Positions 1-64,000 of a stretch of DNA of 64,000 nucleotides are shown here, one piece after another. The notes under the pieces were generated by a model, which worked only from the letters and a program-made list of their open reading frames with translations, was not told the DNA's origin and ran no database searches. This DNA is from an uncultured archaeon (lineage in GTDB: Archaea; Aenigmatarchaeota; Aenigmatarchaeia; GW2011-AR5). The translations under genes were made by a program, and so were the position numbers. The DNA is taken from assembly GCA_964599215.1 (NCBI GenBank), contig CAZRDV010000002.1:36119-100118 (forward strand), given 5' to 3'. Each line of letters begins with the position of its first letter. Position 1 is the stretch's first letter.

Positions 1-1377
1 AAAAAAGCAAAAAAATTTGCAAAGGATGGCAGAGGCGTAGAGAATCCGAGCATAAAAAAAGATAAAATATCCTGCCCTGCAGATTGCGGCCTGTGCAAAG
101 AGCACAAGAGCCATACTGCACTGGCTAATATTGTATTAACGAACCGCTGCGATCTGAGCTGCTGGTACTGTTTCTTTTACGCAGGCAGGATGGGTTATGT
201 ATATGAGCCCACACGGGAGCAGATAAGGGAGATGATGAAGACTCTGAGAAACGAGAGGCCTGTTCCCTGCAACGCTATACAGCTTACAGGGGGTGAGCCC
301 TGCCTTAGGAGTGATCTAATCGATATAATAAAGATGGCAAAGGAGGAGGGCTTTGATCACGTGCAGCTGAATACAAACGGCATAAGGCTTTCAGAAAACC
401 AAGAGCTGTGCAAAAAAATAAGGGAAGCAGGAGTAAATACGTTATACCTGAGCTTTGATGGCATGACAGGAGAGACCAATCCAAAAAACCATTGGGAGGT
501 GCCTAAAATCTTTGACAACTGCAGGAAGGTTGGTCTAAGATCAGTTCTTGTTCCAACAATCATAAAGGGCAGAAATGATCATGAGCTTGGTGATATTGTA
601 AGGTTCGGTGCAAAGAATATAGATGTTGTAAGCGGTATCAACTTCCAGCCGGTCTCACTTGTGGGCAGGATAACAAATGCAGAACGGCAGAATATGCGAA
701 TAACCATACCTGATGTCATAAAAAAACTGGAGGAACAGACAGACGGCATGATGGGTGAGGAGGATTTCTACCCTGTTCCGACAGTTGCTCCTATAACAAG
801 ATTAATAGAGGCAATAACCAATAAGCCGAAGTATGAGCTCTCTTCGCATTTTGCCTGCGGCATGGCAACCTATCTTTTCATTGACAAGGACAGGTTTGTA
901 CCAATCACAAGATTTGTAGATGTCGAAGGCCTGTTGAACTACTTAGATGAAAAAGCAGTAGAAATAGAAAGCGGCAAGAACAGATACATAGCTTCGCTCA
1001 AGCTGCTGGCCAATATAGGCAAGTTCGTTGACAAGAGCAAGCAACCGAGCGGACTCAACATAGCCAAGTTGTTATACAGCATGATATCAGGCAGGGGCAA
1101 GTATGATTCCCTGCTTAAGATCCACTACAAATCCCTGTTCATAGGCATGATGCATTTCCAGGATCTCTACAATTATGATATTGAGCGTGTCAAGCGCTGC
1201 TGCATTCATTATGCAATGACAGACGGCAGGATAATCCCGTTCTGCGCCTTCAACGTAATCCCCCAGTGGTACAGGGATGAGAACCAGAAATCACAAGGCG
1301 TATCGATCCAGGAATGGGAAAAACAAACAGGAAGAAAACTAGAAGATGATTTCTACAGGCGCGCTAGAGAAGAGTAA
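1..1377 (+). CDS. Radical SAM enzyme, 5'-truncated by the window edge (MJ0619/Tes-like family, tentative)
   Basis: Frame 1 is open from nt 1. Nt 1-189 translate to ...ISCPADCGLCKEHKSHTALANIVLTNRCDLSCWYCFFYAGR, a Cys knuckle plus the CX3CX2C radical-SAM motif, and this lies upstream of the ATG at 190 used by the ORF track. The C-terminus reads ...RCCIHYAMTDGRIIPFCAFN. The family-level call is from memory only. Confidence 0.8.
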   Translation, partial: KKAKKFAKDGRGVENPSIKKDKISCPADCGLCKEHKSHTALANIVLTNRCDLSCWYCFFYAGRMGYVYEPTREQIREMMKTLRNERPVPCNAIQLTGGEPCLRSDLIDIIKMAKEEGFDHVQLNTNGIRLSENQELCKKIREAGVNTLYLSFDGMTGETNPKNHWEVPKIFDNCRKVGLRSVLVPTIIKGRNDHELGDIVRFGAKNIDVVSGINFQPVSLVGRITNAERQNMRITIPDVIKKLEEQTDGMMGEEDFYPVPTVAPITRLIEAITNKPKYELSSHFACGMATYLFIDKDRFVPITRFVDVEGLLNYLDEKAVEIESGKNRYIASLKLLANIGKFVDKSKQPSGLNIAKLLYSMISGRGKYDSLLKIHYKSLFIGMMHFQDLYNYDIERVKRCCIHYAMTDGRIIPFCAFNVIPQWYRDENQKSQGVSIQEWEKQTGRKLEDDFYRRAREE

Positions 1378-1624
1378 TATCGCCTGCTTCTACAGAAGCA
1401 ACACCTTCTATCTTAGAGATTGCCTCTTCTATGTCAGACGTGCCTTTGCTGTCTGGCATCATTAATAGTACCTCAAGCCGCTTCAAACCAAAGGCAACAG
1501 GCTTTTCTTCTATTCCTTTTATCTCAGCGTCTTTGATCAGAGAGCTTATTTCTGACTTTATTTTCTCTAGGTCAGCCTCAGGGGAATCAGGCATGACATT
1601 AAGAGTAACAGCGACAGTACCCAT
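1364..1624 (-). CDS. ef1b: Translation elongation factor aEF-1 beta
   Basis: MGTVAVTLNVMPDSPEADLEKIK...VEAGDITLL matches archaeal EF-1beta in length and pattern. The first ATG is at 1624; the track start at 1633 is GTG. Confidence 0.85.
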   Translation of the reverse strand: MGTVAVTLNVMPDSPEADLEKIKSEISSLIKDAEIKGIEEKPVAFGLKRLEVLLMMPDSKGTSDIEEAISKIEGVASVEAGDITLL

Positions 1625-1633
1625 AAAAACCAC

Positions 1634-1789
1634 TCACGGCCCCTCAAACCCGCAGCTGCATTTGTAGATATTGCTCTTTTTCCTGCAGTGATCGCACCTT
1701 ATTACCTCTACTTTAGAGCAGGCAGGGCAGAGAAATTTCGTGAAATTATCCTCTGATATAAGATTCTTATGACATGATGTACATTTCAT
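1634..1789 (-). CDS. Zn-ribbon protein (COG2888-like, translation-associated)
   Basis: Not in the ORF track (51 aa): MKCTSCHKNLISEDNFTKFLCPACSKVEVIRCDHCRKKSNIYKCSCGFEGP, with several CxxC pairs. Its TGA abuts the EF-1beta start region, an arrangement conserved in archaea. Confidence 0.75.
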   Translation of the reverse strand: MKCTSCHKNLISEDNFTKFLCPACSKVEVIRCDHCRKKSNIYKCSCGFEGP

Positions 1790-1893
1790 TTTAACGCCTC
1801 GTGTATCACTCTTATTATCAATTGCTTATACTTTTATATCTTTGCATTTTTCTATTGATAATGTATATCACGTGGTTATGAGGTATTGTTAGA

Positions 1894-3288
1894 ATGAAAA
1901 TAGTTCTCTGCACACCGCCAAGCACATCAACAGAGAGGTGGCCGCCTATAGGGCTGTTGTACATAGCGGCTTGTCTGAAGGCAGAGAACTATGACGCACG
2001 TGTGATAGATGCGTTCTCCTGCAACATGACTGAAGCTGAACTCGTGAGTGCAGTAAAAAAAGAAGCTCCTGATGTAGTAGGCATGAACTCCACTGCTCAT
2101 ACGTTCATAGACGCGATGTCTGCAACAAAAAAGATAAAAGAGGCACTTCCCAATGCAAAGATTGTTTTGGGCGGTTATCAGGCAACTTTCAATGCAGAGA
2201 AGATTCTCAGCAGCTACAAATTCGTTGACTATGTCATAAAGGGCGAGGGCGAGAGGTCTTTCTTGGAGCTTATAGAATGCCTGTCAAAGCGAAGCAAGAA
2301 GAGCAAGAAGAAAATAAAAGGCCTTGCTTATTTTGACAGGAAGTTTGTAAACAATGAGCCAGAGGTTATAAAAGAGCTTGATGCGCTGCCTTTTCCTGAT
2401 CGAGGGCTTGTAAGCAAGAACGAATACAGTCATCACTGGAATAATATAAGACTGACTTTCGGGAAGTTCACAACCATACTAACGTCTAGGGGCTGCCCTT
2501 ACAGATGCAGGTATTGCTCCTGTGCTGCTTTTACTAAGCTTTACAGAGAAAGAAGCGTTGAAAATGTTCTTGATGAATTCGAGGAGATATACTCCCAGGG
2601 TTACAAGACCTGTATAGTTGTTGATGATAACTTTACCATGAACGAGAAAAGAGTAATGAAGATATGTGAGGGCCTGAGAAAAAGGGGAGTAGACATGGAG
2701 CTTCACTGCGAGGGCAGGGTTAATTCCGCCTCACTGCAGTTAATGGAAAAAATGAAAAAAGCAGGCTTCTCAACAATATACTTCGGTATAGAAAGCGGGT
2801 CCCAGAAAGTTCTTGACTACTATAGAAAAGGAACTACTGTGGAGCAGATAAAAGATGCAGTAGAGAATGCAAAGAAGGCAAGAATGAACATAATAGGATC
2901 GTTTATACTGGGCGCTCCTGTTGAGAGTAAAGAAGAAATAATGCACACTCTTAGGTTTGCAAGCTCGCTAAGGCTGCACGGCGTTCAGCTTAACATACTT
3001 GACCTCTCGCCAGGCACAGAGCTCTGGCAGGAATTCGAGAAAAACGGACGTATCAGAAAAGATGATTGGAAAAGCAACCACAGGATATATGAATACTCTG
3101 ATAACCTTACAAAAGATTATCTCTATCAGGCAGTTAACAAAGGCTACAATATGTTCCTTGATAGCTGGAAGAGCAAGAGCGCACTAAAAGAGCTTTTCTT
3201 GAACATAGCCTCAAACAGTTCAACAAGAAAAATAATCGCATGGAACCTGTGGAAGAATCCAAAGAATGTTATTCGTACCATACGGTAA
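1894..3288 (+). CDS. B12-binding-domain radical SAM protein (class B)
   Basis: The N-terminus has a Rossmann-like B12-binding pattern (KIVLCTPP...VVGMNS...). The radical SAM motif is TSRGCPYRCRYCSC, followed by IYFGIESGSQ. Confidence 0.8.
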   Translation: MKIVLCTPPSTSTERWPPIGLLYIAACLKAENYDARVIDAFSCNMTEAELVSAVKKEAPDVVGMNSTAHTFIDAMSATKKIKEALPNAKIVLGGYQATFNAEKILSSYKFVDYVIKGEGERSFLELIECLSKRSKKSKKKIKGLAYFDRKFVNNEPEVIKELDALPFPDRGLVSKNEYSHHWNNIRLTFGKFTTILTSRGCPYRCRYCSCAAFTKLYRERSVENVLDEFEEIYSQGYKTCIVVDDNFTMNEKRVMKICEGLRKRGVDMELHCEGRVNSASLQLMEKMKKAGFSTIYFGIESGSQKVLDYYRKGTTVEQIKDAVENAKKARMNIIGSFILGAPVESKEEIMHTLRFASSLRLHGVQLNILDLSPGTELWQEFEKNGRIRKDDWKSNHRIYEYSDNLTKDYLYQAVNKGYNMFLDSWKSKSALKELFLNIASNSSTRKIIAWNLWKNPKNVIRTIR

Positions 3289-3289
3289 T

Positions 3290-3397
3290 GCCCCTATAGT
3301 CTAATGGATAGGACGAAAGGTTGCGGACGGCCCTTTTAGAAAAAGCGCCTTTCACGGTAAACACCTTTTAGTTCGGGTTCGATTCCCGATGGGGGCA
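3290..3397 (+). tRNA. tRNA-Arg(GCG) with a 36-nt intron (3327-3362) at position 37/38
   Basis: Acceptor GCCCCTA/TGGGGGC, T-arm TCGGG-TTCGATT-CCCGA, anticodon stem AAAGG/CCTTT, loop TTGCGG|intron|A. The central helix TTGC/GTAA and 3-nt bulges fit a relaxed BHB. The gene starts 2 nt after the preceding stop codon. Confidence 0.8.
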
Positions 3398-3421
3398 TAT
3401 AATTAGAAAAGCGGTTTCTGG

Positions 3422-3466
3422 AAGGTTTAAGAAGTTTTCTGTGATGGTATTGGGTAAGGTGTTGAT
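3422..3466 (+). promoter_or_regulatory. Promoter/5' leader module, copy 1 (shared with 53865-53910)
   Basis: AAGGTTTAAGAAGTTTTCTGTGATGGTATTGGGTAAGGTGTTGAT-ATG. It has a TATA-like TTTAAGAA and an SD-like AAGGTG, and is near-identical to the leader of an unrelated gene at 53.9 kb. Confidence 0.6.
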
Positions 3467-4018
3467 ATGGAAGAATCGTATGTATTGTTTGACCATAAAG
3501 AGGAGAAGTACGGGGCATTCTTACATATGCTTAATCCTAAATCTATTAGTTTCACATTTCAGGGCGATTTCTTTGCAGGTGGAGACCTATGGTCGATACC
3601 ATTAGATGAAGTTGAAACAGAATCCAAAAAACGGGGTTATCAGGTTCATGATACAAGAGTCACTATCCGTGACGATAATTTGTATCATACATATATAGAA
3701 TATGATAACGGTTATCTGGTCCGTGCTGAAACAAAAACCGACAAACTCGTGACTATAAATCCCCAGAAGGCATTCAACTTCTGGGTTTCTTTCTCAGAAG
3801 CATTGAGAAACCATGAACAGGTTCCTGAGCAAATGAGGAAAAACCTGGAAAGAATAGCTCATATAACATCACTGAAAGAATACTTTGAAGGGCTTAGAGA
3901 AAAACACGGAAGCTTGGACAAATACTTTGGCATGGATTATGTGCACAGGATTTTAAGACGCGGAGAAATCTATCATCCGGTCAGCCTTGATAACAATCCG
4001 AAGAAGAAAAAGAAATAA
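3467..4018 (+). CDS. Hypothetical protein (183 aa, poly-K C-terminus)
   Basis: Long ORF with an SD-like AAGGTG upstream. I recognise no family. It ends ...DNNPKKKKK. Confidence 0.6.
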   Translation: MEESYVLFDHKEEKYGAFLHMLNPKSISFTFQGDFFAGGDLWSIPLDEVETESKKRGYQVHDTRVTIRDDNLYHTYIEYDNGYLVRAETKTDKLVTINPQKAFNFWVSFSEALRNHEQVPEQMRKNLERIAHITSLKEYFEGLREKHGSLDKYFGMDYVHRILRRGEIYHPVSLDNNPKKKKK

Positions 4019-4038
4019 ATTTCAGGAGGTACAAGACC

Positions 4039-4335
4039 ATGTCCAATGCTGTTGAAGAAGTTAATGTACCAAAAGGGTGTGTTCCAGAATACAAAGTTCA
4101 TGACCCTGAGCTAGTACGACTTGCTCTAGAAGAAACTGGGTTTTTTTATGAAGATATAGTAATGCCTTCTGGCAGAAAAACCAATGACGCCTCAATTCGT
4201 GTAGAAGGTGAATCTCGTCCAGTTGCATCGTACTATGAATTTGGAGATCAGAAACGATTACAACTTGGGAATAGAGATAGACCAGGTTTTCCAGTTTATC
4301 ATGGTATAATGATAGATACAATTAAAGACCTATAG
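4039..4335 (+). CDS. Hypothetical protein (98 aa)
   Basis: ORF with the SD-like CAGGAGGT 8 nt upstream of the ATG. No family recognised. Confidence 0.55.
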   Translation: MSNAVEEVNVPKGCVPEYKVHDPELVRLALEETGFFYEDIVMPSGRKTNDASIRVEGESRPVASYYEFGDQKRLQLGNRDRPGFPVYHGIMIDTIKDL

Positions 4336-4368
4336 CTACTTTTTATATAATACCGGGGATAATCTATT

Positions 4369-4704
4369 ATGCTCGGGGTATTGCTGTCGTTGATCGTGGC
4401 TGTATGCTATGGCATATCTGCAGCAATGCAGAAGTATGCAATATCCAAAATGGAGAGTTTCTCCTTTAGGCGATTATTTAGAAACAAGAGATGGCTTGCA
4501 TCATTGCTTGTTGGCCTGGTAGGGACTTTGTCTTACTTACTTGCTGTAAAGATTGCTCCGCTTTCAACAGTGCAAGTTTTTCTGTCGCTTTCAATAATCA
4601 TACCGATACTTGTTGGTGCTTCTCTCTTAAAAGAGAGGCTGGAAGTTCGCGAATGGATATGCGTTTGCATGATTCTGGTGGGAATATGCTTAACCATAAT
4701 ATAA
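4369..4704 (+). CDS. Small 4-TM DMT/EamA-like membrane protein (half-transporter)
   Basis: 111 aa, four hydrophobic segments, EamA-like pattern (AVCYGISAAMQKYA...). Confidence 0.65.
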   Translation: MLGVLLSLIVAVCYGISAAMQKYAISKMESFSFRRLFRNKRWLASLLVGLVGTLSYLLAVKIAPLSTVQVFLSLSIIIPILVGASLLKERLEVREWICVCMILVGICLTII

Positions 4705-5015
4705 CAGCTGTAATTGCAGGGCTGCTGCTTGGGTTGGGTGCGTTTTTCCTAAAGCTGACTCTGTCAGGCGGTATTTCAACGAACATAATCTATTCGCCGT
4801 ATGCCTGGATTACAGCGCTGCTGGCTGTTGTTGGTTTTCTGCTGATGCAGAAGGCATTGCAAAACTATGTCTCTGTTGTCATACCAATGATAACAGGCGT
4901 TGTTATTTTGGTGTCCGTTTTTCTGGCTGCTGTTTTTCTAGCTGAGGATATATCAGAATTGAAATGGCTTGGCATAGCTCTGATACTGGTTGGTGTCTTT
5001 GGTCTATCTAGGTAA
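4686..5015 (+). CDS. Small 4-TM DMT/EamA-like membrane protein, partner of 4369-4704
   Basis: The internal ATG at 4686 gives MLNHNITAVIAGLLLGLGAFF...ILVGVFGLSR (109 aa, hydrophobic). The first 65 aa of track ORF 4491-5015 overlap the previous gene out of frame and are Cys-rich and non-membrane-like. Confidence 0.6.
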   Translation: MLNHNITAVIAGLLLGLGAFFLKLTLSGGISTNIIYSPYAWITALLAVVGFLLMQKALQNYVSVVIPMITGVVILVSVFLAAVFLAEDISELKWLGIALILVGVFGLSR

Positions 5016-5019
5016 GAAC

Positions 5020-5703
5020 ATGAATCCAGAATTCTCTTTTATTATTCCAACGCTCAATGAAGGAAAATATATAGAAAAATGCCTGCGCTCTATAAAACGT
5101 CAGAAAGAAAGCCATGAAATAATAGTTGTTGACAGCTACAGCAAGGACAATACAATCAAGATAGCAAGAAAGTACGGCAAAGTAGTCTTCGAGGGCAGGA
5201 AGGGGCCTGGTGTTGCCAGGAACACAGGCTCAAGAATAGCAAAAGGCAGAATACTTGTGTTCCCTGATGCTGACACCAGATTTGACAGTAACTTTCTTAC
5301 AGAGCTGAAGATGCAGTTTGATGATGCAGGCGGCGGGATATTCAACCTCACCTTCTTTGACCCAGGCAGTTTCAGCGACCTGTTTTTCTTCCGAGTATGG
5401 AACAGAATAATAAAGACACTGATAAGGTGCGGTCTTGTCATAACAAATGGCAGCTGCTTTGTTTTTGAGAAAAAAGTATTCAGGCAGGCTGGCCGCTTTA
5501 ATCCAAAGCTGCTTACAAACGAGGACCATGACCTAGCAATAAGGGTTTCGAGATATAAGAAATTCAGGTTCTTTGATATTCCTGTTTATACGTCAGTAAG
5601 AAGAATGAAGAGACTGGGTGTTTTGAAATTCCTAAAGCTGCACATAAAAGCAACAATGTTCTACTTCCTGTTTCACAGGTCCTTGGCAGAATACTGGCAG
5701 TGA
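5020..5703 (+). CDS. Glycosyltransferase family 2
   Basis: MNPEFSFIIPTLNEGKYIEKCL...VVDSYSKDNT...FPDADT is the GT2 (GT-A fold) signature. ATG at 5020; the track start at 4990 is TTG. Confidence 0.85.
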   Translation: MNPEFSFIIPTLNEGKYIEKCLRSIKRQKESHEIIVVDSYSKDNTIKIARKYGKVVFEGRKGPGVARNTGSRIAKGRILVFPDADTRFDSNFLTELKMQFDDAGGGIFNLTFFDPGSFSDLFFFRVWNRIIKTLIRCGLVITNGSCFVFEKKVFRQAGRFNPKLLTNEDHDLAIRVSRYKKFRFFDIPVYTSVRRMKRLGVLKFLKLHIKATMFYFLFHRSLAEYWQ

Positions 5704-5706
5704 ATC

Positions 5707-6756
5707 CTATCTTATACGTTTATATATATCCAGCAACTTGTCTGTGCATCTCTTTATGCTGTATTCGTTCAGTGCAATTTTTCTGAGTTTTTTCCTGCAA
5801 TTGAGCAGCTTCTTTACGCAGCTGGCAAAATTCTTTCTGCCGGCAACAAGGCCTATTTTGTTTTGCCGGACGAAATTGCCTGTTACTGGCGAATCCAAAA
5901 CAACAACCGGCAGTGAGAAGGCCATTGCCTCTGTCAATACAATGCCTTGCGTTTCACTGAGTGATGCCATTACAAATAAATCAGACCTTGCGTATACTTT
6001 TGCCAGCTCTTTTTTTGACAGATAGCCTGTAAAGGTTACGTTTTTTTCTATTTTCAGCTTCTTTGCAAGCTTCATTAACTCCTCTTTATACGGCCCGTCT
6101 GAGGTTATAACTAGTTTTGTATCGCCGTTTAGAATATTCTTCAGCGCCTTCATAATAAACTGGATGTTTTTTTCTTTGCACAGCCTGCCAACATGCAGGA
6201 TTGTTCTGCCTTTATGTTTCACTGGCCTTCCTTTGAGTGAAATGCCTGTAGGAATTACTTTTACCTGCCGTATGCCGTGTTTTATCAGCTCTTTTTTTGT
6301 CTCTTCAGACGGTGCAATAACACAGTCACACTTGTTGTAGAATAATGAGGTGTATTTCCAGAGCGCCTTTTTTGTTATTTTCTCTATGCCTCCTTTTACA
6401 AGGTAATGTGTGTACTCCGGCAGAAGCGTGTGGTATGTACCGACCAGCGGCAGTTTGTAGTGCCTGGCCAGCAGTGCACCGTACAGGCCAACAGTAGCTG
6501 GAGTATGCACATGAATAACATCGAATTTTTCTTTCAGACCTGCTACAGGAACCCCAATCCTGTACCCAGGGTATCTGCTGAAGGGGATGGATTTAAAGGT
6601 CTTGACAAATTTATCATGCCTAGCTCCTGGTGAAGAAGGCGAGAATATGTATACAGTATGCCCTCTTCTTCTGAGCTCTTTGGCAAAGCTTTTTATCGAT
6701 GTTACAACCCCGTTTACCTGTGGTTCGTACGTGTCAGTGAAAAATGCTATTTTCAT
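5707..6756 (-). CDS. Glycosyltransferase family 4 (GT-B)
   Basis: MKIAFFTDTYEPQVNGVVTS...HVHTP...; C-terminal SLSETQGIVLTEAMAFSLPVV motif. Confidence 0.85.
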   Translation of the reverse strand: MKIAFFTDTYEPQVNGVVTSIKSFAKELRRRGHTVYIFSPSSPGARHDKFVKTFKSIPFSRYPGYRIGVPVAGLKEKFDVIHVHTPATVGLYGALLARHYKLPLVGTYHTLLPEYTHYLVKGGIEKITKKALWKYTSLFYNKCDCVIAPSEETKKELIKHGIRQVKVIPTGISLKGRPVKHKGRTILHVGRLCKEKNIQFIMKALKNILNGDTKLVITSDGPYKEELMKLAKKLKIEKNVTFTGYLSKKELAKVYARSDLFVMASLSETQGIVLTEAMAFSLPVVVLDSPVTGNFVRQNKIGLVAGRKNFASCVKKLLNCRKKLRKIALNEYSIKRCTDKLLDIYKRIR

Positions 6757-6806
6757 TCTTATCCTTATTTAGAGATGAAGATAAAATCTTTTATTCTTTC
6801 GACTCT

Positions 6807-8759
6807 TTAGACAGGAAGAACAACCATTATCAGCGGGCCAAACATTACCAGGGTCACTGTCAGGACTATAACAAAGGTTATAAACGATACAACAAGTGAG
6901 CTGGCAGTAAGGCTCTGCCTTCCTATTGGATCCTCACCGTTTTCAATACCATTTACAAAGGACGATAGTATAAGAGATGTCTCTACAAGGTATATCGCAA
7001 CCACAAGGACGAACTGGAAAGGCGTTATAGATGTTTCTTGCATGGACAGTATCGGCAGGGCAATAGTAGTGCCTTCTATCGTCTCTGAGAGTTGAGTGAG
7101 TATGGTAATAATTATTATAGCCAGTGTAACAACAACGCCGGATATAAGCGGCGACAGGAAGAACGACTGGAATCGCATAGAGGAGAGCGCATCGTTGAGC
7201 TCGTCCCTGACCTCTTCCTGTGTTCTATGAATGCCCTTGAGGTACTTGCTCACAGAGAGCATTGCTATTGATGCTGTTTTCATTCCCTTTATGCTTGATT
7301 CAGCTATTATCTTCATTACGGTCTTTACCATCTTTGACGGATAGAACCTTACTGCACCGTAGCCCTTGTCAAACAGGGCAGCTGTGAATGTCATGCCCAT
7401 TGTCCGCATGTTGCTCAGAGCTTTTTGAAACAGGTCCTTTATCCTCAGTGAACCCACCCGTCGTATTGATCTTTCCATGGAAAGTTCAATAGGAACTCCT
7501 GTATATACCTGGTTGCCTATCTGGTATATGGCCTCGGTAAATTCCTTTTCTATCTCTCTGGTGCTCTCTCTTATTTCTACTCTGTCTTTTGTAAGCAGGA
7601 AATAGTATAAGGCAATGCTGCATGCTATCCCGCCTGACAGCAGGATGGGCGATAACAGGCCGTTTTCCCCCTCTAGCATAAAGAGCAGGTAGGAAAAGAT
7701 AGCTGCAACAGTGAAGAAAAGCAATGCGAACGGCCAGGCCGGTACATACTTCTTGCCCAGGGCGAACCTTCCCTTGGGCGGTATATTCGGGCTTTCGCTT
7801 ATATCCACCTTGCTGAAGGTTGACGGTCTTTTCTCCAGTATATTCGATATTATGAAGAATAAGAATATCGGGAGCAGTATATCATAGCCTATGAAAAGGA
7901 ATATTCCCTTAACCCCGAGAAAGACTGCAACTATAGGGAACAAAACAAGGCCCAGCAGAGGCAATACTATTCCCATGGCATGGACTATCATTACAGGCGT
8001 CTTTAATTTCTGGTTAAAATGCTTTGCGTTTTCCCTGTTGCCCTCGAGTATTATATCGACAGCCTCATTTAACATCGCAATCCTTCTCTCGCCCTTCTGC
8101 CTTCTTGATTCTATAATAATTTCTATTGATTCTAGAAACTCCTTGTTCATGGACCATTTTTTCATGTAATCCATGAAGGCCTCTTCTATTGTTAAGTATG
8201 TGCCGGTTTCAAGGTCCCACACCAGTTTCCTGAGTTCATAAGCCAGCGGGCCTGTTAAGTTTTCAGAGGCAAACCTAACTGCCCTCTCAAGGTTTGGATA
8301 ATTTCTCATGTATATGGCTATGTAAAGTATCATTGTCACGATTTCGGAGCCAGCCTGCATCTCATACCTCTTCTTCATATGCAACGGATAGATGTATATG
8401 TAAAATACGAATGGAAGCCCCAGAATGAGTATTATCATGGCAGAGCCAAAGGACAGGCCAGGCAGGCCAGACAGGCTCATTGCCAGCAGAGCAAGGGTAG
8501 GAATGCATATTAGCAGGGCAATGAGTATTGTAAGGGAGGCAACGCCCTCAGGAGTGATTTTTAGATGGGAGAATTCTATTGCTTCTGTAAATTTCTTCCT
8601 GGATCTCTTGTCAGGCTTTATGGTGAATATTCTGGTTGCAAAAGAGCATGCCTTTTCATACAAGGTCCTTTGCAGGGTTGCAAACCTTTCTTCCTCCTTG
8701 TATATCTTATATGCCCTGGACTCAAAGGGCAGGTCTTTTAGCCTAAGGTTTTTTTTCAT
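6807..8759 (-). CDS. Polytopic membrane protein with two T2SS-F-like domains (ArlJ/FlaJ/TadC-like pilus platform, tentative)
   Basis: 650 aa. Two cytoplasmic helical modules (GSEIVTMILYIAIYMRNYPNLERAVRFASENLTGPLAYELRKL... and EFTEAIYQIGNQVYTGVPIELSMERSIRRV...) are each followed by TM clusters. Confidence 0.5.
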   Translation of the reverse strand: MKKNLRLKDLPFESRAYKIYKEEERFATLQRTLYEKACSFATRIFTIKPDKRSRKKFTEAIEFSHLKITPEGVASLTILIALLICIPTLALLAMSLSGLPGLSFGSAMIILILGLPFVFYIYIYPLHMKKRYEMQAGSEIVTMILYIAIYMRNYPNLERAVRFASENLTGPLAYELRKLVWDLETGTYLTIEEAFMDYMKKWSMNKEFLESIEIIIESRRQKGERRIAMLNEAVDIILEGNRENAKHFNQKLKTPVMIVHAMGIVLPLLGLVLFPIVAVFLGVKGIFLFIGYDILLPIFLFFIISNILEKRPSTFSKVDISESPNIPPKGRFALGKKYVPAWPFALLFFTVAAIFSYLLFMLEGENGLLSPILLSGGIACSIALYYFLLTKDRVEIRESTREIEKEFTEAIYQIGNQVYTGVPIELSMERSIRRVGSLRIKDLFQKALSNMRTMGMTFTAALFDKGYGAVRFYPSKMVKTVMKIIAESSIKGMKTASIAMLSVSKYLKGIHRTQEEVRDELNDALSSMRFQSFFLSPLISGVVVTLAIIIITILTQLSETIEGTTIALPILSMQETSITPFQFVLVVAIYLVETSLILSSFVNGIENGEDPIGRQSLTASSLVVSFITFVIVLTVTLVMFGPLIMVVLPV

Positions 8760-8836
8760 CAGCGCACCTGATTAATTATCTATTGTTTTCGGCCAATATA
8801 AATATCAATAAAAAGTTTTGTCCAAGAAATTGATAT

Positions 8837-9436
8837 ATGAGTCCTGTAATTGCCCAGGGAGCAGAGGCTGTGCTCTCTCGAGAGGATAATGAACTGAAAA
8901 AAGATAGGATAAAGAAGGGCTACAGAATCGAGGAGCTGGATAAAAAACTGAGGAAATCAAGAACAAGGTCAGAAGCCAAGCTGTTAAGAGAGGCAAGGCG
9001 GATAGGCGTGGAAGTACCGAATATCCGTGACGAATCAGATTTCTGCATAAAGATGGATTTTATCGATGGCAAGAAGGTAAAGGATGCTCTCTGTAAAGAG
9101 AATTACCGCGATATAGGCAGGAAGATTGCAAGTACAGTAGCTCTGCTGCATGAAAACGGTATTATCCACGGTGACCTCACAACATCGAACATGATACTGA
9201 AAGACAATGAACTGTACCTCATAGATTTCGGGCTCGGCTTCTACAGCAGCAGGATTGAGGACAGGGCTGTAGACATGTACCTCCTTCACCAGGCACTGGA
9301 ATCAACGCACTTTGACATCTTAAAAGAGGTATGGGAGATAATACTAAAGGTTTACGAGGAAAAGTGCAATGAAGCAAGGAAAGTTATTAAAACCTTAGGC
9401 GAGATAGAAAAGAGAGGCAGATACAGGAAAAGATAA
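8837..9436 (+). CDS. bud32: KEOPS kinase Bud32/PRPK
   Basis: IAQGAEAVL...RTRSEAKLLREARRIGV..., HENGIIHGDLTTSNMIL, LIDFGLG. Size is about 200 aa. Confidence 0.85.
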   Translation: MSPVIAQGAEAVLSREDNELKKDRIKKGYRIEELDKKLRKSRTRSEAKLLREARRIGVEVPNIRDESDFCIKMDFIDGKKVKDALCKENYRDIGRKIASTVALLHENGIIHGDLTTSNMILKDNELYLIDFGLGFYSSRIEDRAVDMYLLHQALESTHFDILKEVWEIILKVYEEKCNEARKVIKTLGEIEKRGRYRKR

Positions 9437-9457
9437 TAATCTGAAAAAGTGGTTTAT

Positions 9458-9892
9458 ATGGCAAGAATGCATTCAAGAAAACACGGCAAGCATGGTTCAA
9501 GAAAACCAAGGAAAGAAATAGACTGGCTGGCTTATGACAAGGATGAGATAGAGAATCTCATCAAGAAAATGGAGAAAGAGGGCAAGACAGCCAGCATGAT
9601 AGGCATCATATTAAGAGACCAGTACGGAATTCCAGATGTCCGTTCATTAGGCATGAGAATCTCAAAGCTCATTGAGAAGAAAGAGATGCCTGAGGACATG
9701 TACAACCTCATGACCAAGGCAGTTAACCTGCACAGGCATCTGCAGGAGAACAAGAAGGATGCAAAATCAAAGCACGGTTTAGAGCTGGTAGAGTCCAAGA
9801 TACGAAGGCTGGGCAAGTACTATTCCAGAAAAGGAAGAATCCCAAAAGACTGGAAATACAGCATAGACAAGGCCAAGCTGCTTGTTAAGTAA
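9458..9892 (+). CDS. rps15: Ribosomal protein S15 (uS15/S13e type)
   Basis: MARMHSRKHGKHGSRKP... is the typical archaeal N-terminus. ATG at 9458; the track start at 9449 is GTG. Confidence 0.9.
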   Translation: MARMHSRKHGKHGSRKPRKEIDWLAYDKDEIENLIKKMEKEGKTASMIGIILRDQYGIPDVRSLGMRISKLIEKKEMPEDMYNLMTKAVNLHRHLQENKKDAKSKHGLELVESKIRRLGKYYSRKGRIPKDWKYSIDKAKLLVK

Positions 9893-10117
9893 TTAATTCA
9901 GAGGGTATCTCTTTAGATTATCAATTCTGTCTTTTTTATCATGCCGCCTAATTTTTGATGCTGTCTTTTTGTAAATCTGATAAGACCCGTAAAAAACCAA
10001 ACCTGCACCTACAGCATAACCGAGTACTAAAAGGGCAGGCTTCCAATACTCAAGAGGCGGATCCCAATATATCATATTAAGAACTAAGCTGTAAAACCTT
10101 TTATTTCCACTTTTCAT
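9893..10117 (-). CDS. Small membrane protein, hypothetical
   Basis: 74 aa with one clear TM segment (PALLVLGYAVGAGLVFYGSY). No family recognised. Confidence 0.45.
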   Translation of the reverse strand: MKSGNKRFYSLVLNMIYWDPPLEYWKPALLVLGYAVGAGLVFYGSYQIYKKTASKIRRHDKKDRIDNLKRYPLN

Positions 10118-10169
10118 CTGCTCGCCTAAGCCTTAAAAAGAATTTTTTCTTATTAATCTAAGTGGTCAG

Positions 10170-11495
10170 ATGAACAGGCAGCAGATACTGGAATACTATT
10201 CAAGAGATGATATAATAAGTGCTATTATAAAAAACACAAAGGAGAGGGAGGTGGCAGGCGCCTTTGCTGATGGTTCGTATGACCAGAGGCCCAATATAAT
10301 CCAGTTCCCCAATGATATAGTCCAGATGGTCAGGAAGGGCGTCACCTCTTTCCACTACTCTGTTGAGCACTGGAGCAACCCTATGCAGCTGGCAAGGGAG
10401 AGATACGAAGAGCTGAGAACCGGGTTTGACTTTGTAATAGACATAGACAGCAAGCTCGGCATAGAAGAGGCCGGCATTGCGGCCGAGATGATATGCTCGT
10501 TGCTAAGAAACTACGGAATAAAGAATTACGGTATAAAGTTCTCAGGTCGCCGGGGCTTTCATATCTGCCTGCCCTGGGGATCTTTTCCGAAAGAGATAGA
10601 TTACAAGCCTCTGGCCAAGCTTTATCCAAAGGCACCCAGGATACTTGCAGGATTTATAAGGGAAAAGATATCGGAAAGCCTAATGAAAGAACTGATAAAG
10701 AGGAAGGGTGCAAAACAGCTTATTGATATACTGGAAGAGCCTCCTGAGAGCTTGGATCCTTTTTATTTCGTCGAGGTGGAGAAGGACTGGGGCAGCAGGC
10801 ACATGTTTCGCGCGCCCTATTCGCTCAATGAGAAGACCTGGCTTGCATCGCTACCGATAAATGAAAGCCAGCTGAAGAACTTTTCCACAGAGCTTGCAAG
10901 GCCAGAGAAAGTAAAAACAGGTGCAGAGTTTTTCAAGAGCAAGGAAAACGAAGCAGAAACCCTGCTTATAGAAGCGCTTGACTGGAACGCGCTGCAGGAA
11001 AAGGAGCTGCCTAAAAAAGAAAAGAAGAGGATAAACTGGGAAAAACGAGTGCCGGAAGAATTCTTCCCGCCCTGCATGAAGCTTATACTTGCAGGGCTGC
11101 CTGACGGCAGGAAAAGAAGCATCTTCACTATAACCAATTTCCTAAGGATGATGAACTGGTCATGGCCTGAGATAGAAGAGAAGGTCATGGAGTGCAACAA
11201 GAAGAACACGCAGGAGCTTCCTAGGAACATTGTTCTTGGCCAGCTGAGATGGAACCAGTCAAACCAGATGAATCCTGCAAATTGCGATACTGAGCTGTTC
11301 TATAAAGGCATTGGCATCTGCAAGCCAGATGAAACCTGCAAAGGAAGAAAAATGATAAAGAACCCGATAAACTATCCATTTAGGAAGATGAGGGTTAAAA
11401 AGAGATACCGCGGCTTTTCCTGCGGCATCTGCAACAAGGAATTCAAGAACATGCGTTCCCTCAATGCGCACAAATCAAGAACACATGGCCAGTAA
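10170..11495 (+). CDS. DNA primase, fused PriS catalytic domain + PriL-CTD-like domain + C-terminal C2H2 zinc finger
   Basis: AEP motifs FDFVIDIDS and KFSGRRGFHI. The downstream FFPPCMKLILAGLPDGRKRSIF... resembles the PPCM motif of the primase large-subunit Fe-S domain. The C-terminus FSCGICNKEFKNMRSLNAHKSRTH fits C-x2-C-x12-H-x4-H. Confidence 0.8.
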   Translation: MNRQQILEYYSRDDIISAIIKNTKEREVAGAFADGSYDQRPNIIQFPNDIVQMVRKGVTSFHYSVEHWSNPMQLARERYEELRTGFDFVIDIDSKLGIEEAGIAAEMICSLLRNYGIKNYGIKFSGRRGFHICLPWGSFPKEIDYKPLAKLYPKAPRILAGFIREKISESLMKELIKRKGAKQLIDILEEPPESLDPFYFVEVEKDWGSRHMFRAPYSLNEKTWLASLPINESQLKNFSTELARPEKVKTGAEFFKSKENEAETLLIEALDWNALQEKELPKKEKKRINWEKRVPEEFFPPCMKLILAGLPDGRKRSIFTITNFLRMMNWSWPEIEEKVMECNKKNTQELPRNIVLGQLRWNQSNQMNPANCDTELFYKGIGICKPDETCKGRKMIKNPINYPFRKMRVKKRYRGFSCGICNKEFKNMRSLNAHKSRTHGQ

Positions 11496-11522
11496 AGCTA
11501 AGTATTATTTGGGATATGGCGC

Positions 11523-12119
11523 TTAAAATTTAATTTTCAATCTAGAAAGTTCTTCTTTCAATTGAATAGGATTTTTGAAGTGAATACTCATTATTCCTAT
11601 TTTACGGGCTGATTCTACATTTTCTAACTTGTCATCAATAAATAGAACTTGCTGTGAATCTAGATTCAACTTTTTTAAGACTTTCTCAAAATAACTAATT
11701 TTTGGTTTTGAATCTTTGATTATACAAGAAGTCAGGATTTCATCGAAAACTTCATATAAATCAAATCTTTTAACTCTAAAATCATTCCATTCTTTTCCTT
11801 CATTATTTACTAAAACTAACTTATAATTTTGTTTTAATTTCTTCATTAATTCAAGTATTTCAGGAAAAATTGCCTTATTCAAACTTCTTATCAGTTGTTT
11901 AACACCCTCAATAGTTTTTTCATCATCATTAATCAGGTTTTTCAAGAAATCAGCTTCAGATATTTTTCCTTCTGTGATATCCTGTTCAAATTCTATATTT
12001 TTTTCTTCTAATTTTTCTTTTGAAATATTAAATTTCTCACTAATTTTTTCTCGAACAATTTTACTCCAACAATCAGTTAAATAGACTCCTCCTAAATCAA
12101 ATCCTATTACTTTTATCAT
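11523..12119 (-). CDS. HAD-superfamily hydrolase
   Basis: MIKVIGFDLGGVYL (motif I variant), LVNNEGK, LFIDDKLENV (motif IV). Visibly more AT-rich than its neighbours. Confidence 0.7.
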   Translation of the reverse strand: MIKVIGFDLGGVYLTDCWSKIVREKISEKFNISKEKLEEKNIEFEQDITEGKISEADFLKNLINDDEKTIEGVKQLIRSLNKAIFPEILELMKKLKQNYKLVLVNNEGKEWNDFRVKRFDLYEVFDEILTSCIIKDSKPKISYFEKVLKKLNLDSQQVLFIDDKLENVESARKIGIMSIHFKNPIQLKEELSRLKIKF

Positions 12120-12243
12120 GTGGATACAATATAGTAGTTTCTATAAAAATTTAACTCATTCTGCTGGCCGAAGCTCAATTACGCCTAACCATTGATTATG
12201 TATAATAAATTCACTTTTAATATTTTCAGTATACTCTATTTCT

Positions 12244-12738
12244 ATGCTTACGTTTGAAAAGATAAGGGAGCTGGAAAGAAAAGAGAGGGAAGAAAACAAA
12301 CTGCAGAAGCTTCCAGACGACTTTTTTACTGAGCTAGGCGATTACTTAAAAAAGAAAGAGACCATGGCTGACAAAAGGGAGGTTACAAATATAAAGAATG
12401 TGGTAGAAAGGTTATTTGAGCTCAGGGAAAACAAGATATTTGAATTCGTGCTCTACACTGCCAGGACAGGCATGCCTGTAGAGAACCTGACTACAAAGGA
12501 ACAGGAGTTCTTCAACAGGCTTCTGGAAGAATTAAAGAAATTCAGGCAGGTCCCTGTTAAAAAGCCAGCAGCAGAAAAAAAAGAACTTTACAGGGTCAAG
12601 GAGGGCATTCCTGCAGTACTGGGGCCTGACCTAAAAGAATATAAGCTATCCGAAAATGAAGTAATAGACGTAACAAAAATGCCCAAAGAGCTCAATGAGC
12701 TTTTGTTAAAAAAAGGCGTTATCGAGAAGGTTGATTGA
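12244..12738 (+). CDS. GINS subunit (Gins51/Gins15-like)
   Basis: N-terminal LTFEKIRELERKER...LQKLPDDFFTELGDYL and ...RLFELRENKI (A-domain pattern). C-terminal B-domain-like YRVKEGIPAVLGPDLKEYKLSENEVIDV...LLLKKGVIEKV. Lies near the primase gene, as in many archaea. Confidence 0.6.
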   Translation: MLTFEKIRELERKEREENKLQKLPDDFFTELGDYLKKKETMADKREVTNIKNVVERLFELRENKIFEFVLYTARTGMPVENLTTKEQEFFNRLLEELKKFRQVPVKKPAAEKKELYRVKEGIPAVLGPDLKEYKLSENEVIDVTKMPKELNELLLKKGVIEKVD

Positions 12739-12740
12739 TT

Positions 12741-13022
12741 ATGCTTATACCGAAAATCCAGAGGAGATACTGCCCATTCTGCCAGAAGCACACTGAACAC
12801 ACAATAGCAGAGGCAAAGAGGAAGCCAAGAAGAAAGGCCAGCAAGAGCCAGCGCCGCTTCCTAAGAAAACTAAAGGGTTATGGGTCCTTTCCAAAGGAAA
12901 ACCCGAAGGGAAGGGAGAAGCCGACAAGAAAGATGGATCTCAGGTACAAGTGCAAGGAGTGCAAAAAGAGCCATACACTTGGACGCGGCTTCAGGATAAA
13001 GAAATTTGAGGTCAAGAAGTAA
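12741..13022 (+). CDS. rpl44e: Ribosomal protein L44e (eL42)
   Basis: MLIPKIQRRYCPFCQKHTEHTI...YKCKECKKSH zinc-ribbon pattern. ATG at 12741; the track start at 12735 is TTG. Confidence 0.9.
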   Translation: MLIPKIQRRYCPFCQKHTEHTIAEAKRKPRRKASKSQRRFLRKLKGYGSFPKENPKGREKPTRKMDLRYKCKECKKSHTLGRGFRIKKFEVKK

Positions 13023-13032
13023 TGGTGCTTTA

Positions 13033-13728
13033 ATGCTCGACTTTCTGTTCAACCCGTTACTAGCAGTAAACCCTATACTAGTAGTGATGATATTCTCACT
13101 CCTGGTTATTTTCATAATCAATATCTTGCAGAAACTCCTGGTAAACCAGGAAGAAGCAAAGAGGATAAAGGAAGAGGTCAAAGAACTCGGCAACAGGATG
13201 AAGGAAGAGCAGAAGCAGGGAAATGCAACAAAAGCCACTGAACTGATGAAGGAGATGATGAGCAAGAACAGCAAGATGATGGGCATGACCATGAAGCCGA
13301 TGCTGGTTTCTTTTGTAGTGATAATACTTATTCTTCCATGGCTGTCAGGCAACTACGGAGATAAGATGATAAATCTCCAAGACAACAAAGGAAACATAAC
13401 CCTAGGAAATTCACTTTATACAGTAGAAAAGAGCTATGAAGACCTGTTAGTAATGAAAGGCGGCACAACTATTTTTAGCGCCATGACAACAGCAAGCGAG
13501 GACGACCGTAGATTAGAGATAGATGAAGCCTGGTATGTAATATCCTACGAAGAGGCAGGCGGCTTTATACTTACCCATCCAGAGCAGATGAAATTTGCAA
13601 GGGTTGTTGCATTCCTGCCTGTAACGCTTCCGTTCTTTGGCAATGATTTTGGGTGGCTTGGCTGGTACCTCATACTCTCGATACCAGTGGCTTTGATAAT
13701 AAGAAGAGCTCTAAAGATAAGCGTATGA
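13033..13728 (+). CDS. DUF106/EMC3-TMCO1-like membrane insertase (archaeal YidC/Oxa1-like), with an inserted soluble segment
   Basis: MLDFLFNPL...LQKLLVNQEEAKRIKEEVKELGNRMKEEQKQGN...MKEMMSKNSKMMGMTMKPM is the typical DUF106 coiled-coil plus TM layout. An extra block of about 80 aa precedes the last TM. Confidence 0.6.
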   Translation: MLDFLFNPLLAVNPILVVMIFSLLVIFIINILQKLLVNQEEAKRIKEEVKELGNRMKEEQKQGNATKATELMKEMMSKNSKMMGMTMKPMLVSFVVIILILPWLSGNYGDKMINLQDNKGNITLGNSLYTVEKSYEDLLVMKGGTTIFSAMTTASEDDRRLEIDEAWYVISYEEAGGFILTHPEQMKFARVVAFLPVTLPFFGNDFGWLGWYLILSIPVALIIRRALKISV

Positions 13729-14669
13729 ATGACGAATTTCTTTTGAAATCAGAGGAAATCCCTAATCCTGATTATGGCAAATACCCGGGTTCCAGAACAG
13801 TGGACGAGCTTCTGCATAACGGGTTTATAATCCTGGACAAGTGGGCAGGCCCTACTTCGCATTCTGTTGCTGCCTGCTTAAAAGAACTGCTATGCCTGGA
13901 TAAGGTCGGGCATTCCGGTACCCTGGACCCAAATGTCTCTGGTGTGCTGCCTGTAACACTTGAGAATGCCTGTAAAGTAATACCGGCACTCCAGAAACTG
14001 GAGAAAGAATACGTTGGTGTGATGCATCTACACAAGGACGTTAGTGACAAAGAACTGGAAAAGGCTATAAAGAAGTTCACAGGCAGTATTCTACAAAAAC
14101 CGCCAGTACGGTCAGCTGTTGCAAGGATAGAGAGAAAAAGAAGAGTATATTCCTTTGAAATAATAGATAAAAAAGAAAGGGATGTTGCTTTCCGTGTTAA
14201 TTGTGAGGCAGGAACATATATCAGAAAATTAGTCAGTGACGTTGGGAGTAAAATTGGCGGCGCGCACATGAGCGAGCTGAGAAGGACAAGAGTAGGTCGG
14301 TTTGACGAGTCAAAGGCAGTGAAGATCCAGGACCTTGCTGATTCATACCATTACTGGAAAGAGAATAAAGACGAGTCAATCAGAGAGTTCGTCCTGCCTG
14401 TAGAGGCGGCTATAGAACATCTCAAGAAAATAATAGTAAAGGATTCTTCTGTACGCTCTATAGCAAGCGGCTCGCCTCTGTACACAGGGGGCATCTCAAG
14501 AATCCAGAAGGGCATAGAAAAAAACGATATGGTTGCGCTGCTTTCGCTGAAAGGGGAATTAATAGCACTAGCCAGGGCCAACATGAAAAGCAGGGACATG
14601 CTGAAGAAAGGCCTTGCTGCCAAGACAGACAGGGTTATAATGAAAGACACGTATCCGAAGATGATTTAA
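13725..14669 (+). CDS. cbf5: H/ACA RNP pseudouridine synthase Cbf5 (TruB family) with PUA domain
   Basis: ILDKWAGPTSHSV...GHSGTLDPNVSGVLPV (catalytic Asp motif). ATG at 13725 overlaps the upstream stop (ATGA). Confidence 0.9.
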   Translation: MNDEFLLKSEEIPNPDYGKYPGSRTVDELLHNGFIILDKWAGPTSHSVAACLKELLCLDKVGHSGTLDPNVSGVLPVTLENACKVIPALQKLEKEYVGVMHLHKDVSDKELEKAIKKFTGSILQKPPVRSAVARIERKRRVYSFEIIDKKERDVAFRVNCEAGTYIRKLVSDVGSKIGGAHMSELRRTRVGRFDESKAVKIQDLADSYHYWKENKDESIREFVLPVEAAIEHLKKIIVKDSSVRSIASGSPLYTGGISRIQKGIEKNDMVALLSLKGELIALARANMKSRDMLKKGLAAKTDRVIMKDTYPKMI

Positions 14670-14691
14670 AAATTTGCATTCAATTCTTTTC

Positions 14692-14850
14692 ATGCTCTCA
14701 AAAGATTTGTTGGAAATACTGGCCTGCCCGAAATGCAAGGGCATTTTGCAGCATAAAAATAACAAGCTGGTATGCAACAGGTGCAGGCTGAGGTACAGGA
14801 TTATTGATGGCATCCCAAACATGCTCATAGAGGAGGCAGAAAAGTTCTAA
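14692..14850 (+). CDS. Trm112/UPF0434-like zinc-ribbon protein
   Basis: Not in the ORF track (52 aa): MLSKDLLEILACPKCKGILQHKNNKLVCNRCRLRYRIIDGIPNMLIEEAEKF. Confidence 0.75.
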   Translation: MLSKDLLEILACPKCKGILQHKNNKLVCNRCRLRYRIIDGIPNMLIEEAEKF

Positions 14851-14960
14851 TTCTCTAAGGTTTTAATATTTTTAAATAGGAGAGGAAGTTGATAAGAAGA
14901 TAATATCCTTGCATAGGAAATGAGATTAGAAAGAGAGAAACCTTAGGTTTCTGCTCTTCT

Positions 14961-15091
14961 GCCGAGATGGCGGAGTGGTCTAACGCGCATGCCTGGAACT
15001 CCCCTTTTTGCTGATGCAAAAAGTCGAGTGCCATATTAACGGATAGCATGTGAGCATTATGCTCTCGCAGGTTCGAATCCTGCTCTCGGCG
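14961..15091 (+). tRNA. tRNA-Ser(GGA), type II, with a 46-nt intron (14999-15044)
   Basis: Acceptor GCCGAGA/TCTCGGC, long variable arm GAGCA-TTA-TGCTC, T-arm GCAGG-TTCGAAT-CCTGC, anticodon stem CATGC/GCATG, loop CTGGAA|intron|A. Confidence 0.8.
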
Positions 15092-15143
15092 CTGCTAGAA
15101 TCTAATGCTTAAAAGTTTTACTATCAAATTAATTGTGATTCAT

Positions 15144-15659
15144 ATGGCACTAAGACCTGGGAGATGTTACACAAGGCCGCACAGGGCATATACACGTCAG
15201 TCCATAAAGGTGCCTAAGAAAGGCTACGTAAAGGGTGTGCCAAGAGCGAAGATAACTGAATACGAGCTCGGGAAAAAGGGAAAATACGATAAATCAGTAT
15301 TCCTGATATCCGGCAGTGACATCCAGATACGGCATAACGCCCTGGAATCAGCAAGGGTAATAGTTGTCCAGACAATTGAAAAGAACCTCAGCAGGGGTGG
15401 TTCGTACTTTTTCAAAATCAGGGTGTTCCCGCACCAGGTTATAAGGGAGAATCCATTGGCAACAGGCGCAGGAGCAGACAGGTTCCAGCAGGGTATGAGG
15501 ATGAGCTTTGGAAAGCCTATAGGAACAGCAGCCAAGGTGAAGAAAAACCAGAAGCTAATGGAAATACAAGTCAATAATGCAGACGTAGGTGCTGCAAAGA
15601 GTGCGCTCAACAAGGCACGCTACAAGCTTCCAGGCCAATGCAAGGTTGTTTTTGAATAA
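15144..15659 (+). CDS. rpl10e: Ribosomal protein L10e (uL16)
   Basis: MALRPGRCYTRPHRAYTRQS... ATG at 15144; the 13 codons added upstream by the track are not L10e-like. Confidence 0.9.
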   Translation: MALRPGRCYTRPHRAYTRQSIKVPKKGYVKGVPRAKITEYELGKKGKYDKSVFLISGSDIQIRHNALESARVIVVQTIEKNLSRGGSYFFKIRVFPHQVIRENPLATGAGADRFQQGMRMSFGKPIGTAAKVKKNQKLMEIQVNNADVGAAKSALNKARYKLPGQCKVVFE

Positions 15660-15662
15660 TCT

Positions 15663-15680
15663 TTAGGGCGTTCGCCCTAA
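15663..15680 (+). other. Perfect 7-bp hairpin just after the L10e stop
   Basis: TTAGGGC-GTTC-GCCCTAA. No T-tract follows, so a terminator role is uncertain. Confidence 0.3.
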
Positions 15681-15721
15681 GAAAACAAAATGTTTAATAA
15701 TTTGATATTGTTCTATTTGTT

Positions 15722-16207
15722 ATGGCTGAAGTCCTAGACAGGGATTCATTGAAAGCGCTCAGTGCAGGCACGCGACAGGATATAATAAAATTACTGGAGA
15801 AAAGGCCTTATACTGCTTCTGAGCTCTCGAAAAAACTCAACAAGCATGTTACAACTGTAAGCGAGCATTTGGTCAGATTGGAAAAATCAGGCCTTATATC
15901 AAAGAAGGACTCCACCAACAAGTGGATCTACTACGAACTCACTGGAAAGGGTGAGAAGCTTTTCAAGCCAGCATACTATTCATGGGTAATTATCCTGTCA
16001 TTATCAGTACTTGCACTTGTTTTTGGTATTAATCAGATGTACCTTGGGGACACTTCAGAATTACTGAAAGCGCCTAGTGCACAGGATTATAATGAACAGT
16101 ATGCAGTAGGAGCAGAGGCAGCGGAGGATACCAACCTAACAGGCATAGTTCTGATAATAATAGCACTGATAGGCTTTGCCTATCTGACAATAAAGATGCT
16201 GAGATAG
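15722..16207 (+). CDS. ArsR-like winged-helix regulator with C-terminal TM segments
   Basis: LKALSAGTRQDIIKLLEKRPYTASELSKKLNKHVTTVSEHLVRLEKSGLI, plus two hydrophobic helices at the C-terminus. Confidence 0.7.
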   Translation: MAEVLDRDSLKALSAGTRQDIIKLLEKRPYTASELSKKLNKHVTTVSEHLVRLEKSGLISKKDSTNKWIYYELTGKGEKLFKPAYYSWVIILSLSVLALVFGINQMYLGDTSELLKAPSAQDYNEQYAVGAEAAEDTNLTGIVLIIIALIGFAYLTIKMLR

Positions 16208-16216
16208 TTGAGATAA

Positions 16217-17014
16217 CTAGAAAACAATGCTTACGTAGCTGACAAAAGATGACTCAGGATGAACATCATAGCTGGTTTTGTAGCTGACCATGCTGCCGTG
16301 CCGTACACCAAGCCTCTTCATTATAAGCATCATCAGTGTTATGGGCACAAACCCGCACACAGTGTATCCATTCTCTATGACAGAGGTGTAGAATTGCTCT
16401 GCATCTAGGCTGCATATCATGTTTGCCAGCTCTTTGTCCCTGTTCTCAACCCATCTCAGCTTGTCTTCTATGGTGCCTCCAACAGGGGCGTATCCATAAG
16501 CTGGACCGAAATGGATAAAGTCAGAAGAGGTAACATAAAAGCAGTCTTTAAATGCCAGTAGCTCTGAGAGCTTTTCTATTTCGCTGAACGGCAGGTTAGC
16601 AAGGCAAACAGGCAGTATGGTGAATTGCCTGTAAAGTGCCTGCAAAAATGGCAGCTGCACTTCTAAAGAGTGCTCATACCTGTGGCCAGACTCGTCTGTC
16701 TTGAGGCTTAGTCTGCTGATTAATTCTGTATCTGGTTTCACTGTTCCCAGCGGAGTTTTCCATTCTTCGCTGCTAAGAGCGACAGCAGGACCATAGCCAG
16801 TATGGTTGGGCCCGAGCAGTATGAATTTTCTCTTGTCCGTCTTTGCTGTTGCAAATGCTGCTCCTGCTACTGATCCGGAAAACTGGTAGCCTGCATGAGG
16901 CACTACAATGCCTGAGGCATTCACGCTCTTATCGGAAACAAGATATTTTCTCAGCTGCTCTTCGAGTTCTTCTTTACGAAACGGATAGAAACCAAGAGCA
17001 ACAGGCGGCCTCAT
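16217..17014 (-). CDS. MEMO1-family protein (AmmeMemoRadiSam system protein B-like)
   Basis: MRPPVALGFYP...GIVVPHAGYQFSGSVAGAAF...ILLGPNH...HSLEVQLPFL. Confidence 0.8.
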   Translation of the reverse strand: MRPPVALGFYPFRKEELEEQLRKYLVSDKSVNASGIVVPHAGYQFSGSVAGAAFATAKTDKRKFILLGPNHTGYGPAVALSSEEWKTPLGTVKPDTELISRLSLKTDESGHRYEHSLEVQLPFLQALYRQFTILPVCLANLPFSEIEKLSELLAFKDCFYVTSSDFIHFGPAYGYAPVGGTIEDKLRWVENRDKELANMICSLDAEQFYTSVIENGYTVCGFVPITLMMLIMKRLGVRHGSMVSYKTSYDVHPESSFVSYVSIVF

Positions 17015-17044
17015 TATAAGAATTGAGTAGAAAAGGTTTTAGTC

Positions 17045-17623
17045 TTATTCGAAACCGAAATCCGTCAGTTCCATCTCAAATTTTTCTTTCCTCTTGTCGC
17101 ATATCAGCTTTGCAAGGGCCCAGTAGACAAGAGCCAGTGACTTCTTGCCTTTGTTGTTGCACGGTATAACTAGGTCGATATAGGATGTTTCGTTGAACGT
17201 GTCTGCAAGCCCTATTATCGGTATCCTCATGCTTACTGCCTCTTTCATCGCCTGCTTGTCAACCATCGGGTCGGTTACAATAATTATATCAGGCTCGAAG
17301 AACCTTTTGTAGGAGGGATTTGTAAGGGACCCTGGCATGAATCTTCCAACAATGCACTTTGCCTTCACTGCCTTGCTGAACTGCTTGATGGCATCCCTGC
17401 CTATATCCTTTTTTGAGACGACAAGTATTTTCTTTTTGCCAGCCAGCATATCAGCTGCATACCTTATCCGCCTGTCCAGCTCTCCTATATTTAGGACCGC
17501 AAGGCCAGACGGCCTTATCTTATAGATGAACCTCTGCATGTCAGCTGTCTTGGTAGTCATACCTATATGCACGCCTGCTGAAAGGTACTTCTCCCTTGGG
17601 ATAACCAGTTTCTCTTTGACCAT
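17045..17623 (-). CDS. rps2: Ribosomal protein S2 (uS2)
   Basis: MVKEKLVIPREKYLSAGVHIG...IYKIRPSGLAVLNI... ATG at 17623. The track start at 17662 is TTG and would run into a hairpin. Confidence 0.9.
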   Translation of the reverse strand: MVKEKLVIPREKYLSAGVHIGMTTKTADMQRFIYKIRPSGLAVLNIGELDRRIRYAADMLAGKKKILVVSKKDIGRDAIKQFSKAVKAKCIVGRFMPGSLTNPSYKRFFEPDIIIVTDPMVDKQAMKEAVSMRIPIIGLADTFNETSYIDLVIPCNNKGKKSLALVYWALAKLICDKRKEKFEMELTDFGFE

Positions 17624-17653
17624 TAAAACACCTTTATTTACTGTCAACTTAAT

Positions 17654-17681
17654 GGGTATCAACGGCTTTGCGTTGATACCC
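17654..17681. other. Perfect 11-bp hairpin in the eno-rps2 spacer
   Basis: GGGTATCAACG-GCTTTG-CGTTGATACCC. It contains the GGTATCAA string also found at the ends of the 21.3/22.7/41.8 kb repeat family. Confidence 0.6.
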
Positions 17682-17688
17682 CACGATA

Positions 17689-17718
17689 TAGGATTAGCAT
17701 CAACAGATGCTAATCCTA
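17689..17718. other. Perfect 13-bp hairpin in the eno-rps2 spacer
   Basis: TAGGATTAGCATC-AACA-GATGCTAATCCTA. The C-AACA-G apex is the same as in the hairpins of the 89-nt element. Confidence 0.6.
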
Positions 17719-17801
17719 GTTAAGTTAACGATATCCTTTATCATTCAACATTAAAAAATTAAATACTTAAAATTATCTTTGATGAGAAAAATATCATAAA
17801 C

Positions 17802-19052
17802 TTAGGTGGTATCGGACCTTGCAAGCTTTGCGTCTTTTCCCAATGCCTCCTCTATCCTCAGGAGCTGGTTGTACTTTGCAATCCTTTCGCTTCTCGAAGG
17901 ACCGACCTTGAACTGGTCCACACCTGTGCCGACAGCAAAATCAGCCAGGAAAGTATCCTCAGTATCACCGCCCCTGTGGGACAGTATCGTTGCCAGATTG
18001 TTCTTTTTTGCCAGCTTGACAAACTTTATGGTCTCAGTAACAGTGCCAATCTGGTTCGGCTTCACCAGAACAGAATTAATAGCCTTGAGCTTTACTGCCT
18101 TTTTCAAGCGCTCTATATTGGTTACAGTGAGGTCATCTCCGATAATTTGAATCTTATTACCCAGTTTTTTGTTCAGCTCTGCCCATCCTTTCCAGTCATC
18201 CTCAGCAAGGCCATCTTCCAGTGAAGAAATCGGGTATTTAGAAGCCATATCAGCATAGTATTCTATAAGGTCTGCTGAAGATAATTCCTTATTCTCTTTT
18301 TTCAGCGTATATTTTCCGTTTTCATAGAATTCAGAAGCAGCTGCATCAATTGCAATAGTCACGCTCGAGCCGTAGCCTGATTCGTTAATTGCGTCTGATA
18401 TGATTTCCAGCGCCTTTTCGTTGGTGCCGAGCTCAGGGGCAAATGCACCCTCATATCCAACAGCTGTCTTCATGTTCTTTGCTTCTAGGGATTTCTTAAT
18501 AATCTGGTAAACCTCAAATCCACATTGAAGGGATTCTGAAAAAGATTTTCTAAAAGGCATTATCATGAATTCCTGCAAATCCGTAGAATTAAAGGCGTGT
18601 TTGCCCCCCTCGATCATAACCATCAAGGGTATCGGCAGGACAAATTCGTTAGTTTCACTTAGTTTTCCTATGTATTCGTACAAAGGGGCCTTAGAATCAA
18701 GGGCACCAGCCTTGCATAGAGCAATACTGACAGATAAAATAGCGTTTGCACCGAGCTTTCCTTTATTATCAGTTCCGTCCAGGTCTATCATCAGGTTGTC
18801 CAGTGTCCCCTGTTCTCTTACACCTTTATCAATAATTTCCTTTGCTATTATTTTATTCACATTGTCAACTGCCTTGGCAACCCCCATGCCGCCGTAGGCA
18901 TTACCACCATCTCTCAGCTCTGTTGCTTCGTGAATGCCTGTGCTTGCTCCTGACGGTACAATTGCCCTGGCGTCATCATTGACCTCACATTCAATTGTAG
19001 GAACGCCCCGGGAATCAAATACCTGTCTGGCATGTATCTTTTTGACCTTCAT
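17802..19052 (-). CDS. eno: Enolase
   Basis: ARQVFDSRGVPTIE...SGASTGIHEA...; C-terminal SHRGGDTEDTFLADFAVG. Confidence 0.95.
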   Translation of the reverse strand: MKVKKIHARQVFDSRGVPTIECEVNDDARAIVPSGASTGIHEATELRDGGNAYGGMGVAKAVDNVNKIIAKEIIDKGVREQGTLDNLMIDLDGTDNKGKLGANAILSVSIALCKAGALDSKAPLYEYIGKLSETNEFVLPIPLMVMIEGGKHAFNSTDLQEFMIMPFRKSFSESLQCGFEVYQIIKKSLEAKNMKTAVGYEGAFAPELGTNEKALEIISDAINESGYGSSVTIAIDAAASEFYENGKYTLKKENKELSSADLIEYYADMASKYPISSLEDGLAEDDWKGWAELNKKLGNKIQIIGDDLTVTNIERLKKAVKLKAINSVLVKPNQIGTVTETIKFVKLAKKNNLATILSHRGGDTEDTFLADFAVGTGVDQFKVGPSRSERIAKYNQLLRIEEALGKDAKLARSDTT

Positions 19053-19094
19053 ACCATTAATTATTGGACAGGGTATATAAATTATTTCAGAACA

Positions 19095-19283
19095 CTAGGT
19101 CTTCTGGGGCATTGTCCTCTTGACGGTTATCGGCAGCACGTCCTGCTCGAATTCCAGCCTTGCTATCGCCTTTGGGTCGTGTTCAGTTGTACTGATGAGG
19201 ATTGGAGCGCCCATTGATATCTGCAATGCCCTTGCTGATATTATCCTTGTTCTCTCGAATCTCGTGGTATTCTCATAGTACAT
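19095..19283 (-). CDS. rpoK: RNA polymerase subunit Rpo6 (RpoK)
   Basis: [21 protein letters not shown] is the hallmark Rpo6/omega-like motif. 62 aa. Confidence 0.9.
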
Positions 19284-19297
19284 CTTGACACCCAGAA

Positions 19298-20062
19298 TTA
19301 ACCTATATAGCGAATATCCTCCTTTGTCTTTGGGAAATCCCGCAAAACCTTTTTATGGATGGTCTCAGCCCTCTTAATCTTTTCCTCCATCTCGTTTACT
19401 ATTGTCTCTAACTTACTTAAATCAAGCTTGAGCTCCAGTATCTTGGTCAGGACCTGCAAAACCTTGTCAGCTGCTCTCGGGTCTGTTATAAGCGGCAGCC
19501 CGAGCGTCTCCCCCATCAGACATAATCCATTAATGCCTCTTACATCTCCCAGGCCAAGGAGCAAGCCGGATGCACCAACTACAGTGCCGACTGCCTTTTC
19601 CTTGAAATCAATGCCGTAGTTATCATATTTCTTCATAAGTTTCTTGTTATTAACAGCGCCTATTACACGGGGTTCTGATACCTCCCGCGCTTCAGCAAAA
19701 CCGCCAAGCGTTATAATCTCCTTGACACCGAGCTTTTCAGCAAAATCCAGGATGCACTCGCAGACGTCATAATGGCCTTCAGGAGAAATGCTTTGTGTAT
19801 CGCCTGTCAGGACTATTATATCGTTCTTCTTGCCCTTATAATAATAAAACTCGCATTTCAGCAAGTGAGCAACAGCGTCCTCATGTAATATAACCAGCGG
19901 CAGGAAATGCTGGGAATATAACTCTGCAAATCTCTTCATCTTCATCTCGCTGACAAGATAGCCAGCTGCAACCCTGCCTACGTTGCCTATTCCTGGCAGT
20001 CCTTCTATAAGTATAGGGCTCTTGAGCTTCACCTTTTCAGTGACATTTATTCTTGTATCCAT
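19298..20062 (-). CDS. PAC2-family protein (proteasome assembly chaperone-like, COG1938)
   Basis: [22 protein letters not shown]...; about 250 aa. ATG at 20062; the track start at 20068 is TTG. Confidence 0.7.
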
Positions 20063-20087
20063 AGACAAGACACCTTCGGTTTCTTTT

Positions 20088-20126
20088 TCTATTATCTTCC
20101 CTTTATTCTCTATTATCTTCCCTTTA
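20088..20126. repeat. Exact 18-nt direct repeat, two copies, 21-nt period
   Basis: TCTATTATCTTCCCTTTA occurs at 20088-20105 and 20109-20126. It lies between the Nop10 stop (the second copy overlaps it) and the PAC2 start. Confidence 0.9.
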
Positions 20127-20273
20127 GTTGGTTTCTGTCGTTTTTGCAGCTCTTCGGTATTTGCCGTATTTGTCAGGCAGCGAAAACTTCGGCGGATGCG
20201 AGGTCTTTGTTTTTGCTGAACAGCACATATCCGAGAGGGAGTAACGCCCGCACTTCCTGCATTTTTTCAGCAT
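20124..20273 (-). CDS. nop10: H/ACA RNP protein Nop10
   Basis: Not in the ORF track (49 aa): MLKKCRKCGRYSLSDMCCSAKTKTSHPPKFSLPDKYGKYRRAAKTTETN. Its ATG shares one nt (20273) with the aIF2-alpha stop codon. Confidence 0.85.
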   Translation of the reverse strand: MLKKCRKCGRYSLSDMCCSAKTKTSHPPKFSLPDKYGKYRRAAKTTETN

Positions 20274-21013
20274 CATTTCAATACCTTGTAGCTAGATTCC
20301 ACGTCTGGTGATTTGATGTTTTCCAGTGCTGATAAAAATTCCCTCTCCCCCTTCTTTGCCTCCTTTGTCTTGTAGGTAACCATGTACTCCGGCGCAGCGA
20401 TGTACTTGACATCCAGGCCGTTTTCAGCTGCCTTTTTCAGCAATGCTTTTATTATATTTACACCATCTCCTTTATAACTCTTTATCAGCAGCTTTGCCTT
20501 GAATATAAACTCCTTCTGTTCTATGTTCTTTTTGGCAATGTCAGACATTACATCTATCCAATCTTTCGGTATCTCTAACTTCTCAGGCTTTTTAATCGCA
20601 AGCTCGAATCCCTTGTGCAATGACCCAAAATTCTCCTGCAGGTAGAAGCCAACCAGCTCATAAGCATCATCAAGGGTTTTTCCGAACTCCTTAGCAGCCA
20701 TCTCCAGCATTTTCTCTGCTCTCTGGTCAAGGTTGTACTCCCTCATTCTTTCGTTTTCCTGTTTTCTATCAACTCTTTTCATGGAAAGGCTGATATGGCC
20801 TCCTTCGACTCTCAGAACTTTTGCAACGCCTGTCTGGCCTGCTTTTATGTGGTTCCTTATGTCCCTGACCCAGCCAGAGCTTATCTCGGAGATGTGTATC
20901 ATCCCCTCTTTCTTGTATTCTTCCAGGACTGCAAATGCAGAATTAGGGTTGACCTTGCTTATTTTACAGATTACCAGCTCGCCTGGAGAGGGAACTCCCC
21001 TTTTTCTTGCCAT
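20273..21013 (-). CDS. Translation initiation factor aIF2 alpha
   Basis: MARKRGVPSPGELVICKISKVNPNSAFAVLEEY...GMIHISEISSGWVRDIRNHI (S1 domain). ATG at 21013; the track start at 21022 is GTG. Confidence 0.9.
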   Translation of the reverse strand: MARKRGVPSPGELVICKISKVNPNSAFAVLEEYKKEGMIHISEISSGWVRDIRNHIKAGQTGVAKVLRVEGGHISLSMKRVDRKQENERMREYNLDQRAEKMLEMAAKEFGKTLDDAYELVGFYLQENFGSLHKGFELAIKKPEKLEIPKDWIDVMSDIAKKNIEQKEFIFKAKLLIKSYKGDGVNIIKALLKKAAENGLDVKYIAAPEYMVTYKTKEAKKGEREFLSALENIKSPDVESSYKVLK

Positions 21014-21026
21014 TTTCACCACAAGC

Positions 21027-21197
21027 TTATTTATTCATTACCTGAAGAACCCTTGTTTTTATATCTGCTTTACCGCCCTTGGGCTCGACAAGTATGCTGC
21101 CGCAGACAAGGCACTTGACCTTCATGGCTGCCTTGTTGAAAACTACCTGCTCGTTCTTGCATTTCTTGCATTTTACCTTCAGAAACTTGCTTTCCAT
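21027..21197 (-). CDS. rps27e: Ribosomal protein S27e (eS27)
   Basis: Not in the ORF track (56 aa): [56 protein letters not shown], with a C4 zinc ribbon. Confidence 0.85.
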
Positions 21198-21270
21198 AAC
21201 ATCGCCTTTTATCAGATAAACAGTATTTCTATCCCTTTTAAAATTTTAAATAATTTAGTTACCTAAGCAT

Positions 21271-21359
21271 GATACCGTCTAAATGACGATGGTTGTCTGT
21301 TGACAACCATCTTTCATGGGTTATTGACAACAGTCAATAACCCTTATTTAGACGGTATC
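21271..21359. repeat. 89-nt palindromic triple-stem element, copy A
   Basis: The outer 14-bp stem GATACCGTCTAAAT/ATTTAGACGGTATC encloses two hairpins, GATGGTTGTC-TGTT-GACAACCATC (21288-21311) and GGGTTATTGAC-AACA-GTCAATAACCC (21318-21343). It is 83/89 identical to the reverse complement of 41851-41939. Confidence 0.9.
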
Positions 21360-21422
21360 CAAACATGATACCGTAAAAGCAACTTAAATAATTTTGTTAA
21401 AACTATTTAGTAGGTGAATCCT

Positions 21423-21740
21423 ATGAAGAAGCCTGAAGATGTATTGGAGATCATAGAGATCTCAAGAGATACCGGAAAGATAAGAAAAGGTGTCAATGAG
21501 GCAACAAAGGCAGTTGAGAGAGGAATAGCGAAACTTGTCGTTGTGGCAGAGGATGTTGATCCGCCTGAGATAATAATGCACTTGGATCCCTTGTGCAATG
21601 AAAAGAAGATTCCATTGGTAAAGGTGCCTAGCAAATCAGAGCTTGGCAGGGCTGCAGGCATAGACGTGTCTTCTGCGGCTATTGCAGTTACAGATGCAGG
21701 GGATGCAAAGGCTAAGCTAAAGGAATACATGAAAGAATAG
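21423..21740 (+). CDS. rpl7ae: Ribosomal protein L7Ae (K-turn binding)
   Basis: [42 protein letters not shown] lies 6 nt upstream of the ATG at 21423. Confidence 0.9.
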
Positions 21741-21752
21741 TTTCGTGATTAG

Positions 21753-21959
21753 ATGCAGGATGCGACACCAGCTGAGGTAATAAGCATTTTAAATAGGGCT
21801 GGGACTAAAGGCGTGCTTGTGGTCAAATGCAGGGTTACTGACGGAAGGGACAAGGGCAAGGTCCTCACCAGAAACGTTATGGGGCCTATCAGGGTTGGCG
21901 ATGTTGTGATGTTAAAAGAGACTGAGATGGAGAGCAGCGGACGCTACGGAAGGCGATGA
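21753..21959 (+). CDS. rps28e: Ribosomal protein S28e (eS28)
   Basis: [39 protein letters not shown]. Confidence 0.9.
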
Positions 21960-21974
21960 GTACAGGGTGTGATT

Positions 21975-22139
21975 ATGCCGAAATGTAGTTTTTGTGGAAA
22001 GTCGATAGAGCACGGCACAGGGCTAATGTTTATCGAGAGGAACGGCAAGATATTCTATTTTGATTCCAAGAAGTGCGAAAAGAACATGTTCAAGCTTGGC
22101 AGGGACAGCAGGCATTTCAAGTGGACAAAGAAGAAGTAG
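21975..22139 (+). CDS. rpl24e: Ribosomal protein L24e (eL24)
   Basis: Not in the ORF track (54 aa): MPKCSFCGKSIEHGTGLMFIERNGKIFYFDSKKCEKNMFKLGRDSRHFKWTKKK. Confidence 0.85.
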   Translation: MPKCSFCGKSIEHGTGLMFIERNGKIFYFDSKKCEKNMFKLGRDSRHFKWTKKK

Positions 22140-22170
22140 CTCTTTTTCTTAGAAATTAAAGCACCTTAAA

Positions 22171-22638
22171 CTATTTTTCCAGCTCCTCAAGTGCCTGTAT
22201 TATATCCTCCCTTGCGACTATGCCGACAAGCTTCTTTTTATCGAGAACAGGAAGGCGGTTTACATCGTTCTTGTTCATCAGCCTTGCAGCCTTGTATATG
22301 TCCTCGTCTGCATCCACGGTTACAACTGCCTTTGACATGAATTCCTTTACCCTTAGGCCCAGAACGCTCTTCAGTGCATCCCTGAGCCTGTCGTACTGCT
22401 CTGATTTTATAGCTGCCAAGATAAGCGGAAACAGGCCTGATTCAGCTGACTGTATCTTGGAATGAACGTCTATTAACTTCAGAATATCGGTCTGTGTTAT
22501 AATCCCGACAACTCTTTTGCCGGATACAACAGGGCAGCCAGAAACCCTTTTCTTAGCAAAGAGGTCCAGAACCCTTTCCAGGGTATCCTCTGGTTTTGCT
22601 GTCAGGATATCCCTGGTCATTATGTCTCTTACAAGCAT
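22171..22638 (-). CDS. CBS-domain pair protein
   Basis: Two CBS repeats (VRDIMTRDILTAKPEDTL... and VKEFMSKAVVTVDADEDI...). Confidence 0.8.
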   Translation of the reverse strand: MLVRDIMTRDILTAKPEDTLERVLDLFAKKRVSGCPVVSGKRVVGIITQTDILKLIDVHSKIQSAESGLFPLILAAIKSEQYDRLRDALKSVLGLRVKEFMSKAVVTVDADEDIYKAARLMNKNDVNRLPVLDKKKLVGIVAREDIIQALEELEK

Positions 22639-22683
22639 AGAAAGATATTCTCACCGTGAGATAAAAAGATTTAATGACAAGAT

Positions 22684-22706
22684 GATACCGTTATTTAGAC
22701 GGTATC
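22684..22706. repeat. Mini-copy of the repeat-family arm (hairpin GATACCGT-TATTTAG-ACGGTATC)
   Basis: GATACCGTTATTTAGACGGTATC contains the full right arm TTATTTAGACGGTATC of the 89-nt element plus 8 nt of the left arm, and lacks the internal hairpins. Confidence 0.8.
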
Positions 22707-22784
22707 AACAAAAAATCAAAGGAATTAAAGCTTAAAAACTTAAAGTTAGAATAGTTTTTGATTGTCTTTCGTAGATGTGATTTC

Positions 22785-23246
22785 ATGGCTGTCAAAAAGA
22801 TAGTAAGGCTCCTGGCAACAGATATGAACGGGGAACTGAGTGTTGAGAGGGCCTTGAGAAATGTAAAGGGAATTGGAGTAATGTTTAGCAAGGCAATTAC
22901 TAATGTCAGCGGCATAGATCCTGATAAAAAGATAGGGTCGTTGGATGACGGCGAGCTAAAGAAGCTGGAAGAGTGCATAAAGGCAGCAGAGGTTCCAAAA
23001 TGGATGCTGAACAGGAGAAAAGACAGGGAAACCGGGGAAGATATGCATATTGTTGGTGCTTCTATTGACCTTAAGAAAAGGGAGGACATAAACCTCCTGA
23101 AGAGAATACGAGCCTACAGGGGAATAAGGCACGAGCTCGGCCAGCCAGTACGCGGCCAGAGAACAAGAAGCACTTTCAGAACCCAGAAGACAGTTGGTGT
23201 ATCCAAAAAGGCTGCAAGACAGCAACAGGCAAAAAAGAAGCAGTGA
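22785..23246 (+). CDS. rps13: Ribosomal protein S13 (uS13)
   Basis: MAVKKIVRLLATDMNGELSVERALRNVKGIG...YRGIRHELGQPVRGQRT. ATG at 22785. Confidence 0.9.
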   Translation: MAVKKIVRLLATDMNGELSVERALRNVKGIGVMFSKAITNVSGIDPDKKIGSLDDGELKKLEECIKAAEVPKWMLNRRKDRETGEDMHIVGASIDLKKREDINLLKRIRAYRGIRHELGQPVRGQRTRSTFRTQKTVGVSKKAARQQQAKKKQ

Positions 23247-23251
23247 TATTT

Positions 23252-23740
23252 ATGGGGCATCCTAAGAAACAGAGAAAAAAATTTGAAAAGCCAAAGAGGC
23301 CGTTTGACAAGGAGAGACTAGAAAGAGAAGAAAAAGTCAGGAGGGATTACGGCCTGAGAAGAAAGAAAGAGATACTAAGGGCAGAGAGCATAGTAAGGAA
23401 CTTCCGTAGAAGAGCCAGAAGCCTGCAGGCTGAACCAGACAAAGAGGAGGAGAAAAAGCTTCTGGAAAAACTGAATAAGCTTGGCCTGAGCTGCTCAAAA
23501 CTGGATGATGTACTCAGCCTAAAGCTGGAAGACCTGCTTTCCAGGAGGCTGCAGCATATAGTCTATAAGAAGAACCTTGCCAACAGCATAAAAGAGGCTA
23601 GGCAATACATAGTTCATGGCCATGTCACGGTAAATAAAAGAAAGGTGCTGTGGCCTGGTTACCTTGTTCCAACAGGCCTGGAAGGCGAGATTGAACTCAG
23701 GAACAAGATAAAGGAAAAAATACAGGCAAAGGGTGTTTAG
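23252..23740 (+). CDS. rps4: Ribosomal protein S4 (uS4)
   Basis: MGHPKKQRKKFEKPKRPFD... with a C-terminal S4 domain (ARQYIVHGHVTVN). Confidence 0.9.
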   Translation: MGHPKKQRKKFEKPKRPFDKERLEREEKVRRDYGLRRKKEILRAESIVRNFRRRARSLQAEPDKEEEKKLLEKLNKLGLSCSKLDDVLSLKLEDLLSRRLQHIVYKKNLANSIKEARQYIVHGHVTVNKRKVLWPGYLVPTGLEGEIELRNKIKEKIQAKGV

Positions 23741-24127
23741 ATGAAAGAAAGATGGGGAATTGCGCATATATATTCTTCTTTGAATAATACAATAATTCAT
23801 ATTACTGACGTGACAGGCAGCGAGACCCTTGCATTTGTCTCTGGCGGCATGGTATGCGACAGGGACATGAACAAGGGAAAGCCTTTTACAGCAATGAAGG
23901 CAGCAAGGAAAGCAGCTGAAAAGGCCATGGAAAGCGGCATAACCAACCTGCATATAAAGATAAGGGCAATAGGGGGCATAAAATCAAAGATGCCAGGCCA
24001 GGGAGCACAACCAGCTGTAAGGGCTCTGGCAAGGGCAGGCTTCAGGATCGGCTCAATAGAGGACGTGACCCCTATTCCGCATGACGGCTGCAGAAAGAAA
24101 GGCGGGAGAAGAGGCCGCAGAGTGTGA
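23741..24127 (+). CDS. rps11: Ribosomal protein S11 (uS11)
   Basis: [18 protein letters not shown]...[18 protein letters not shown]. Confidence 0.9.
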
Positions 24128-24132
24128 TTACT

Positions 24133-24906
24133 ATGATGAAGGTATCTGTTCTTGAGAAGAGCAGCAGGAAATTAAGGCTGCTTCTGGAGGGTATTGATTT
24201 TGCATTTGCCAATGCCCTTAGGAGAACAATGACGAGCGAGATACCTACCATGGCTATTGAGATTGTTGATATAGAGGAGAATTCTTCAGGCCTCTTTGAC
24301 GAGGCTGTTGCACATAGGCTGGGCCTTATACCGCTGAAATTCCCAAACACCTACAATCTCAAGGATGAGTGCAAATGCAACGGTAAGGGCTGTTCAAGAT
24401 GCGAGGTTATATTTTCACTAGAGAAGAAGGGACCATGCACTGTAATGTCAGGCGAGCTTGTAAGCAACGACGATAAGGTCTCTCCCGTAGATAAAGATGT
24501 TCCTATAGTTGAGCTGCTGAAAAACCAGTCAATAAAGCTTTTTGCTACAGCACAGCTGGGTTTCGGCAGGGACCATGCAAAATGGCAGGCTTCTATAGCT
24601 GGCTATCAGAACCTTCCTATAGTCAGGGTAAGCAGTGGCGATAGTAAATATATAGATGTCTGCCCTGCGGGTGTTTTCAAGAAAGAAGGCGGACGGGTCA
24701 AGGTGAATGCGATGAAATGTGTTCTATGCATGCGCTGCACCGAGGTCTCTGATGCTGTAAAGGTATCAAAGGACGAATCAGCATTCATCTTCGACATAGA
24801 GTCAATATCAGGGTTAAATGCGACGGAGGTTTTTGAAAAAGCCTTAGATGCCCTGGAAACCGAATCAGGCAATTTCATCAAGGAGTTAAGAAGAATTGTC
24901 AAATAG
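24133..24906 (+). CDS. rpoD: RNA polymerase subunit Rpo3 (RpoD)
   Basis: FAFANALRRTMTSEIPTMAI...VAHRLGLIPL, with internal Cys clusters. The first ATG is at 24133; the track start at 24124 is GTG. Confidence 0.9.
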   Translation: MMKVSVLEKSSRKLRLLLEGIDFAFANALRRTMTSEIPTMAIEIVDIEENSSGLFDEAVAHRLGLIPLKFPNTYNLKDECKCNGKGCSRCEVIFSLEKKGPCTVMSGELVSNDDKVSPVDKDVPIVELLKNQSIKLFATAQLGFGRDHAKWQASIAGYQNLPIVRVSSGDSKYIDVCPAGVFKKEGGRVKVNAMKCVLCMRCTEVSDAVKVSKDESAFIFDIESISGLNATEVFEKALDALETESGNFIKELRRIVK

Positions 24907-24960
24907 CTCTTTCTGTCTGCTCCAGAACTATTTAAAAACTCTGAGATAAGATTTTTTAGC

Positions 24961-25107
24961 GCAGGGGTTCCCGAGTGGTCAAAGGGGCAGGACTTAAGAA
25001 TTCCGATGCTGTGCGTCGGTTTGTTGTCTTAAGTTTCGAGCGCAAGCTGTGAAAATAAGAAATCCTGTGGCTTAGTGCCTTCGTGAGTTCGAATCTCATC
25101 CCCTGCA
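24961..25107 (+). tRNA. tRNA-Leu(UAA), type II, with a 63-nt intron (24999-25061)
   Basis: Acceptor GCAGGGG/CCCCTGC, D-arm CCCGAGTGGTCAAAGGGG, anticodon stem CAGGA/TCCTG, loop CTTAAG|intron|A. Central helix CTTA/TAAG with an AAA bulge. Variable arm TGGCTTAGTGCC, T-arm TGAGT-TCGAATC-TCA. Confidence 0.8.
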
Positions 25108-25171
25108 TAAACTTATAAATATTAAAAATGAGAGAAGAAACTGAAAAACGGTGAAAAAGGTCTGATCATAG

Positions 25172-25549
25172 ATGTCAAAGCACAGGTTTGGTTGTCCATA
25201 TAAAATAGCAATAATAAACAGTAATAAGTACGCTGACAGTACTTTTTGCGGCTATAGCATGTCCCTAGTTAGGTGCAGCGGTAGATATACTTATGAAAAT
25301 GGCAATGGTACAGCAATATGCGAAGTCCATGGAACTATAGCACTGCCTAAAAACTTCGCTATGGATGATGAAGAAAAAACAATAAGATTGAAGCTTATAG
25401 GTAGTGTAGGAGATCGTAGGCCACCAACACCTGATTATACAATGGCCAGATATCTTCCAGCATTTATGAGTATAGATAGCGTGCCTGTTCCAACTAGAAA
25501 CCTGATGCACGGATTAAATAATCAAAAAGTTGTTGAATGGTCGGTATAA
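25172..25549 (+). CDS. Hypothetical protein (125 aa)
   Basis: ORF sitting where L18e usually lies in the S13-S4-S11-Rpo3-(L18e)-L13 cluster. The sequence is not L18e-like and I recognise no family. Confidence 0.45.
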   Translation: MSKHRFGCPYKIAIINSNKYADSTFCGYSMSLVRCSGRYTYENGNGTAICEVHGTIALPKNFAMDDEEKTIRLKLIGSVGDRRPPTPDYTMARYLPAFMSIDSVPVPTRNLMHGLNNQKVVEWSV

Positions 25550-25601
25550 TGAGATGCTAAACTTCGTTTGCATCTCAATTCAAAACAAAGGTGTTTTGAA
25601 A

Positions 25602-26003
25602 ATGATAATAGACGGAAAGAATGCAATACTTGGCAGGATGGCTACGTACACTGCAAAGCAGCTTTTGAAAGGCGAGGAAGTCATTATAGTTAATTCAGCT
25701 GAGGTAGTGATAACAGGCAACCCTAGGCAAATTGTTAGCAAATACCTCAAGCGCAGGAGAGGGGGTTCTGCTCATCATGGACCATTTTTCCCTAAAAACC
25801 CTGACCTGATAGTCAGGAGGGCAGTAAGGGGAATGATGCCAAAGACAAAAAAAGGCAGGGCTTCTTTCAGGAAGCTCAGGGTGCACATTTTAGTGCCTTC
25901 TGAACATAAGGATAAGAAGATGGAGAAAATAGCAATAAAGAAGGTTAAAGTAAGTTTTATCCGTGTAGGGGAGCTGGCAAAATCACTTGGCTGGAAAGGC
26001 TGA
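25602..26003 (+). CDS. rpl13: Ribosomal protein L13 (uL13)
   Basis: MIIDGKNAILGRMATYTAKQLLKGEEVIIVNSAEVVITG. ATG at 25602. Confidence 0.9.
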   Translation: MIIDGKNAILGRMATYTAKQLLKGEEVIIVNSAEVVITGNPRQIVSKYLKRRRGGSAHHGPFFPKNPDLIVRRAVRGMMPKTKKGRASFRKLRVHILVPSEHKDKKMEKIAIKKVKVSFIRVGELAKSLGWKG

Positions 26004-26008
26004 TAGGC

Positions 26009-26416
26009 ATGAAAAAGGTTATTCAGGGAGTTGGCAAGAGAAAGAAGGCAATAGCCAGGGCAACTATCAGAAAGGGCTCTGGCAAGGTCAGGGTAAATTC
26101 TGTTCTGCTTGACCTACTGGAACCAAGATACAATAAGATGAGGATACAGGAGGCATTGATACTTGCAGGCGACCTTGCAGACAAGGTTGATATAGATATT
26201 AAGGTGTCAGGAGGCGGAGTATGGGGCCAGGCTGATGCTGTAAGGACAGCCATAGCCAATGCTATGATTGCCTTCAGCAAGGATGATAACCTGAAAAAAA
26301 TCTATCTTGAATATGATAGGTCGCTGCTAATCTCTGATGCCAGAAGAACAGAGCCTCACAAGCCATCCCGAAGCAGCGCCGGACCAAGGAGAAGCAAGCA
26401 GCAGAGTAAGAGATAA
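26009..26416 (+). CDS. rps9: Ribosomal protein S9 (uS9)
   Basis: GKRKKAIARATIRKGSGKVRVN...GGGVWGQADAVRTAIA...DARRTEPHKP. Confidence 0.9.
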   Translation: MKKVIQGVGKRKKAIARATIRKGSGKVRVNSVLLDLLEPRYNKMRIQEALILAGDLADKVDIDIKVSGGGVWGQADAVRTAIANAMIAFSKDDNLKKIYLEYDRSLLISDARRTEPHKPSRSSAGPRRSKQQSKR

Positions 26417-26440
26417 AAAGAATGGAACTCATGTGATATT

Positions 26441-26635
26441 ATGTTGGTACCACCAAGGTGTATTAGTTGCGGAAAACCAGTAGGCGGTCTCTGGGAAAAA
26501 TTCAAGAAAAGGGTAGAAAAGGGTGAAAACCCCAAGAGCGTACTGGATGACCTTGGTATTGACAGGTATTGCTGCAGGGCTTTGTTTCTGACCCATGTTG
26601 ATGTACTGAAAAGGGTTGCAAGATTCAAGGCATAA
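26441..26635 (+). CDS. rpoN: RNA polymerase subunit Rpo10 (RpoN)
   Basis: MLVPPRCISCGKPVG...LGIDRYCCRALFLTHVD. Confidence 0.9.
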   Translation: MLVPPRCISCGKPVGGLWEKFKKRVEKGENPKSVLDDLGIDRYCCRALFLTHVDVLKRVARFKA

Positions 26636-26662
26636 TTATTTTCTGTTTATCGGGGTAATACC

Positions 26663-27385
26663 ATGGATGCAAAAAAATTTCTTATTGAGCAGAACCTAGA
26701 ACCGAGAAAAAGCCGGGACCAACTGTTCCTGCAGAACGAATCCATACTGGAAGAAGAGGCTGGGCTTGCAGAACTCAGCAACAACGACTCTGTCCTGGAA
26801 ATCGGAGCAGGTTTTGGCAACCTTACAGAGAAGCTTGCAAAAAAAGCCTGCGTAATTGCAATAGAGAAGGATAAGAGATTCCTGCAGTATCTTAGAAAAA
26901 TAAAGAACGTTAAAGCAATACAGGGCAATGCATTGAGCGTACTTAAGAATAACAGGGAAAACAAAACCTTTCATTTCAATAAGATAGTTTCCAATATTCC
27001 ATACTCTTTATCAAAGAAAATAATACTTGAGATATTGAAACATCCCTGGGAAGTAGCTGTATTAGTTGTCCAGAAGGAGTTTGCTGAAAAGCTATCCGGC
27101 AATTCAAGGCTCTCTTTACTTGTAAAAGATTGCTGTACATTGAAGATAGCCAGAAACATACCAGGCGATGCTTTCTATCCAGCTGCGCTTGAGTCCTCCT
27201 TGATAGTGTTAAGGCAGGAAAAACTTATGGATGAAAATTTTTGGTCCTTTCTAAACGATATATTCAGGCACAGGAACAAGGATGTTGTAAATGTAGTTGA
27301 GAGCTGCCCTGACCACCTGAAGAGAAAAAAAGTCCACCAGCTTGAACTAAAAGAAGTGAGAGAGTTGTACAATGCTAACTTATGA
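26663..27385 (+). CDS. ksgA: 16S rRNA dimethyladenosine transferase (KsgA/Dim1 family)
   Basis: SRDQLFLQN (GQNFL variant), VLEIGAGFGNLT (SAM site), IVSNIPYSLS. Confidence 0.8.
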   Translation: MDAKKFLIEQNLEPRKSRDQLFLQNESILEEEAGLAELSNNDSVLEIGAGFGNLTEKLAKKACVIAIEKDKRFLQYLRKIKNVKAIQGNALSVLKNNRENKTFHFNKIVSNIPYSLSKKIILEILKHPWEVAVLVVQKEFAEKLSGNSRLSLLVKDCCTLKIARNIPGDAFYPAALESSLIVLRQEKLMDENFWSFLNDIFRHRNKDVVNVVESCPDHLKRKKVHQLELKEVRELYNANL

Positions 27386-27557
27386 TTATCTTGTTCTTGC
27401 CTTTGAAGTCTGACCCGAGCTTGTTCTTCTTTGGCAGATGACCTTTTTCCAGCAGAAGCAGTTCGTCAAGAACCTCCTTTTTCAGGTGCGTTTTTCCGTG
27501 GTTCTTTAATGCCTTTATCGTTTTGAACTTTTGCTTGCAACGGACGCACTGGAACAT
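27375..27557 (-). CDS. Stand-alone classical C2H2 zinc-finger protein (60 aa)
   Basis: MFQCVRCKQKFKTIKALKNHGKTH fits C-x2-C-x12-H-x3-H with the conserved F and L. Its 3' end overlaps the ksgA 3' end by 11 nt (convergent). Confidence 0.6.
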   Translation of the reverse strand: MFQCVRCKQKFKTIKALKNHGKTHLKKEVLDELLLLEKGHLPKKNKLGSDFKGKNKIIIS

Positions 27558-27623
27558 GATAACTATTAGCAGGGAAAATATTAAAATGGTTTTGGCTTAA
27601 AACCTTTCTTTCCAATTATTATA

Positions 27624-28706
27624 ATGCTTCTTAAGAAATACGAGCCAAAATCTTCTACGGATATAATAAACAGCAGGCCGGCAGTCGAAATAAGAAACTG
27701 GCTGAAGAGCTGGAAAAAGGGCAGAGCGCTTTTTGTATACGGCCCAACTGGCTCCGGCAAGACACTTTCTGTAAAGCTGCTGGCCAAAGAGCTTGGTTAC
27801 GAGATACTGGAGAGCACTGCCAGCGAGAGGTCAGTGCCTGAGATATTAAAGGCGTCAGAACAGAGGAGCCTTTTTTTCAAGAAGAAGCTGATACTGGTGG
27901 ATGAAATAGAGCTGTCGCCTGGTAAGGCAGTGATAGAGCTTATAAAGAAAAGCAATTTTCCAGTAATATTCATATCAATAAATCCCTACAAGAGCAGCAT
28001 AACAGCGTTAAGAAAGCGATGCAGCCTTGTGAGGTTCGATAAGATAAGACCTGATATCATAGCAAGGTTTCTGAAAGATGTCTGCAAAAAAGAAAAAATT
28101 GACTGCGAAGACAGGTCCCTGTTCCAGATTGCAAAGATGAGCAACGGTGACATTCGTGCAGCTTTGCTTGATTTGGAGACGCTCAGACATGTCGATATGG
28201 AACATATCAGAACTGGCTACAGGGAGAGCGAAGATAATGTATTCGATACACTGAAGGCGATATTCTCAAGCAAAAAACTGGATAGCGCAAAGATGGCAGT
28301 AAAAAATTCCGATAAAAAAGCTGAAGAATTAGTTATCTGGCTGGAGGAGAATGCAGGAGAGTACAGGAGCATAGAGGATATTGCCAGGGCTTATAACTAT
28401 CTTTCCAAAGCAGATGTTTTTGCAGCGCGAATACTAAAGAGGCAGGCATGGTCCCTGCAGAAATATTTTATTGACCTTTCTGTAGCTGGCTTTGTTCTGA
28501 GCAAGGGCTCTGTTTTCCGGTACCAGTACCCCAGAATGTATGCAAGGAAGAACAATAAAACCATTGCAGAGAAGGTAGCAAAGAAACTGCACGTATCAAG
28601 AAAAGAAGCAAGTGAAGAACTGCCACTAATAAAGGGCCTCATGAAAAACACAGATATAGCAAAGGAGCTTGGCTTTGATGAAAACGATATTGAAGAGATA
28701 GATTAA
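27624..28706 (+). CDS. rfcL: Replication factor C large subunit (short form)
   Basis: LLKKYEPKSSTDII...IRNWLKSWKKGRALFVYGPTGSGKT (Walker A), LILVDEIE (Walker B). Confidence 0.75.
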   Translation: MLLKKYEPKSSTDIINSRPAVEIRNWLKSWKKGRALFVYGPTGSGKTLSVKLLAKELGYEILESTASERSVPEILKASEQRSLFFKKKLILVDEIELSPGKAVIELIKKSNFPVIFISINPYKSSITALRKRCSLVRFDKIRPDIIARFLKDVCKKEKIDCEDRSLFQIAKMSNGDIRAALLDLETLRHVDMEHIRTGYRESEDNVFDTLKAIFSSKKLDSAKMAVKNSDKKAEELVIWLEENAGEYRSIEDIARAYNYLSKADVFAARILKRQAWSLQKYFIDLSVAGFVLSKGSVFRYQYPRMYARKNNKTIAEKVAKKLHVSRKEASEELPLIKGLMKNTDIAKELGFDENDIEEID

Positions 28707-29107
28707 GAAAGAATGTCTTCTGGATTAACATTCTCATAGATAACCATTCTGTCAGAAGCAAGCAGTATGTCGAAGCTGCTTGTCTGCTGGGCACAGTTGA
28801 TATTCTTACTGACGTAGAGATAATAGCCTTTCTCTGCCATTCTCTCTTTGGAGAAGAACGCAAATTCATCCAGCTTTTCATTGAGATTACTGCAATCAGC
28901 ATAGCCGTATGTATTAACAATGCCATTCAGCTGTTCTTCTATGTTATGGAAATAGAAATCCTCGTTCATCCTGGCTACAGCAGACTGGTCCAGGACCAGG
29001 TAGCCCTTGAAGAGTATGGATATTAACAGGAATGCCCCGCTTATGACTACAGCAGATACCAGAAACCACTGGCCTTTTTTCCTACCTGATTGTGATAATC
29101 TGAGCAT
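28703..29107 (-). CDS. Hypothetical protein with a class III (type IV pilin-like) signal peptide
   Basis: MLRLSQSGRKKGQWFLVSAVVISGAFLLISILF has a basic stretch, then K-G-Q, then a hydrophobic helix. ATG at 29107; the track start at 29116 is GTG. Confidence 0.45.
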   Translation of the reverse strand: MLRLSQSGRKKGQWFLVSAVVISGAFLLISILFKGYLVLDQSAVARMNEDFYFHNIEEQLNGIVNTYGYADCSNLNEKLDEFAFFSKERMAEKGYYLYVSKNINCAQQTSSFDILLASDRMVIYENVNPEDILS

Positions 29108-29381
29108 GAGGGACACCTTCTATTTCCATTATCTTATCCTTTTCTATGAATCTTTTCTTTAACATAAGGTTTATTACTTCCTTACCAATGGCGTTGACTA
29201 TGGTTGCTTTCTGTATCAGTTCTATTGCTGCTGTCTCATCGCAGGATTCTCCTGAATAGAAAGCTTCACTTACTTCAATTTCAACATCGTCTTTCCGGAG
29301 GGTCTTTCCTATGATAGCTGAATCAGAGATAGCCAATAAAACGTCATTGCCCTGCTTGAATAGCCTGTATGAAAACATCAT
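29082..29381 (-). CDS. DUF424 (COG2412) protein
   Basis: MMFSYRLFKQGNDVLLAISDSAIIGKTL...SEAFYSGE...EIEGVPHAQI. Start overlaps the aIF2-beta stop (ATGA). Confidence 0.7.
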   Translation of the reverse strand: MMFSYRLFKQGNDVLLAISDSAIIGKTLRKDDVEIEVSEAFYSGESCDETAAIELIQKATIVNAIGKEVINLMLKKRFIEKDKIMEIEGVPHAQIITIR

Positions 29382-29794
29382 ATCGCCTGTAAAGGCCTGC
29401 TTGCACCGCATGCTTCACATTTCACCATGAGAGCGTCTGCCTTTTTTTCAACCACAGTGTCTGCTTTTCCGCATTCCTTGCAAAGCACAAATTCCTTTAT
29501 GTAGTCTTCCAGTTTTTTCTTTACCATGCTTTCGTATATCTTGCCCTGAAGAACCAGCTCACTGCCTGTCATGTTGCCTGGTATGGCAAGCTCCTTCAGC
29601 AGGAATTTTACAATATGCTTGGGATCCCTTCTTAATGCCTTGGCTATGTCAGAAAGGTTTCTTATTGTCGTCTGCCTGCCTATCACTTCTACAACTGCCT
29701 TGGGAAATTCAAACCTGCTGCTTTCTTTCTTAACTTCAGGCAGGCCCTTCTTGGCTTTTTTCAGCAGCTCAGAATAGTTATAATCCATAATCAT
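29378..29794 (-). CDS. Translation initiation factor aIF2 beta
   Basis: YSELLKKAKKGLPE...RFEFPKAVVEVIGRQTTIRNL...; C-terminal zinc ribbon CKECGKADT...CEACG. Confidence 0.9.
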   Translation of the reverse strand: MIMDYNYSELLKKAKKGLPEVKKESSRFEFPKAVVEVIGRQTTIRNLSDIAKALRRDPKHIVKFLLKELAIPGNMTGSELVLQGKIYESMVKKKLEDYIKEFVLCKECGKADTVVEKKADALMVKCEACGASRPLQAI

Positions 29795-30177
29795 CGCTTC
29801 TCCTCAGTAAAATTCCTAAGGTCTGTTGATAATAGATACTTGTTCCTCGCGCTCTTTATAGTTCCTGTAACACCAAGAACCTTGATTATTACTTTTGTCT
29901 CGCCTACTGTCTGTATTAGCGAAAGAATGACACGCATGTTTTCGACAAAATCATGCCTGCACTTTATAATGCCTCTCTGGCTCTTTTCATCGTAGAGGTT
30001 CTGGATTGACCATAACATCACATTGCTGGTTTCCAGTTCTCCCAGGAAATTAAGAGTGGAATTCCATATCGTATTCACAAGGTCGTTATAAACTACAGGC
30101 TCGTCTGATATTATCTCGAAAACAATGTACCTCTTATGCGACCTCAGGCTCGGGGGCAAAAATCTTGGTTCTGCCAT
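29791..30177 (-). CDS. RNase P protein component Pop5 (Rnp2)
   Basis: LPPSLRSHKRYIVFEIISD...GIIKCRHDFVENMRVILSLI...VLGVTGTIKSA. ATG at 30177. Confidence 0.8.
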   Translation of the reverse strand: MAEPRFLPPSLRSHKRYIVFEIISDEPVVYNDLVNTIWNSTLNFLGELETSNVMLWSIQNLYDEKSQRGIIKCRHDFVENMRVILSLIQTVGETKVIIKVLGVTGTIKSARNKYLLSTDLRNFTEEKR

Positions 30178-30178
30178 A

Positions 30179-30874
30179 TCAATCAACCACCTTAACTCCT
30201 TCCCATCTCCTGTTTGCAAGCTTTTCCCTGTTCTTTTTCACAAGTTCTATCGGTAACATGGATAGAGATGATATTGCATCCCCGAGATCAAGACCCAGTA
30301 CGTGCGTTATTGCGGCAAGCTCTCTTCCTCCCCGCATTCCCCACTTGGTTATGGCCCCGGACGTCGTGATTACGTTTGCATTATACTTTCTACACAGTTT
30401 TATGTTCTTCATCATCGAGGATATAATATAAACCCTCTGCCTCTTGTAGCTTTCCAGTATCTCACGGAAGTTTATTTCTATTGCCACGTCATTTTCCTGC
30501 GCAGCCTTGACGCAGATATGATCCAGGCCAGAATCTCTTCTGCCGAGTTCTGGATGGCACAGGATATCAATCATTGAATTCTCGCAAGCTGCCCTGTTGA
30601 CATCATAATTCCCTCCATGGACCATCAGGAGCTCAACCTTATTCCTTATCTTCTTTGCTGTAGCGTCTAAATCCTCTTTATTGTCAGGCTTTATCATTAC
30701 AGCCGACACAATATCAGTGCCCTTTATCTCTGGGATTTTTTCTATCCTTCCTGTATAATATCTTACTACCCCAAGCCCTGTTAATCCCAGCCGACCAGCC
30801 ATGTCAACTACTTCTTCTACCGAATTCTCTCCTATTGAAAGGGTCGTGTGAACGTGCAAATCATAAAATGGCAT
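30179..30874 (-). CDS. RNase P protein component Rpp30 (Rnp3)
   Basis: MPFYDLHVHTTLSIGENSVEEVVDMAGRLGLTGLGVV is a PHP/TIM-barrel-like pattern. Immediately upstream of Pop5. Confidence 0.8.
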   Translation of the reverse strand: MPFYDLHVHTTLSIGENSVEEVVDMAGRLGLTGLGVVRYYTGRIEKIPEIKGTDIVSAVMIKPDNKEDLDATAKKIRNKVELLMVHGGNYDVNRAACENSMIDILCHPELGRRDSGLDHICVKAAQENDVAIEINFREILESYKRQRVYIISSMMKNIKLCRKYNANVITTSGAITKWGMRGGRELAAITHVLGLDLGDAISSLSMLPIELVKKNREKLANRRWEGVKVVD

Positions 30875-30953
30875 CTTCCCACCTTTAATCTAATATTTCA
30901 AAGGAAAGCTTTTAAAAAGTAGCAAAAATGTAATGTTAACAGTCCAAGATTGC

Positions 30954-31418
30954 CTATTTACGTGATCTCGATTTTTTTGCAGCAGAGGTCAGACCGCGAA
31001 ACACGCGCCTTCGCTGATTGCATATCCATTTTATCTTCCTGTCAGACTTTATTACAGGATGAGAGGTATCTACTAAAATGATTTCATAAAACTTGTGTGT
31101 TCCGCTTTCCCCGACATAGTAAGAATTGAGCACTTCGAGATTCGGGAATTTCCTTGAGACCCTCTTTTCAGCTATTACCTGCAGGCTCTGAGCAGTTGTG
31201 AAGAATCTTCCTGCCCTCTTCGGTCTCCTCCCCTTTCTTATCTTAGGCCTCTTTCTGCCACCTTTCTTTATCCTGGTCCTGGCCAGTACAAATCCCTGCT
31301 TTGCCCTGTAACCAAGAGCCCTTGCCCTGCCAAGATTGGTGGGCCTCTCTATTCTTTTGACAACTGCCTCTTTGTTCCATTTGATTACATTGCTCTTTGA
31401 GGATTTTCTTGTAACCAT
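30954..31418 (-). CDS. rpl15e: Ribosomal protein L15e (eL15)
   Basis: RPTNLGRARALGYRAKQGFVLARTRIKKGGRKRP...YEIILVD. The 154 aa is short for L15e. Confidence 0.85.
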   Translation of the reverse strand: MVTRKSSKSNVIKWNKEAVVKRIERPTNLGRARALGYRAKQGFVLARTRIKKGGRKRPKIRKGRRPKRAGRFFTTAQSLQVIAEKRVSRKFPNLEVLNSYYVGESGTHKFYEIILVDTSHPVIKSDRKIKWICNQRRRVFRGLTSAAKKSRSRK

Positions 31419-31506
31419 AGAATCACTATAATTAAAAACAATACTTAAATAGTTACAAGAGAATAACTATTTAAATTTAGGCAAATTAATAACAAGAGGT
31501 GATTTA

Positions 31507-31812
31507 GTGCATTCGGCCGCAAAACTTATTATTGGTCTGCTGATCTTCGTAGCAGGAATATACTGGTACGTTGCTGAAGTACTAGGAATGCCAGGCGTTG
31601 CAGTGGTTCTCGGTGTAACATCTACATTCATGGCATTGAAGACCGTCTTCGCAGGATTGTTCGGTTTGTTCCTGATATTCCTGGGATTGATAATAGCCTG
31701 GATTGAGTACGAAGATCTCAAGTGGGAAATGAAAGAAAAGAAAACAGAAAGAAAGAGACCTGCTCCAAGGCCAAGGAGAAAGGCAAAGGCAAGGAGAAGG
31801 AGAAGGAGATAA
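31507..31812 (+). CDS. Small membrane protein with a polybasic C-terminal tail
   Basis: GTG start. Three hydrophobic helices, then KKTERKRPAPRPRRKAKARRRRRR. Confidence 0.5.
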   Translation: MHSAAKLIIGLLIFVAGIYWYVAEVLGMPGVAVVLGVTSTFMALKTVFAGLFGLFLIFLGLIIAWIEYEDLKWEMKEKKTERKRPAPRPRRKAKARRRRRR

Positions 31813-31964
31813 TTTTTTAATTTTTCTTTAATCCTAATTCTTTTGATTTTATTATAATCAGAACCAGAAAAATAATATGATACTGTTCAGTGTGGCTGAG
31901 GGAATTAGCTTTAAAAAGGTTGGTGTCAACAGAATAAAAGAAAAAAACAAAAGGAGGATTTAAA

Positions 31965-32201
31965 ATGGTAGAATTCGAGACAATAAACAGCGACGAGCTA
32001 AGTTTTGGTAACAATAACTTCATAGAAGTAGCAAAAAAGAAGGCTATTTCTGAGCAGGGAGAAAACATATTCCTGTCCATAAGCAGGGGTTTTGTTACAC
32101 AGACTGGAGAGAAAAGGTATAGGAAATCCTTCTCTGTACCTATAGACGAAGCTGTAATAAACTTTGTAGCAGATAAGCTGAAAGAACTTGGTAAAGAATA
32201 A
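31965..32201 (+). CDS. Hypothetical protein (78 aa)
   Basis: Strong SD (AAGGAGG) 7 nt upstream of the ATG. No family recognised. Confidence 0.55.
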   Translation: MVEFETINSDELSFGNNNFIEVAKKKAISEQGENIFLSISRGFVTQTGEKRYRKSFSVPIDEAVINFVADKLKELGKE

Positions 32202-32697
32202 GCTTTTTATTTTAACAAATTTTATTATTTTTGTTGTTATGTTATTGATAGACGCCATAAGGAAGGCTGAGAAAGACAGGCTAGTCAGAAAACTGTCAAA
32301 AAACCATTTTCTATGCTCGGCCTTTGCTTTCATAAAGGATGACAGCGTAAATGAGTGGGTACTTCATTACTTCTCTCCTGAAAGCAAGAAGATGGTTGAC
32401 TGCATTGTTGGTAGCGCAGTAAACATAGGCGATGAAACGCCAGCAATAAAGGAGATGGAAAAGCTGGATGCAAAAAAGGTAAAAGTGTCATCTGACAGAG
32501 CAATCAAAATCGCTGGAAAGGGTTTTGAGAAGAAAACAGTGAGTTCAATGATATCGCTGCATAAGAAAGATAAGGTTGTATGGACCGTAAGCATGATAAC
32601 CCAGGACATGATTATAACAAGCTTTGATATAGATGCGTTGACAGGAAAAATAACAGACAAGAAAGAGGAATCGTTATTAAGGCGGCAGGGTTCGTAA
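32188..32697 (+). CDS. Hypothetical protein, possible N-terminal membrane anchor
   Basis: The TTG start at 32188 gives a TM-like LFILTNFIIFVVMLLI. The alternative ATG at 32239 would remove it. The C-terminal ...FDIDALTGKI is weakly PepSY-like. Confidence 0.5.
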   Translation: MVKNKLFILTNFIIFVVMLLIDAIRKAEKDRLVRKLSKNHFLCSAFAFIKDDSVNEWVLHYFSPESKKMVDCIVGSAVNIGDETPAIKEMEKLDAKKVKVSSDRAIKIAGKGFEKKTVSSMISLHKKDKVVWTVSMITQDMIITSFDIDALTGKITDKKEESLLRRQGS

Positions 32698-32728
32698 GGC
32701 TTTAATCTGTTTTATCTCTAATTATCCT

Positions 32729-33223
32729 ATGTTCTTTTCAAAAATATACAGCAGCTGGGAAGATATCCAGGAAAAGAAATACGAGAAAATAATCGGTAAG
32801 GTTGATCTAGAGAACAAGAAAATCCTGGATATAGGCTCTGGAAACTTTTACTTGGAGAAATTCCTGATGAAGAAGGGCATCAAGGCAGATATAACTGCGA
32901 TTGATATTGAAAAGAAGGTAGATAATGTCCCATTCATACTTGCTGATGGAAACGAGCTGCCAATAAAGGATTCAGCCTTTGATTTTATAATTTCCATAGA
33001 TACCATGCATTTGATAAAGACCAATGATTTCAAAAGGGTTCTGAAGGATAATGGGTTTATTCTTTTCTCATTGTTTTTTAACAAACAGAATTATGAGGAA
33101 AAAAAGAAGATGTTGAAAGATAAAATAAAAGATTTTGAAATTGTAGATGAATTTGAGATAGAAGGCAAGGAAAACGAATACTTTGTTCTGGCAAGAAAAA
33201 CTACATCTTCTCAAGTGTCTTGA
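32729..33223 (+). CDS. Class I SAM-dependent methyltransferase
   Basis: KILDIGSGNFYLEKFL (motif I), FDFIISIDTMH. 164 aa. Confidence 0.75.
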   Translation: MFFSKIYSSWEDIQEKKYEKIIGKVDLENKKILDIGSGNFYLEKFLMKKGIKADITAIDIEKKVDNVPFILADGNELPIKDSAFDFIISIDTMHLIKTNDFKRVLKDNGFILFSLFFNKQNYEEKKKMLKDKIKDFEIVDEFEIEGKENEYFVLARKTTSSQVS

Positions 33224-34853
33224 TTCCAAGAAGGCGCAGTCCGTTTTTCATCACTACTGCAACAGACTGTATAAGTGCAAGCAACTCTGGCTCTTTTTCA
33301 GAGTCAATAACCTTCTGGGAATGGTAGAATTCATTAAAAACAGCAGCTAATTCTGAAAGGTAATTAGCAAGGTGGTGCGGTTTAAGCTCCCTTGCACATT
33401 TGTCAATTATCTCCGGAAATAACGATATTTTCTTTATTATTTCTGTTTCTTTTTCAGTGAAATTATCTTTTATTGCTGGTTTCTTCTTGCTTTTTCTCAG
33501 GATTGATTTTGCCCTTGCATAGGTGTATTGCAGGTACGGGCCAGTATCTCCTTCAAAGCTTACTGCCTTCTTGCTGTCAAACAGCAAATCCCTTACCGGC
33601 TCCATCTTAAGCAGATAATATTTTATCGCACCTAGTGCAATATGCTTTGACCTGTCTTCTAGCTCAGCCTTGCTTATGCCGGGATACCTTTTCTTTACCT
33701 CTTTTTCTGCCAATTGCCTTACCTCCTCTATTAGGTCATCTGCGTCTATAACAGTGCCCTCCCTTGTTTTCATCTTGCCCCCAGGCAGCAGAACCATTCC
33801 ATAAGAAAGATGATAACAATTCTTTGCCCATTTATAGCCAAGCAACTCGAATATTTTGAATAACTGCCTGAAGTACAGGTTCTGTTCAGAGCCAACGCAC
33901 CAGATTGATTTATTAAGCCTATATTTCTTGAACTTGTGCTCTGTTAAAGCAAGATCATTTGTTATGTAGATTGATGTTCCATCCTCTCTCAAAATAATCT
34001 TTTTCGGCAAAGGATCTATCTTCGCCACTACCGCGCCTTTTTCATCCCTGAAGAAGACCTTCTTTTTCAAGCCCTCTTCTACTATTGCCTTTGCCTTGTC
34101 ATAGAACTGGCTTTCAAAAAAGAATACATCAAATTCTGAACCAAACTCTTTGTAAGTCTCTTTAAAACCGTCAATTGCCCATTTATTCATCTTTTTCCAG
34201 AGTTCCCTAGTCTCTTTATCCTTCTGCTCCCAGTTTTTCAGCATGACTTGTATCTCTTTTTCCATTTCTGGAGTCTTTTTCTTTTCAAACATTACATAGA
34301 AGTCGCCGACAAAGTGGTCACCCTTTTTATTAGGCATGCCCTTACCCCATTTCTTGTAAGCAAGCATTGATTTGCATATATGGATTCCGCGGTCGTTAAC
34401 AAGATTCGCTTTCACCACCTTAAACCCGAAGAATTCCAGAATATTACTAATGCTCATCCCGATGCTGTCGTTTCTCAGGTGGCCGACATGCAGTGGTTTG
34501 TTGGAATTAGGCGAGGAGTATTCCACCATTACTGTTCCTTTGTTATCAGAAGAGCCATAGCTGTCGTGCCTAATTACCTCTTCGATAACTGTTTTTCCCA
34601 ATTTCTTCCAGTTGGCATAGAAATTGACATAAGGGCCCAATGCCTCGATTTTCTCGATTAAAATGCCTGGCCATATTTTTCCTGCAATATCCTTTGCTAT
34701 CTCTGTCGGATTTTTCTTTAATTTCTTCGCTAAAGTAAAGCACGGCAGAGCCAGATCAGCACCAATATCTTTTGGCGGCCTCTCCAAAACACCGTATTCT
34801 TTCACAAGCTTTTGGCATTCTTCCTGGAATTTCTGAAAGCTCATAATAATCAT
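33201..34853 (-). CDS. argS: Arginyl-tRNA synthetase
   Basis: EYSSPNSNKPLHVGHLRN (HIGH region) and a C-terminal anticodon-binding domain ending ...LLGIKTLEKM. The first ATG is at 34853 (track TTG at 34859); an alternative ATG is at 34844. Confidence 0.9.
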   Translation of the reverse strand: MIIMSFQKFQEECQKLVKEYGVLERPPKDIGADLALPCFTLAKKLKKNPTEIAKDIAGKIWPGILIEKIEALGPYVNFYANWKKLGKTVIEEVIRHDSYGSSDNKGTVMVEYSSPNSNKPLHVGHLRNDSIGMSISNILEFFGFKVVKANLVNDRGIHICKSMLAYKKWGKGMPNKKGDHFVGDFYVMFEKKKTPEMEKEIQVMLKNWEQKDKETRELWKKMNKWAIDGFKETYKEFGSEFDVFFFESQFYDKAKAIVEEGLKKKVFFRDEKGAVVAKIDPLPKKIILREDGTSIYITNDLALTEHKFKKYRLNKSIWCVGSEQNLYFRQLFKIFELLGYKWAKNCYHLSYGMVLLPGGKMKTREGTVIDADDLIEEVRQLAEKEVKKRYPGISKAELEDRSKHIALGAIKYYLLKMEPVRDLLFDSKKAVSFEGDTGPYLQYTYARAKSILRKSKKKPAIKDNFTEKETEIIKKISLFPEIIDKCARELKPHHLANYLSELAAVFNEFYHSQKVIDSEKEPELLALIQSVAVVMKNGLRLLGIKTLEKM

Positions 34854-34874
34854 ATGCAACTGTTCTTAAAAAAG

Positions 34875-35939
34875 CTAGTCTACTATAACTGTCTCCAGTT
34901 TTTCAAGATTGCAGAAGTTTGTTGAATAGGTATATGCACCTGCATTGAGAAAAACTAGCTTGTCCCCTACTTTCGGATTTTCTAAATACACTCTGTATCT
35001 GAAAACATCTGTAGAATCGGGCGTACAGCCCTTTATCGTATAAGACTTTCCGCTTTCCTTTTCGTTCTCAATCAGCAGTCTTATTGGCACGACAAAGGTA
35101 TCCATTGCTGAGTTATAGACAGAGCAGTTAATCACGATGTTATTGTCGTAGATATTCTCTATCTCTGCTTCGAGCTGTATTGCCGGACCTGCGATGAACC
35201 TTCCAGGCTCTATGATCATTTTTATTCCATAGCTGCTTAGCCATTCTCTTAATTCTCCTATCTGCCTAAATATGTATGGCAGCGTATCAACCTTATGATT
35301 CTTGTATTTTATAGGAAGCCCGCCACCTATATTTACCAGGTCTATTTTCTCCAGCGTCTCTTTGCTTAAAACCTGCTCTAAATCCTGCCTAAGGTCCCAT
35401 TCGCCGATGTTTTCTGACTTCCTGTGAAAGTGTATACCTAGCTTTTTAATCTGCTTGTTCTTTCTAAGCTCCGGCATTAGTGAATTTATCTGATGCGAGT
35501 ACATGCCAAAAACAAAATGCCTTTCAGTGTGTATTGTTCTCTCTTTCAGGCGCATTCTAAGTAGCAGATTTATTTCATGTTTACTGCCATTCAAATAATC
35601 AATAAGTAATCTTAGGTCATTCTCGTTGTCAACTATGAAAGAGTCTATGCCCTCCTTAACCAGAATATCAATATCATCACTGCTCCATGACTGGGCGAGA
35701 AACCATATGCGCTTCTTGTCGTTTACGTATTTCAGGGAATTGATGAAATGCACACTGAACCTTGCTTCAGTGCTTTCTTCCAGTATGCTTACAAGAGCAG
35801 GGTTTGTCTTCAGGCTGTATGAGATCTCGTCAGCCAATTCCTTTACCATTCTATATTGTTCTAGTGCCTTTGACTTACTTAGGACGAATCTGGCCTTAAT
35901 TCTTATCACCTTTGATAATGCCTTTTTTTGCCAGCTCAT
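34875..35939 (-). CDS. PLP-dependent decarboxylase, alanine-racemase fold (Orn/Arg/DAP decarboxylase family)
   Basis: ISYSLKTNP (PLP-lysine motif), NIGGGLPIKY (GGG motif), a C-terminal beta domain and ...FLNAGAYT. ATG at 35939 overlaps the DHS 3' end by 44 nt. Confidence 0.75.
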   Translation of the reverse strand: MSWQKKALSKVIRIKARFVLSKSKALEQYRMVKELADEISYSLKTNPALVSILEESTEARFSVHFINSLKYVNDKKRIWFLAQSWSSDDIDILVKEGIDSFIVDNENDLRLLIDYLNGSKHEINLLLRMRLKERTIHTERHFVFGMYSHQINSLMPELRKNKQIKKLGIHFHRKSENIGEWDLRQDLEQVLSKETLEKIDLVNIGGGLPIKYKNHKVDTLPYIFRQIGELREWLSSYGIKMIIEPGRFIAGPAIQLEAEIENIYDNNIVINCSVYNSAMDTFVVPIRLLIENEKESGKSYTIKGCTPDSTDVFRYRVYLENPKVGDKLVFLNAGAYTYSTNFCNLEKLETVIVD

Positions 35940-36846
35940 CAAGTACTTTCACCATGGCTAGGGGAAATGTTATTGTAACATCTCCGATAACTGTTGCAAT
36001 ATCTGAATTGTCTTTTATCTTTCCCCAGCTCTTTGCCTCTTTTGTGGTTGCACCGCTCATGCTACCTGATGTGTGATGAGCAGTTGTCATGTAGACAGCA
36101 TAATCCAGTCCCCCGTTTAGTAAGCAGGAAAATATTGCATAATGCTTCGAGACACCGCCACCAAGGCAGATAGCACCTTTCTTGTCATCCTGGCTTGTTG
36201 AGAACAGGATATTTGCAAAGTCCTTCACAACATCCACAGCGAAGTCCGGATGGTCCTGCTGGAACATAAACAGGTGAAAGCCGAAAGCACCATCTGTAAT
36301 AGCAGGGCAGAATATCGGGATATTGTTCTTTGCTGCCTGATAGAGAATTGAGTTTTTATCTTCCAGCATTAATCCGATCTCACGAAGCATCTCAGAAACA
36401 GGCCAGTTCTTTTTCTTTTTGTAGAGCTCATTAAGTATATTTTTCATCCTGCTCTCGAACTTCTCGTAGCTCTTGTTTGGTATAAACAAATTGCCTACTC
36501 TGTTAACCCCTTCTTCGTATAATGCAAAATCATCTGCATTGAAATCGCCTACCAGGAATTTCTCTCCCATTGCTCTCATGATGTCCTCTTCTATGCCTCC
36601 TACAGTAGTGACAACATTGTCAGGTAGCTTCAGTTCTATGAGCTGTGCAAAGAAGCCGCGTAGCCCTGAGGTAACCATGTTAGAGGTAAAGGTCAAGAAG
36701 ATCTTGGCGCCTGTCTCTTTCATCTTTACTATTGTTTTGACTGCCTTGTCAAGCTCAATGCTCTGGAAGCCTATTCCAGAAAAGGAGCTAACAAAATCAT
36801 CCACGCTCATACCGCGGTTCCATCTAAAGTCTTTTACATAGGTCAT
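35896..36846 (-). CDS. Deoxyhypusine synthase
   Basis: FLTFTSNMVTSGLRG...PIFCPAITDGAFG...ICLGGGVSKHY...GSMSGATTKEAKSWGKI. Confidence 0.9.
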   Translation of the reverse strand: MTYVKDFRWNRGMSVDDFVSSFSGIGFQSIELDKAVKTIVKMKETGAKIFLTFTSNMVTSGLRGFFAQLIELKLPDNVVTTVGGIEEDIMRAMGEKFLVGDFNADDFALYEEGVNRVGNLFIPNKSYEKFESRMKNILNELYKKKKNWPVSEMLREIGLMLEDKNSILYQAAKNNIPIFCPAITDGAFGFHLFMFQQDHPDFAVDVVKDFANILFSTSQDDKKGAICLGGGVSKHYAIFSCLLNGGLDYAVYMTTAHHTSGSMSGATTKEAKSWGKIKDNSDIATVIGDVTITFPLAMVKVLDELAKKGIIKGDKN

Positions 36847-36938
36847 ATTATCAACTACTAAGAAGAAGTCTATGGTTGTGTTAATGTTTTGTAGGTCTTG
36901 AAAACCATAATAACACTCACATAAAAGATTATTTATAG

Positions 36939-38099
36939 CTATTTTCCTGATTTTATAGAAATTATGTCTCCGTCTTTTAGTTCATAATGAGCAGAAACAT
37001 GCTTGCCTGTCCTGGCATCGACAGCTGCTATGAATTTCTTGCCTATATCCTCGTGCACACGATAGGCAAGATCATGTGCAGTTGAGCCCCTTTTCATCAG
37101 GAAGGCATCCGGCAATACGTTCCCTTTTTTGTCGCTGTATTTATGTTCATTTTCAACAGGATAAACAACTATCATGTCCAGAAGCTCGAAAACGGCTGTG
37201 TCTATTATTTTTTGGACACCAGTTGAACCATGCCTTTTGAGAACCTTTTCCTTGATGAACAATAAAGCATCCTCATGCTTCTTGTCCATATCTCCGGTTA
37301 TTTTGAAGTCAGAATCGCCTGGCATGTAGTTAATCAGACCCTTTTCAGCTGCGCGCCTCAGGGCAAGCTCTGATTCTGCTGAGCATGCAACAGCTTGGAA
37401 TTCTTCTTTCAGTTTTTTGTATATATCGTCTGCTCCTTGCACATCTATCTTATTTGCAGCAATTATTATTGGTTTGCTCTTTTCTCTTAGTATACGGATG
37501 AAGTTTAGTAGCTCGTCTTCTTGAGAGCTGCTGCTAATGCCTGTTTCGTTTACTGCGTCTTCTATCTCCTCAATTCTTATGCCTAAGCCAGTGAGTTGTT
37601 TAGAAATCATTTCATTAAGATGGTTGCCCTTTTTAACCTGGTTCCAGTTTCTCATAAGAATTCCGAGCATCCAGTAATCGATTTCTTTGAAAAAGAATTC
37701 TATATCCTCTTTCGGATTATGGGTGCCTGGCTCTACTGCATTTCCATTGCTGTCTGTACTGCCTGATATGTCAACAACATTTATCAGTACTGTTGCCTCC
37801 ATTATTTCCGAAAGGAACTGGTTTCCTAGGCCTCGGCCAAGGTGTGCATCAGGCACAAGCCCTGCTATGTCAACAGCCTTAACAGGGACAAATCGCACAC
37901 TGTCTATACATTTTGAGTTCACAGGATTGCATTTCACACCGAGCTGCTTGCACGGGCACTCTTTTCTTACGTAGGTAACCCCCTTATTGGGTTCGATTGT
38001 TGTAAAAACACGGTTGCTTATCTCCGCATCCACGAGGGTGGAAGCAGAGAAAAAGGTGGTTTTCCCTGTATTTGTCTTGCCGGCAATGCCAATTAACAT
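36939..38099 (-). CDS. Obg-like GTPase/ATPase with a C-terminal TGS domain (YchF/OLA1-like)
   Basis: MLIGIAGKTNTGKTTFF (P-loop), DIAGLV (G3); C-terminal ...HYELKDGDIISI. ATG at 38099; the track start at 38108 is GTG. Confidence 0.75.
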   Translation of the reverse strand: MLIGIAGKTNTGKTTFFSASTLVDAEISNRVFTTIEPNKGVTYVRKECPCKQLGVKCNPVNSKCIDSVRFVPVKAVDIAGLVPDAHLGRGLGNQFLSEIMEATVLINVVDISGSTDSNGNAVEPGTHNPKEDIEFFFKEIDYWMLGILMRNWNQVKKGNHLNEMISKQLTGLGIRIEEIEDAVNETGISSSSQEDELLNFIRILREKSKPIIIAANKIDVQGADDIYKKLKEEFQAVACSAESELALRRAAEKGLINYMPGDSDFKITGDMDKKHEDALLFIKEKVLKRHGSTGVQKIIDTAVFELLDMIVVYPVENEHKYSDKKGNVLPDAFLMKRGSTAHDLAYRVHEDIGKKFIAAVDARTGKHVSAHYELKDGDIISIKSGK

Positions 38100-38162
38100 T
38101 ATTATCACTTTCTATGAAATACTTATAAAATTAATAATAAATGAATAATAGATTGTGATAAC

Positions 38163-39854
38163 ATGAGGATAGCTGTTCTTGATAAAGAACTGTGCAAGCC
38201 GCATAAGTGCGGCCATGAGTGCCAGAAGTTCTGCCCTGTAAACAGAAAAGGGGAGGAGTGCGTAAAAATAGCTGGCAGTTCTGTTATAGACGAAGGCTTA
38301 TGTATCGGCTGTTCTATCTGCGTAAAGAAGTGTCCGTTCAAGGCCATCTCTATTGTTAATCTGCCAGAGGCATTAAAAGAAAATCCGATCCACAGGTTTG
38401 GTGTAAACGGCTTTGTGCTTTTCAGGCTGCCAATCCCTGTCAAAGGAGTTGTCGGCCTGATAGGAGCAAACGGCATAGGAAAGACAACTGCTCTGCAGAT
38501 ATTATCAGGCAATCTCAAACCAAATATTGGAAAGACTGGTGAAACAGAAACCTGGAAAGATATAATCAAAATGCATAGGGGAACAGAACTCCAGGACTAT
38601 TTAGAAGAATTGTCCAAAAAAACCATAAGAGCTGTTTACAAGGAACAGCAGGTCAATCTTCTGCCAAAGCTTTTCAAAGGCACTGTAAAAGAGCTGGTTG
38701 ATGATTCTTTAATAGAAAAGCTTGATCTAAAGAACTGTTTAGACAGAAAATTAGATGAATTATCAGGCGGTGAATTACAAAGAACTGCCATAGCAATCAG
38801 CATGAGCAAGGAAGCTGATGTATACTACTTTGATGAGCCTTCATCATTCCTTGATGTAAAGCAAAGGCTCAACATGGCCAGGACCATAAGGGAGCTTTCA
38901 GAGAACAAGAGCGTTATTGTTGTTGAGCATGACCTGGCAACGCTGGATTTCCTGGCAGACAGGATTCACATATTCTACGGCGTGCCAGGCGCATTCGGAG
39001 TGGTGTCAAAGCCTTACTCAACAAGAAACGGGATTAATACATTCTTGCGTGGGTACATACCAGAGGACAATGTAAGAATAAGAGAACCAACAATATTTGA
39101 GGAGATGGCAGCTAGGAAGATAAAGGGGACCCAGGAGATGGTATCGTTTTCCAATATCAGCAAGAAATATGAAGGATTTGAGCTGGGCATAAAAGAAGGC
39201 AGTATCTACAAAGACGAGATCCTAGGCATATTCGGTTCAAACGCCCTAGGAAAAACCACATTCGCAAAAATACTTGCAGGTGAGATTGAGTTCAACGGAA
39301 AAATAAGCAGAAAGCTGAAGATTTCATACAAGCCGCAGTTCCTGAAAACCAAGGCCTCTATGACTGTAAGAGAGCTGTTAGCTACGGTAAAGGATGAAGA
39401 GCGTCTTGCTTATCTCTCTCACCAGCTTGGACTTGAAAAGCTGATGGAAAAGAACGTCAGCGAGCTGTCAGGCGGTGAATTACAAAGAACTGCTATTGCT
39501 CTGTGCCTTTCACGAGACTGTGATTTATATCTTTTGGATGAACCTTCTGCTTATCTAGATGTTGACCAGAGGCTTGTTGCTGCAAAGCTCATAAGGAATA
39601 ATAATGCAATAGTTATTGACCATGACCTGCTCTTTCTTAGCTACATCGCTGACAGGGCAATGCTTTTCTCCGGCAATCCCGGCAGAAACGGCTTTGCAAA
39701 ATGCATGCAGCTGCAGGATGGTTTCAACGAATTCCTTAAATCAGTTGATGTGACCTTTCGGCGCGATTCCGAGACAAAAAGGCCAAGGGCAAACAAGCCT
39801 GACAGCGTCAAGGACAGGGAGCAGAAAGAAAAAGGAGAGTATTTCTATTCGTAA
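38163..39854 (+). CDS. abce1: ABCE1 (RNase L inhibitor-type ribosome recycling ATPase)
   Basis: N-terminal 2x[4Fe-4S] (CKPHKCGHECQKFCP, CIGCSICVKKCP). Two ABC cassettes (GANGIGKTT, LSGGELQR x2). Confidence 0.95.
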   Translation: MRIAVLDKELCKPHKCGHECQKFCPVNRKGEECVKIAGSSVIDEGLCIGCSICVKKCPFKAISIVNLPEALKENPIHRFGVNGFVLFRLPIPVKGVVGLIGANGIGKTTALQILSGNLKPNIGKTGETETWKDIIKMHRGTELQDYLEELSKKTIRAVYKEQQVNLLPKLFKGTVKELVDDSLIEKLDLKNCLDRKLDELSGGELQRTAIAISMSKEADVYYFDEPSSFLDVKQRLNMARTIRELSENKSVIVVEHDLATLDFLADRIHIFYGVPGAFGVVSKPYSTRNGINTFLRGYIPEDNVRIREPTIFEEMAARKIKGTQEMVSFSNISKKYEGFELGIKEGSIYKDEILGIFGSNALGKTTFAKILAGEIEFNGKISRKLKISYKPQFLKTKASMTVRELLATVKDEERLAYLSHQLGLEKLMEKNVSELSGGELQRTAIALCLSRDCDLYLLDEPSAYLDVDQRLVAAKLIRNNNAIVIDHDLLFLSYIADRAMLFSGNPGRNGFAKCMQLQDGFNEFLKSVDVTFRRDSETKRPRANKPDSVKDREQKEKGEYFYS

Positions 39855-39882
39855 TTTCTATTCATAAACCTTATACGAAGAA

Positions 39883-40305
39883 TCAGTATCGTCTGCCCAT
39901 GCGCATTTCCATGTTCTTTAGTCTTTCGTTGATTGTCTCTGTCTGGCTTCTTATTGCTGACAGCTGGGCTTCTATTATGTTTAGCCTGTCCCTCAGCTCG
40001 TAGTTGCCCTCTCCTCCTGGTGTCGGCTCATCCATGGATAGCGGTTCCCTTCCAAAGCTCGGTTCTTCAAGCCTGCTGCTTAATCCTGGTTCAGCAAAAC
40101 GCGGTGGTTCAGGTTGCTCTCCGAACCTTCTTCTTGGTGGCTCTGGAAGTTCTGGAAGATCCGGAACCTCTTGCATTCGACCTTCTTCCCTTTCAGGATA
40201 GCCTCTTTCAGGATATTCGTTTTCACTAAGAACATGGCTTCTTATGTCACCGAGCTCTTCTTTTCTGCCCAGGAACCTGTTTTTTATTGCGCTGAATATT
40301 CCCAT
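39883..40305 (-). CDS. Hypothetical protein: N-terminal amphipathic helix, P/E-rich linker, C-terminal coiled coil
   Basis: MGIFSAIKNRFLGRK..., then EVPDLPELPEPPRRRFGEQPEPPRFAEPG..., then ...LRDRLNIIEAQLSAIRSQTETINERLKNMEMRM. No family recognised. Confidence 0.6.
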   Translation of the reverse strand: MGIFSAIKNRFLGRKEELGDIRSHVLSENEYPERGYPEREEGRMQEVPDLPELPEPPRRRFGEQPEPPRFAEPGLSSRLEEPSFGREPLSMDEPTPGGEGNYELRDRLNIIEAQLSAIRSQTETINERLKNMEMRMGRRY

Positions 40306-40348
40306 GTCATCACTTCATATATTATTGATTCTGCGGTTTAAATTATTT

Positions 40349-40846
40349 TTACGGCACCTGCTCCTCCTTGGGTATGCCGAGTATATCAAGTATCCTTTCC
40401 TTCAGCCTGTATACGTTATCCTTGCCGAAGTCTATGTATTTCCTTCTCTGCTTGTAATAGAACATGTAGTTGAAAAACCACCAGAAGCTTTTCTGTATGA
40501 AATTAGTATACTCGTACTTTGTCTCAACATTTCCTTTCAGAACAATCGCGATCCAACCCATCTTGTCCTTGCTGGACTGGGCTCCCTGTGCCCTTATTTT
40601 TATCCTGGTGTTTGTCCAGTTGTCCTCGCCACGTTTGCCTCTCCATATACCGTAGAACTCCCTGGGTTCTGTTGTAACATCCCACCTTATATCAGTCTCA
40701 AAGGTGTCCTTGCCGCTTATCTTCATAACCTCTATTAGTAGCTTTTGAAACAGTGTACAGACTTTGAACGGCTCCTTTCCCTGGAATTTTACCTCTAGGA
40801 AATCCCTTGGCGCAAGCAGGTCATCTGCAATAGTAATCTCTGGCAT
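40349..40846 (-). CDS. Hypothetical protein, paralog 1 of a tandem pair
   Basis: 165 aa. Shares Trp-containing blocks and ...FFNYMFYYKQRRKYIDFGKD... with the adjacent gene (there ...FWHRMFYQHRRMEFLAMGKE...). Confidence 0.65.
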   Translation of the reverse strand: MPEITIADDLLAPRDFLEVKFQGKEPFKVCTLFQKLLIEVMKISGKDTFETDIRWDVTTEPREFYGIWRGKRGEDNWTNTRIKIRAQGAQSSKDKMGWIAIVLKGNVETKYEYTNFIQKSFWWFFNYMFYYKQRRKYIDFGKDNVYRLKERILDILGIPKEEQVP

Positions 40847-40855
40847 TCATACACC

Positions 40856-41365
40856 CTATGCTGTTTTCAATGTCTCTGCAAAGGATTTTATTGCCCTTTC
40901 AAAATTTATTACAAGCTCCTTTCCCATAGCAAGGAATTCCATCCTTCTATGCTGATAGAACATCCTGTGCCAGAACCTTCTGAACATCTCGTATATAATA
41001 TTCTGTTGCCATATCGTATCCTGGGGGTATTCGGTTATAAGCCTTGGCCTTATCCTGACAAACAGCCTGCCCTCGCCCTCGGTGGAGGTTCCCCTCAGGT
41101 CTATCTCAATGTTGATATAAGAGAACATGTCCAGTATTTTCGTGACTTCCCAGAGGATGTCAAAGCGTTCTGCTCCCTTGGCCTTTTCCCAGGTGTAATC
41201 CTTCTCCTGGATGTAGGCATCAGGCACATTGAATACAGTTCTTATCAACTCATTTATCTTTGGGTAGAAACGTTCCGGGTTCCTGCCCACGTAGCTTATT
41301 TTTATCTCCTTTACTGGCTCGAAGATATAGTCCCATATCAATAATTTCGTCCTAGCCCATACCAT
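40856..41365 (-). CDS. Hypothetical protein, paralog 2 of a tandem pair
   Basis: 169 aa. Alignable by eye to 40349-40846: YTWEK/IRWDV, RFDILWEVTK/EFYGIWRGKR, INIEIDLRG/TRIKIRAQG. Confidence 0.65.
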   Translation of the reverse strand: MVWARTKLLIWDYIFEPVKEIKISYVGRNPERFYPKINELIRTVFNVPDAYIQEKDYTWEKAKGAERFDILWEVTKILDMFSYINIEIDLRGTSTEGEGRLFVRIRPRLITEYPQDTIWQQNIIYEMFRRFWHRMFYQHRRMEFLAMGKELVINFERAIKSFAETLKTA

Positions 41366-41483
41366 GGATCAGCACCGATGTTATTATACTTGTTCAGGTC
41401 TACTATATATTTATATCTCCGTTTATAAATTATTATAATAAGCCTTTGTGTGCCGTTCAAAAAAAATTATAAAGTGCTCTGAA

Positions 41484-41816
41484 ATGATCGAGATAATACT
41501 GGCTGCTGTGCTGATTGCATTCGGAATCCTGTCAATATACTTTTCAATAGAATCCGGGACCAAGGACCCGAAGCTTATGTTCATACTGTTTCTCGGGGCA
41601 GCCTGCATAGTAGCTGGGGCATGGCTGCTTATATCAAGCCTGACGCTCATGCTTATAGTGAAAAAGCTGGCTGGGCTGGCACTGGCAGGTATTGGCCTGT
41701 TCATTGTAATAGGGTTCCCTGATGTTAAGGATTATCAGAGTTTTGATATGAGCAAGGCAGGAGTCTTTATCGGGCTTATTCTACTTGTAATAGGCATCTA
41801 TCTGCTGTTTTTCTAG
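41484..41816 (+). CDS. Small 4-TM membrane protein, hypothetical
   Basis: MIEIILAAVLIAFGILSIYF... with four hydrophobic helices. ATG at 41484; the track start at 41448 is GTG. Confidence 0.55.
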   Translation: MIEIILAAVLIAFGILSIYFSIESGTKDPKLMFILFLGAACIVAGAWLLISSLTLMLIVKKLAGLALAGIGLFIVIGFPDVKDYQSFDMSKAGVFIGLILLVIGIYLLFF

Positions 41817-41825
41817 GCGTATCAC

Positions 41826-41850
41826 TTATTTAGAGGGTATCAAAAGAAAT
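41826..41850. repeat. Satellite copy of the repeat-family right arm plus flank
   Basis: TTATTTAGAGGGTATCAAAAGAAAT matches TTATTTAGACGGTGTCAAAAGAAAT at 41924-41948 at 23/25 positions. The two form direct repeats bracketing the core of copy B. Confidence 0.8.
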
Positions 41851-41939
41851 GACACCGTCTAAATAAGGGCTATTGACTGTTGTCAATAGCCCATGAAAGA
41901 TGGTTGTCAATAGACAACCATCGTTATTTAGACGGTGTC
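41851..41939. repeat. 89-nt palindromic triple-stem element, copy B (core inverted relative to copy A)
   Basis: GACACCGTCTAAAT-AA-[GGGCTATTGAC-TGTT-GTCAATAGCCC]-ATGAAA-[GATGGTTGTC-AATA-GACAACCATC]-GTT-ATTTAGACGGTGTC. It ends 49 nt upstream of the ATG at 41989. Confidence 0.9.
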
Positions 41940-41988
41940 AAAAGAAATCTTAGTTAACTTAATATATCAGGAGGGATAAAAGAGAATT

Positions 41989-43626
41989 ATGCTGGAGATT
42001 CTTCTAGTCATTTTAGTAGCTTTTATCGTGGTTATCGTATACCTGTTGTTAAAAAAGCCTGGAGAAGGGGAGAAGGGCATAGCCCCGTTTATCCTGGATG
42101 ATGAAAATTTTGCAAGGAACAGGGTAACAGGAGAGGCAATTGACCAAAGAATAGAGAAATGGTGCTTCGGGCCAAGGGCAGGGCATTCCCTGATTGCTTT
42201 TCCAAGGGAGACGCAGGTTGAGATAGACTTTACAGCGCCCCCAGGTGCTATATCAAAGTTATATTACTCCCTGTGCTTCCAGCTCAGGAAATGGGAATAC
42301 CAGGTCCAGAAGGGTGATGAGTGGATTGAGGTATCCCCGTCCCACAGGGCCTATTACGAGCTAACGCATAAGCAGAAGGAAGAGTTAGAGGTAAGGATAA
42401 AGTCAGGCCTTGCATCTGCTGCACAGGCTGTCGCAGACCTGGAATTAATAAAGCATGACCAGAGAAAATACAAAGAGTTTCTGGAATACTTCGGTTATGA
42501 GTTCACAGGCAATGAATTCGAGGAAACCGGCAATCGGGATGAGCATTCGATAAAAGCCATGTTCGTTGACCTGGTGGATGTCCATACAGGCGAGGGCATA
42601 TCCATGAGATCCATAGTTACAAGATGGCCTACCCTGATAACAGATTTCATCAGACTGGATGATGAAACTGATATTGACAAGGTCAAGAATAAAATGAATG
42701 TATCCAATGCAGAAGCTGTTGTCCTGGTAACAAAGAACAAGCTCTATCATCAGTGGAAGAAGATGTTTGAGCCGCAGCTGAAAGAACGCTACAGGAGGGT
42801 AAGCGAGCTTGTCAAAAGCAGGGAGGAATCAGTCAAGCAATACAGAAACTGGCTTGCTCCTTTCATAGCAAGACATAAGATGCTGGAGGAGGGTATGGGA
42901 AACGCTGGCAGACGAGGCATGCTCAGAACAACATTTGTACTGCACGGCGGGCAGGCAACCTCAATGAGCAAGGTAACAATATGGGCATGGAGGGAGCTAA
43001 CACTGCCGGAATTCCACAAGGGTGGCGGTGAAAGGCTTGGAAGGGAGCTGGGCGAGGGCGTTGTTAAATGCGACGACGACTGGACAAAGGAGAATCTTAT
43101 ATTCCATCCAAAGCACGGGCTGGTTGTAAAATATCCGTGGATAGACGACAAATGGGTTACAGACCAAAAGGACTGGATGATGCAAAAAAATTGGCTGGAA
43201 GAGAACAAGATGTATTATTCTTTCCTGCCTATAACCCTGAACAAAATCAATATAAGAACGCCAGACGGCGATGAGCTGGAAGACGGGGTCTTTGATGTAC
43301 AGGCTGCACTCATGAGCCAGAATGTTATGTTTGTTAAATTATTGGAGATGAGGGCGATGCAGGAGGATCTTAACCGTTATGTTGATGGCCTTATCGGCGT
43401 AGCAAAAGAGCTGCCTCAAGAGGAGGTAAAGAAAGGCAGGAAAACTCTGGAGCCTGCAAAGAACTTCTTCGCATACTTCTCAATGCCGTTCCAGTTCCTC
43501 AAGAGAGGTCCTTATGAAAAGGATTTCTACGACAGGATCTCTCTGTTCTGGTGCAGGCAGATGGCCACACTCAGGTATGCTCCTGTAGTTGGTTTCCTAA
43601 AAAGCAAGATGGGAATGGGGATGTAG
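41989..43626 (+). CDS. Hypothetical membrane-anchored protein (545 aa)
   Basis: One N-terminal TM (MLEILLVILVAFIVVIVYLLL), then about 520 aa of Trp/Lys-rich soluble sequence. No family recognised. Its stop TAG abuts the next ATG. Confidence 0.7.
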   Translation: MLEILLVILVAFIVVIVYLLLKKPGEGEKGIAPFILDDENFARNRVTGEAIDQRIEKWCFGPRAGHSLIAFPRETQVEIDFTAPPGAISKLYYSLCFQLRKWEYQVQKGDEWIEVSPSHRAYYELTHKQKEELEVRIKSGLASAAQAVADLELIKHDQRKYKEFLEYFGYEFTGNEFEETGNRDEHSIKAMFVDLVDVHTGEGISMRSIVTRWPTLITDFIRLDDETDIDKVKNKMNVSNAEAVVLVTKNKLYHQWKKMFEPQLKERYRRVSELVKSREESVKQYRNWLAPFIARHKMLEEGMGNAGRRGMLRTTFVLHGGQATSMSKVTIWAWRELTLPEFHKGGGERLGRELGEGVVKCDDDWTKENLIFHPKHGLVVKYPWIDDKWVTDQKDWMMQKNWLEENKMYYSFLPITLNKINIRTPDGDELEDGVFDVQAALMSQNVMFVKLLEMRAMQEDLNRYVDGLIGVAKELPQEEVKKGRKTLEPAKNFFAYFSMPFQFLKRGPYEKDFYDRISLFWCRQMATLRYAPVVGFLKSKMGMGM

Positions 43627-45294
43627 ATGCCGTATACAGTAGGTGTTTCAAGCGGTTGGTGGAAGATAGACAGACCGCCTGATCTGCTGGGCTTGGCAAC
43701 AAAGGTCGGATCATTTGGCGGCACAGCTGGCGTGCAGTTCATACAGGCAGATTTAGACACGACGAGCGAGTTCTTTGAGCCAAGGCTAAAGGAGCAGATA
43801 AATAGGATAAGGCATAAAATGGGCATGGATTTCGGCCTGCATGCTGAGGTCGGCGAGCTGATGGCCCTGGAAAGCGCAGAGAGGAGGTTATGGGACCAGT
43901 CGCATATAAGATTGGTCGAAACAGTCAAGTACTCTGCTGAGCTCGGTATGAAATATATCAACATACACCTGTCGAACAAACCACAATTACTGTTTCTAGA
44001 GGCACAGTACAGGGTAACTGGTTATTTCTATCCTGTTGTAAGTTATGATGGAAGGCCGATATGGACAATATGTGAAGAGAATGAAAAGGTGAAAGAGGCT
44101 GCAAAAAAACATATCCGTGGTGTTGAAAGGGTTGTCTTTGATGATAACCAAGATGGTTATGAAAAAATCCTTGAATGGCAATCGAGTATTGAAGAAAGGG
44201 AGGTCAGAAAAGAGCTTGATGAGCTAGAATCAAGTCCTGAGTATGAAACTGCTAAAGGATCTGGGGACCTTTCTCTACAAAGGGTCTTACAGGCCCAGGC
44301 AACTGAGAGGGGAAAGGGAAATGCAAGGTCTATTGTCAATAGGGAGCTGCCAGATCAGGTATACTATGCATGGAAAGAATCTGTAAATGCACGCTATAAC
44401 CTTGATACAGCAGAAATAGCTGCATATACAATAGTCGCACGTTATATGAAGGAAACAGGCGACCCCTTATGGAGCAATATATGCAAGAACGGGGATGTAG
44501 AACGTACTTACGTTGATCATCATGCAGAGTTCAACGCAGCACTTGCTGCCAAATACCTGGAGGGTCATCTGACTGTAAAGAACAACGAATACAATAAAAA
44601 ATACCTGAACGGCATGAGCGTTTTAGAGTGGTTAGAAAAGCATAAGATAATACTCGCACTTGAAATACCTGAGGCGCACGAGGGTTATGAAGGCCTTCTA
44701 AGGCTTATAGATCCTCTGCAGGGGCATGTCCTGATAAGGAAACTCAGGTCTCCAATATTGAAACTATGCATAGATTTCGAGCACATGCTTTCCCATAAGC
44801 TGAATGTAGAGAATATGATAAACAAACTGCCTTCAGGCGGGGGCAAGGATATAATTGCCCTGCACGTAGGCAAGCCAATACCGTACTTCGGTTCTGCGCA
44901 TACGCCCATACCCATCGGGTCCAGGGCACAGGAAATAGTATACCAGTGGATATTTGCCTTAAGGAAAAAGGGCTTCAGAGACGGTTACATAATCTATGAA
45001 AGAGGGGGTGGAAAAACTGCCTGGGATGTTATGCAGAATGTGGTCTGGGTAATGAGGCAGATGGTAAAATACCTTGAACAGGATGTTCCTTTTGATAAAC
45101 TGCCACCGGAGTTCTACGGAATATCAGAGCAGACCAAGGAGACCTTTGCACGGCAGCTGGTCACTGTAAGAGACCATGCCTGGGACCCGTTAGAAGGCGT
45201 ACTAGAAATACCAGAGGAGAAGCATACCTTCCTCAGCAAGGTTGCTGTTGAAAAGGGCAAGAGGGAGGAATGGGAAAAGAGGAAGCTCAGGTAG
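43627..45294 (+). CDS. Xylose-isomerase-like TIM-barrel (AP endonuclease 2 superfamily) protein with an insertion of about 200 aa
   Basis: N-terminal ...MGMDFGLHAEVGELM...AELGMKYINIHLS and C-terminal ...ILALEIPEAH...KLCIDFEHML...IIALHVGK...SAHTPIPIGS...GYIIYERGG follow the barrel's metal-ligand pattern. The middle third has no counterpart. Confidence 0.6.
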   Translation: MPYTVGVSSGWWKIDRPPDLLGLATKVGSFGGTAGVQFIQADLDTTSEFFEPRLKEQINRIRHKMGMDFGLHAEVGELMALESAERRLWDQSHIRLVETVKYSAELGMKYINIHLSNKPQLLFLEAQYRVTGYFYPVVSYDGRPIWTICEENEKVKEAAKKHIRGVERVVFDDNQDGYEKILEWQSSIEEREVRKELDELESSPEYETAKGSGDLSLQRVLQAQATERGKGNARSIVNRELPDQVYYAWKESVNARYNLDTAEIAAYTIVARYMKETGDPLWSNICKNGDVERTYVDHHAEFNAALAAKYLEGHLTVKNNEYNKKYLNGMSVLEWLEKHKIILALEIPEAHEGYEGLLRLIDPLQGHVLIRKLRSPILKLCIDFEHMLSHKLNVENMINKLPSGGGKDIIALHVGKPIPYFGSAHTPIPIGSRAQEIVYQWIFALRKKGFRDGYIIYERGGGKTAWDVMQNVVWVMRQMVKYLEQDVPFDKLPPEFYGISEQTKETFARQLVTVRDHAWDPLEGVLEIPEEKHTFLSKVAVEKGKREEWEKRKLR

Positions 45295-45380
45295 TTCATA
45301 TCTCCTGAAGAACAGGGTTACACGCGGCCTGCAATGCATATGTTTATTAAGTTTTTGGTTCAACAACTTACAGTGATACA

Positions 45381-46577
45381 ATGCAAGAAAAGAAAGCCAG
45401 TGATACAGACAAAAAGAAGATGGAAAAACTCAGGAAGAAGCAGATTGATATTGCCAACAAGTTCAAGGACGAGGTCCTGAAGAAATACAAGAATGTCGTG
45501 AAGGCAGTTGTATTGTTCGGCTCTCTTATAAGAGGGGACTTCCACAGCAAGAGTGATATTGACCTGCTGGTTGTCATAGACGACACCCTCGCAAGATTTA
45601 CGCCAGAGATGAAGGAAGAGTTTGACGAGAGGATTTACAGAATCGGCAAGTCTATAGATGAAAATATAATAGTTCAGCCGGCATGGACACTGACTGAGTT
45701 CTGGGAGATGGCCAGGATTGGTCATCCGCTGCTCTATACCATAGTAAGGGACGGCTGGGCCCTGTATGATACTGGTTTCTTCATACCTGTAAGGAAGCTG
45801 CTCGAAGCAGGCAGGATTCCAACCACGCTGGAGGCTGTTGAGAAATTCATGGAAACAGCTCCACAGAAGATAAACCGCGTGGAAACAGCCAAGCTCTACA
45901 TGATTGCAGAGGATTTATACTATGCCATGCTTAACTCATCCCAAGCAGTGCTGATGTATCTGGGGCAGAACCCGCCATCGCCAAAGCACACGCCACTGGA
46001 GGTAAAGGAGCATCTTATTACTGCCAACCTTCTGGAGGCAGAGTACCTGAGGGACCTTGAAAGCGTTATAGAATTCAGGAAAAAGGTGGAGCACAAAGAG
46101 ATTAAGGAAATTACTGGCCATGATTTAGACGCAATGATAGACAAGGCAAAGCGCTTTGTCAACCGCATGGAGCAGTTGCTGATGCAGCTGCAGAAAAAGA
46201 AGAAGGAGAATATCGTCCAGAAAAATTATGAAGTAATGATAAAGGCAGCTGTTGCCACTCTAAAGAAGATAGACAAATTACCGCCAGACCCGAAGGACCT
46301 GCCAAAGGCTATAAAGGACTACCTTATAGGACCTGGCAAGATAGACCCGTATTATGGCGAGGTTCTCAAGAAGGTTGTCACAATGAGGAAGCTTCTTGAT
46401 GAGGACAAGATAAACGAGGTCCCGCAAAGGGACATAGAACTTACCAGGGAGTACGTAAGAAGGTTTGTCCGCGACCTGGCCCCTGTTCTAGAGGCAAAAG
46501 AGAAAAAGGCTTGTAAAAAACCAGCTAAAAAGCCGAAAAAGGCAGCAGCCAGAAAAAAGAAAAAAGGGAAGCGATAG
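45381..46577 (+). CDS. Minimal nucleotidyltransferase (MNT) fused to HEPN-like helical domains, polybasic tail
   Basis: VVLFGSLIRGDFHSKSDIDLLVVID (GS-x9-D-x-D NTase motif). The downstream helical region has an Rx4H-like RKKVEH. The C-terminus is KKACKKPAKKPKKAAARKKKKGKR. Confidence 0.7.
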   Translation: MQEKKASDTDKKKMEKLRKKQIDIANKFKDEVLKKYKNVVKAVVLFGSLIRGDFHSKSDIDLLVVIDDTLARFTPEMKEEFDERIYRIGKSIDENIIVQPAWTLTEFWEMARIGHPLLYTIVRDGWALYDTGFFIPVRKLLEAGRIPTTLEAVEKFMETAPQKINRVETAKLYMIAEDLYYAMLNSSQAVLMYLGQNPPSPKHTPLEVKEHLITANLLEAEYLRDLESVIEFRKKVEHKEIKEITGHDLDAMIDKAKRFVNRMEQLLMQLQKKKKENIVQKNYEVMIKAAVATLKKIDKLPPDPKDLPKAIKDYLIGPGKIDPYYGEVLKKVVTMRKLLDEDKINEVPQRDIELTREYVRRFVRDLAPVLEAKEKKACKKPAKKPKKAAARKKKKGKR

Positions 46578-46625
46578 CTTTTTAAGCTTTTCACTACTGA
46601 TTGATGATAGCTTTTGGTGGTAGCA

Positions 46626-46835
46626 ATGACGTTCGATTTTCACGTTCACGGCCTCTGGATACTTGGAGCCGTATTCATGTTCTTAGGCGGAATGATAGCA
46701 GGCAACATTGAATGGGTAGAGGGCACAACAGAGTTCAGCTTCGGATTCTCGGTATTGCTGGCATTTGTCATGTTCCTTGTAGCAGGCCTTTGCTGGATAT
46801 CATCTGCTGTGAACGCAAGGCAGGAAATGAGATAG
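46626..46835 (+). CDS. Small 2-TM membrane protein, hypothetical
   Basis: MTFDFHVHGLWILGAVFMFLGGMIAG...FSVLLAFVMFLVAGLCWI. ATG at 46626; the track start at 46614 is TTG. Confidence 0.45.
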   Translation: MTFDFHVHGLWILGAVFMFLGGMIAGNIEWVEGTTEFSFGFSVLLAFVMFLVAGLCWISSAVNARQEMR

Positions 46836-46846
46836 GCGAATAGAAA

Positions 46847-47626
46847 TTATTCTTTCTTTTCTTCTTTATTTGTCTCTGTATCCTTTGTTTTATTATCAGG
46901 CTTTGGTTTATCTTCTATCTTGTCTTCTGTATCTTTTGGCTTAGCTTCTTGCTTAGCTTCCTTCCTAGTATCTTTCTTAGGCTTCGTCGAGTCTTTCTTA
47001 GGTTTCGTTGCCTCTTTCTTGAATTCTTTCTTGGCTTTTGTCTCAGGCTTCTTCTGTATAAGCTCAGCTATCTTGTCTGTTTTTTCCTCCATTAACTCGC
47101 TCTTCCTTATCTCTATGTTGCCTACTGGGTATATCTTGCTTACCTCCTTTCTTATGGTGTTTTGTAGCTCGTCTTTTAGTATCATATTTATAAAATCATT
47201 GAACGTATTCTCTGCTGCAATCTTATTCAGAAGCTCCCTTGTCTTACGCCTTGCAGAATCCTTTATTGACGTGTTTACCCTTTTTAGGAGAATGAAGATT
47301 ACTTTAATCCTTACCTTATTATTATCCTTTGTAACAACATCCTCTACACAGTCTACGCGCCTCATGTACCTATGCACCATTCTATAGATGCGCTCTTGCA
47401 TGCATTCATGGCCAATGAATTTTACATAGGCCTTGTCATCAATGCTTTCTATTCTAAAAAGCAGCTTGGTATAGAACTTTGAGTAATCGCCTGTCAGGTC
47501 AGCCAGGCTCACGGAAATGGTCCTGCCTACAAGATGCTTGGGATCAGACGTCAGCGTGTCGCCTATCTTTTTCTCATCAAACATCTTTGGCGCGATTATC
47601 TCATACCATTGTTTTTTAATTGCCAT
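46847..47626 (-). CDS. rps3ae: Ribosomal protein S3Ae (eS1) with a K/E/T-rich C-terminal extension of about 70 aa
   Basis: MAIKKQWYEIIAPKMF...LVGRTISVSLADLTGD... The tail reads ...KKEFKKEATKPKKDSTKPKKDTRKEAKQEAKPKD... Confidence 0.9.
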   Translation of the reverse strand: MAIKKQWYEIIAPKMFDEKKIGDTLTSDPKHLVGRTISVSLADLTGDYSKFYTKLLFRIESIDDKAYVKFIGHECMQERIYRMVHRYMRRVDCVEDVVTKDNNKVRIKVIFILLKRVNTSIKDSARRKTRELLNKIAAENTFNDFINMILKDELQNTIRKEVSKIYPVGNIEIRKSELMEEKTDKIAELIQKKPETKAKKEFKKEATKPKKDSTKPKKDTRKEAKQEAKPKDTEDKIEDKPKPDNKTKDTETNKEEKKE

Positions 47627-47688
47627 ATCTCACCATCTTCCTATCATCATTATCAACAAGTTTTTTAAAGTTTTATTCTTGAGGCTGA

Positions 47689-48561
47689 TTATATCTTTAT
47701 GCCGCTGTCTTGGAGTGCCTTGTATCTTTTCCAGTCTTCGTCGACGTGCTGCTGTATTAAGTTTATCTCTTTTTCTGTTATGTGCTTGAACCTGCCCTGC
47801 GCTTTCAGATATTCGTTAACCTTTTTGCCGGATGGCTCTTTTGTTACCTTCAGCCGTCCGTTCTCTATTTCATAAAGCACCCACAGACCTGTTTCAACAG
47901 CCAGCTTTGCAATCTTAACAGTCTCGCCAACAGAAAACCTCCATGCCAGCGGGCACGGAGCATGGATAACAATGAACTTGGGGCCTTTTATCAAGATCGC
48001 CTTCTTTATTTTTTGTTCAATATCCTTTGGGTAGCCAACAGACGAGGTAGCTACATAGACTGCACCCTGCACAGCCATCATTTCTGCTATCGGCTTCTTG
48101 AATGTTTCGTTGCCGATGGACACGCAACCGGACGGCGACGTAGTGGTCCATGCTGCATACGGCGTTGCAGAGCTTCTCTGAATGCCTGTATTGGCATAAC
48201 ACTCATTATCATAGCAGATGTACAAAACGTCATGACCGCGGTCAACCATGCCTGAAAGCGCCTGCAGCCCTATGTCATAGGTGCCCCCATCGCCTGCCAA
48301 TGCCACGACTTTCGTCTTCTTGCCTAACTTCTTCAGAGCAGCCTCAATGCCTGAGGCAACAGAAGCAGCTGTTTCAAAGGCAACATGTATGTATGGCACG
48401 CCCCATGCTGTTGTTGGGTATTGGGTTGTTGTTATTTCGCTGCAGGATGTTGCATTGGAGATTATAACGTCCTTTCCAGTTGCATTAAGTATCGACCTCA
48501 GTGCAATAGCCAGAGGACAGCCTGCACAACTGCTGTGGCCCTGACAAAGCAATTCACTCAT
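47689..48561 (-). CDS. porB: 2-oxoacid (pyruvate-type):ferredoxin oxidoreductase beta subunit
   Basis: GHSSCAGCPLAIALR... and the TPP motif ALAGDGGTYDIGLQALSG. Confidence 0.9.
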   Translation of the reverse strand: MSELLCQGHSSCAGCPLAIALRSILNATGKDVIISNATSCSEITTTQYPTTAWGVPYIHVAFETAASVASGIEAALKKLGKKTKVVALAGDGGTYDIGLQALSGMVDRGHDVLYICYDNECYANTGIQRSSATPYAAWTTTSPSGCVSIGNETFKKPIAEMMAVQGAVYVATSSVGYPKDIEQKIKKAILIKGPKFIVIHAPCPLAWRFSVGETVKIAKLAVETGLWVLYEIENGRLKVTKEPSGKKVNEYLKAQGRFKHITEKEINLIQQHVDEDWKRYKALQDSGIKI

Positions 48562-48576
48562 TTTATCACCTTTTTA

Positions 48577-49704
48577 TCACCTTTTTGACCCTACCCATTC
48601 AACGCCTTCCTTTTTTTCCCTTATTTTATCAAAAATATCCATAATCTCTTTTGATGTAATATCCCTTCCACCCAGGCCGCCGATAAATCCTGCTATGGGC
48701 TTTCTGATAAATTTCAATTCACTGTGCAGTGCACCGCCCAGACCAAAGGAGATGTCTTTTTCCAGTACGCCTATTGAGTCAACGCTGCTCAGCTCTTTTT
48801 TTAATTCTTTTGCAGGGAATGGTCTAAATGATCTCAGCCTGACTAGACCGATATCCTTTATCTTCTGTTCCTTAAGAACGTGTTTTATCGTGCCTGCCAG
48901 GGTTCCCATTGTTATTATCGCGTGTTTTGCCTTTTCCATGTTGTATGCCTCAAACAAACCGTTCCCATATTTTCTATTAAACACAGAGGCAAACTCATTG
49001 TTTGCTTTCTTAATGACGTCCTTTGATTTCTGCATTGCTATCTCCTGTTCTTCTTTGAATTCTTGGTAATAATCAGGCGTGGCATACGCTCCTTGTGTTA
49101 CTGGATTGTCAGTATCCAGTGTGATGTGCGGCTTGTAATCGCCAAGAAACTTGCTTACTGACTTAGGCACATCTACAGGCTCGTAGGTATGAGACAGATA
49201 AAAACCATCTATGCAGACCATGACCGGTAAAAGGACATTCTTGTCCTCAGCTATTTTGTATGCCTGTATTGTTGTGTCCAGTGCCTCTTGAGCAGTTTCA
49301 CAGTAGAGCTGTATCCAGCCAGAATCCCGGCAGCCCATAGAGTCAGACCAGTCGTTCCATATGCTCAGCGGAGCTGAAAGGCTTCTGTTTACTACTGTCA
49401 TGACTGTTGGCAGCCTCATGCCAGAGGCTACATACAATAACTCCCACATCAAAGCAAGTCCTTGCGAGGCTGTTGCTGTATAAGTACGTACGCCGGTTGC
49501 CTGCGCTCCTATGCAGGCAGCCATTGCTGAATGCTCGCTCTCTACACGCAGGTATTCGCTGTCAAGCAATCCATTAGCAACCATCTCTGATATCTTCTCA
49601 ACTATGTGAGTCTGCGGGGTGATAGGGTAAGCAGCTATCACCTTAGGCGCGCAAAGCCTAACAGCCTCTGCTATAGCATGGCTACCTTCGATAAGTTTCC
49701 TCAT
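48577..49704 (-). CDS. porA: 2-oxoacid (pyruvate-type):ferredoxin oxidoreductase alpha subunit
   Basis: MRKLIEGSHAIAEAVRLCAPKVIAAYPITPQT... ATG at 49704 is preceded by GAGGAGGG; the track start at 49719 is GTG. Confidence 0.9.
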   Translation of the reverse strand: MRKLIEGSHAIAEAVRLCAPKVIAAYPITPQTHIVEKISEMVANGLLDSEYLRVESEHSAMAACIGAQATGVRTYTATASQGLALMWELLYVASGMRLPTVMTVVNRSLSAPLSIWNDWSDSMGCRDSGWIQLYCETAQEALDTTIQAYKIAEDKNVLLPVMVCIDGFYLSHTYEPVDVPKSVSKFLGDYKPHITLDTDNPVTQGAYATPDYYQEFKEEQEIAMQKSKDVIKKANNEFASVFNRKYGNGLFEAYNMEKAKHAIITMGTLAGTIKHVLKEQKIKDIGLVRLRSFRPFPAKELKKELSSVDSIGVLEKDISFGLGGALHSELKFIRKPIAGFIGGLGGRDITSKEIMDIFDKIREKKEGVEWVGSKR

Positions 49705-49741
49705 TTCTACCCTCCTCACTTCGTGAGTAGTCTAGACCATA

Positions 49742-50002
49742 TTATTTTTTCTCTTCCTCTTTTTTAATTGCTTTGAACGGGCATTCGTTCAGGCAGATTA
49801 AACATCCTTTGCAGTAGTTATAATCGACCTCTGCTTTCTTGGTTTTCGGATTTAGTTTGATGACGCCTTCAGGGCAGATAGCAACACAGACAGAGCAGCC
49901 TGTGCATTTTTCAGTAATCACTGGGCGGAAAGACCGCCATGATCCTGTTTTCTTTCCTGCTGTGTTTTTGCTAATACCGTATTCTATTTTTTCTTTCGGC
50001 AT
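49742..50002 (-). CDS. porD: 2-oxoacid:ferredoxin oxidoreductase delta subunit (2x[4Fe-4S])
   Basis: CTGCSVCVAICP and CKGCLICLNECP. Confidence 0.9.
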   Translation of the reverse strand: MPKEKIEYGISKNTAGKKTGSWRSFRPVITEKCTGCSVCVAICPEGVIKLNPKTKKAEVDYNYCKGCLICLNECPFKAIKKEEEKK

Positions 50003-50003
50003 G

Positions 50004-50525
50004 TTACTTCACCTCGTCATAAGCTTTTCTGACTGCCTGGAGATTCTTCTCTAAAATACTGCCGGAGAACTTTTCTTTCAATGCCTCTTCTATGCTTTTT
50101 ATTGATACTAGGCCTGTTGCCTTTGCAAAAGCACCAAGCATGGCTGTATTGACTATAGGCTTGCCAATAGTATCTATAGCTATCTTGGTTGCGTCTATGT
50201 TGTAGCTTTTATAAAACAGTCTTGGTTTTTTTTCTGAGTTGATAACCACAGTACCGTTCTTCTTAAGGCCCTTTGTAATATCAACAGTCTTGATAAGTGA
50301 TGCGTCCAGTACTAACAAAATATCAGGCTCGTATACGTGGGTTCTGAGATTGATAAATTTCTTGTCAATACGGCAGTATGCCTCCACAGGCGCGCCTGAC
50401 CTTTCAGGGCCAAACGATGGAAAGGCCTGTGAGAACTTGCCATCCCTGAATGATGCTATGGCAAGAATCTCTGAAGCAGTTACAGCTCCCTGGCCTCCGC
50501 GACCATGGATACGTATCTCAATCAT
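50004..50525 (-). CDS. porG: 2-oxoacid:ferredoxin oxidoreductase gamma subunit
   Basis: [22 protein letters not shown]...[10 protein letters not shown]. Confidence 0.9.
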
Positions 50526-50589
50526 AGATACCAGTTAATAAACTTGTTATAAACAATTTAAATTCTTTAATGTTAAAACCTTTTAGACG

Positions 50590-51285
50590 ATGCCTATGAT
50601 AGCGATTGTAATACCTGCATTTAATGAAGAGAAGACAGTAAGCTGGGTAGTTGAAAGGGCAAAGAGATATGGAAGGGTTGTCGTGGTTGACGACTGTTCC
50701 AGAGACGATACCGCCATGCTTGCTAAGAAAGCAGGTGCTCTTGTCATCAAGCATGCCCATAACCAGGGTCTGGGGTCTTCCCTCAGAAGCGGTTTTAAAA
50801 AAGCACTTGAGATGAAGGCAGATATAATAATAACACTCGATGGGGATGGCCAGCATAACCCAGGAGACATACCGCGGTTCATATCAGCACTCAGCAATGG
50901 TTATGACTTTGTTCTCGGTAATCGGGATCTCAGGAAATACCCGCTCAGAAAGAAATTCGGTAATTTCTTCCTTAACCTGGTGACCAATTTTGTATCAGGC
51001 ACGAATCTGAAGGATACAGAATCAGGCTTCAGAGCATTCAAAAGAAACGCTCTGAAGAGGTTGTGCCTCAAGGCAAGAAGATATGAAATAGCTGTTGAAA
51101 TAGCATTTGAGGCAGGCAGGAATAACCTTAAAACAAAGAACATCCCGATAAAGGTTCCGATGTATATCAAAGGCGTTGGTGTAATAGACGGTTTCAGGAA
51201 CTTTTTCTTCCTGTTCCGCAGAAGAGAGAGAACATGGGAAAGCTACAAAGAAGACTTTAGGTACGTACTGAAGAAGAGGCTATAA
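50590..51285 (+). CDS. Glycosyltransferase family 2 (polyprenyl-phosphate sugar synthase-like)
   Basis: IAIVIPAFNEEKTV...VVVDDCSRDDT...ITLDGDGQHNP. Confidence 0.85.
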   Translation: MPMIAIVIPAFNEEKTVSWVVERAKRYGRVVVVDDCSRDDTAMLAKKAGALVIKHAHNQGLGSSLRSGFKKALEMKADIIITLDGDGQHNPGDIPRFISALSNGYDFVLGNRDLRKYPLRKKFGNFFLNLVTNFVSGTNLKDTESGFRAFKRNALKRLCLKARRYEIAVEIAFEAGRNNLKTKNIPIKVPMYIKGVGVIDGFRNFFFLFRRRERTWESYKEDFRYVLKKRL

Positions 51286-52113
51286 TTCCAGGACCTTTTT
51301 TATTCCTTCTTCCAGGCTGATTACTGCCTTCCATCCAAGCTGCTTGATTTTGCCTATGTCTGCCCTGCTGCTCCTGATTTCGTTTTTGTTGTCTCCTGCA
51401 TGCTTAACTACTGCCTTCTTTCCCAGCACGTTTTCAACCTTCTTTATTAGATTCAGAACGGATGTTTCTGTGCCGCTGCCAACATTAAAAATGCCTTTAT
51501 TGTCAATACCAAGCAGGAGTGCAGAAACAACATCATCCACATATATGTAGTCCCTTGTCTTTGACCCGTTACCGTAGACAGTAATTTCTTTGCCTTCAGG
51601 TATTTTCTTGCATAGCGTATTGACAAAGCTCTTTCCATACGGACCGTAGACATTGAAAAGCCTTGCAATAAAGGCTTCGGAAAGGAGTTCTTCTGTTTCC
51701 AGCTTATTCTTACCGTAATAAGACAACGGGCTACAGGCTTTTTCTTCTGTTGCCTCTGAATCCCCGTAAACAGCTGCTGAGGATGTGAAGATAACCTTTG
51801 CATTGTTTTCTTCAGCAGCAGAAAAAACATTTTTTGAACCAGAAAAATTGACCTCTCTTATTTTCTCTTCAGTTGCTGTTCTCAGGTCTGTCAGGGCAGC
51901 CAGATGAAAGACAACAGAACAGCCATTAACTGCCTTTTTAACAGCGGTCTGATTACAGACATCGCCTAGGATGAATTCTATATTAGAATCCAATCTCCCC
52001 CTGTTTCCTGATATTAAGTTATCAAGTACAGCTACTTCATATCCTCTTTTTACCAGGATATTGGACAGATGCGAGCCAATAAAACCGCAGCCACCTGTAA
52101 CAAGCACCTTCAT
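51280..52113 (-). CDS. NAD-dependent sugar epimerase/dehydratase (SDR extended family)
   Basis: MKVLVTGGCGFIGSHL...; YGKNK (YxxxK). Confidence 0.85.
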   Translation of the reverse strand: MKVLVTGGCGFIGSHLSNILVKRGYEVAVLDNLISGNRGRLDSNIEFILGDVCNQTAVKKAVNGCSVVFHLAALTDLRTATEEKIREVNFSGSKNVFSAAEENNAKVIFTSSAAVYGDSEATEEKACSPLSYYGKNKLETEELLSEAFIARLFNVYGPYGKSFVNTLCKKIPEGKEITVYGNGSKTRDYIYVDDVVSALLLGIDNKGIFNVGSGTETSVLNLIKKVENVLGKKAVVKHAGDNKNEIRSSRADIGKIKQLGWKAVISLEEGIKKVLEL

Positions 52114-52159
52114 AGGGAATAAATTGTAGATAATGTTTAAAAATTAATTGAACCGCGAA

Positions 52160-52951
52160 CTAAAACTTGTATCCAAGGCCCTCAAATATCTTTTTCATCT
52201 TCAGCGAATCTTTCCAGGTTATTGGAGTCTCGCTTATTATCGTGATATTTTTCTTTATTCTTAATATCTGCCTGGCAAGTGGCTCGAATGACGGTTTATG
52301 GTCCATGTTCAGGTGGTTAAGCTCTCCTTTTGCAGAGAAGTTGATATTGGAGAAGTGACAATGCAGCTGCCGGAATGGCTTTAGTTTCCTAAAGATCTCT
52401 TTGTAGTTTATTTTACCGTTGTTCCTTGCGTAGATATGGGCAAAATCAACACAGAGATTGCAGTTAGTCTCGCCTGAAAGGCGCATTAGCTCATCCAGGT
52501 CTCCGAATTGCGTGTGCTTGCCTGTTGTTTCCGGGCATAGCTGAACATCCCATTTCTTCTTTTTTATTACCTTGATCATATCCAGTATTTCTTCTTTGAC
52601 ATGCCTGTATATCTCTTCTTTGCCCTGTTTTCCGTAGTAAGCAGCATGGAAGACGATGTTGCCTGCACCCATCAGGTGGCCTCGTTCACATGAATTCAGT
52701 ATGCGCTGCTTGCTCTCTTTTATCTTTCTTTTCTCAGAAGAGGTCAGGTTTATGTAATAAGGTGCATGGATGCTTAGAATAACGCCGTGCTTCTTATTTT
52801 CTTGTCCAATCTGCTTTGCAAGGGGAAGGCCCATGCCAATGCCATGGCTGAACTGGACCTCCATGGCCTGCAGTCCTAGCTGCCTAACAGCTGACAAGCC
52901 CTCTATTGTGGATTTGGCAGGGGTGCCAGCAGGCCCAAGGAAGATTTTCAT
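52160..52951 (-). CDS. TIM-barrel AP endonuclease 2 / endonuclease IV-like protein
   Basis: LGLQAMEVQF...ILSIHAPYYINL...NIVFHAAYY...LCPETTGK...VDFAHIYA...HCHFSNI. Confidence 0.7.
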   Translation of the reverse strand: MKIFLGPAGTPAKSTIEGLSAVRQLGLQAMEVQFSHGIGMGLPLAKQIGQENKKHGVILSIHAPYYINLTSSEKRKIKESKQRILNSCERGHLMGAGNIVFHAAYYGKQGKEEIYRHVKEEILDMIKVIKKKKWDVQLCPETTGKHTQFGDLDELMRLSGETNCNLCVDFAHIYARNNGKINYKEIFRKLKPFRQLHCHFSNINFSAKGELNHLNMDHKPSFEPLARQILRIKKNITIISETPITWKDSLKMKKIFEGLGYKF

Positions 52952-52984
52952 AATATGATTATTGTTTCTGTTGATTAAAAAGAA

Positions 52985-53137
52985 TCAGGCCATGAATTTC
53001 ATGATAAGTACTACAGCAGTGAAGACAACAGTTATCCAGATAACGTGCTCTGGCTTCATCTTTACGCTGGTTTCTTCATCAAAGTATCTAATAAGGCCTG
53101 CTGTTGATTGCGGCAGGTACTGCTTATCCTTTGCCAT
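52985..53137 (-). CDS. Sec61 beta / archaeal SecG translocon subunit
   Basis: Not in the ORF track (50 aa): MAKDKQYLPQSTAGLIRYFDEETSVKMKPEHVIWITVVFTAVVLIMKFMA. Confidence 0.8.
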   Translation of the reverse strand: MAKDKQYLPQSTAGLIRYFDEETSVKMKPEHVIWITVVFTAVVLIMKFMA

Positions 53138-53185
53138 ATAATCACTATTCGAAGCCTTAATTATTTAAATTCATTTTATTGCTGC

Positions 53186-53815
53186 TTAAGAAACCAGCAT
53201 CCAGATTACAGATATCAGGATAAGTACAGAGAGCGCAAGGAGCATTATTTTTAGGCCTTTCTTCATGCCCACTTTTCTGAAGCCATAGTACATGCCTACA
53301 CTCAAGCCGCCGAAATGCGCAATGTATGATATCTGCGAAGCAGGCTCCATGATAAAACCGTATACATTATATACGGCGTAGAGGATTCCCAAGAAAGCAA
53401 GGGGAATCGGCATTATGAAAGGATAAAAGGAAAAGTCAAACGGCCTTACAAGCATTCCTACTCCTATCAATGCAAATATGCCTGCTGAAGCGCCTATGGA
53501 TAGCGAACCAAACGGGTAAATAAGCAGGGATAACAAATCACCTGCTACTGCACCCAGGAAAAATATAATAAGCATCTTCCTGCCTAGTTCTGCCTCTACA
53601 GCCATGCCGAAAAAAAGCAGGATAAATAAATTGCTTAGCAGGTGCACAATATCTGCATGCAGAAAGATGGATGTTATGAGAACCCATGGCTTCGTAAGAA
53701 GGTTCTCACCGGAAAAACCGTAATCAGCGACAAATGCATTCCGGTCTTCTACAAAGAATATAGGCAACAGGAAGCCTAGAACGCAAAGAGAAACCAGAAT
53801 AAGCGTTAGTTTCAT
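53186..53815 (-). CDS. Rhomboid-family intramembrane serine protease
   Basis: HADIVHLLSNLF, GASAGIFALIG (GxSG), AHFGG. ATG at 53815; the track start at 53821 is TTG. Confidence 0.85.
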   Translation of the reverse strand: MKLTLILVSLCVLGFLLPIFFVEDRNAFVADYGFSGENLLTKPWVLITSIFLHADIVHLLSNLFILLFFGMAVEAELGRKMLIIFFLGAVAGDLLSLLIYPFGSLSIGASAGIFALIGVGMLVRPFDFSFYPFIMPIPLAFLGILYAVYNVYGFIMEPASQISYIAHFGGLSVGMYYGFRKVGMKKGLKIMLLALSVLILISVIWMLVS

Positions 53816-53864
53816 ACTCAAATACTGTTACACCATGTTTTTATTTGAATTTTTGCCGGAAAAC

Positions 53865-53910
53865 AAGGTTTAAGAAGTTTTTGGTGATGGTATTGACAAG
53901 GTGAATAAGA
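53865..53910 (+). promoter_or_regulatory. Promoter/5' leader module, copy 2 (shared with 3422-3466)
   Basis: AAGGTTTAAGAAGTTTTTGGTGATGGTATTGACAAGGTGAATAAGA-ATG. Confidence 0.6.
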
Positions 53911-54216
53911 ATGGCATCAACTGAACCTCAGTATACATCAAAGGGTCTACCAAAAATATCCCAGGTAACAAGAGATGCACTTTTTGGTAGGTATAGTGGT
54001 AGGGAACAGCCAAATAATACAGATTATGGTAACTTTCTTACAGGGGTACAAAGAAGGTTAGTAACAGAAGACCCAGTATTGAAAGAATTTATAGAATCTC
54101 AAATCGGAAAATACCCTCGAGAACTCCATCAGCCTATGTTTGAAATTGTTGTTGGGGTGTATGGAATTTTAGAGCGTCAAGCTGAAGCTAATAAGATGGC
54201 AGATTCTGTAAAATGA
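53911..54216 (+). CDS. Hypothetical protein (101 aa)
   Basis: ORF behind the shared leader. No family recognised, and no similarity to the protein behind leader copy 1. Confidence 0.55.
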   Translation: MASTEPQYTSKGLPKISQVTRDALFGRYSGREQPNNTDYGNFLTGVQRRLVTEDPVLKEFIESQIGKYPRELHQPMFEIVVGVYGILERQAEANKMADSVK

Positions 54217-54637
54217 ATAGTCTAATGCCATACTTCATAGTCATTTCCAGAGTGACGATGGCGTGCCCTGTGGCATTTTAGGGCATAGTCGTGCAGACAC
54301 TCGATTGGTCAGCTGGTTTTGGCGTGGAAACTGGCGTTTTTCGTCAGAAAGCTGCTTATTAACCTACAAAGTTTTTGTGCAAAGCCAAAACACTCGTTAG
54401 TTTAACATATCTTTTTGAGAATAGAAAAGGTTTTATAAAGCCACAAGAAAGAGAAATACATTACACCCTTGGACAAGGTGCAATAATTTCTTGGACGCGG
54501 AATTTGGAATGACCTACATCGTAGACCATAAACTTTTTCTCGGACTGTAAAAGTATGAAAAAACAATCTAAAAAGGATTTCGCTCATCGGAAATATATTT
54601 TCGATGATTCAAAAGGTTTAAAAGGAGGTAGTGGGGC

Positions 54638-55681
54638 ATGACTGGAAAGCAATTCAACAATGTGAAAGAGGATTTTTCTGCTCATAGAGCAAGGATTCTT
54701 GTAATTGGGGCTGGAGGAGCTGGTAACAATACTGTAACAGCTCTGACAGAGATGGGTATAAAGGGCGCGACCACGGTTGCTGTCAATACCGATGCAAAGC
54801 ACCTTGGCGTAAGCAAGGCTCATCAGAAGGTTCTGATAGGCAAAAACCTTACAAAGGGCCTTGGAGCAGGCGGATACCCTGATGTAGGCAAGAATGCGGC
54901 CTTTGAAAGCAAGGATGATATAAAAGAGCTTTTGAAGGACATAGACCTTGTTTTTCTTACCTGTGGATTAGGAGGCGGCACTGGAACAGGCGCTGCACCC
55001 GTGATAGCGAAGACTGCCAAAGACCAGGGCGCAATTGTTATCGGTGCGGTTACATTGCCTTTCAAGCTGGAAGGCTCCAGGATTGTAAAGGCTGAAGAGG
55101 GCCTGACAGAGCTGAGAACCTCTTGCGACACGGTCGTTGTTGTTGAGAACCAGAGGCTGCTGGAATTTGCAGGAGACATGCCCCTGAAAAAGGCCTTTGG
55201 TGTAGCAGACGAGCTGTTTGCAACCATGATAAAAGGCATAACAGAAACAATAGCAGAACCTTCGCTTGTCAACCTTGACTATGCAGATGTGAGGGCTATT
55301 ATGCGGTCTGGAGGAGTTGCCTCTATCGGAGTAGGCGAAAGCGACTCAGAGGACAGGGCAATAGAGGCTGTTGCAAAGGCCATGAATCACCCGCTGCTGG
55401 ATGTGGAATACACAGGCGCTACTGGCGCTCTTATCCAGGTCATTGGCGGGGAGAACATGAGGTTAGACGAGATAAATGCAATAGGCGAAAGAATACAGAA
55501 AGACCTGAGTCCAGAGGCACAGGTAATCTGGGGAGCAAGAATACTCCCAGAGTATAAGGAAAAGATCCAGGTTATAACAATAATAACAGGCGTTAGGTCC
55601 CCGTTCATACTGGGCCCTATGCAGAAAGAAGAGATAGCCAAAGCCAGAGGCAGCGAACTGGGTATTGAGATTATTAGATAA
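54638..55681 (+). CDS. ftsZ: Cell division protein FtsZ
   Basis: ILVIGAGGAGNN, GLGGGTGTGAAPVIA (tubulin signature), NLDYADV. SD GGAGGT is upstream. Confidence 0.95.
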   Translation: MTGKQFNNVKEDFSAHRARILVIGAGGAGNNTVTALTEMGIKGATTVAVNTDAKHLGVSKAHQKVLIGKNLTKGLGAGGYPDVGKNAAFESKDDIKELLKDIDLVFLTCGLGGGTGTGAAPVIAKTAKDQGAIVIGAVTLPFKLEGSRIVKAEEGLTELRTSCDTVVVVENQRLLEFAGDMPLKKAFGVADELFATMIKGITETIAEPSLVNLDYADVRAIMRSGGVASIGVGESDSEDRAIEAVAKAMNHPLLDVEYTGATGALIQVIGGENMRLDEINAIGERIQKDLSPEAQVIWGARILPEYKEKIQVITIITGVRSPFILGPMQKEEIAKARGSELGIEIIR

Positions 55682-55816
55682 AAGATGAGAAGACGGGACA
55701 TTGTACTGTTTCGTCTTTAATATGAATTCCATAGGAGAGATCAGGAAGAACTTAAAACTGAGAGAACCTTAGGTTCTCGCGGTTTAGAATCATGCTGACC
55801 ACACCCCAAAAAGTTA

Positions 55817-55887
55817 GGGCAGTTGGATGTTAGATGATGATCAAGATCGATGCTCACCCGATCTTCATGATTTAATCCCAACTGCCC
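55817..55887 (+). ncRNA. Candidate structured small RNA (type and strand unresolved)
   Basis: A 12-bp outer stem GGGCAGTTGGAT/ATC(C)CAACTGCCC encloses the inner stem AAGATCG/CGATCTT. Facing ATGATGA and TCATGA strings could form tandem G.A pairs (K-turn-like). Confidence 0.35.
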
Positions 55888-55911
55888 GACTTTTTCTTTT
55901 CAGAAAAAGTC
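55888..55911. terminator. 9-bp hairpin with T/A tracts between the ncRNA candidate and the convergent gene end
   Basis: GACTTTTTC-TTTTCA-GAAAAAGTC. Confidence 0.3.
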
Positions 55912-55953
55912 TATGAAATTCTTGATTAGAAGTTAGATAAAAAAAGTCAATTA

Positions 55954-57039
55954 TCATCTCTCTCGTGTTCCTGCTATGAATTCCTCTACCATCTGCTTTG
56001 CCCTGCTGTCAGAAAACTGCTCTGGCGGCGACTTCATGGTGTAAGAAGATATTGAGGTCAGAGGCCCTGCTATCTTCCTGTCCAGGGCAAGCTTGCATGC
56101 CCTTATCGCATCAATCATGCAGCCAGCTGAGTTCGGTGAGTCTTCAACATCTAGCCTGGCTTCTATATTAATAGGGGCATTGCCAAAGATCCTGCCTTCT
56201 ATTCTCAGGAAGCACAGCTTCCTGTCCTTAAGCCAGGGCACGTAGTCGCTGGGGCTTATATGAATATTTTCCTTTTCCAAAGGTACCGGCAGCTGTGACT
56301 GCACGCTCTGCGACTTGCTTATTCGCTTGCTCTTAAGTCGGTCCATAGCAAGCATATTCATAAAGTCTGTGTTGCCGCCGACATTCAGCTGATAGGTTCT
56401 ATCTACTTTTACGCCGCGGTCAACAAACAGTTTTGTAAGAACCCTGTGGACAATGGTTGCGCCTAGCTCTGATTTGATATCATCGCCTACCACAGGCAGG
56501 CCTTTTTCTTCAAATCTCTTTTGCCAGGCAGTGTTAGAAGCTATAAAAACAGGTATGGCATTTATGAATGCAACACCTGCTTCTAGGCATTGCTCAGCTA
56601 CGTGTCTTGCTGCTTCCTCACTGCCAACAGGCAGGTAGTTTATCAGCATGTCTGCTTTGGAGCTCTTCAGCTCTTCTGCCATATTGACTGGCTCTGAATC
56701 ATCCACTAGGAAGGTGTTGTCTTCTGAGTAATCCTGCATATGCGGTGATATGCCGTCCATCACAGGAAATTTTTTAACAACAACATCAAGCTTGGGAATA
56801 TCTTTACAGAATACTGTGGTGTTGTTGGGCTTTGAGAATATTGCCTCTGAAAGGTCCTTCCCGACCTTTCTTTTATCAACATCAAAGGCTGCTACAGGAA
56901 CGATATCAGATATCCTGTACCCACCAAGAGAACTATGCATCAGGCCTGTGGTTTCCGGGTCTCTGTAGAAAAAAAGGCCCTGTATAAGCGATGAGGCGCA
57001 ATTACCCACGCCCAGTACAGCTATCCTTATCTTTTCCAT
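55954..57039 (-). CDS. myo-Inositol-1-phosphate synthase (archaeal type)
   Basis: MEKIRIAVLGVGNCASSLIQG...; ...LNVGGNTDF... Confidence 0.85.
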   Translation of the reverse strand: MEKIRIAVLGVGNCASSLIQGLFFYRDPETTGLMHSSLGGYRISDIVPVAAFDVDKRKVGKDLSEAIFSKPNNTTVFCKDIPKLDVVVKKFPVMDGISPHMQDYSEDNTFLVDDSEPVNMAEELKSSKADMLINYLPVGSEEAARHVAEQCLEAGVAFINAIPVFIASNTAWQKRFEEKGLPVVGDDIKSELGATIVHRVLTKLFVDRGVKVDRTYQLNVGGNTDFMNMLAMDRLKSKRISKSQSVQSQLPVPLEKENIHISPSDYVPWLKDRKLCFLRIEGRIFGNAPINIEARLDVEDSPNSAGCMIDAIRACKLALDRKIAGPLTSISSYTMKSPPEQFSDSRAKQMVEEFIAGTRER

Positions 57040-57109
57040 GATATCACTTTTACGATACTATAAAATAATGGTTCTCCAAGTATATAAGTTTTATCGTACA
57101 GTAAAATTT

Positions 57110-57412
57110 ATGCAGAAACCTGCTGAAAGGCTTAAGAAAAAGGTCCAGAAAGAGAACCTCTGGCTGTTCATACTCAGCCTGCTTAACAAAAAGGACAGGT
57201 ACGGCTATGAGTTAAGGGAGCTGATAAAAAAGAGGTTCGGATTCCTTTCCGGCAGTGTAACAGCCTACAAGGTTCTTTATTTACTAGAGAGAGGCGGCTA
57301 CGTCTCAAGCAAGAAAGACAAGAAGAGATATTACAAGATTACAGCCAGCGGCAGGGAACAGCTAAAAAAATCAAAGTTATTCCTTGAGTCAGTGCTTAGA
57401 TCATTAAAATGA
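57110..57412 (+). CDS. PadR-family transcriptional regulator
   Basis: LWLFILSLLNKKDRYGYELRELIKKRFGFLSGSVTAYKVLYLLERGGYV. ATG at 57110. Confidence 0.75.
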   Translation: MQKPAERLKKKVQKENLWLFILSLLNKKDRYGYELRELIKKRFGFLSGSVTAYKVLYLLERGGYVSSKKDKKRYYKITASGREQLKKSKLFLESVLRSLK

Positions 57413-57459
57413 GCTTCGGCAAACAGTACTTTAATAAGATTTGATTTATAATTAATTTT

Positions 57460-57750
57460 ATGCCTAAGGAAAAGATATCCCTGGAAACAATCAAGCATGT
57501 AGCTAAGTTGTCCAGGCTGGAGCTCACGGAAGAGGAACTAAAAAAATTCCAGAAAGACCTGGATGATATTCTTCTGGCATTCAAGGAGCTTGACAAAGCA
57601 AGACCAAAATGCCAGGCAAGTTTTCAGCCCCTGCCAATCAAAGACGTCACCAGAGAAGACAAAGAAGAAAAATGCCTGAGCAGGGAAGAGGCTCTGGCAA
57701 ACACAAAGCACAAGGAAAGGGGATTCTTCAAGGGCCCGAGAGCTGTTTGA
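57460..57750 (+). CDS. gatC: Glu/Asp-tRNA amidotransferase subunit C
   Basis: IKHVAKLSRLELTEEELKKFQKDLDDIL. Immediately upstream of gatA. Confidence 0.85.
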   Translation: MPKEKISLETIKHVAKLSRLELTEEELKKFQKDLDDILLAFKELDKARPKCQASFQPLPIKDVTREDKEEKCLSREEALANTKHKERGFFKGPRAV

Positions 57751-57751
57751 G

Positions 57752-59134
57752 ATGAATTATAATATAACTGTTAAGGAATTCCTGGAAGAAGCAAAAGCAG
57801 GAAATATAGATTATTCAGATTTCTCTTTCAGGCTGTTCAAAGAAGCAGAGAAACTGAATAAGAAGTACAGCCTCTTGCAGTGCATTGCCAAGGGCAAAGC
57901 AAAAAAAGGGCCGGAGCTGTTCGGTCTGCCAGTATCAGTAAAGGATAACATCTGCACCAAAGGCTTGCAGAGCTCTGCTGGCTCTAGCATCCTGGATGGT
58001 TACCTGCCGCCTTTTGACGCAACATCTGTAAAGAGAATCAAAGAAGCATGCGGAATGATCATAGGTAAGACAAACCAGGATGAATTCGGTTTCGGGACAT
58101 TTTCCGTGAACTCTGCCTATGGTGTGCCAAAGAATCCATTGGATCCAGCAAGAAGCTGCGGCGGCTCCTCAGGCGGGGCAGCAGGCCTAACCCAGGCACT
58201 GGACATGCCGCATGTAGCACTGGCAGAAAGCACAGGCGGCTCGATATCCTGTCCTGCTGCATTCTGTTCTGTTATAGGCCTAACACCTACTTACGGCCTG
58301 GTATCAAGATACGGGTTGATAGATTTTGCAAATTCCCTGGACAAGATAGGACCTATTGGAAGATATGTTTATGACACTGCTCTGCTGCTCTCAGTAATAG
58401 CAGGCAATGACCCTAGGGATTCAACCTCTCTGCAGGTTGCAAAAAAAGATTATACAAAGTGCATGAGCAATGATGTCAAAGGCATGAAAATAGGGGTTCC
58501 AAAAGAATATTTCAAATCAGTTGACAGTAAAATAGAAAAAACTGTCTGGGCAGCTATAAAAAAGCTGGAGGCTAACGGAGCGAAATACGAGAAAGTATTA
58601 CTGCCTAACACGAAATACGCGCTTTCAGCCTACTACATAATTGCAACAGCTGAGGCCTCGACCAACCTGGCACGCTATTGCGGGATGCGTTACGGCCTGC
58701 ACCTGAAGCTAGAAGGTAATTTTGATGAGTACTTTTCTCGTGTGCGCTCCAAGGGTTTTGGCGATGAGGCAAAGCGGCGCGTGATCCTGGGCACATTCGC
58801 CCGCATGAGCGGCTACAGAGACGCATACTATCTAAAGGCAATGCGCGTCAGAACGCTGATAATAAACGATTTCAGAAAAGCCTTTAAGAGATTCGACGTT
58901 CTGGCTGCTCCGACAATGCCAATACTTCCACCAAAGTTATCTGCGATAGCAAAGCTCTCTCCAATAGAGCAGTATCAGATGGACGTTTTAACTGTGCCTG
59001 CTAACCTTGCTGGCATGCCGATGATATCCATGCCAGCTGAAGAAAAGAAACCAATCGGCCTGCATCTGATAGGAAATCACCTTAACGAAGATAAAATCCT
59101 GCGAGCAGCTAGCGCCTACGAGGTAATGAGATGA
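57752..59134 (+). CDS. gatA: Glu/Asp-tRNA amidotransferase subunit A (amidase signature)
   Basis: GLPVSVKDNICTKG...GGSSGGAAG...STGGSI. Confidence 0.95.
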   Translation: MNYNITVKEFLEEAKAGNIDYSDFSFRLFKEAEKLNKKYSLLQCIAKGKAKKGPELFGLPVSVKDNICTKGLQSSAGSSILDGYLPPFDATSVKRIKEACGMIIGKTNQDEFGFGTFSVNSAYGVPKNPLDPARSCGGSSGGAAGLTQALDMPHVALAESTGGSISCPAAFCSVIGLTPTYGLVSRYGLIDFANSLDKIGPIGRYVYDTALLLSVIAGNDPRDSTSLQVAKKDYTKCMSNDVKGMKIGVPKEYFKSVDSKIEKTVWAAIKKLEANGAKYEKVLLPNTKYALSAYYIIATAEASTNLARYCGMRYGLHLKLEGNFDEYFSRVRSKGFGDEAKRRVILGTFARMSGYRDAYYLKAMRVRTLIINDFRKAFKRFDVLAAPTMPILPPKLSAIAKLSPIEQYQMDVLTVPANLAGMPMISMPAEEKKPIGLHLIGNHLNEDKILRAASAYEVMR

Positions 59135-59481
59135 CGACTAAACTTTTAGATAGAATAGTCAGTTATGTAACCGGCACTCCTCCAGAACCTTGGATGCCGG
59201 ATGCAACAGATGAAGAAATAATGAAAATACTCTATAGCCACACTGGAGATTTTATTTCATACGGCTCGATAGCAGTTCCTCTAAAAGAAAATGGCATCCT
59301 TTCTGACTGGGAAGAAGGGTATGTAAAATATTATTCTAATGAATTATTTGAACGGCTAGATAGATTATGGTGGTATCTTTATGTAGACAAGACTGTAATA
59401 GGAGGCTTCAAACGTGAATACAGGTTGTCTGATTTAGGTATAGGCCATATCAGGAAGATGGAAAGGGAGAATGGGTTATAA
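59131..59481 (+). CDS. Hypothetical protein (116 aa) inserted in the gatCAB operon
   Basis: Its ATG overlaps the gatA stop (ATGA). No family recognised. Confidence 0.55.
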   Translation: MTTKLLDRIVSYVTGTPPEPWMPDATDEEIMKILYSHTGDFISYGSIAVPLKENGILSDWEEGYVKYYSNELFERLDRLWWYLYVDKTVIGGFKREYRLSDLGIGHIRKMERENGL

Positions 59482-59483
59482 TC

Positions 59484-59876
59484 ATGAAAGGTATAGAAAC
59501 AAAGAAGATGGAGAACATCGGGGATGAAAAAGGCGGGATTTTCAATATAGAGGCCGGACCTGTTATAGAGATACCTGTTTTTTACAGGAAGAAGGGCGTT
59601 GTTTTCGGCAATCATTACCATACCGGCAGGGATAGTTCAAAGAACCCTGAGTTGATATTCTTCCTGAAAGGAAAGATAAGATTCATTGCCAAGAACATAA
59701 GCACCGGCGAGAAAGATGAGCTTGAACTGGAATCGCCTTTTGAACTTGTTATAGACCCCAATATCGCACATGCCTATGTTGCACTGGAAGACGTGATATT
59801 TATCGAGCCGAGAAAAACAAAATACAGCGAAAATCCTGACACCATCGCATATAATGTCATAGAGGCGGTTAAATGA
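59484..59876 (+). CDS. Cupin-fold protein (sugar ketoisomerase/WxcM-like pattern)
   Basis: DEKGGIFNIE...GVVFGNHYHTG...ELIFFLKGKIRF...PNIAHAY. Its stop overlaps the gatB ATG (ATGA). Confidence 0.55.
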   Translation: MKGIETKKMENIGDEKGGIFNIEAGPVIEIPVFYRKKGVVFGNHYHTGRDSSKNPELIFFLKGKIRFIAKNISTGEKDELELESPFELVIDPNIAHAYVALEDVIFIEPRKTKYSENPDTIAYNVIEAVK

Positions 59877-61255
59877 AGATAGGACTGGAGATCCACACGC
59901 AGCTGACAACAAAAACAAAGCTGTTCTGCAGCTGTTCAAATAGGATGGAAAAGAATCCGAACAGCCTTTGCTGTCCTACTTGCTTAGGCATGCCTGGGTC
60001 AAAGCCCGTTATAAACAGGAGTGCAATAGACTACGGCATAAAGATTGCTCTTGCGCTCAACTGCAGGCTTCCGCAAGAGGCCTTCTTTTCCAGGAAAGCA
60101 TATTTCTACCCGGATATGTCAAAGAATTTCCAGATAACACAGTTCGAGATACCCCTGGCCAGAAATGGTTTTATCAAAACAAACAACAAAAAGGTCAGAA
60201 TAACAAGAATCAATCTGGAAGAAGACCCTGCAAGAATCGTTCATCTCGGAACAATTACAGAGGCTAAGTATGTCCTTGTGGATTATAACCGTTCAGGCAC
60301 CCCGTTGTGCGAGATTGTTACAGAGCCTGACATAAAATCACCAAAAGAAGCCAGGTTAATCCTGCAGGAGCTATCCACGGTGCTACAGTACCTGGATGTA
60401 TTTGACCCTGATATAGAAGGCTCGATGAGAGTTGATAGCAACGTGTCTATCGGAGAGACGCGTGTAGAGATAAAGAACATTTCAGGCTTCAAGGATGTTG
60501 AACGCGCTCTTAACTACGAGATAATAAGGCAGAAGAATATTCTGAGAAGAGGTGGAAAGATTATTCGTGAGACAAGGGCCTGGGATGCGCTGGCAGGCGT
60601 TACAAGGTCACTGCGGGTGAAAGAGGCAGAAGAGGATTATGGCTATATATTTGAACCTGACCTTCCAAGGATTACGATTGACAGGAAAAAGGTAGCTGGG
60701 ATAAAGAAATCATTGCCTGAATTCGCCTCGCAGAAGGTAGCAAGATACAAGAAACAGTTCTCTATTCCCAAGAACCTGTCCTTCCCGATAACGATTGACC
60801 CTGATATTGCAGAATGCTTTGAAGAAGTAATAAAAAACATTGACCCGATGCTCGCAGCCAGGTTCTTTGCAAAGGAGTTATTGAAAACTCTGAATTACAG
60901 CAAGGTCACCATAAAAGATACCAGCATAATGCCCAAACACCTCGTAGATCTACTGGACTTAATAAGCCAGAAGGTCATAACAGAAAGAACAGGCGAGATG
61001 ATGCTGAGGGAGATGATAAAGAAAGAGCCCGACGAGGTCTTGAGGATAAGAGGCGTTTCCAGAATATTCGACGAGAAGGTACTGGAGCCTATTATCAAAG
61101 AAGCAATGGAAGAGAATCCTACTGCCATTATAGATTATAAATCAGGCAAGAAAGAGGCTTTCCACTTCCTGGTTGGCCAGGTAATGAGAAAAACCAAGGG
61201 CAGGGGTGACTCAGAAACCATAAGGAAGCTACTGAGGAAGAGGCTGAGCAACTAA
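59873..61255 (+). CDS. gatB: Glu/Asp-tRNA amidotransferase subunit B
   Basis: MKIGLEIHTQL...KLFCSC...LGMPGSKPV...YPDMSKNFQITQ...NLEEDPAR. Confidence 0.95.
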   Translation: MKIGLEIHTQLTTKTKLFCSCSNRMEKNPNSLCCPTCLGMPGSKPVINRSAIDYGIKIALALNCRLPQEAFFSRKAYFYPDMSKNFQITQFEIPLARNGFIKTNNKKVRITRINLEEDPARIVHLGTITEAKYVLVDYNRSGTPLCEIVTEPDIKSPKEARLILQELSTVLQYLDVFDPDIEGSMRVDSNVSIGETRVEIKNISGFKDVERALNYEIIRQKNILRRGGKIIRETRAWDALAGVTRSLRVKEAEEDYGYIFEPDLPRITIDRKKVAGIKKSLPEFASQKVARYKKQFSIPKNLSFPITIDPDIAECFEEVIKNIDPMLAARFFAKELLKTLNYSKVTIKDTSIMPKHLVDLLDLISQKVITERTGEMMLREMIKKEPDEVLRIRGVSRIFDEKVLEPIIKEAMEENPTAIIDYKSGKKEAFHFLVGQVMRKTKGRGDSETIRKLLRKRLSN

Positions 61256-61552
61256 CTTTAGCTTTTCAACTATTTTATCAGAAAACCTATATTCTTCTAC
61301 CATGTTTGATTCTAGATATTTAGATCTAAAAGAAAAAAGTTCCATTTCCTCATCTACAGCTAAATCAAGCTTTAATATGTCAGAAAAGGGCCATTTACTC
61401 TTAGTTATATGAATACTTGTTTTACCGTTTTTATTTTTAGATTGATACCTCCAACCCATTTCTTCTGTAGCCATTTCTAAAGAAGATGAAAGATCTTCAG
61501 TAGAATAACGAGAACATAAACCAGGTGTTTCCTCAAAGAAAATATAGATCAT
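61229..61552 (-). CDS. Hypothetical protein (107 aa), AT-rich
   Basis: ORF convergent with gatB, with a 27-nt 3' overlap. No family recognised. Confidence 0.4.
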   Translation of the reverse strand: MIYIFFEETPGLCSRYSTEDLSSSLEMATEEMGWRYQSKNKNGKTSIHITKSKWPFSDILKLDLAVDEEMELFSFRSKYLESNMVEEYRFSDKIVEKLKLVAQPLPQ

Positions 61553-61622
61553 TTACTGATCCTACCCTGTTAATAATTAGTCTCATCAAGCTTTAAATTT
61601 TTCTGTTTTTGATTATGCTTAC

Positions 61623-61709
61623 GGGTCTGTAGTTTAGCCAGGATAGAACGACCGGCTTCGGTTATTAGAAGATACCGGTAGATCGGGGGTTCGAATCCCT
61701 CCAGGCCCA
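61623..61709 (+). tRNA. tRNA-Arg(UCG) with a 12-nt intron (61662-61673)
   Basis: Acceptor GGGTCTG/CAGGCCC, T-arm GGGGG-TTCGAAT-CCCTC, anticodon stem ACCGG/CCGGT, loop CTTCGG|TTATTAGAAGAT|A. Central helix CTTC/GAAG with bulges GGT and ATA. Confidence 0.75.
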
Positions 61710-61718
61710 TTTGATAAC

Positions 61719-62321
61719 ATGATAGAAATCTATCAGATTCTTCTTAACCATTTTGGCAAACAGAAATGGTGGCCGTGTAGAACCGGAGATCGTTTCGAAA
61801 TAATTGTAGGGGCAATACTAACACAGAACACCAACTGGAAAAACGTTGATAAGGCACTTGATAATCTGATAAAAAACAAAATGCTCTCAAAGAATAAAAT
61901 CAAGAAAATTCCAATCAGCAGGCTTTCTGCATTAATAAAGCCAGCTGGGTACTACAACCAGAAGGCAAAGAAGCTGAAAGCATTTGTCAAATACAACGGA
62001 AAGATAACAAGAGCGTCTTTACTCTCAATATGGGGTATTGGTTATGAAACTGCTGATTCTATTATGCTCTATGCCTACAATAAGCCGTACTTTGTAGTAG
62101 ATGCATACACTAAGAGAATATTCTCTAGGCTTGGTCTAATCAAAACGCAAGACTATGAGTATGTCAGAAACTACTTTGAATCAAAACTGCCGAAAAGCAT
62201 CAGTGTCTACAAGGAATTTCACGCACTTATAGTCGAGCTGGCAAAAAGGCACTGTAAAAAAGAGCCTTTATGCAGAGAATGTCCTTTAGCAGGAAGATGC
62301 AGGCATGCAAAAAGATTATAG
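61719..62321 (+). CDS. HhH-GPD superfamily DNA glycosylase (endonuclease III-related, Fe-S loop)
   Basis: VGAILTQNTNWKNV, LSIWGIGYETADSIMLYA, VDAYTKRI; C-terminal CKKEPLCRECPLAGRC. Confidence 0.8.
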   Translation: MIEIYQILLNHFGKQKWWPCRTGDRFEIIVGAILTQNTNWKNVDKALDNLIKNKMLSKNKIKKIPISRLSALIKPAGYYNQKAKKLKAFVKYNGKITRASLLSIWGIGYETADSIMLYAYNKPYFVVDAYTKRIFSRLGLIKTQDYEYVRNYFESKLPKSISVYKEFHALIVELAKRHCKKEPLCRECPLAGRCRHAKRL

Positions 62322-62861
62322 ACCTACCAGACCCAGGAAGAACCCTCCCAGATTAATTATTATCAGGAGATTGAATATGAAATTTACCACAGGGTAGATT
62401 AGATCTGGCGGCTTTCCAATTATTCTGTCAGTAACAACATACGCTATTTCCTTTACCATAAAAACTGCAAGGAAGATGGTCAGCAGTGGAAAACCAGCAA
62501 GAAGGCCTGCAACAGCAGCTCCTAATGCTTCTACAAGATTCTGCGGCGAGGGCACGAACAACGGCCATTCAGGCGGCACTAGCGGTAGAAGCATGTATCT
62601 TAACCCGTAGAGTATTGGCACAATTATTATAATCATTGCAAAAGCAATAACAGGGCCGTAGATTATACCCATTAGGATTGTTGCTATTGTTGTGAATTCT
62701 ATACCGAACTTGTGGACTATGCCTGAAAGCCCTATTATTATCTTGTCAAACCACAGAACTGCAAAAATAGCTGCAAGAACATGTCCGCCAAGCAGGTAGA
62801 AAAATGCGTAGCCTAGAACAAAGGAGACAGCAAGTAAACTAATGTTTCTTTTTTTGAACAT
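62316..62861 (-). CDS. Polytopic membrane protein, hypothetical
   Basis: 181 aa, about 5 hydrophobic helices. No family recognised. Confidence 0.5.
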   Translation of the reverse strand: MFKKRNISLLAVSFVLGYAFFYLLGGHVLAAIFAVLWFDKIIIGLSGIVHKFGIEFTTIATILMGIIYGPVIAFAMIIIIVPILYGLRYMLLPLVPPEWPLFVPSPQNLVEALGAAVAGLLAGFPLLTIFLAVFMVKEIAYVVTDRIIGKPPDLIYPVVNFIFNLLIIINLGGFFLGLVGL

Positions 62862-63057
62862 CTTATTCCTCTTCTTTAGGCATGTACCCAGGAGTCAATC
62901 AGATCGATTATTATTATGAATATAAGCAGGTACAGATTAAATGGTAAACTGTATGAGAATATCATACCTAGATATACAATAGTACCTATCGGTATTGTCC
63001 TGATAAATCTTGCCAAGGCTCCAAATAGAAATTTCATTATTATAACACCACATGCTA

Positions 63058-63132
63058 TGCTCCTGCTGGGATTTGAACCCAGGTCTCGGCCTCGAGAGGG
63101 CCGCATCCTTAACCGGGCTAGACTACAGGAGC
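63058..63132 (-). tRNA. tRNA-Glu(CUC), intron-less
   Basis: The reverse complement is GCTCCTG-TA-GTCTAGCCCGGTTAAGGAT-G-CGGCC-CTCTCGA-GGCCG-AGACC-TGGGTTCAAATCCCA-GCAGGAGC-A. Confidence 0.85.
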
Positions 63133-63194
63133 AATACTAATAATGAGGCAAAGATAAGTTTTTTAAATTATCTTTAAGGAGTATATCTAAAGAT

Positions 63195-63323
63195 GCGAGG
63201 ATACCCAAGCGGTCAAAGGGGCTAGGCTTAGGGCGCTAGCCGGCTAAAGGGGCTAGGATCAGGACCTAGTGTAAGAAACCTAGTGGCTTAGTGCCTTCGG
63301 GGGTTCGAATCCTCCTCCTCGCA
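63195..63323 (+). tRNA. tRNA-Leu(UAG), type II, with a 45-nt intron (63233-63277) in a textbook hBHBh' motif
   Basis: Acceptor GCGAGGA/TCCTCGC, anticodon stem CTAGG/CCTAG, loop CTTAGG|intron|A. The helices are CTTA/TAAG (central) and CGCTAG/CTAGTG (outer), with 3-nt bulges GGG and AAA. Confidence 0.85.
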
Positions 63324-63362
63324 TTACCTCAAATTCAATTTTATAGGGTAGGTTTTTAATCC

Positions 63363-64000
63363 ATGGTTGCGCGATTCTTTCCTGTTGATAAGGAAGATGA
63401 GTTCCTGAAAACTCTTGAAAAAGAGTTAGGAAAAAGATTCTCTTCAGGCGAGAAAATAGCTATTAAGCTGCACATGGGTGAACCAGGCAATAAAACAAGG
63501 TTATCAATACCGTTTGTAAGAAAGATTGTTGATATTCTTTCTAAATTAGGAACAAAGCCGTTTCTTTTCGACAGCCCTGTTAGATATACTAGTCCAAGGA
63601 GCACAGAAGAAGGTTACATAAAAGCAGCCAAAGGAGAAGGCTGGGAAGCAGCTGGTTGCCCAATAATCGTGTCTAACAATGCAGTGCAGCTAAAGGGAAA
63701 ATATGCAACATATGGTGTGTGCAAGGATCTTGTAGATGCTGATGGGGTTCTTGTCCTTACCCATGTAAAAGGACATATATGCTCAGGCTTTGGAGCTTCT
63801 ATAAAGAATCTGGGAATGGGCGCATTGACCAAGGAAACAAAAGGAATGATACATGAAGGCGGTGAACCAGACTATGTTGGTGGTTGTACCTTGTGTAAAG
63901 AGTGCTCAAAGAACTGTCCTACAGATAACATAAGATATGAGGACAGGCCTTTTTTCGATAAGAGCTGGTGTTGTGGCTGCTCGAACTGCGCCAGGGTATG
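63363..64000 (+). CDS. DUF362-like protein with a ferredoxin-type Cys cluster, 3'-truncated by the window edge
   Basis: Not in the ORF track because there is no stop inside the window: MVARFFPVDKEDEFLKTLEKELG...IAIKLHMGEPGN...VLVLTHVKGHICSGFGASIKNLGMG...CTLCKECSKNCP... Confidence 0.7.
   Translation, partial: MVARFFPVDKEDEFLKTLEKELGKRFSSGEKIAIKLHMGEPGNKTRLSIPFVRKIVDILSKLGTKPFLFDSPVRYTSPRSTEEGYIKAAKGEGWEAAGCPIIVSNNAVQLKGKYATYGVCKDLVDADGVLVLTHVKGHICSGFGASIKNLGMGALTKETKGMIHEGGEPDYVGGCTLCKECSKNCPTDNIRYEDRPFFDKSWCCGCSNCARV

What the first reader, a model, noticed from the sequence alone, without database searches (positions are those of the whole stretch)
63195..63323. The tRNA-Leu(UAG) intron embeds a second, perfect anticodon arm (CAG) and a 12-nt copy of the upstream exon
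The canonical fold is unambiguous. Anticodon stem CTAGG/CCTAG, central 4-bp helix CTTA/TAAG, outer helix CGCTAG/CTAGTG and 3-nt bulges GGG and AAA form an hBHBh' motif that yields anticodon UAG. The 45-nt intron, however, contains AAAGGGGCTAGG (63246-63257), an exact copy of exon nt 63215-63226. This is followed by CTAGG-ATCAGGA-CCTAG (63253-63269), a perfect 5-bp stem with a 7-nt loop carrying U33, anticodon CAG and a purine at position 37. In effect it is a complete alternative anticodon arm for tRNA-Leu(CAG), and it competes with the outer BHB helix. It is either a scar of recombination or duplication between two Leu isoacceptor genes, or a substrate for alternative processing that would give two isoacceptors from one locus. 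The latter would be reminiscent of split/tri-split tRNA logic in other archaea.
Basis: seen in the sequence. Interest (0 to 1): 0.6.

Follow-up and report, generated by a model that had tools for sequence, protein, structure and literature searches.

The report
Two-anticodon tRNA-Leu gene with alternative cassettes
This archaeal tRNA-Leu gene carries two interchangeable anticodon pieces (UAG and CAG) between shared 5' and 3' parts, a layout kept in at least 18 related genes, so one gene probably makes two leucine tRNAs by alternative intron removal, though no RNA data exist yet.

Summary
Window 63195-63323 (+) is a tRNA-Leu(UAG) gene with a canonical 45-nt intron (63233-63277). The intron holds an exact 12-nt copy of exon sequence and a second anticodon loop reading CAG.

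Comparison changes what the unit is. The conserved part is a 16-nt "cassette", tRNA positions 22-37 (AGGGGCUAGG-NUCAGG; window 63248-63263), not the full hairpin. I found it in 14 genes with this layout. Four more genes (from Aenigmatarchaeota-labelled or unclassified archaeal MAGs) carry the same two anticodons in two other layouts.

The cassette matches the anticodon-arm 5' half of stand-alone tRNA-Leu(CAG) genes in sister genomes. It is preceded by the same 3' splice-site motif as obligatory D-loop (21/22) introns in those lineages. One relative (L265) changed the stem in both cassettes and in the shared 3' strand together. No assembly showed both a dual gene and a stand-alone CAG gene. CUG is the commonest Leu codon in the window.

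Best reading: mutually exclusive anticodon cassettes chosen by alternative bulge-helix-bulge splicing, a one-gene version of tri-split tRNA logic.

Caveats: there is no RNA evidence. In the window's subgroup (A32, H' UAAG) the second cut has a poor central helix (2 of 4 pairs). The rest of the window's genome is unseen.

The parts
63195..63323 (+). Whole tRNA-Leu gene (pre-tRNA, 129 nt)
   Evidence: Rfam RF00005 at 43.7 bits. Both in-silico spliced forms are called tRNA-Leu by ARAGORN, one (tag) and one (cag).
63160..63169 (+). A/T-rich TATA-like stretch (TTTTTAAATT) about 30 nt upstream; putative single promoter (inferred)
   Evidence: Read directly from the sequence. Not tested.
63195..63216 (+). 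Shared exon 1: tRNA positions 1-21 (acceptor 5' strand, D-stem 5' strand, D-loop). Includes H strand GGTC at 63211-14 and the first two bulge bases at 63215-16.
63217..63232 (+). Cassette U: positions 22-37 (AGGGG-CTAGG-CTTAGG). Anticodon UAG at 63229-31.
63233..63247 (+). Spacer 1 (GCGCTAGCCGGCTAA). CGCTAG 63234-39 is the outer helix strand of the canonical BHB. CTAGCC 63236-41 is complementary to GGCTAG of a cassette. GGCT 63242-45 is the H' strand, and AA 63246-47 are the first two bases of the 3' bulge of the putative D-loop intron.
   Evidence: The same ...GGCTAA|AGGGG motif ends an obligatory D-loop intron in L011.
63217..63247 (+). Putative intron A (31 nt): cassette U plus spacer 1, removed at position 21/22 to give the CAG form. 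Any register within the 12-nt repeat gives the same product.
   Evidence: H GGTC/GGCT pairs 4 of 4 (2 G-U), bulges are AAA and AAA, and h' is 2 bp, or 6 bp with a 5-nt bulge. The geometry is shared with bona fide 21/22 introns.
63248..63263 (+). Cassette C: positions 22'-37' (AGGGG-CTAGG-ATCAGG). Anticodon CAG at 63260-62.
   Evidence: Matches the stand-alone Leu(CAG) arm AGGGG-CTAGG-TTCAGG except at position 32.
63264..63277 (+). Spacer 2 / putative intron B (ACCTAGTGTAAGAA). CTAGTG 63266-71 is the outer helix strand, TAAG 63272-75 is the shared H' strand, and AA 63276-77 are bulge bases.
   Evidence: H for the CAG loop is only AUCA/UAAG, 2 of 4 pairs.
63233..63277 (+). Canonical intron (45 nt) at 37/38, removed to give the UAG form.
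   Evidence: hBHBh' with the 5-bp anticodon stem, H of 4 Watson-Crick pairs, and h' of 6 bp.
63278..63323 (+). Shared exon 3: positions 38-73 (A38, anticodon-stem 3' strand CCTAG 63279-83, long variable arm, T arm, acceptor 3' strand, A73).

Best explanation
The locus is a dual-anticodon tRNA-Leu gene transcribed as one pre-tRNA. Shared exon 1 (positions 1-21) and shared exon 3 (38-73) flank two mutually exclusive 16-nt cassettes (positions 22-37), the first with anticodon UAG and the second with CAG. In conformer U, the D-stem and anticodon stem use cassette U, and the canonical bulge-helix-bulge motif at 37/38 forms. The splicing endonuclease removes spacer 1 + cassette C + spacer 2 (63233-63277), giving tRNA-Leu(UAG). 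In conformer C, the D-stem 5' strand and the shared CCUAG pair with cassette C instead. A relaxed BHB forms in the D-loop (GGUC 63211-14 with GGCU 63242-45, 3-nt bulges AAA and AAA) and removes cassette U + spacer 1 (63217-63247). A second cut pair at 37'/38 removes spacer 2 (63264-63277), giving tRNA-Leu(CAG). Shown here: the anatomy, its conservation, its homology to real splice sites, and that both products are tRNA-like. Inferred: that both conformers are actually cut and ligated in vivo, and in what ratio. The likely origin is recombination between a Leu(UAG) gene with a 37/38 intron and a near-identical Leu(CAG) gene with a 21/22 intron.
For: 1) A genome scan that put no constraint on intron content found nine loci. 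All five that were not Altiarchaeota-type carry a second CAG loop. Further scans bring the total to 14 genes of the window's layout. These are window, L003, L004, L005, L011, L012, L013, L015, L017, L018, L024, L063, L106 and L265. The spacers have diverged, but the cassette AGGG[G/A]-stem-NUCAGG is retained.
2) Two other layouts encode the same pair. L158 has two 7-nt mini-exons, each with its own GGUAUGGCNAA|G 3' splice site. L002, L007 and L173 have a full hBHBh' (H GGCU/GGCC; h' CUUAGG/CCUAAG of 6 bp, 5 bp in L173) that would excise the UAG loop.
3) Stand-alone tRNA-Leu(CAG) genes in Aenigmatarchaeota-labelled and related MAGs read AGGGG-CTAGG-TTCAGGG-CCTAG, which is the same as cassette C.
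4) The sequence in front of cassette C (CCY-RRCY-ANA|GGGG) is the 3' splice site of obligatory D-loop introns in L263, L233, L249 and L011. On 16 sequences this BHB shows 87.5% paired cells, against 27-57% when slid, and 0 of 500 shuffles reach it.
5) L265 has UUAGG in both cassettes and CCUAA in the shared 3' strand. The scan that found it did not fix the stem.
6) In the U32 subgroup the shared H' strand (UGAG, GGAG or UGGG) puts G opposite positions 32 and 34, so it pairs with both CUUA and UUCA.
7) Among the 45 hits, no assembly has both a dual gene and a stand-alone CAG gene. The complete chromosome CP070801 has only the dual gene, and the complete chromosome CP070804 has a stand-alone gene.
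8) Both in-silico products are called tRNA-Leu (tag and cag) in the window and 8 relatives.
9) The cloverleaf using cassette C is predicted to be 1.3-5.5 kcal/mol more stable than the one using cassette U. The D-loop helix appears in it without being imposed.
10) CUG makes up 35.8% of Leu codons in the window's ORFs, against 9.3% for CUA.
Against: No RNA data exist for the window or any relative, so no spliced CAG form has been seen.

In the window, L018 and L013 (A32 subgroup) the shared H' is UAAG. This is perfect for CUUA but pairs only 2 of 4 with AUCA, so the 5' cut after G37' lacks a proper central helix.

The window's D-loop BHB has two G-U pairs in H and only 2 bp of h' in the 3-nt-bulge register.

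The complementary-distribution result is limited by the search pattern and statistically weak. By my rough estimate only about one overlap would be expected by chance.

Part of the locus set was collected with a pattern that required CTAGGNTCAGG, so conservation of those 10 nt is partly by construction.

Only 64 kb of the window's genome is visible. A stand-alone Leu(CAG) gene elsewhere cannot be excluded, and contigs of foreign or unassigned Leu(CAG) genes are present in the same samples.
Confidence: 0.6

Rival explanations
1. Non-functional relic. Cassette C is a leftover of unequal recombination or duplication between Leu(UAG) and Leu(CAG) genes. It now serves only as intron filler, and the gene makes only tRNA-Leu(UAG).
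For: The canonical BHB for UAG is perfect in the window, while the CAG-side helix is 2 of 4 pairs. The A32 in cassette C is atypical compared with the U32 of stand-alone CAG genes. Gene conversion from cassette U could keep the first 12 nt identical.
Against: The loop NUCAGG, with U33, C34 and G37, is kept in every lineage even though the spacers are unalignable. Gene conversion would tend to erase the C34/U34 difference, yet no UAG/UAG duplicates were seen. Three different layouts keep the same pair. The stem co-varies in both cassettes and the 3' strand in L265. Window and L018 share 16 of 16 cassette positions despite fully diverged spacer 1.
Confidence: 0.25
2. Structural or regulatory decoy. 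The intronic copy competes with cassette U for the D-stem and anticodon-stem partners to tune folding or splicing rate, or it gives the excised intron a tRNA-arm-like shape. It never enters a mature tRNA.
For: Two conformers of similar predicted energy exist. In the window the copy overlaps the outer BHB helix.
Against: A decoy needs the stem strands but not a correct anticodon loop with U33, CAG and G37, nor a functional-looking 21/22 3' splice site in front of it. It also does not explain L158's paired mini-exons, each with its own splice sites.
Confidence: 0.1
3. Chance resemblance or assembly chimera of two near-identical Leu genes.
For: The UAG and CAG genes of related genomes are nearly identical outside the loop, which could confuse assemblers.
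Against: Shuffle tests give 4 of 20,000 for the 12-nt match and 52 of 20,000 for the arm. Three independent runs give identical contigs. The same layout occurs in many assemblies, including a closed chromosome.
Confidence: 0.02

Closest known systems
Tri-split tRNA-Gly(UCC/CCC) of Caldivirga maquilingensis (Fujishima et al. 2009; summarised in PMC4033280)
   Same: Shared 5' and 3' tRNA pieces are combined with alternative anticodon-bearing pieces to give synonymous isoacceptors. Joining is by BHB recognition and the tRNA splicing endonuclease and ligase.
   Different: There the pieces are separate genes joined in trans through complementary leaders. Here everything lies in one contiguous gene, and the choice would be made by alternative folding of a single transcript.
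Nanoarchaeum equitans split tRNA-Glu, where one 3' half serves two 5' halves (UUC/CUC) (Randau et al. 2005; PMC4033280)
   Same: One 3' half is shared by two anticodon-bearing 5' parts that differ at position 34.
   Different: That case is trans-splicing of separately transcribed halves split at 37/38. In the window both the 5' end (positions 1-21) and the 3' half are shared, in cis.
Multiple-intron archaeal tRNA genes with non-canonical (relaxed BHB) introns, as in Thermoproteales and DPANN (Sugahara et al. 2007/2008; PMC4033280, PMC5829648)
   Same: Introns occur at 21/22, 30/31 and 37/38 with hBHBh', HBh' or hBH motifs. The relatives here carry obligatory introns at exactly these sites.
   Different: In known cases each intron is simply removed and one product results. 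Here one putative intron contains a complete alternative exon, so two products are possible.
Function-bearing tRNA introns (box C/D guide in the euryarchaeal tRNA-Trp intron; from my own knowledge)
   Same: The intron sequence is conserved because it has a job beyond being removed.
   Different: There are no C/D boxes here (no UGAUGA or CUGA in 63233-63277). The copy is identical to the exon, not complementary to it.

Membership tests
Archaeal tRNA gene with a canonical BHB intron | Cloverleaf tRNA once the insert is removed | tested here: met
   Rfam tRNA at 43.7 bits. ARAGORN calls the spliced form tRNA-Leu(tag), 84 nt.
Archaeal tRNA gene with a canonical BHB intron | Intron at 37/38 flanked by a 3-4-3 bulge-helix-bulge with outer helices | tested here: met
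   H CUUA/UAAG with 4 Watson-Crick pairs, bulges GGG and AAA, exon-side helix = the 5-bp anticodon stem, h' 6 bp.
Archaeal tRNA gene with a canonical BHB intron | Cleavage by splicing endonuclease and ligation by RtcB | not testable with these tools
   No RNA reads for this organism. No enzyme assay is possible.
Non-canonical D-loop (21/22) BHB intron | 4-bp central helix between D-loop GGNC and an intronic RRCY, with two 3-nt bulges | tested here: met
   Window has GGUC/GGCU paired 4 of 4 (2 G-U) with bulges AAA and AAA. Across 16 sequences, helix 1 is 90.6% paired.
Non-canonical D-loop (21/22) BHB intron | Intronic outer helix h' abutting H | tested here: inconclusive
   The window has 2 bp in the 3-nt-bulge register, or 6 bp (GGCUAG/CUAGCC) with a 5-nt bulge. 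Relatives have 3-6 bp.
Non-canonical D-loop (21/22) BHB intron | Removal is required to give a functional tRNA (obligatory intron) | tested here: not met
   In the window, removal is optional: the unspliced D-loop already yields the UAG form. It is obligatory only in L011, L263, L233 and L249.
Split / tri-split tRNA | Pieces encoded by separate genes with complementary leader or trailer sequences | tested here: not met
   All parts are contiguous within 129 nt behind one A/T-rich upstream element. It works like a tri-split tRNA but is not a member.
Split / tri-split tRNA | Alternative anticodon-bearing pieces share common 5' and 3' parts | tested here: met
   Cassettes 63217-32 (UAG) and 63248-63 (CAG) lie between shared 63195-216 and 63278-323.
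Intron-encoded box C/D guide RNA | C (RUGAUGA) and D (CUGA) boxes plus antisense to a target | tested here: not met
   Neither box is present in 63233-63277. The copy is sense, not antisense, to the exon.

The most novel reading that the evidence does not exclude
A single archaeal tRNA gene makes two isoacceptors, tRNA-Leu(UAG) and tRNA-Leu(CAG). It does so by mutually exclusive anticodon cassettes selected through alternative bulge-helix-bulge folds. This would be protein-enzyme alternative splicing of a tRNA in cis. It would be conserved in three architectures across Aenigmatarchaeota-like DPANN archaea, and it could explain 'missing' tRNAs in such genomes.
Probability: 0.55. Interest if true: 0.9.

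Novelty: new variant of a known kind. Interest (0 to 1): 0.8.

Why it matters
If both forms are made, this would be the first case I could find of alternative splicing by the tRNA splicing endonuclease producing two decoding specificities from one gene. Six full-text searches found no description of such a case.

It would link ordinary intron-containing tRNA genes to split and tri-split tRNAs. It would show that exon sharing among isoacceptors can evolve in cis by recombination between intron-bearing paralogues.

It also offers a concrete reason why standard tRNA finders report incomplete tRNA sets in DPANN genomes, a problem noted in PMC5829648. Here ARAGORN missed the gene entirely, and covariance models see only the UAG form.

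It also raises the possibility that the UAG:CAG ratio is set by RNA folding, in an organism where CUG is the dominant Leu codon.

Tried and rejected
- **RNA evidence.** Two RNA-run searches for relatives found nothing. The five RNA runs listed for the window share only about 10% of its words. The four I laid on it hold only foreign tRNA 3' halves or unspliced relatives, with no joints.
- **DNA joints.** The joints 63232>63278 in DNA runs come from other organisms' intron-less Leu(UAG) genes, which differ at 2-6 positions. They are not splicing.
- **14-nt in-register excision using the window's duplicated ACCTAGTG.** The only register with a 4-bp helix is CUAG/CUAG, and it has no flanking helices. 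I rejected it as a credible BHB (my own enumeration from the sequence).
- **30/31-type BHB (GGCU/GGCU) for intron A.** It recurs in the U32 group but fails in L017. I judged it weaker than the D-loop model.
- **The pseudo-D-arm hairpin (CCY...GGG) as cassette C's own D-arm.** Most of these loops lack G18G19, so I rejected this.
- **Box C/D guide.** No boxes are present.
- **Dual cassettes for other isotypes.** None were found in the held loci. Neighbouring tRNAs are Val, Ser, Gly and Glu, with no stand-alone Leu(CAG).
- **Source organism.** A contig look-up gave only a Logan contig with no taxonomy. Assignment to Aenigmatarchaeota-like DPANN rests on the shared gene architecture.

Full report
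**1. The observation.** The Rfam tRNA model matches window 63195-63323 (+) at 43.7 bits with a 48-nt insert in the anticodon loop. ARAGORN does not see the gene. Removing 63233-63277 gives an 84-nt tRNA-Leu(UAG). The 12-mer AAAGGGGCTAGG is at 63215-26 and 63246-57, and nowhere else in the 64 kb. CTAGG-ATCAGGA-CCTAG is at 63253-69. The copy is larger than stated, matching the spliced anticodon region at 24 of 26 positions. Shuffles of the intron give a 12-nt or longer match 4 times in 20,000, and such an arm 52 times in 20,000. Contigs from three DNA runs of salt-marsh metagenomes cover 63000-63312 without a difference.

**2. Relatives.** A genome scan anchored only on the exons, with free intron content, returned nine loci.
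- Four loci from Altiarchaeota/Altiarchaeales-type MAGs have ordinary introns.
- All five others (Aenigmatarchaeota-labelled or unclassified archaeal MAGs) have a second loop reading CAG.

Two further scans and one metagenome scan bring the window's layout to 14 genes. These are window, L003, L004, L005, L011, L012, L013, L015, L017, L018, L024, L063, L106 and L265. L004 lies on CP070801, a closed 1.05-Mb chromosome.

Parsed side by side, they share this order:
- exon 1 ending in ...GGNC-AA
- cassette U: A-GGG[G/A]-stem-CUUAGG
- spacer 1, ending in CCY-RRCY-AN
- cassette C: A-GGG[G/A]-stem-NUCAGG
- spacer 2, ending in a 4-nt H' and two bulge bases
- N38-CCUAG and the rest of exon 3.

The spacers differ in length and are essentially unalignable. 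The intronic CCTAG that completes the window's "perfect arm" is absent from all relatives. The conserved unit is therefore the 5' cassette (positions 22-37), not a whole arm. One caution applies. Two of the scans required CTAGGNTCAGG, so conservation of those bases is partly by construction. The exon-anchored scan did not require the cassette at all. The AGGG-N7-TCAGG scan required the TCAGG loop core but left the stem and position 32 free.

**3. What cassette C is.** The last scan also returned about 38 intron-less stand-alone tRNA-Leu(CAG) genes. In MAGs labelled Aenigmatarchaeota and related unclassified archaeal MAGs they read AGGGG-CTAGG-TTCAGGG-CCTAG-TGGCTTAGTGCC. That is the sequence of cassette C plus the shared exon 3. 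In such genomes the UAG and CAG isoacceptors differ essentially only in the loop. For example, L123 and L252 come from one Iainarchaeum assembly. L265 is a dual gene whose stem is UUAGG in both cassettes and CCUAA in the shared 3' strand. The pattern that found it left the stem free. This is the co-variation expected if both cassettes pair with that strand.

**4. How cassette U could be removed.** Several single-anticodon relatives carry obligatory introns in the D-loop at GGUCAA|...|AGGGG: L263, L233, L249, and an extra intron in the dual gene L011.
- These introns end in ...CUGACCAC|A, ...GGUGGCCAG|A, ...GGGCUAC|A and ...CUGGCUAA|A.
- These endings match the motif in front of cassette C: CCUGACCAG|A in L005 and L265, CCCAACCAC|A in L004, and CCGGCUAA|A in the window.
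- The implied motif has H = G18G19N20C20a pairing with RRCY, two 3-nt bulges, and h' formed by the cassette-U GGG(G) with the spacer CCY. The D-stem lies on the other side.
- On 16 sequences (13 dual genes and 3 obligatory introns) this structure is 87.5% paired, against 27-57% when the partner is slid by 1-3 columns. No shuffle out of 500 reaches the observed pairing.
- In the window, H is GGUC (63211-14) with GGCU (63242-45), two G-C and two G-U pairs, and the bulges are 63215-17 and 63246-48. h' is 2 bp, or 6 bp (GGCUAG/CUAGCC) with a 5-nt bulge.
- The product is the same for any cut register within the repeat: 63195-63216 + 63248-63263 + 63278-63323. ARAGORN calls it tRNA-Leu(cag).

**5. 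The second cut.** The 3' site is shared with the canonical intron.
- In the U32 subgroup, H' is UGAG, GGAG or UGGG, with G opposite positions 32 and 34. It therefore pairs with both CUUA and UUCA, which looks like a strand built to serve both loops.
- In the window, L018 and L013, cassette C has A32 and H' is UAAG. This is perfect for CUUA but gives only 2 of 4 pairs with AUCA.
- This is the weakest step for the window itself. Even so, the cassette is identical (16 of 16) between window and L018, although spacer 1 is entirely different. That argues for constraint.

**6. Other architectures.** All eight in-silico products from the four genes below are called tRNA-Leu (tag or cag). Obligatory 30/31 introns with the same H occur in the single-anticodon genes L126, L130, L212 and L223.
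- **L158** shares the exon through G30. It then has two 7-nt mini-exons, GUUUAGG and GUUCAGG. Each is preceded by GGUAUGGC[G/C]AA|G, and both can pair with the same upstream AUACC and GGCU.
- **L002, L007 and L173** place CCUAAG (CUAAG in L173), the complement of the UAG loop, next to GGCC and a 3-nt bulge. This forms an hBHBh' that would excise the UAG loop at 30/31 and join the exon to G-CUCAGA.

**7. Need and distribution.** In 57 ORFs of the window, CUG is 35.8% of Leu codons and CUA is 9.3%. A C34 decoder is therefore expected somewhere in this genome. Among the hits, no assembly has both a dual gene and a stand-alone CAG gene. The closed chromosome CP070801 shows only the dual gene, and the closed chromosome CP070804 shows only a stand-alone gene. 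This result is limited by the search pattern and statistically weak, but its direction fits. No stand-alone Leu(CAG) lies near any dual gene in the fetched loci.

**8. Energetics.** With only the acceptor, D-stem and anticodon stem imposed, the cloverleaf that uses cassette C is predicted to be 1.3 kcal/mol more stable than the one using cassette U in the window. The gap is 3.1-5.5 kcal/mol in L004, L005, L017 and L024. The D-loop helix appears without being imposed. Both conformers are therefore plausible.

**9. Comparison with known systems.** Sharing common tRNA parts among isoacceptors is known only in trans: the N. equitans split tRNA-Glu and the C. maquilingensis tri-split tRNA-Gly (PMC4033280). 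Multi-intron genes with relaxed BHB motifs are known, and they correlate with broad-specificity endonucleases in DPANN. Incomplete tRNA sets in those genomes have also been noted (PMC5829648). Six full-text searches found no description of cis alternative splicing of a tRNA that yields two anticodons. I therefore rate this a new variant of a known kind. It works like a tri-split tRNA but fails that family's defining feature of separate genes.

**10. Verdict.**
- The best explanation is a dual-anticodon gene with mutually exclusive cassettes (confidence 0.6). The confidence is somewhat higher for the gene family as a whole and lower for the window's A32 subgroup.
- The main rival is a conserved-looking relic (0.25).
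- Nothing here is shown at the RNA level.

Noticed in passing
window 3290-3397, 14961-15091, 61623-61709: Three more intron-containing tRNA genes, with inserts of 39, 48 and 15 nt. Rfam finds them but ARAGORN misses them. The first (anticodon loop TTGCGGA) has CCTTTTAG at 3332-39 inside its intron, an 8-nt copy of the start of its 3' exon at 3364-71.
   Followed up: partly
window 63057-63133 (-): An intron-less tRNA-Glu(CUC) is transcribed divergently from the Leu gene. The two genes share a 61-nt A/T-rich spacer.
   Followed up: no
window, all ORFs of 150 aa or more: Leu codon usage is strongly skewed to CUG (35.8%) and CUU (24.2%). CUA is 9.3%.
   Followed up: partly
L130, L142, L144, L149, L169, L212 (tRNA-Leu genes of DPANN MAGs): Their anticodon loops read CUAAGGA, which gives anticodon AAG with A34. 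This is unusual for archaea, which normally use GAG for CUU/CUC.
   Followed up: no
L007, L002, L265, L256, L011, L263, L233, L249, L126, L223, L012, L013, L018, L015, L106, L063: tRNA-Leu genes of these Aenigmatarchaeota-labelled and related unclassified archaeal MAGs are heavily interrupted. Introns were inferred at 8/9, 15/16, 21/22, 30/31 and 37/38, and in the variable arm and T-loop, with up to four per gene.
   Followed up: partly
L004 1648-2115: A tight tRNA cluster: Val(CAC), Val(GAC), Glu(UUC) with a 55-nt intron, then the dual Leu gene. Glu ends 1 nt before Leu starts, so the cluster is probably one transcript.
   Followed up: no
run X17 contig laid at window 63193-63232: A contig from a marine-sediment 'metatranscriptomic' run continues a Leu(UAG) 5' exon with ...ACAATATCCAGACTCCCTAAAGGTTCAGGA. 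This may be a further dual-cassette variant.
   Followed up: no
L173 and L011: In these genes the fold that would excise the UAG cassette lacks its intron-side helix until an upstream obligatory intron (at 30/31 in L173, at 21/22 in L011) has been removed. This would imply ordered, recursive splicing.
   Followed up: partly
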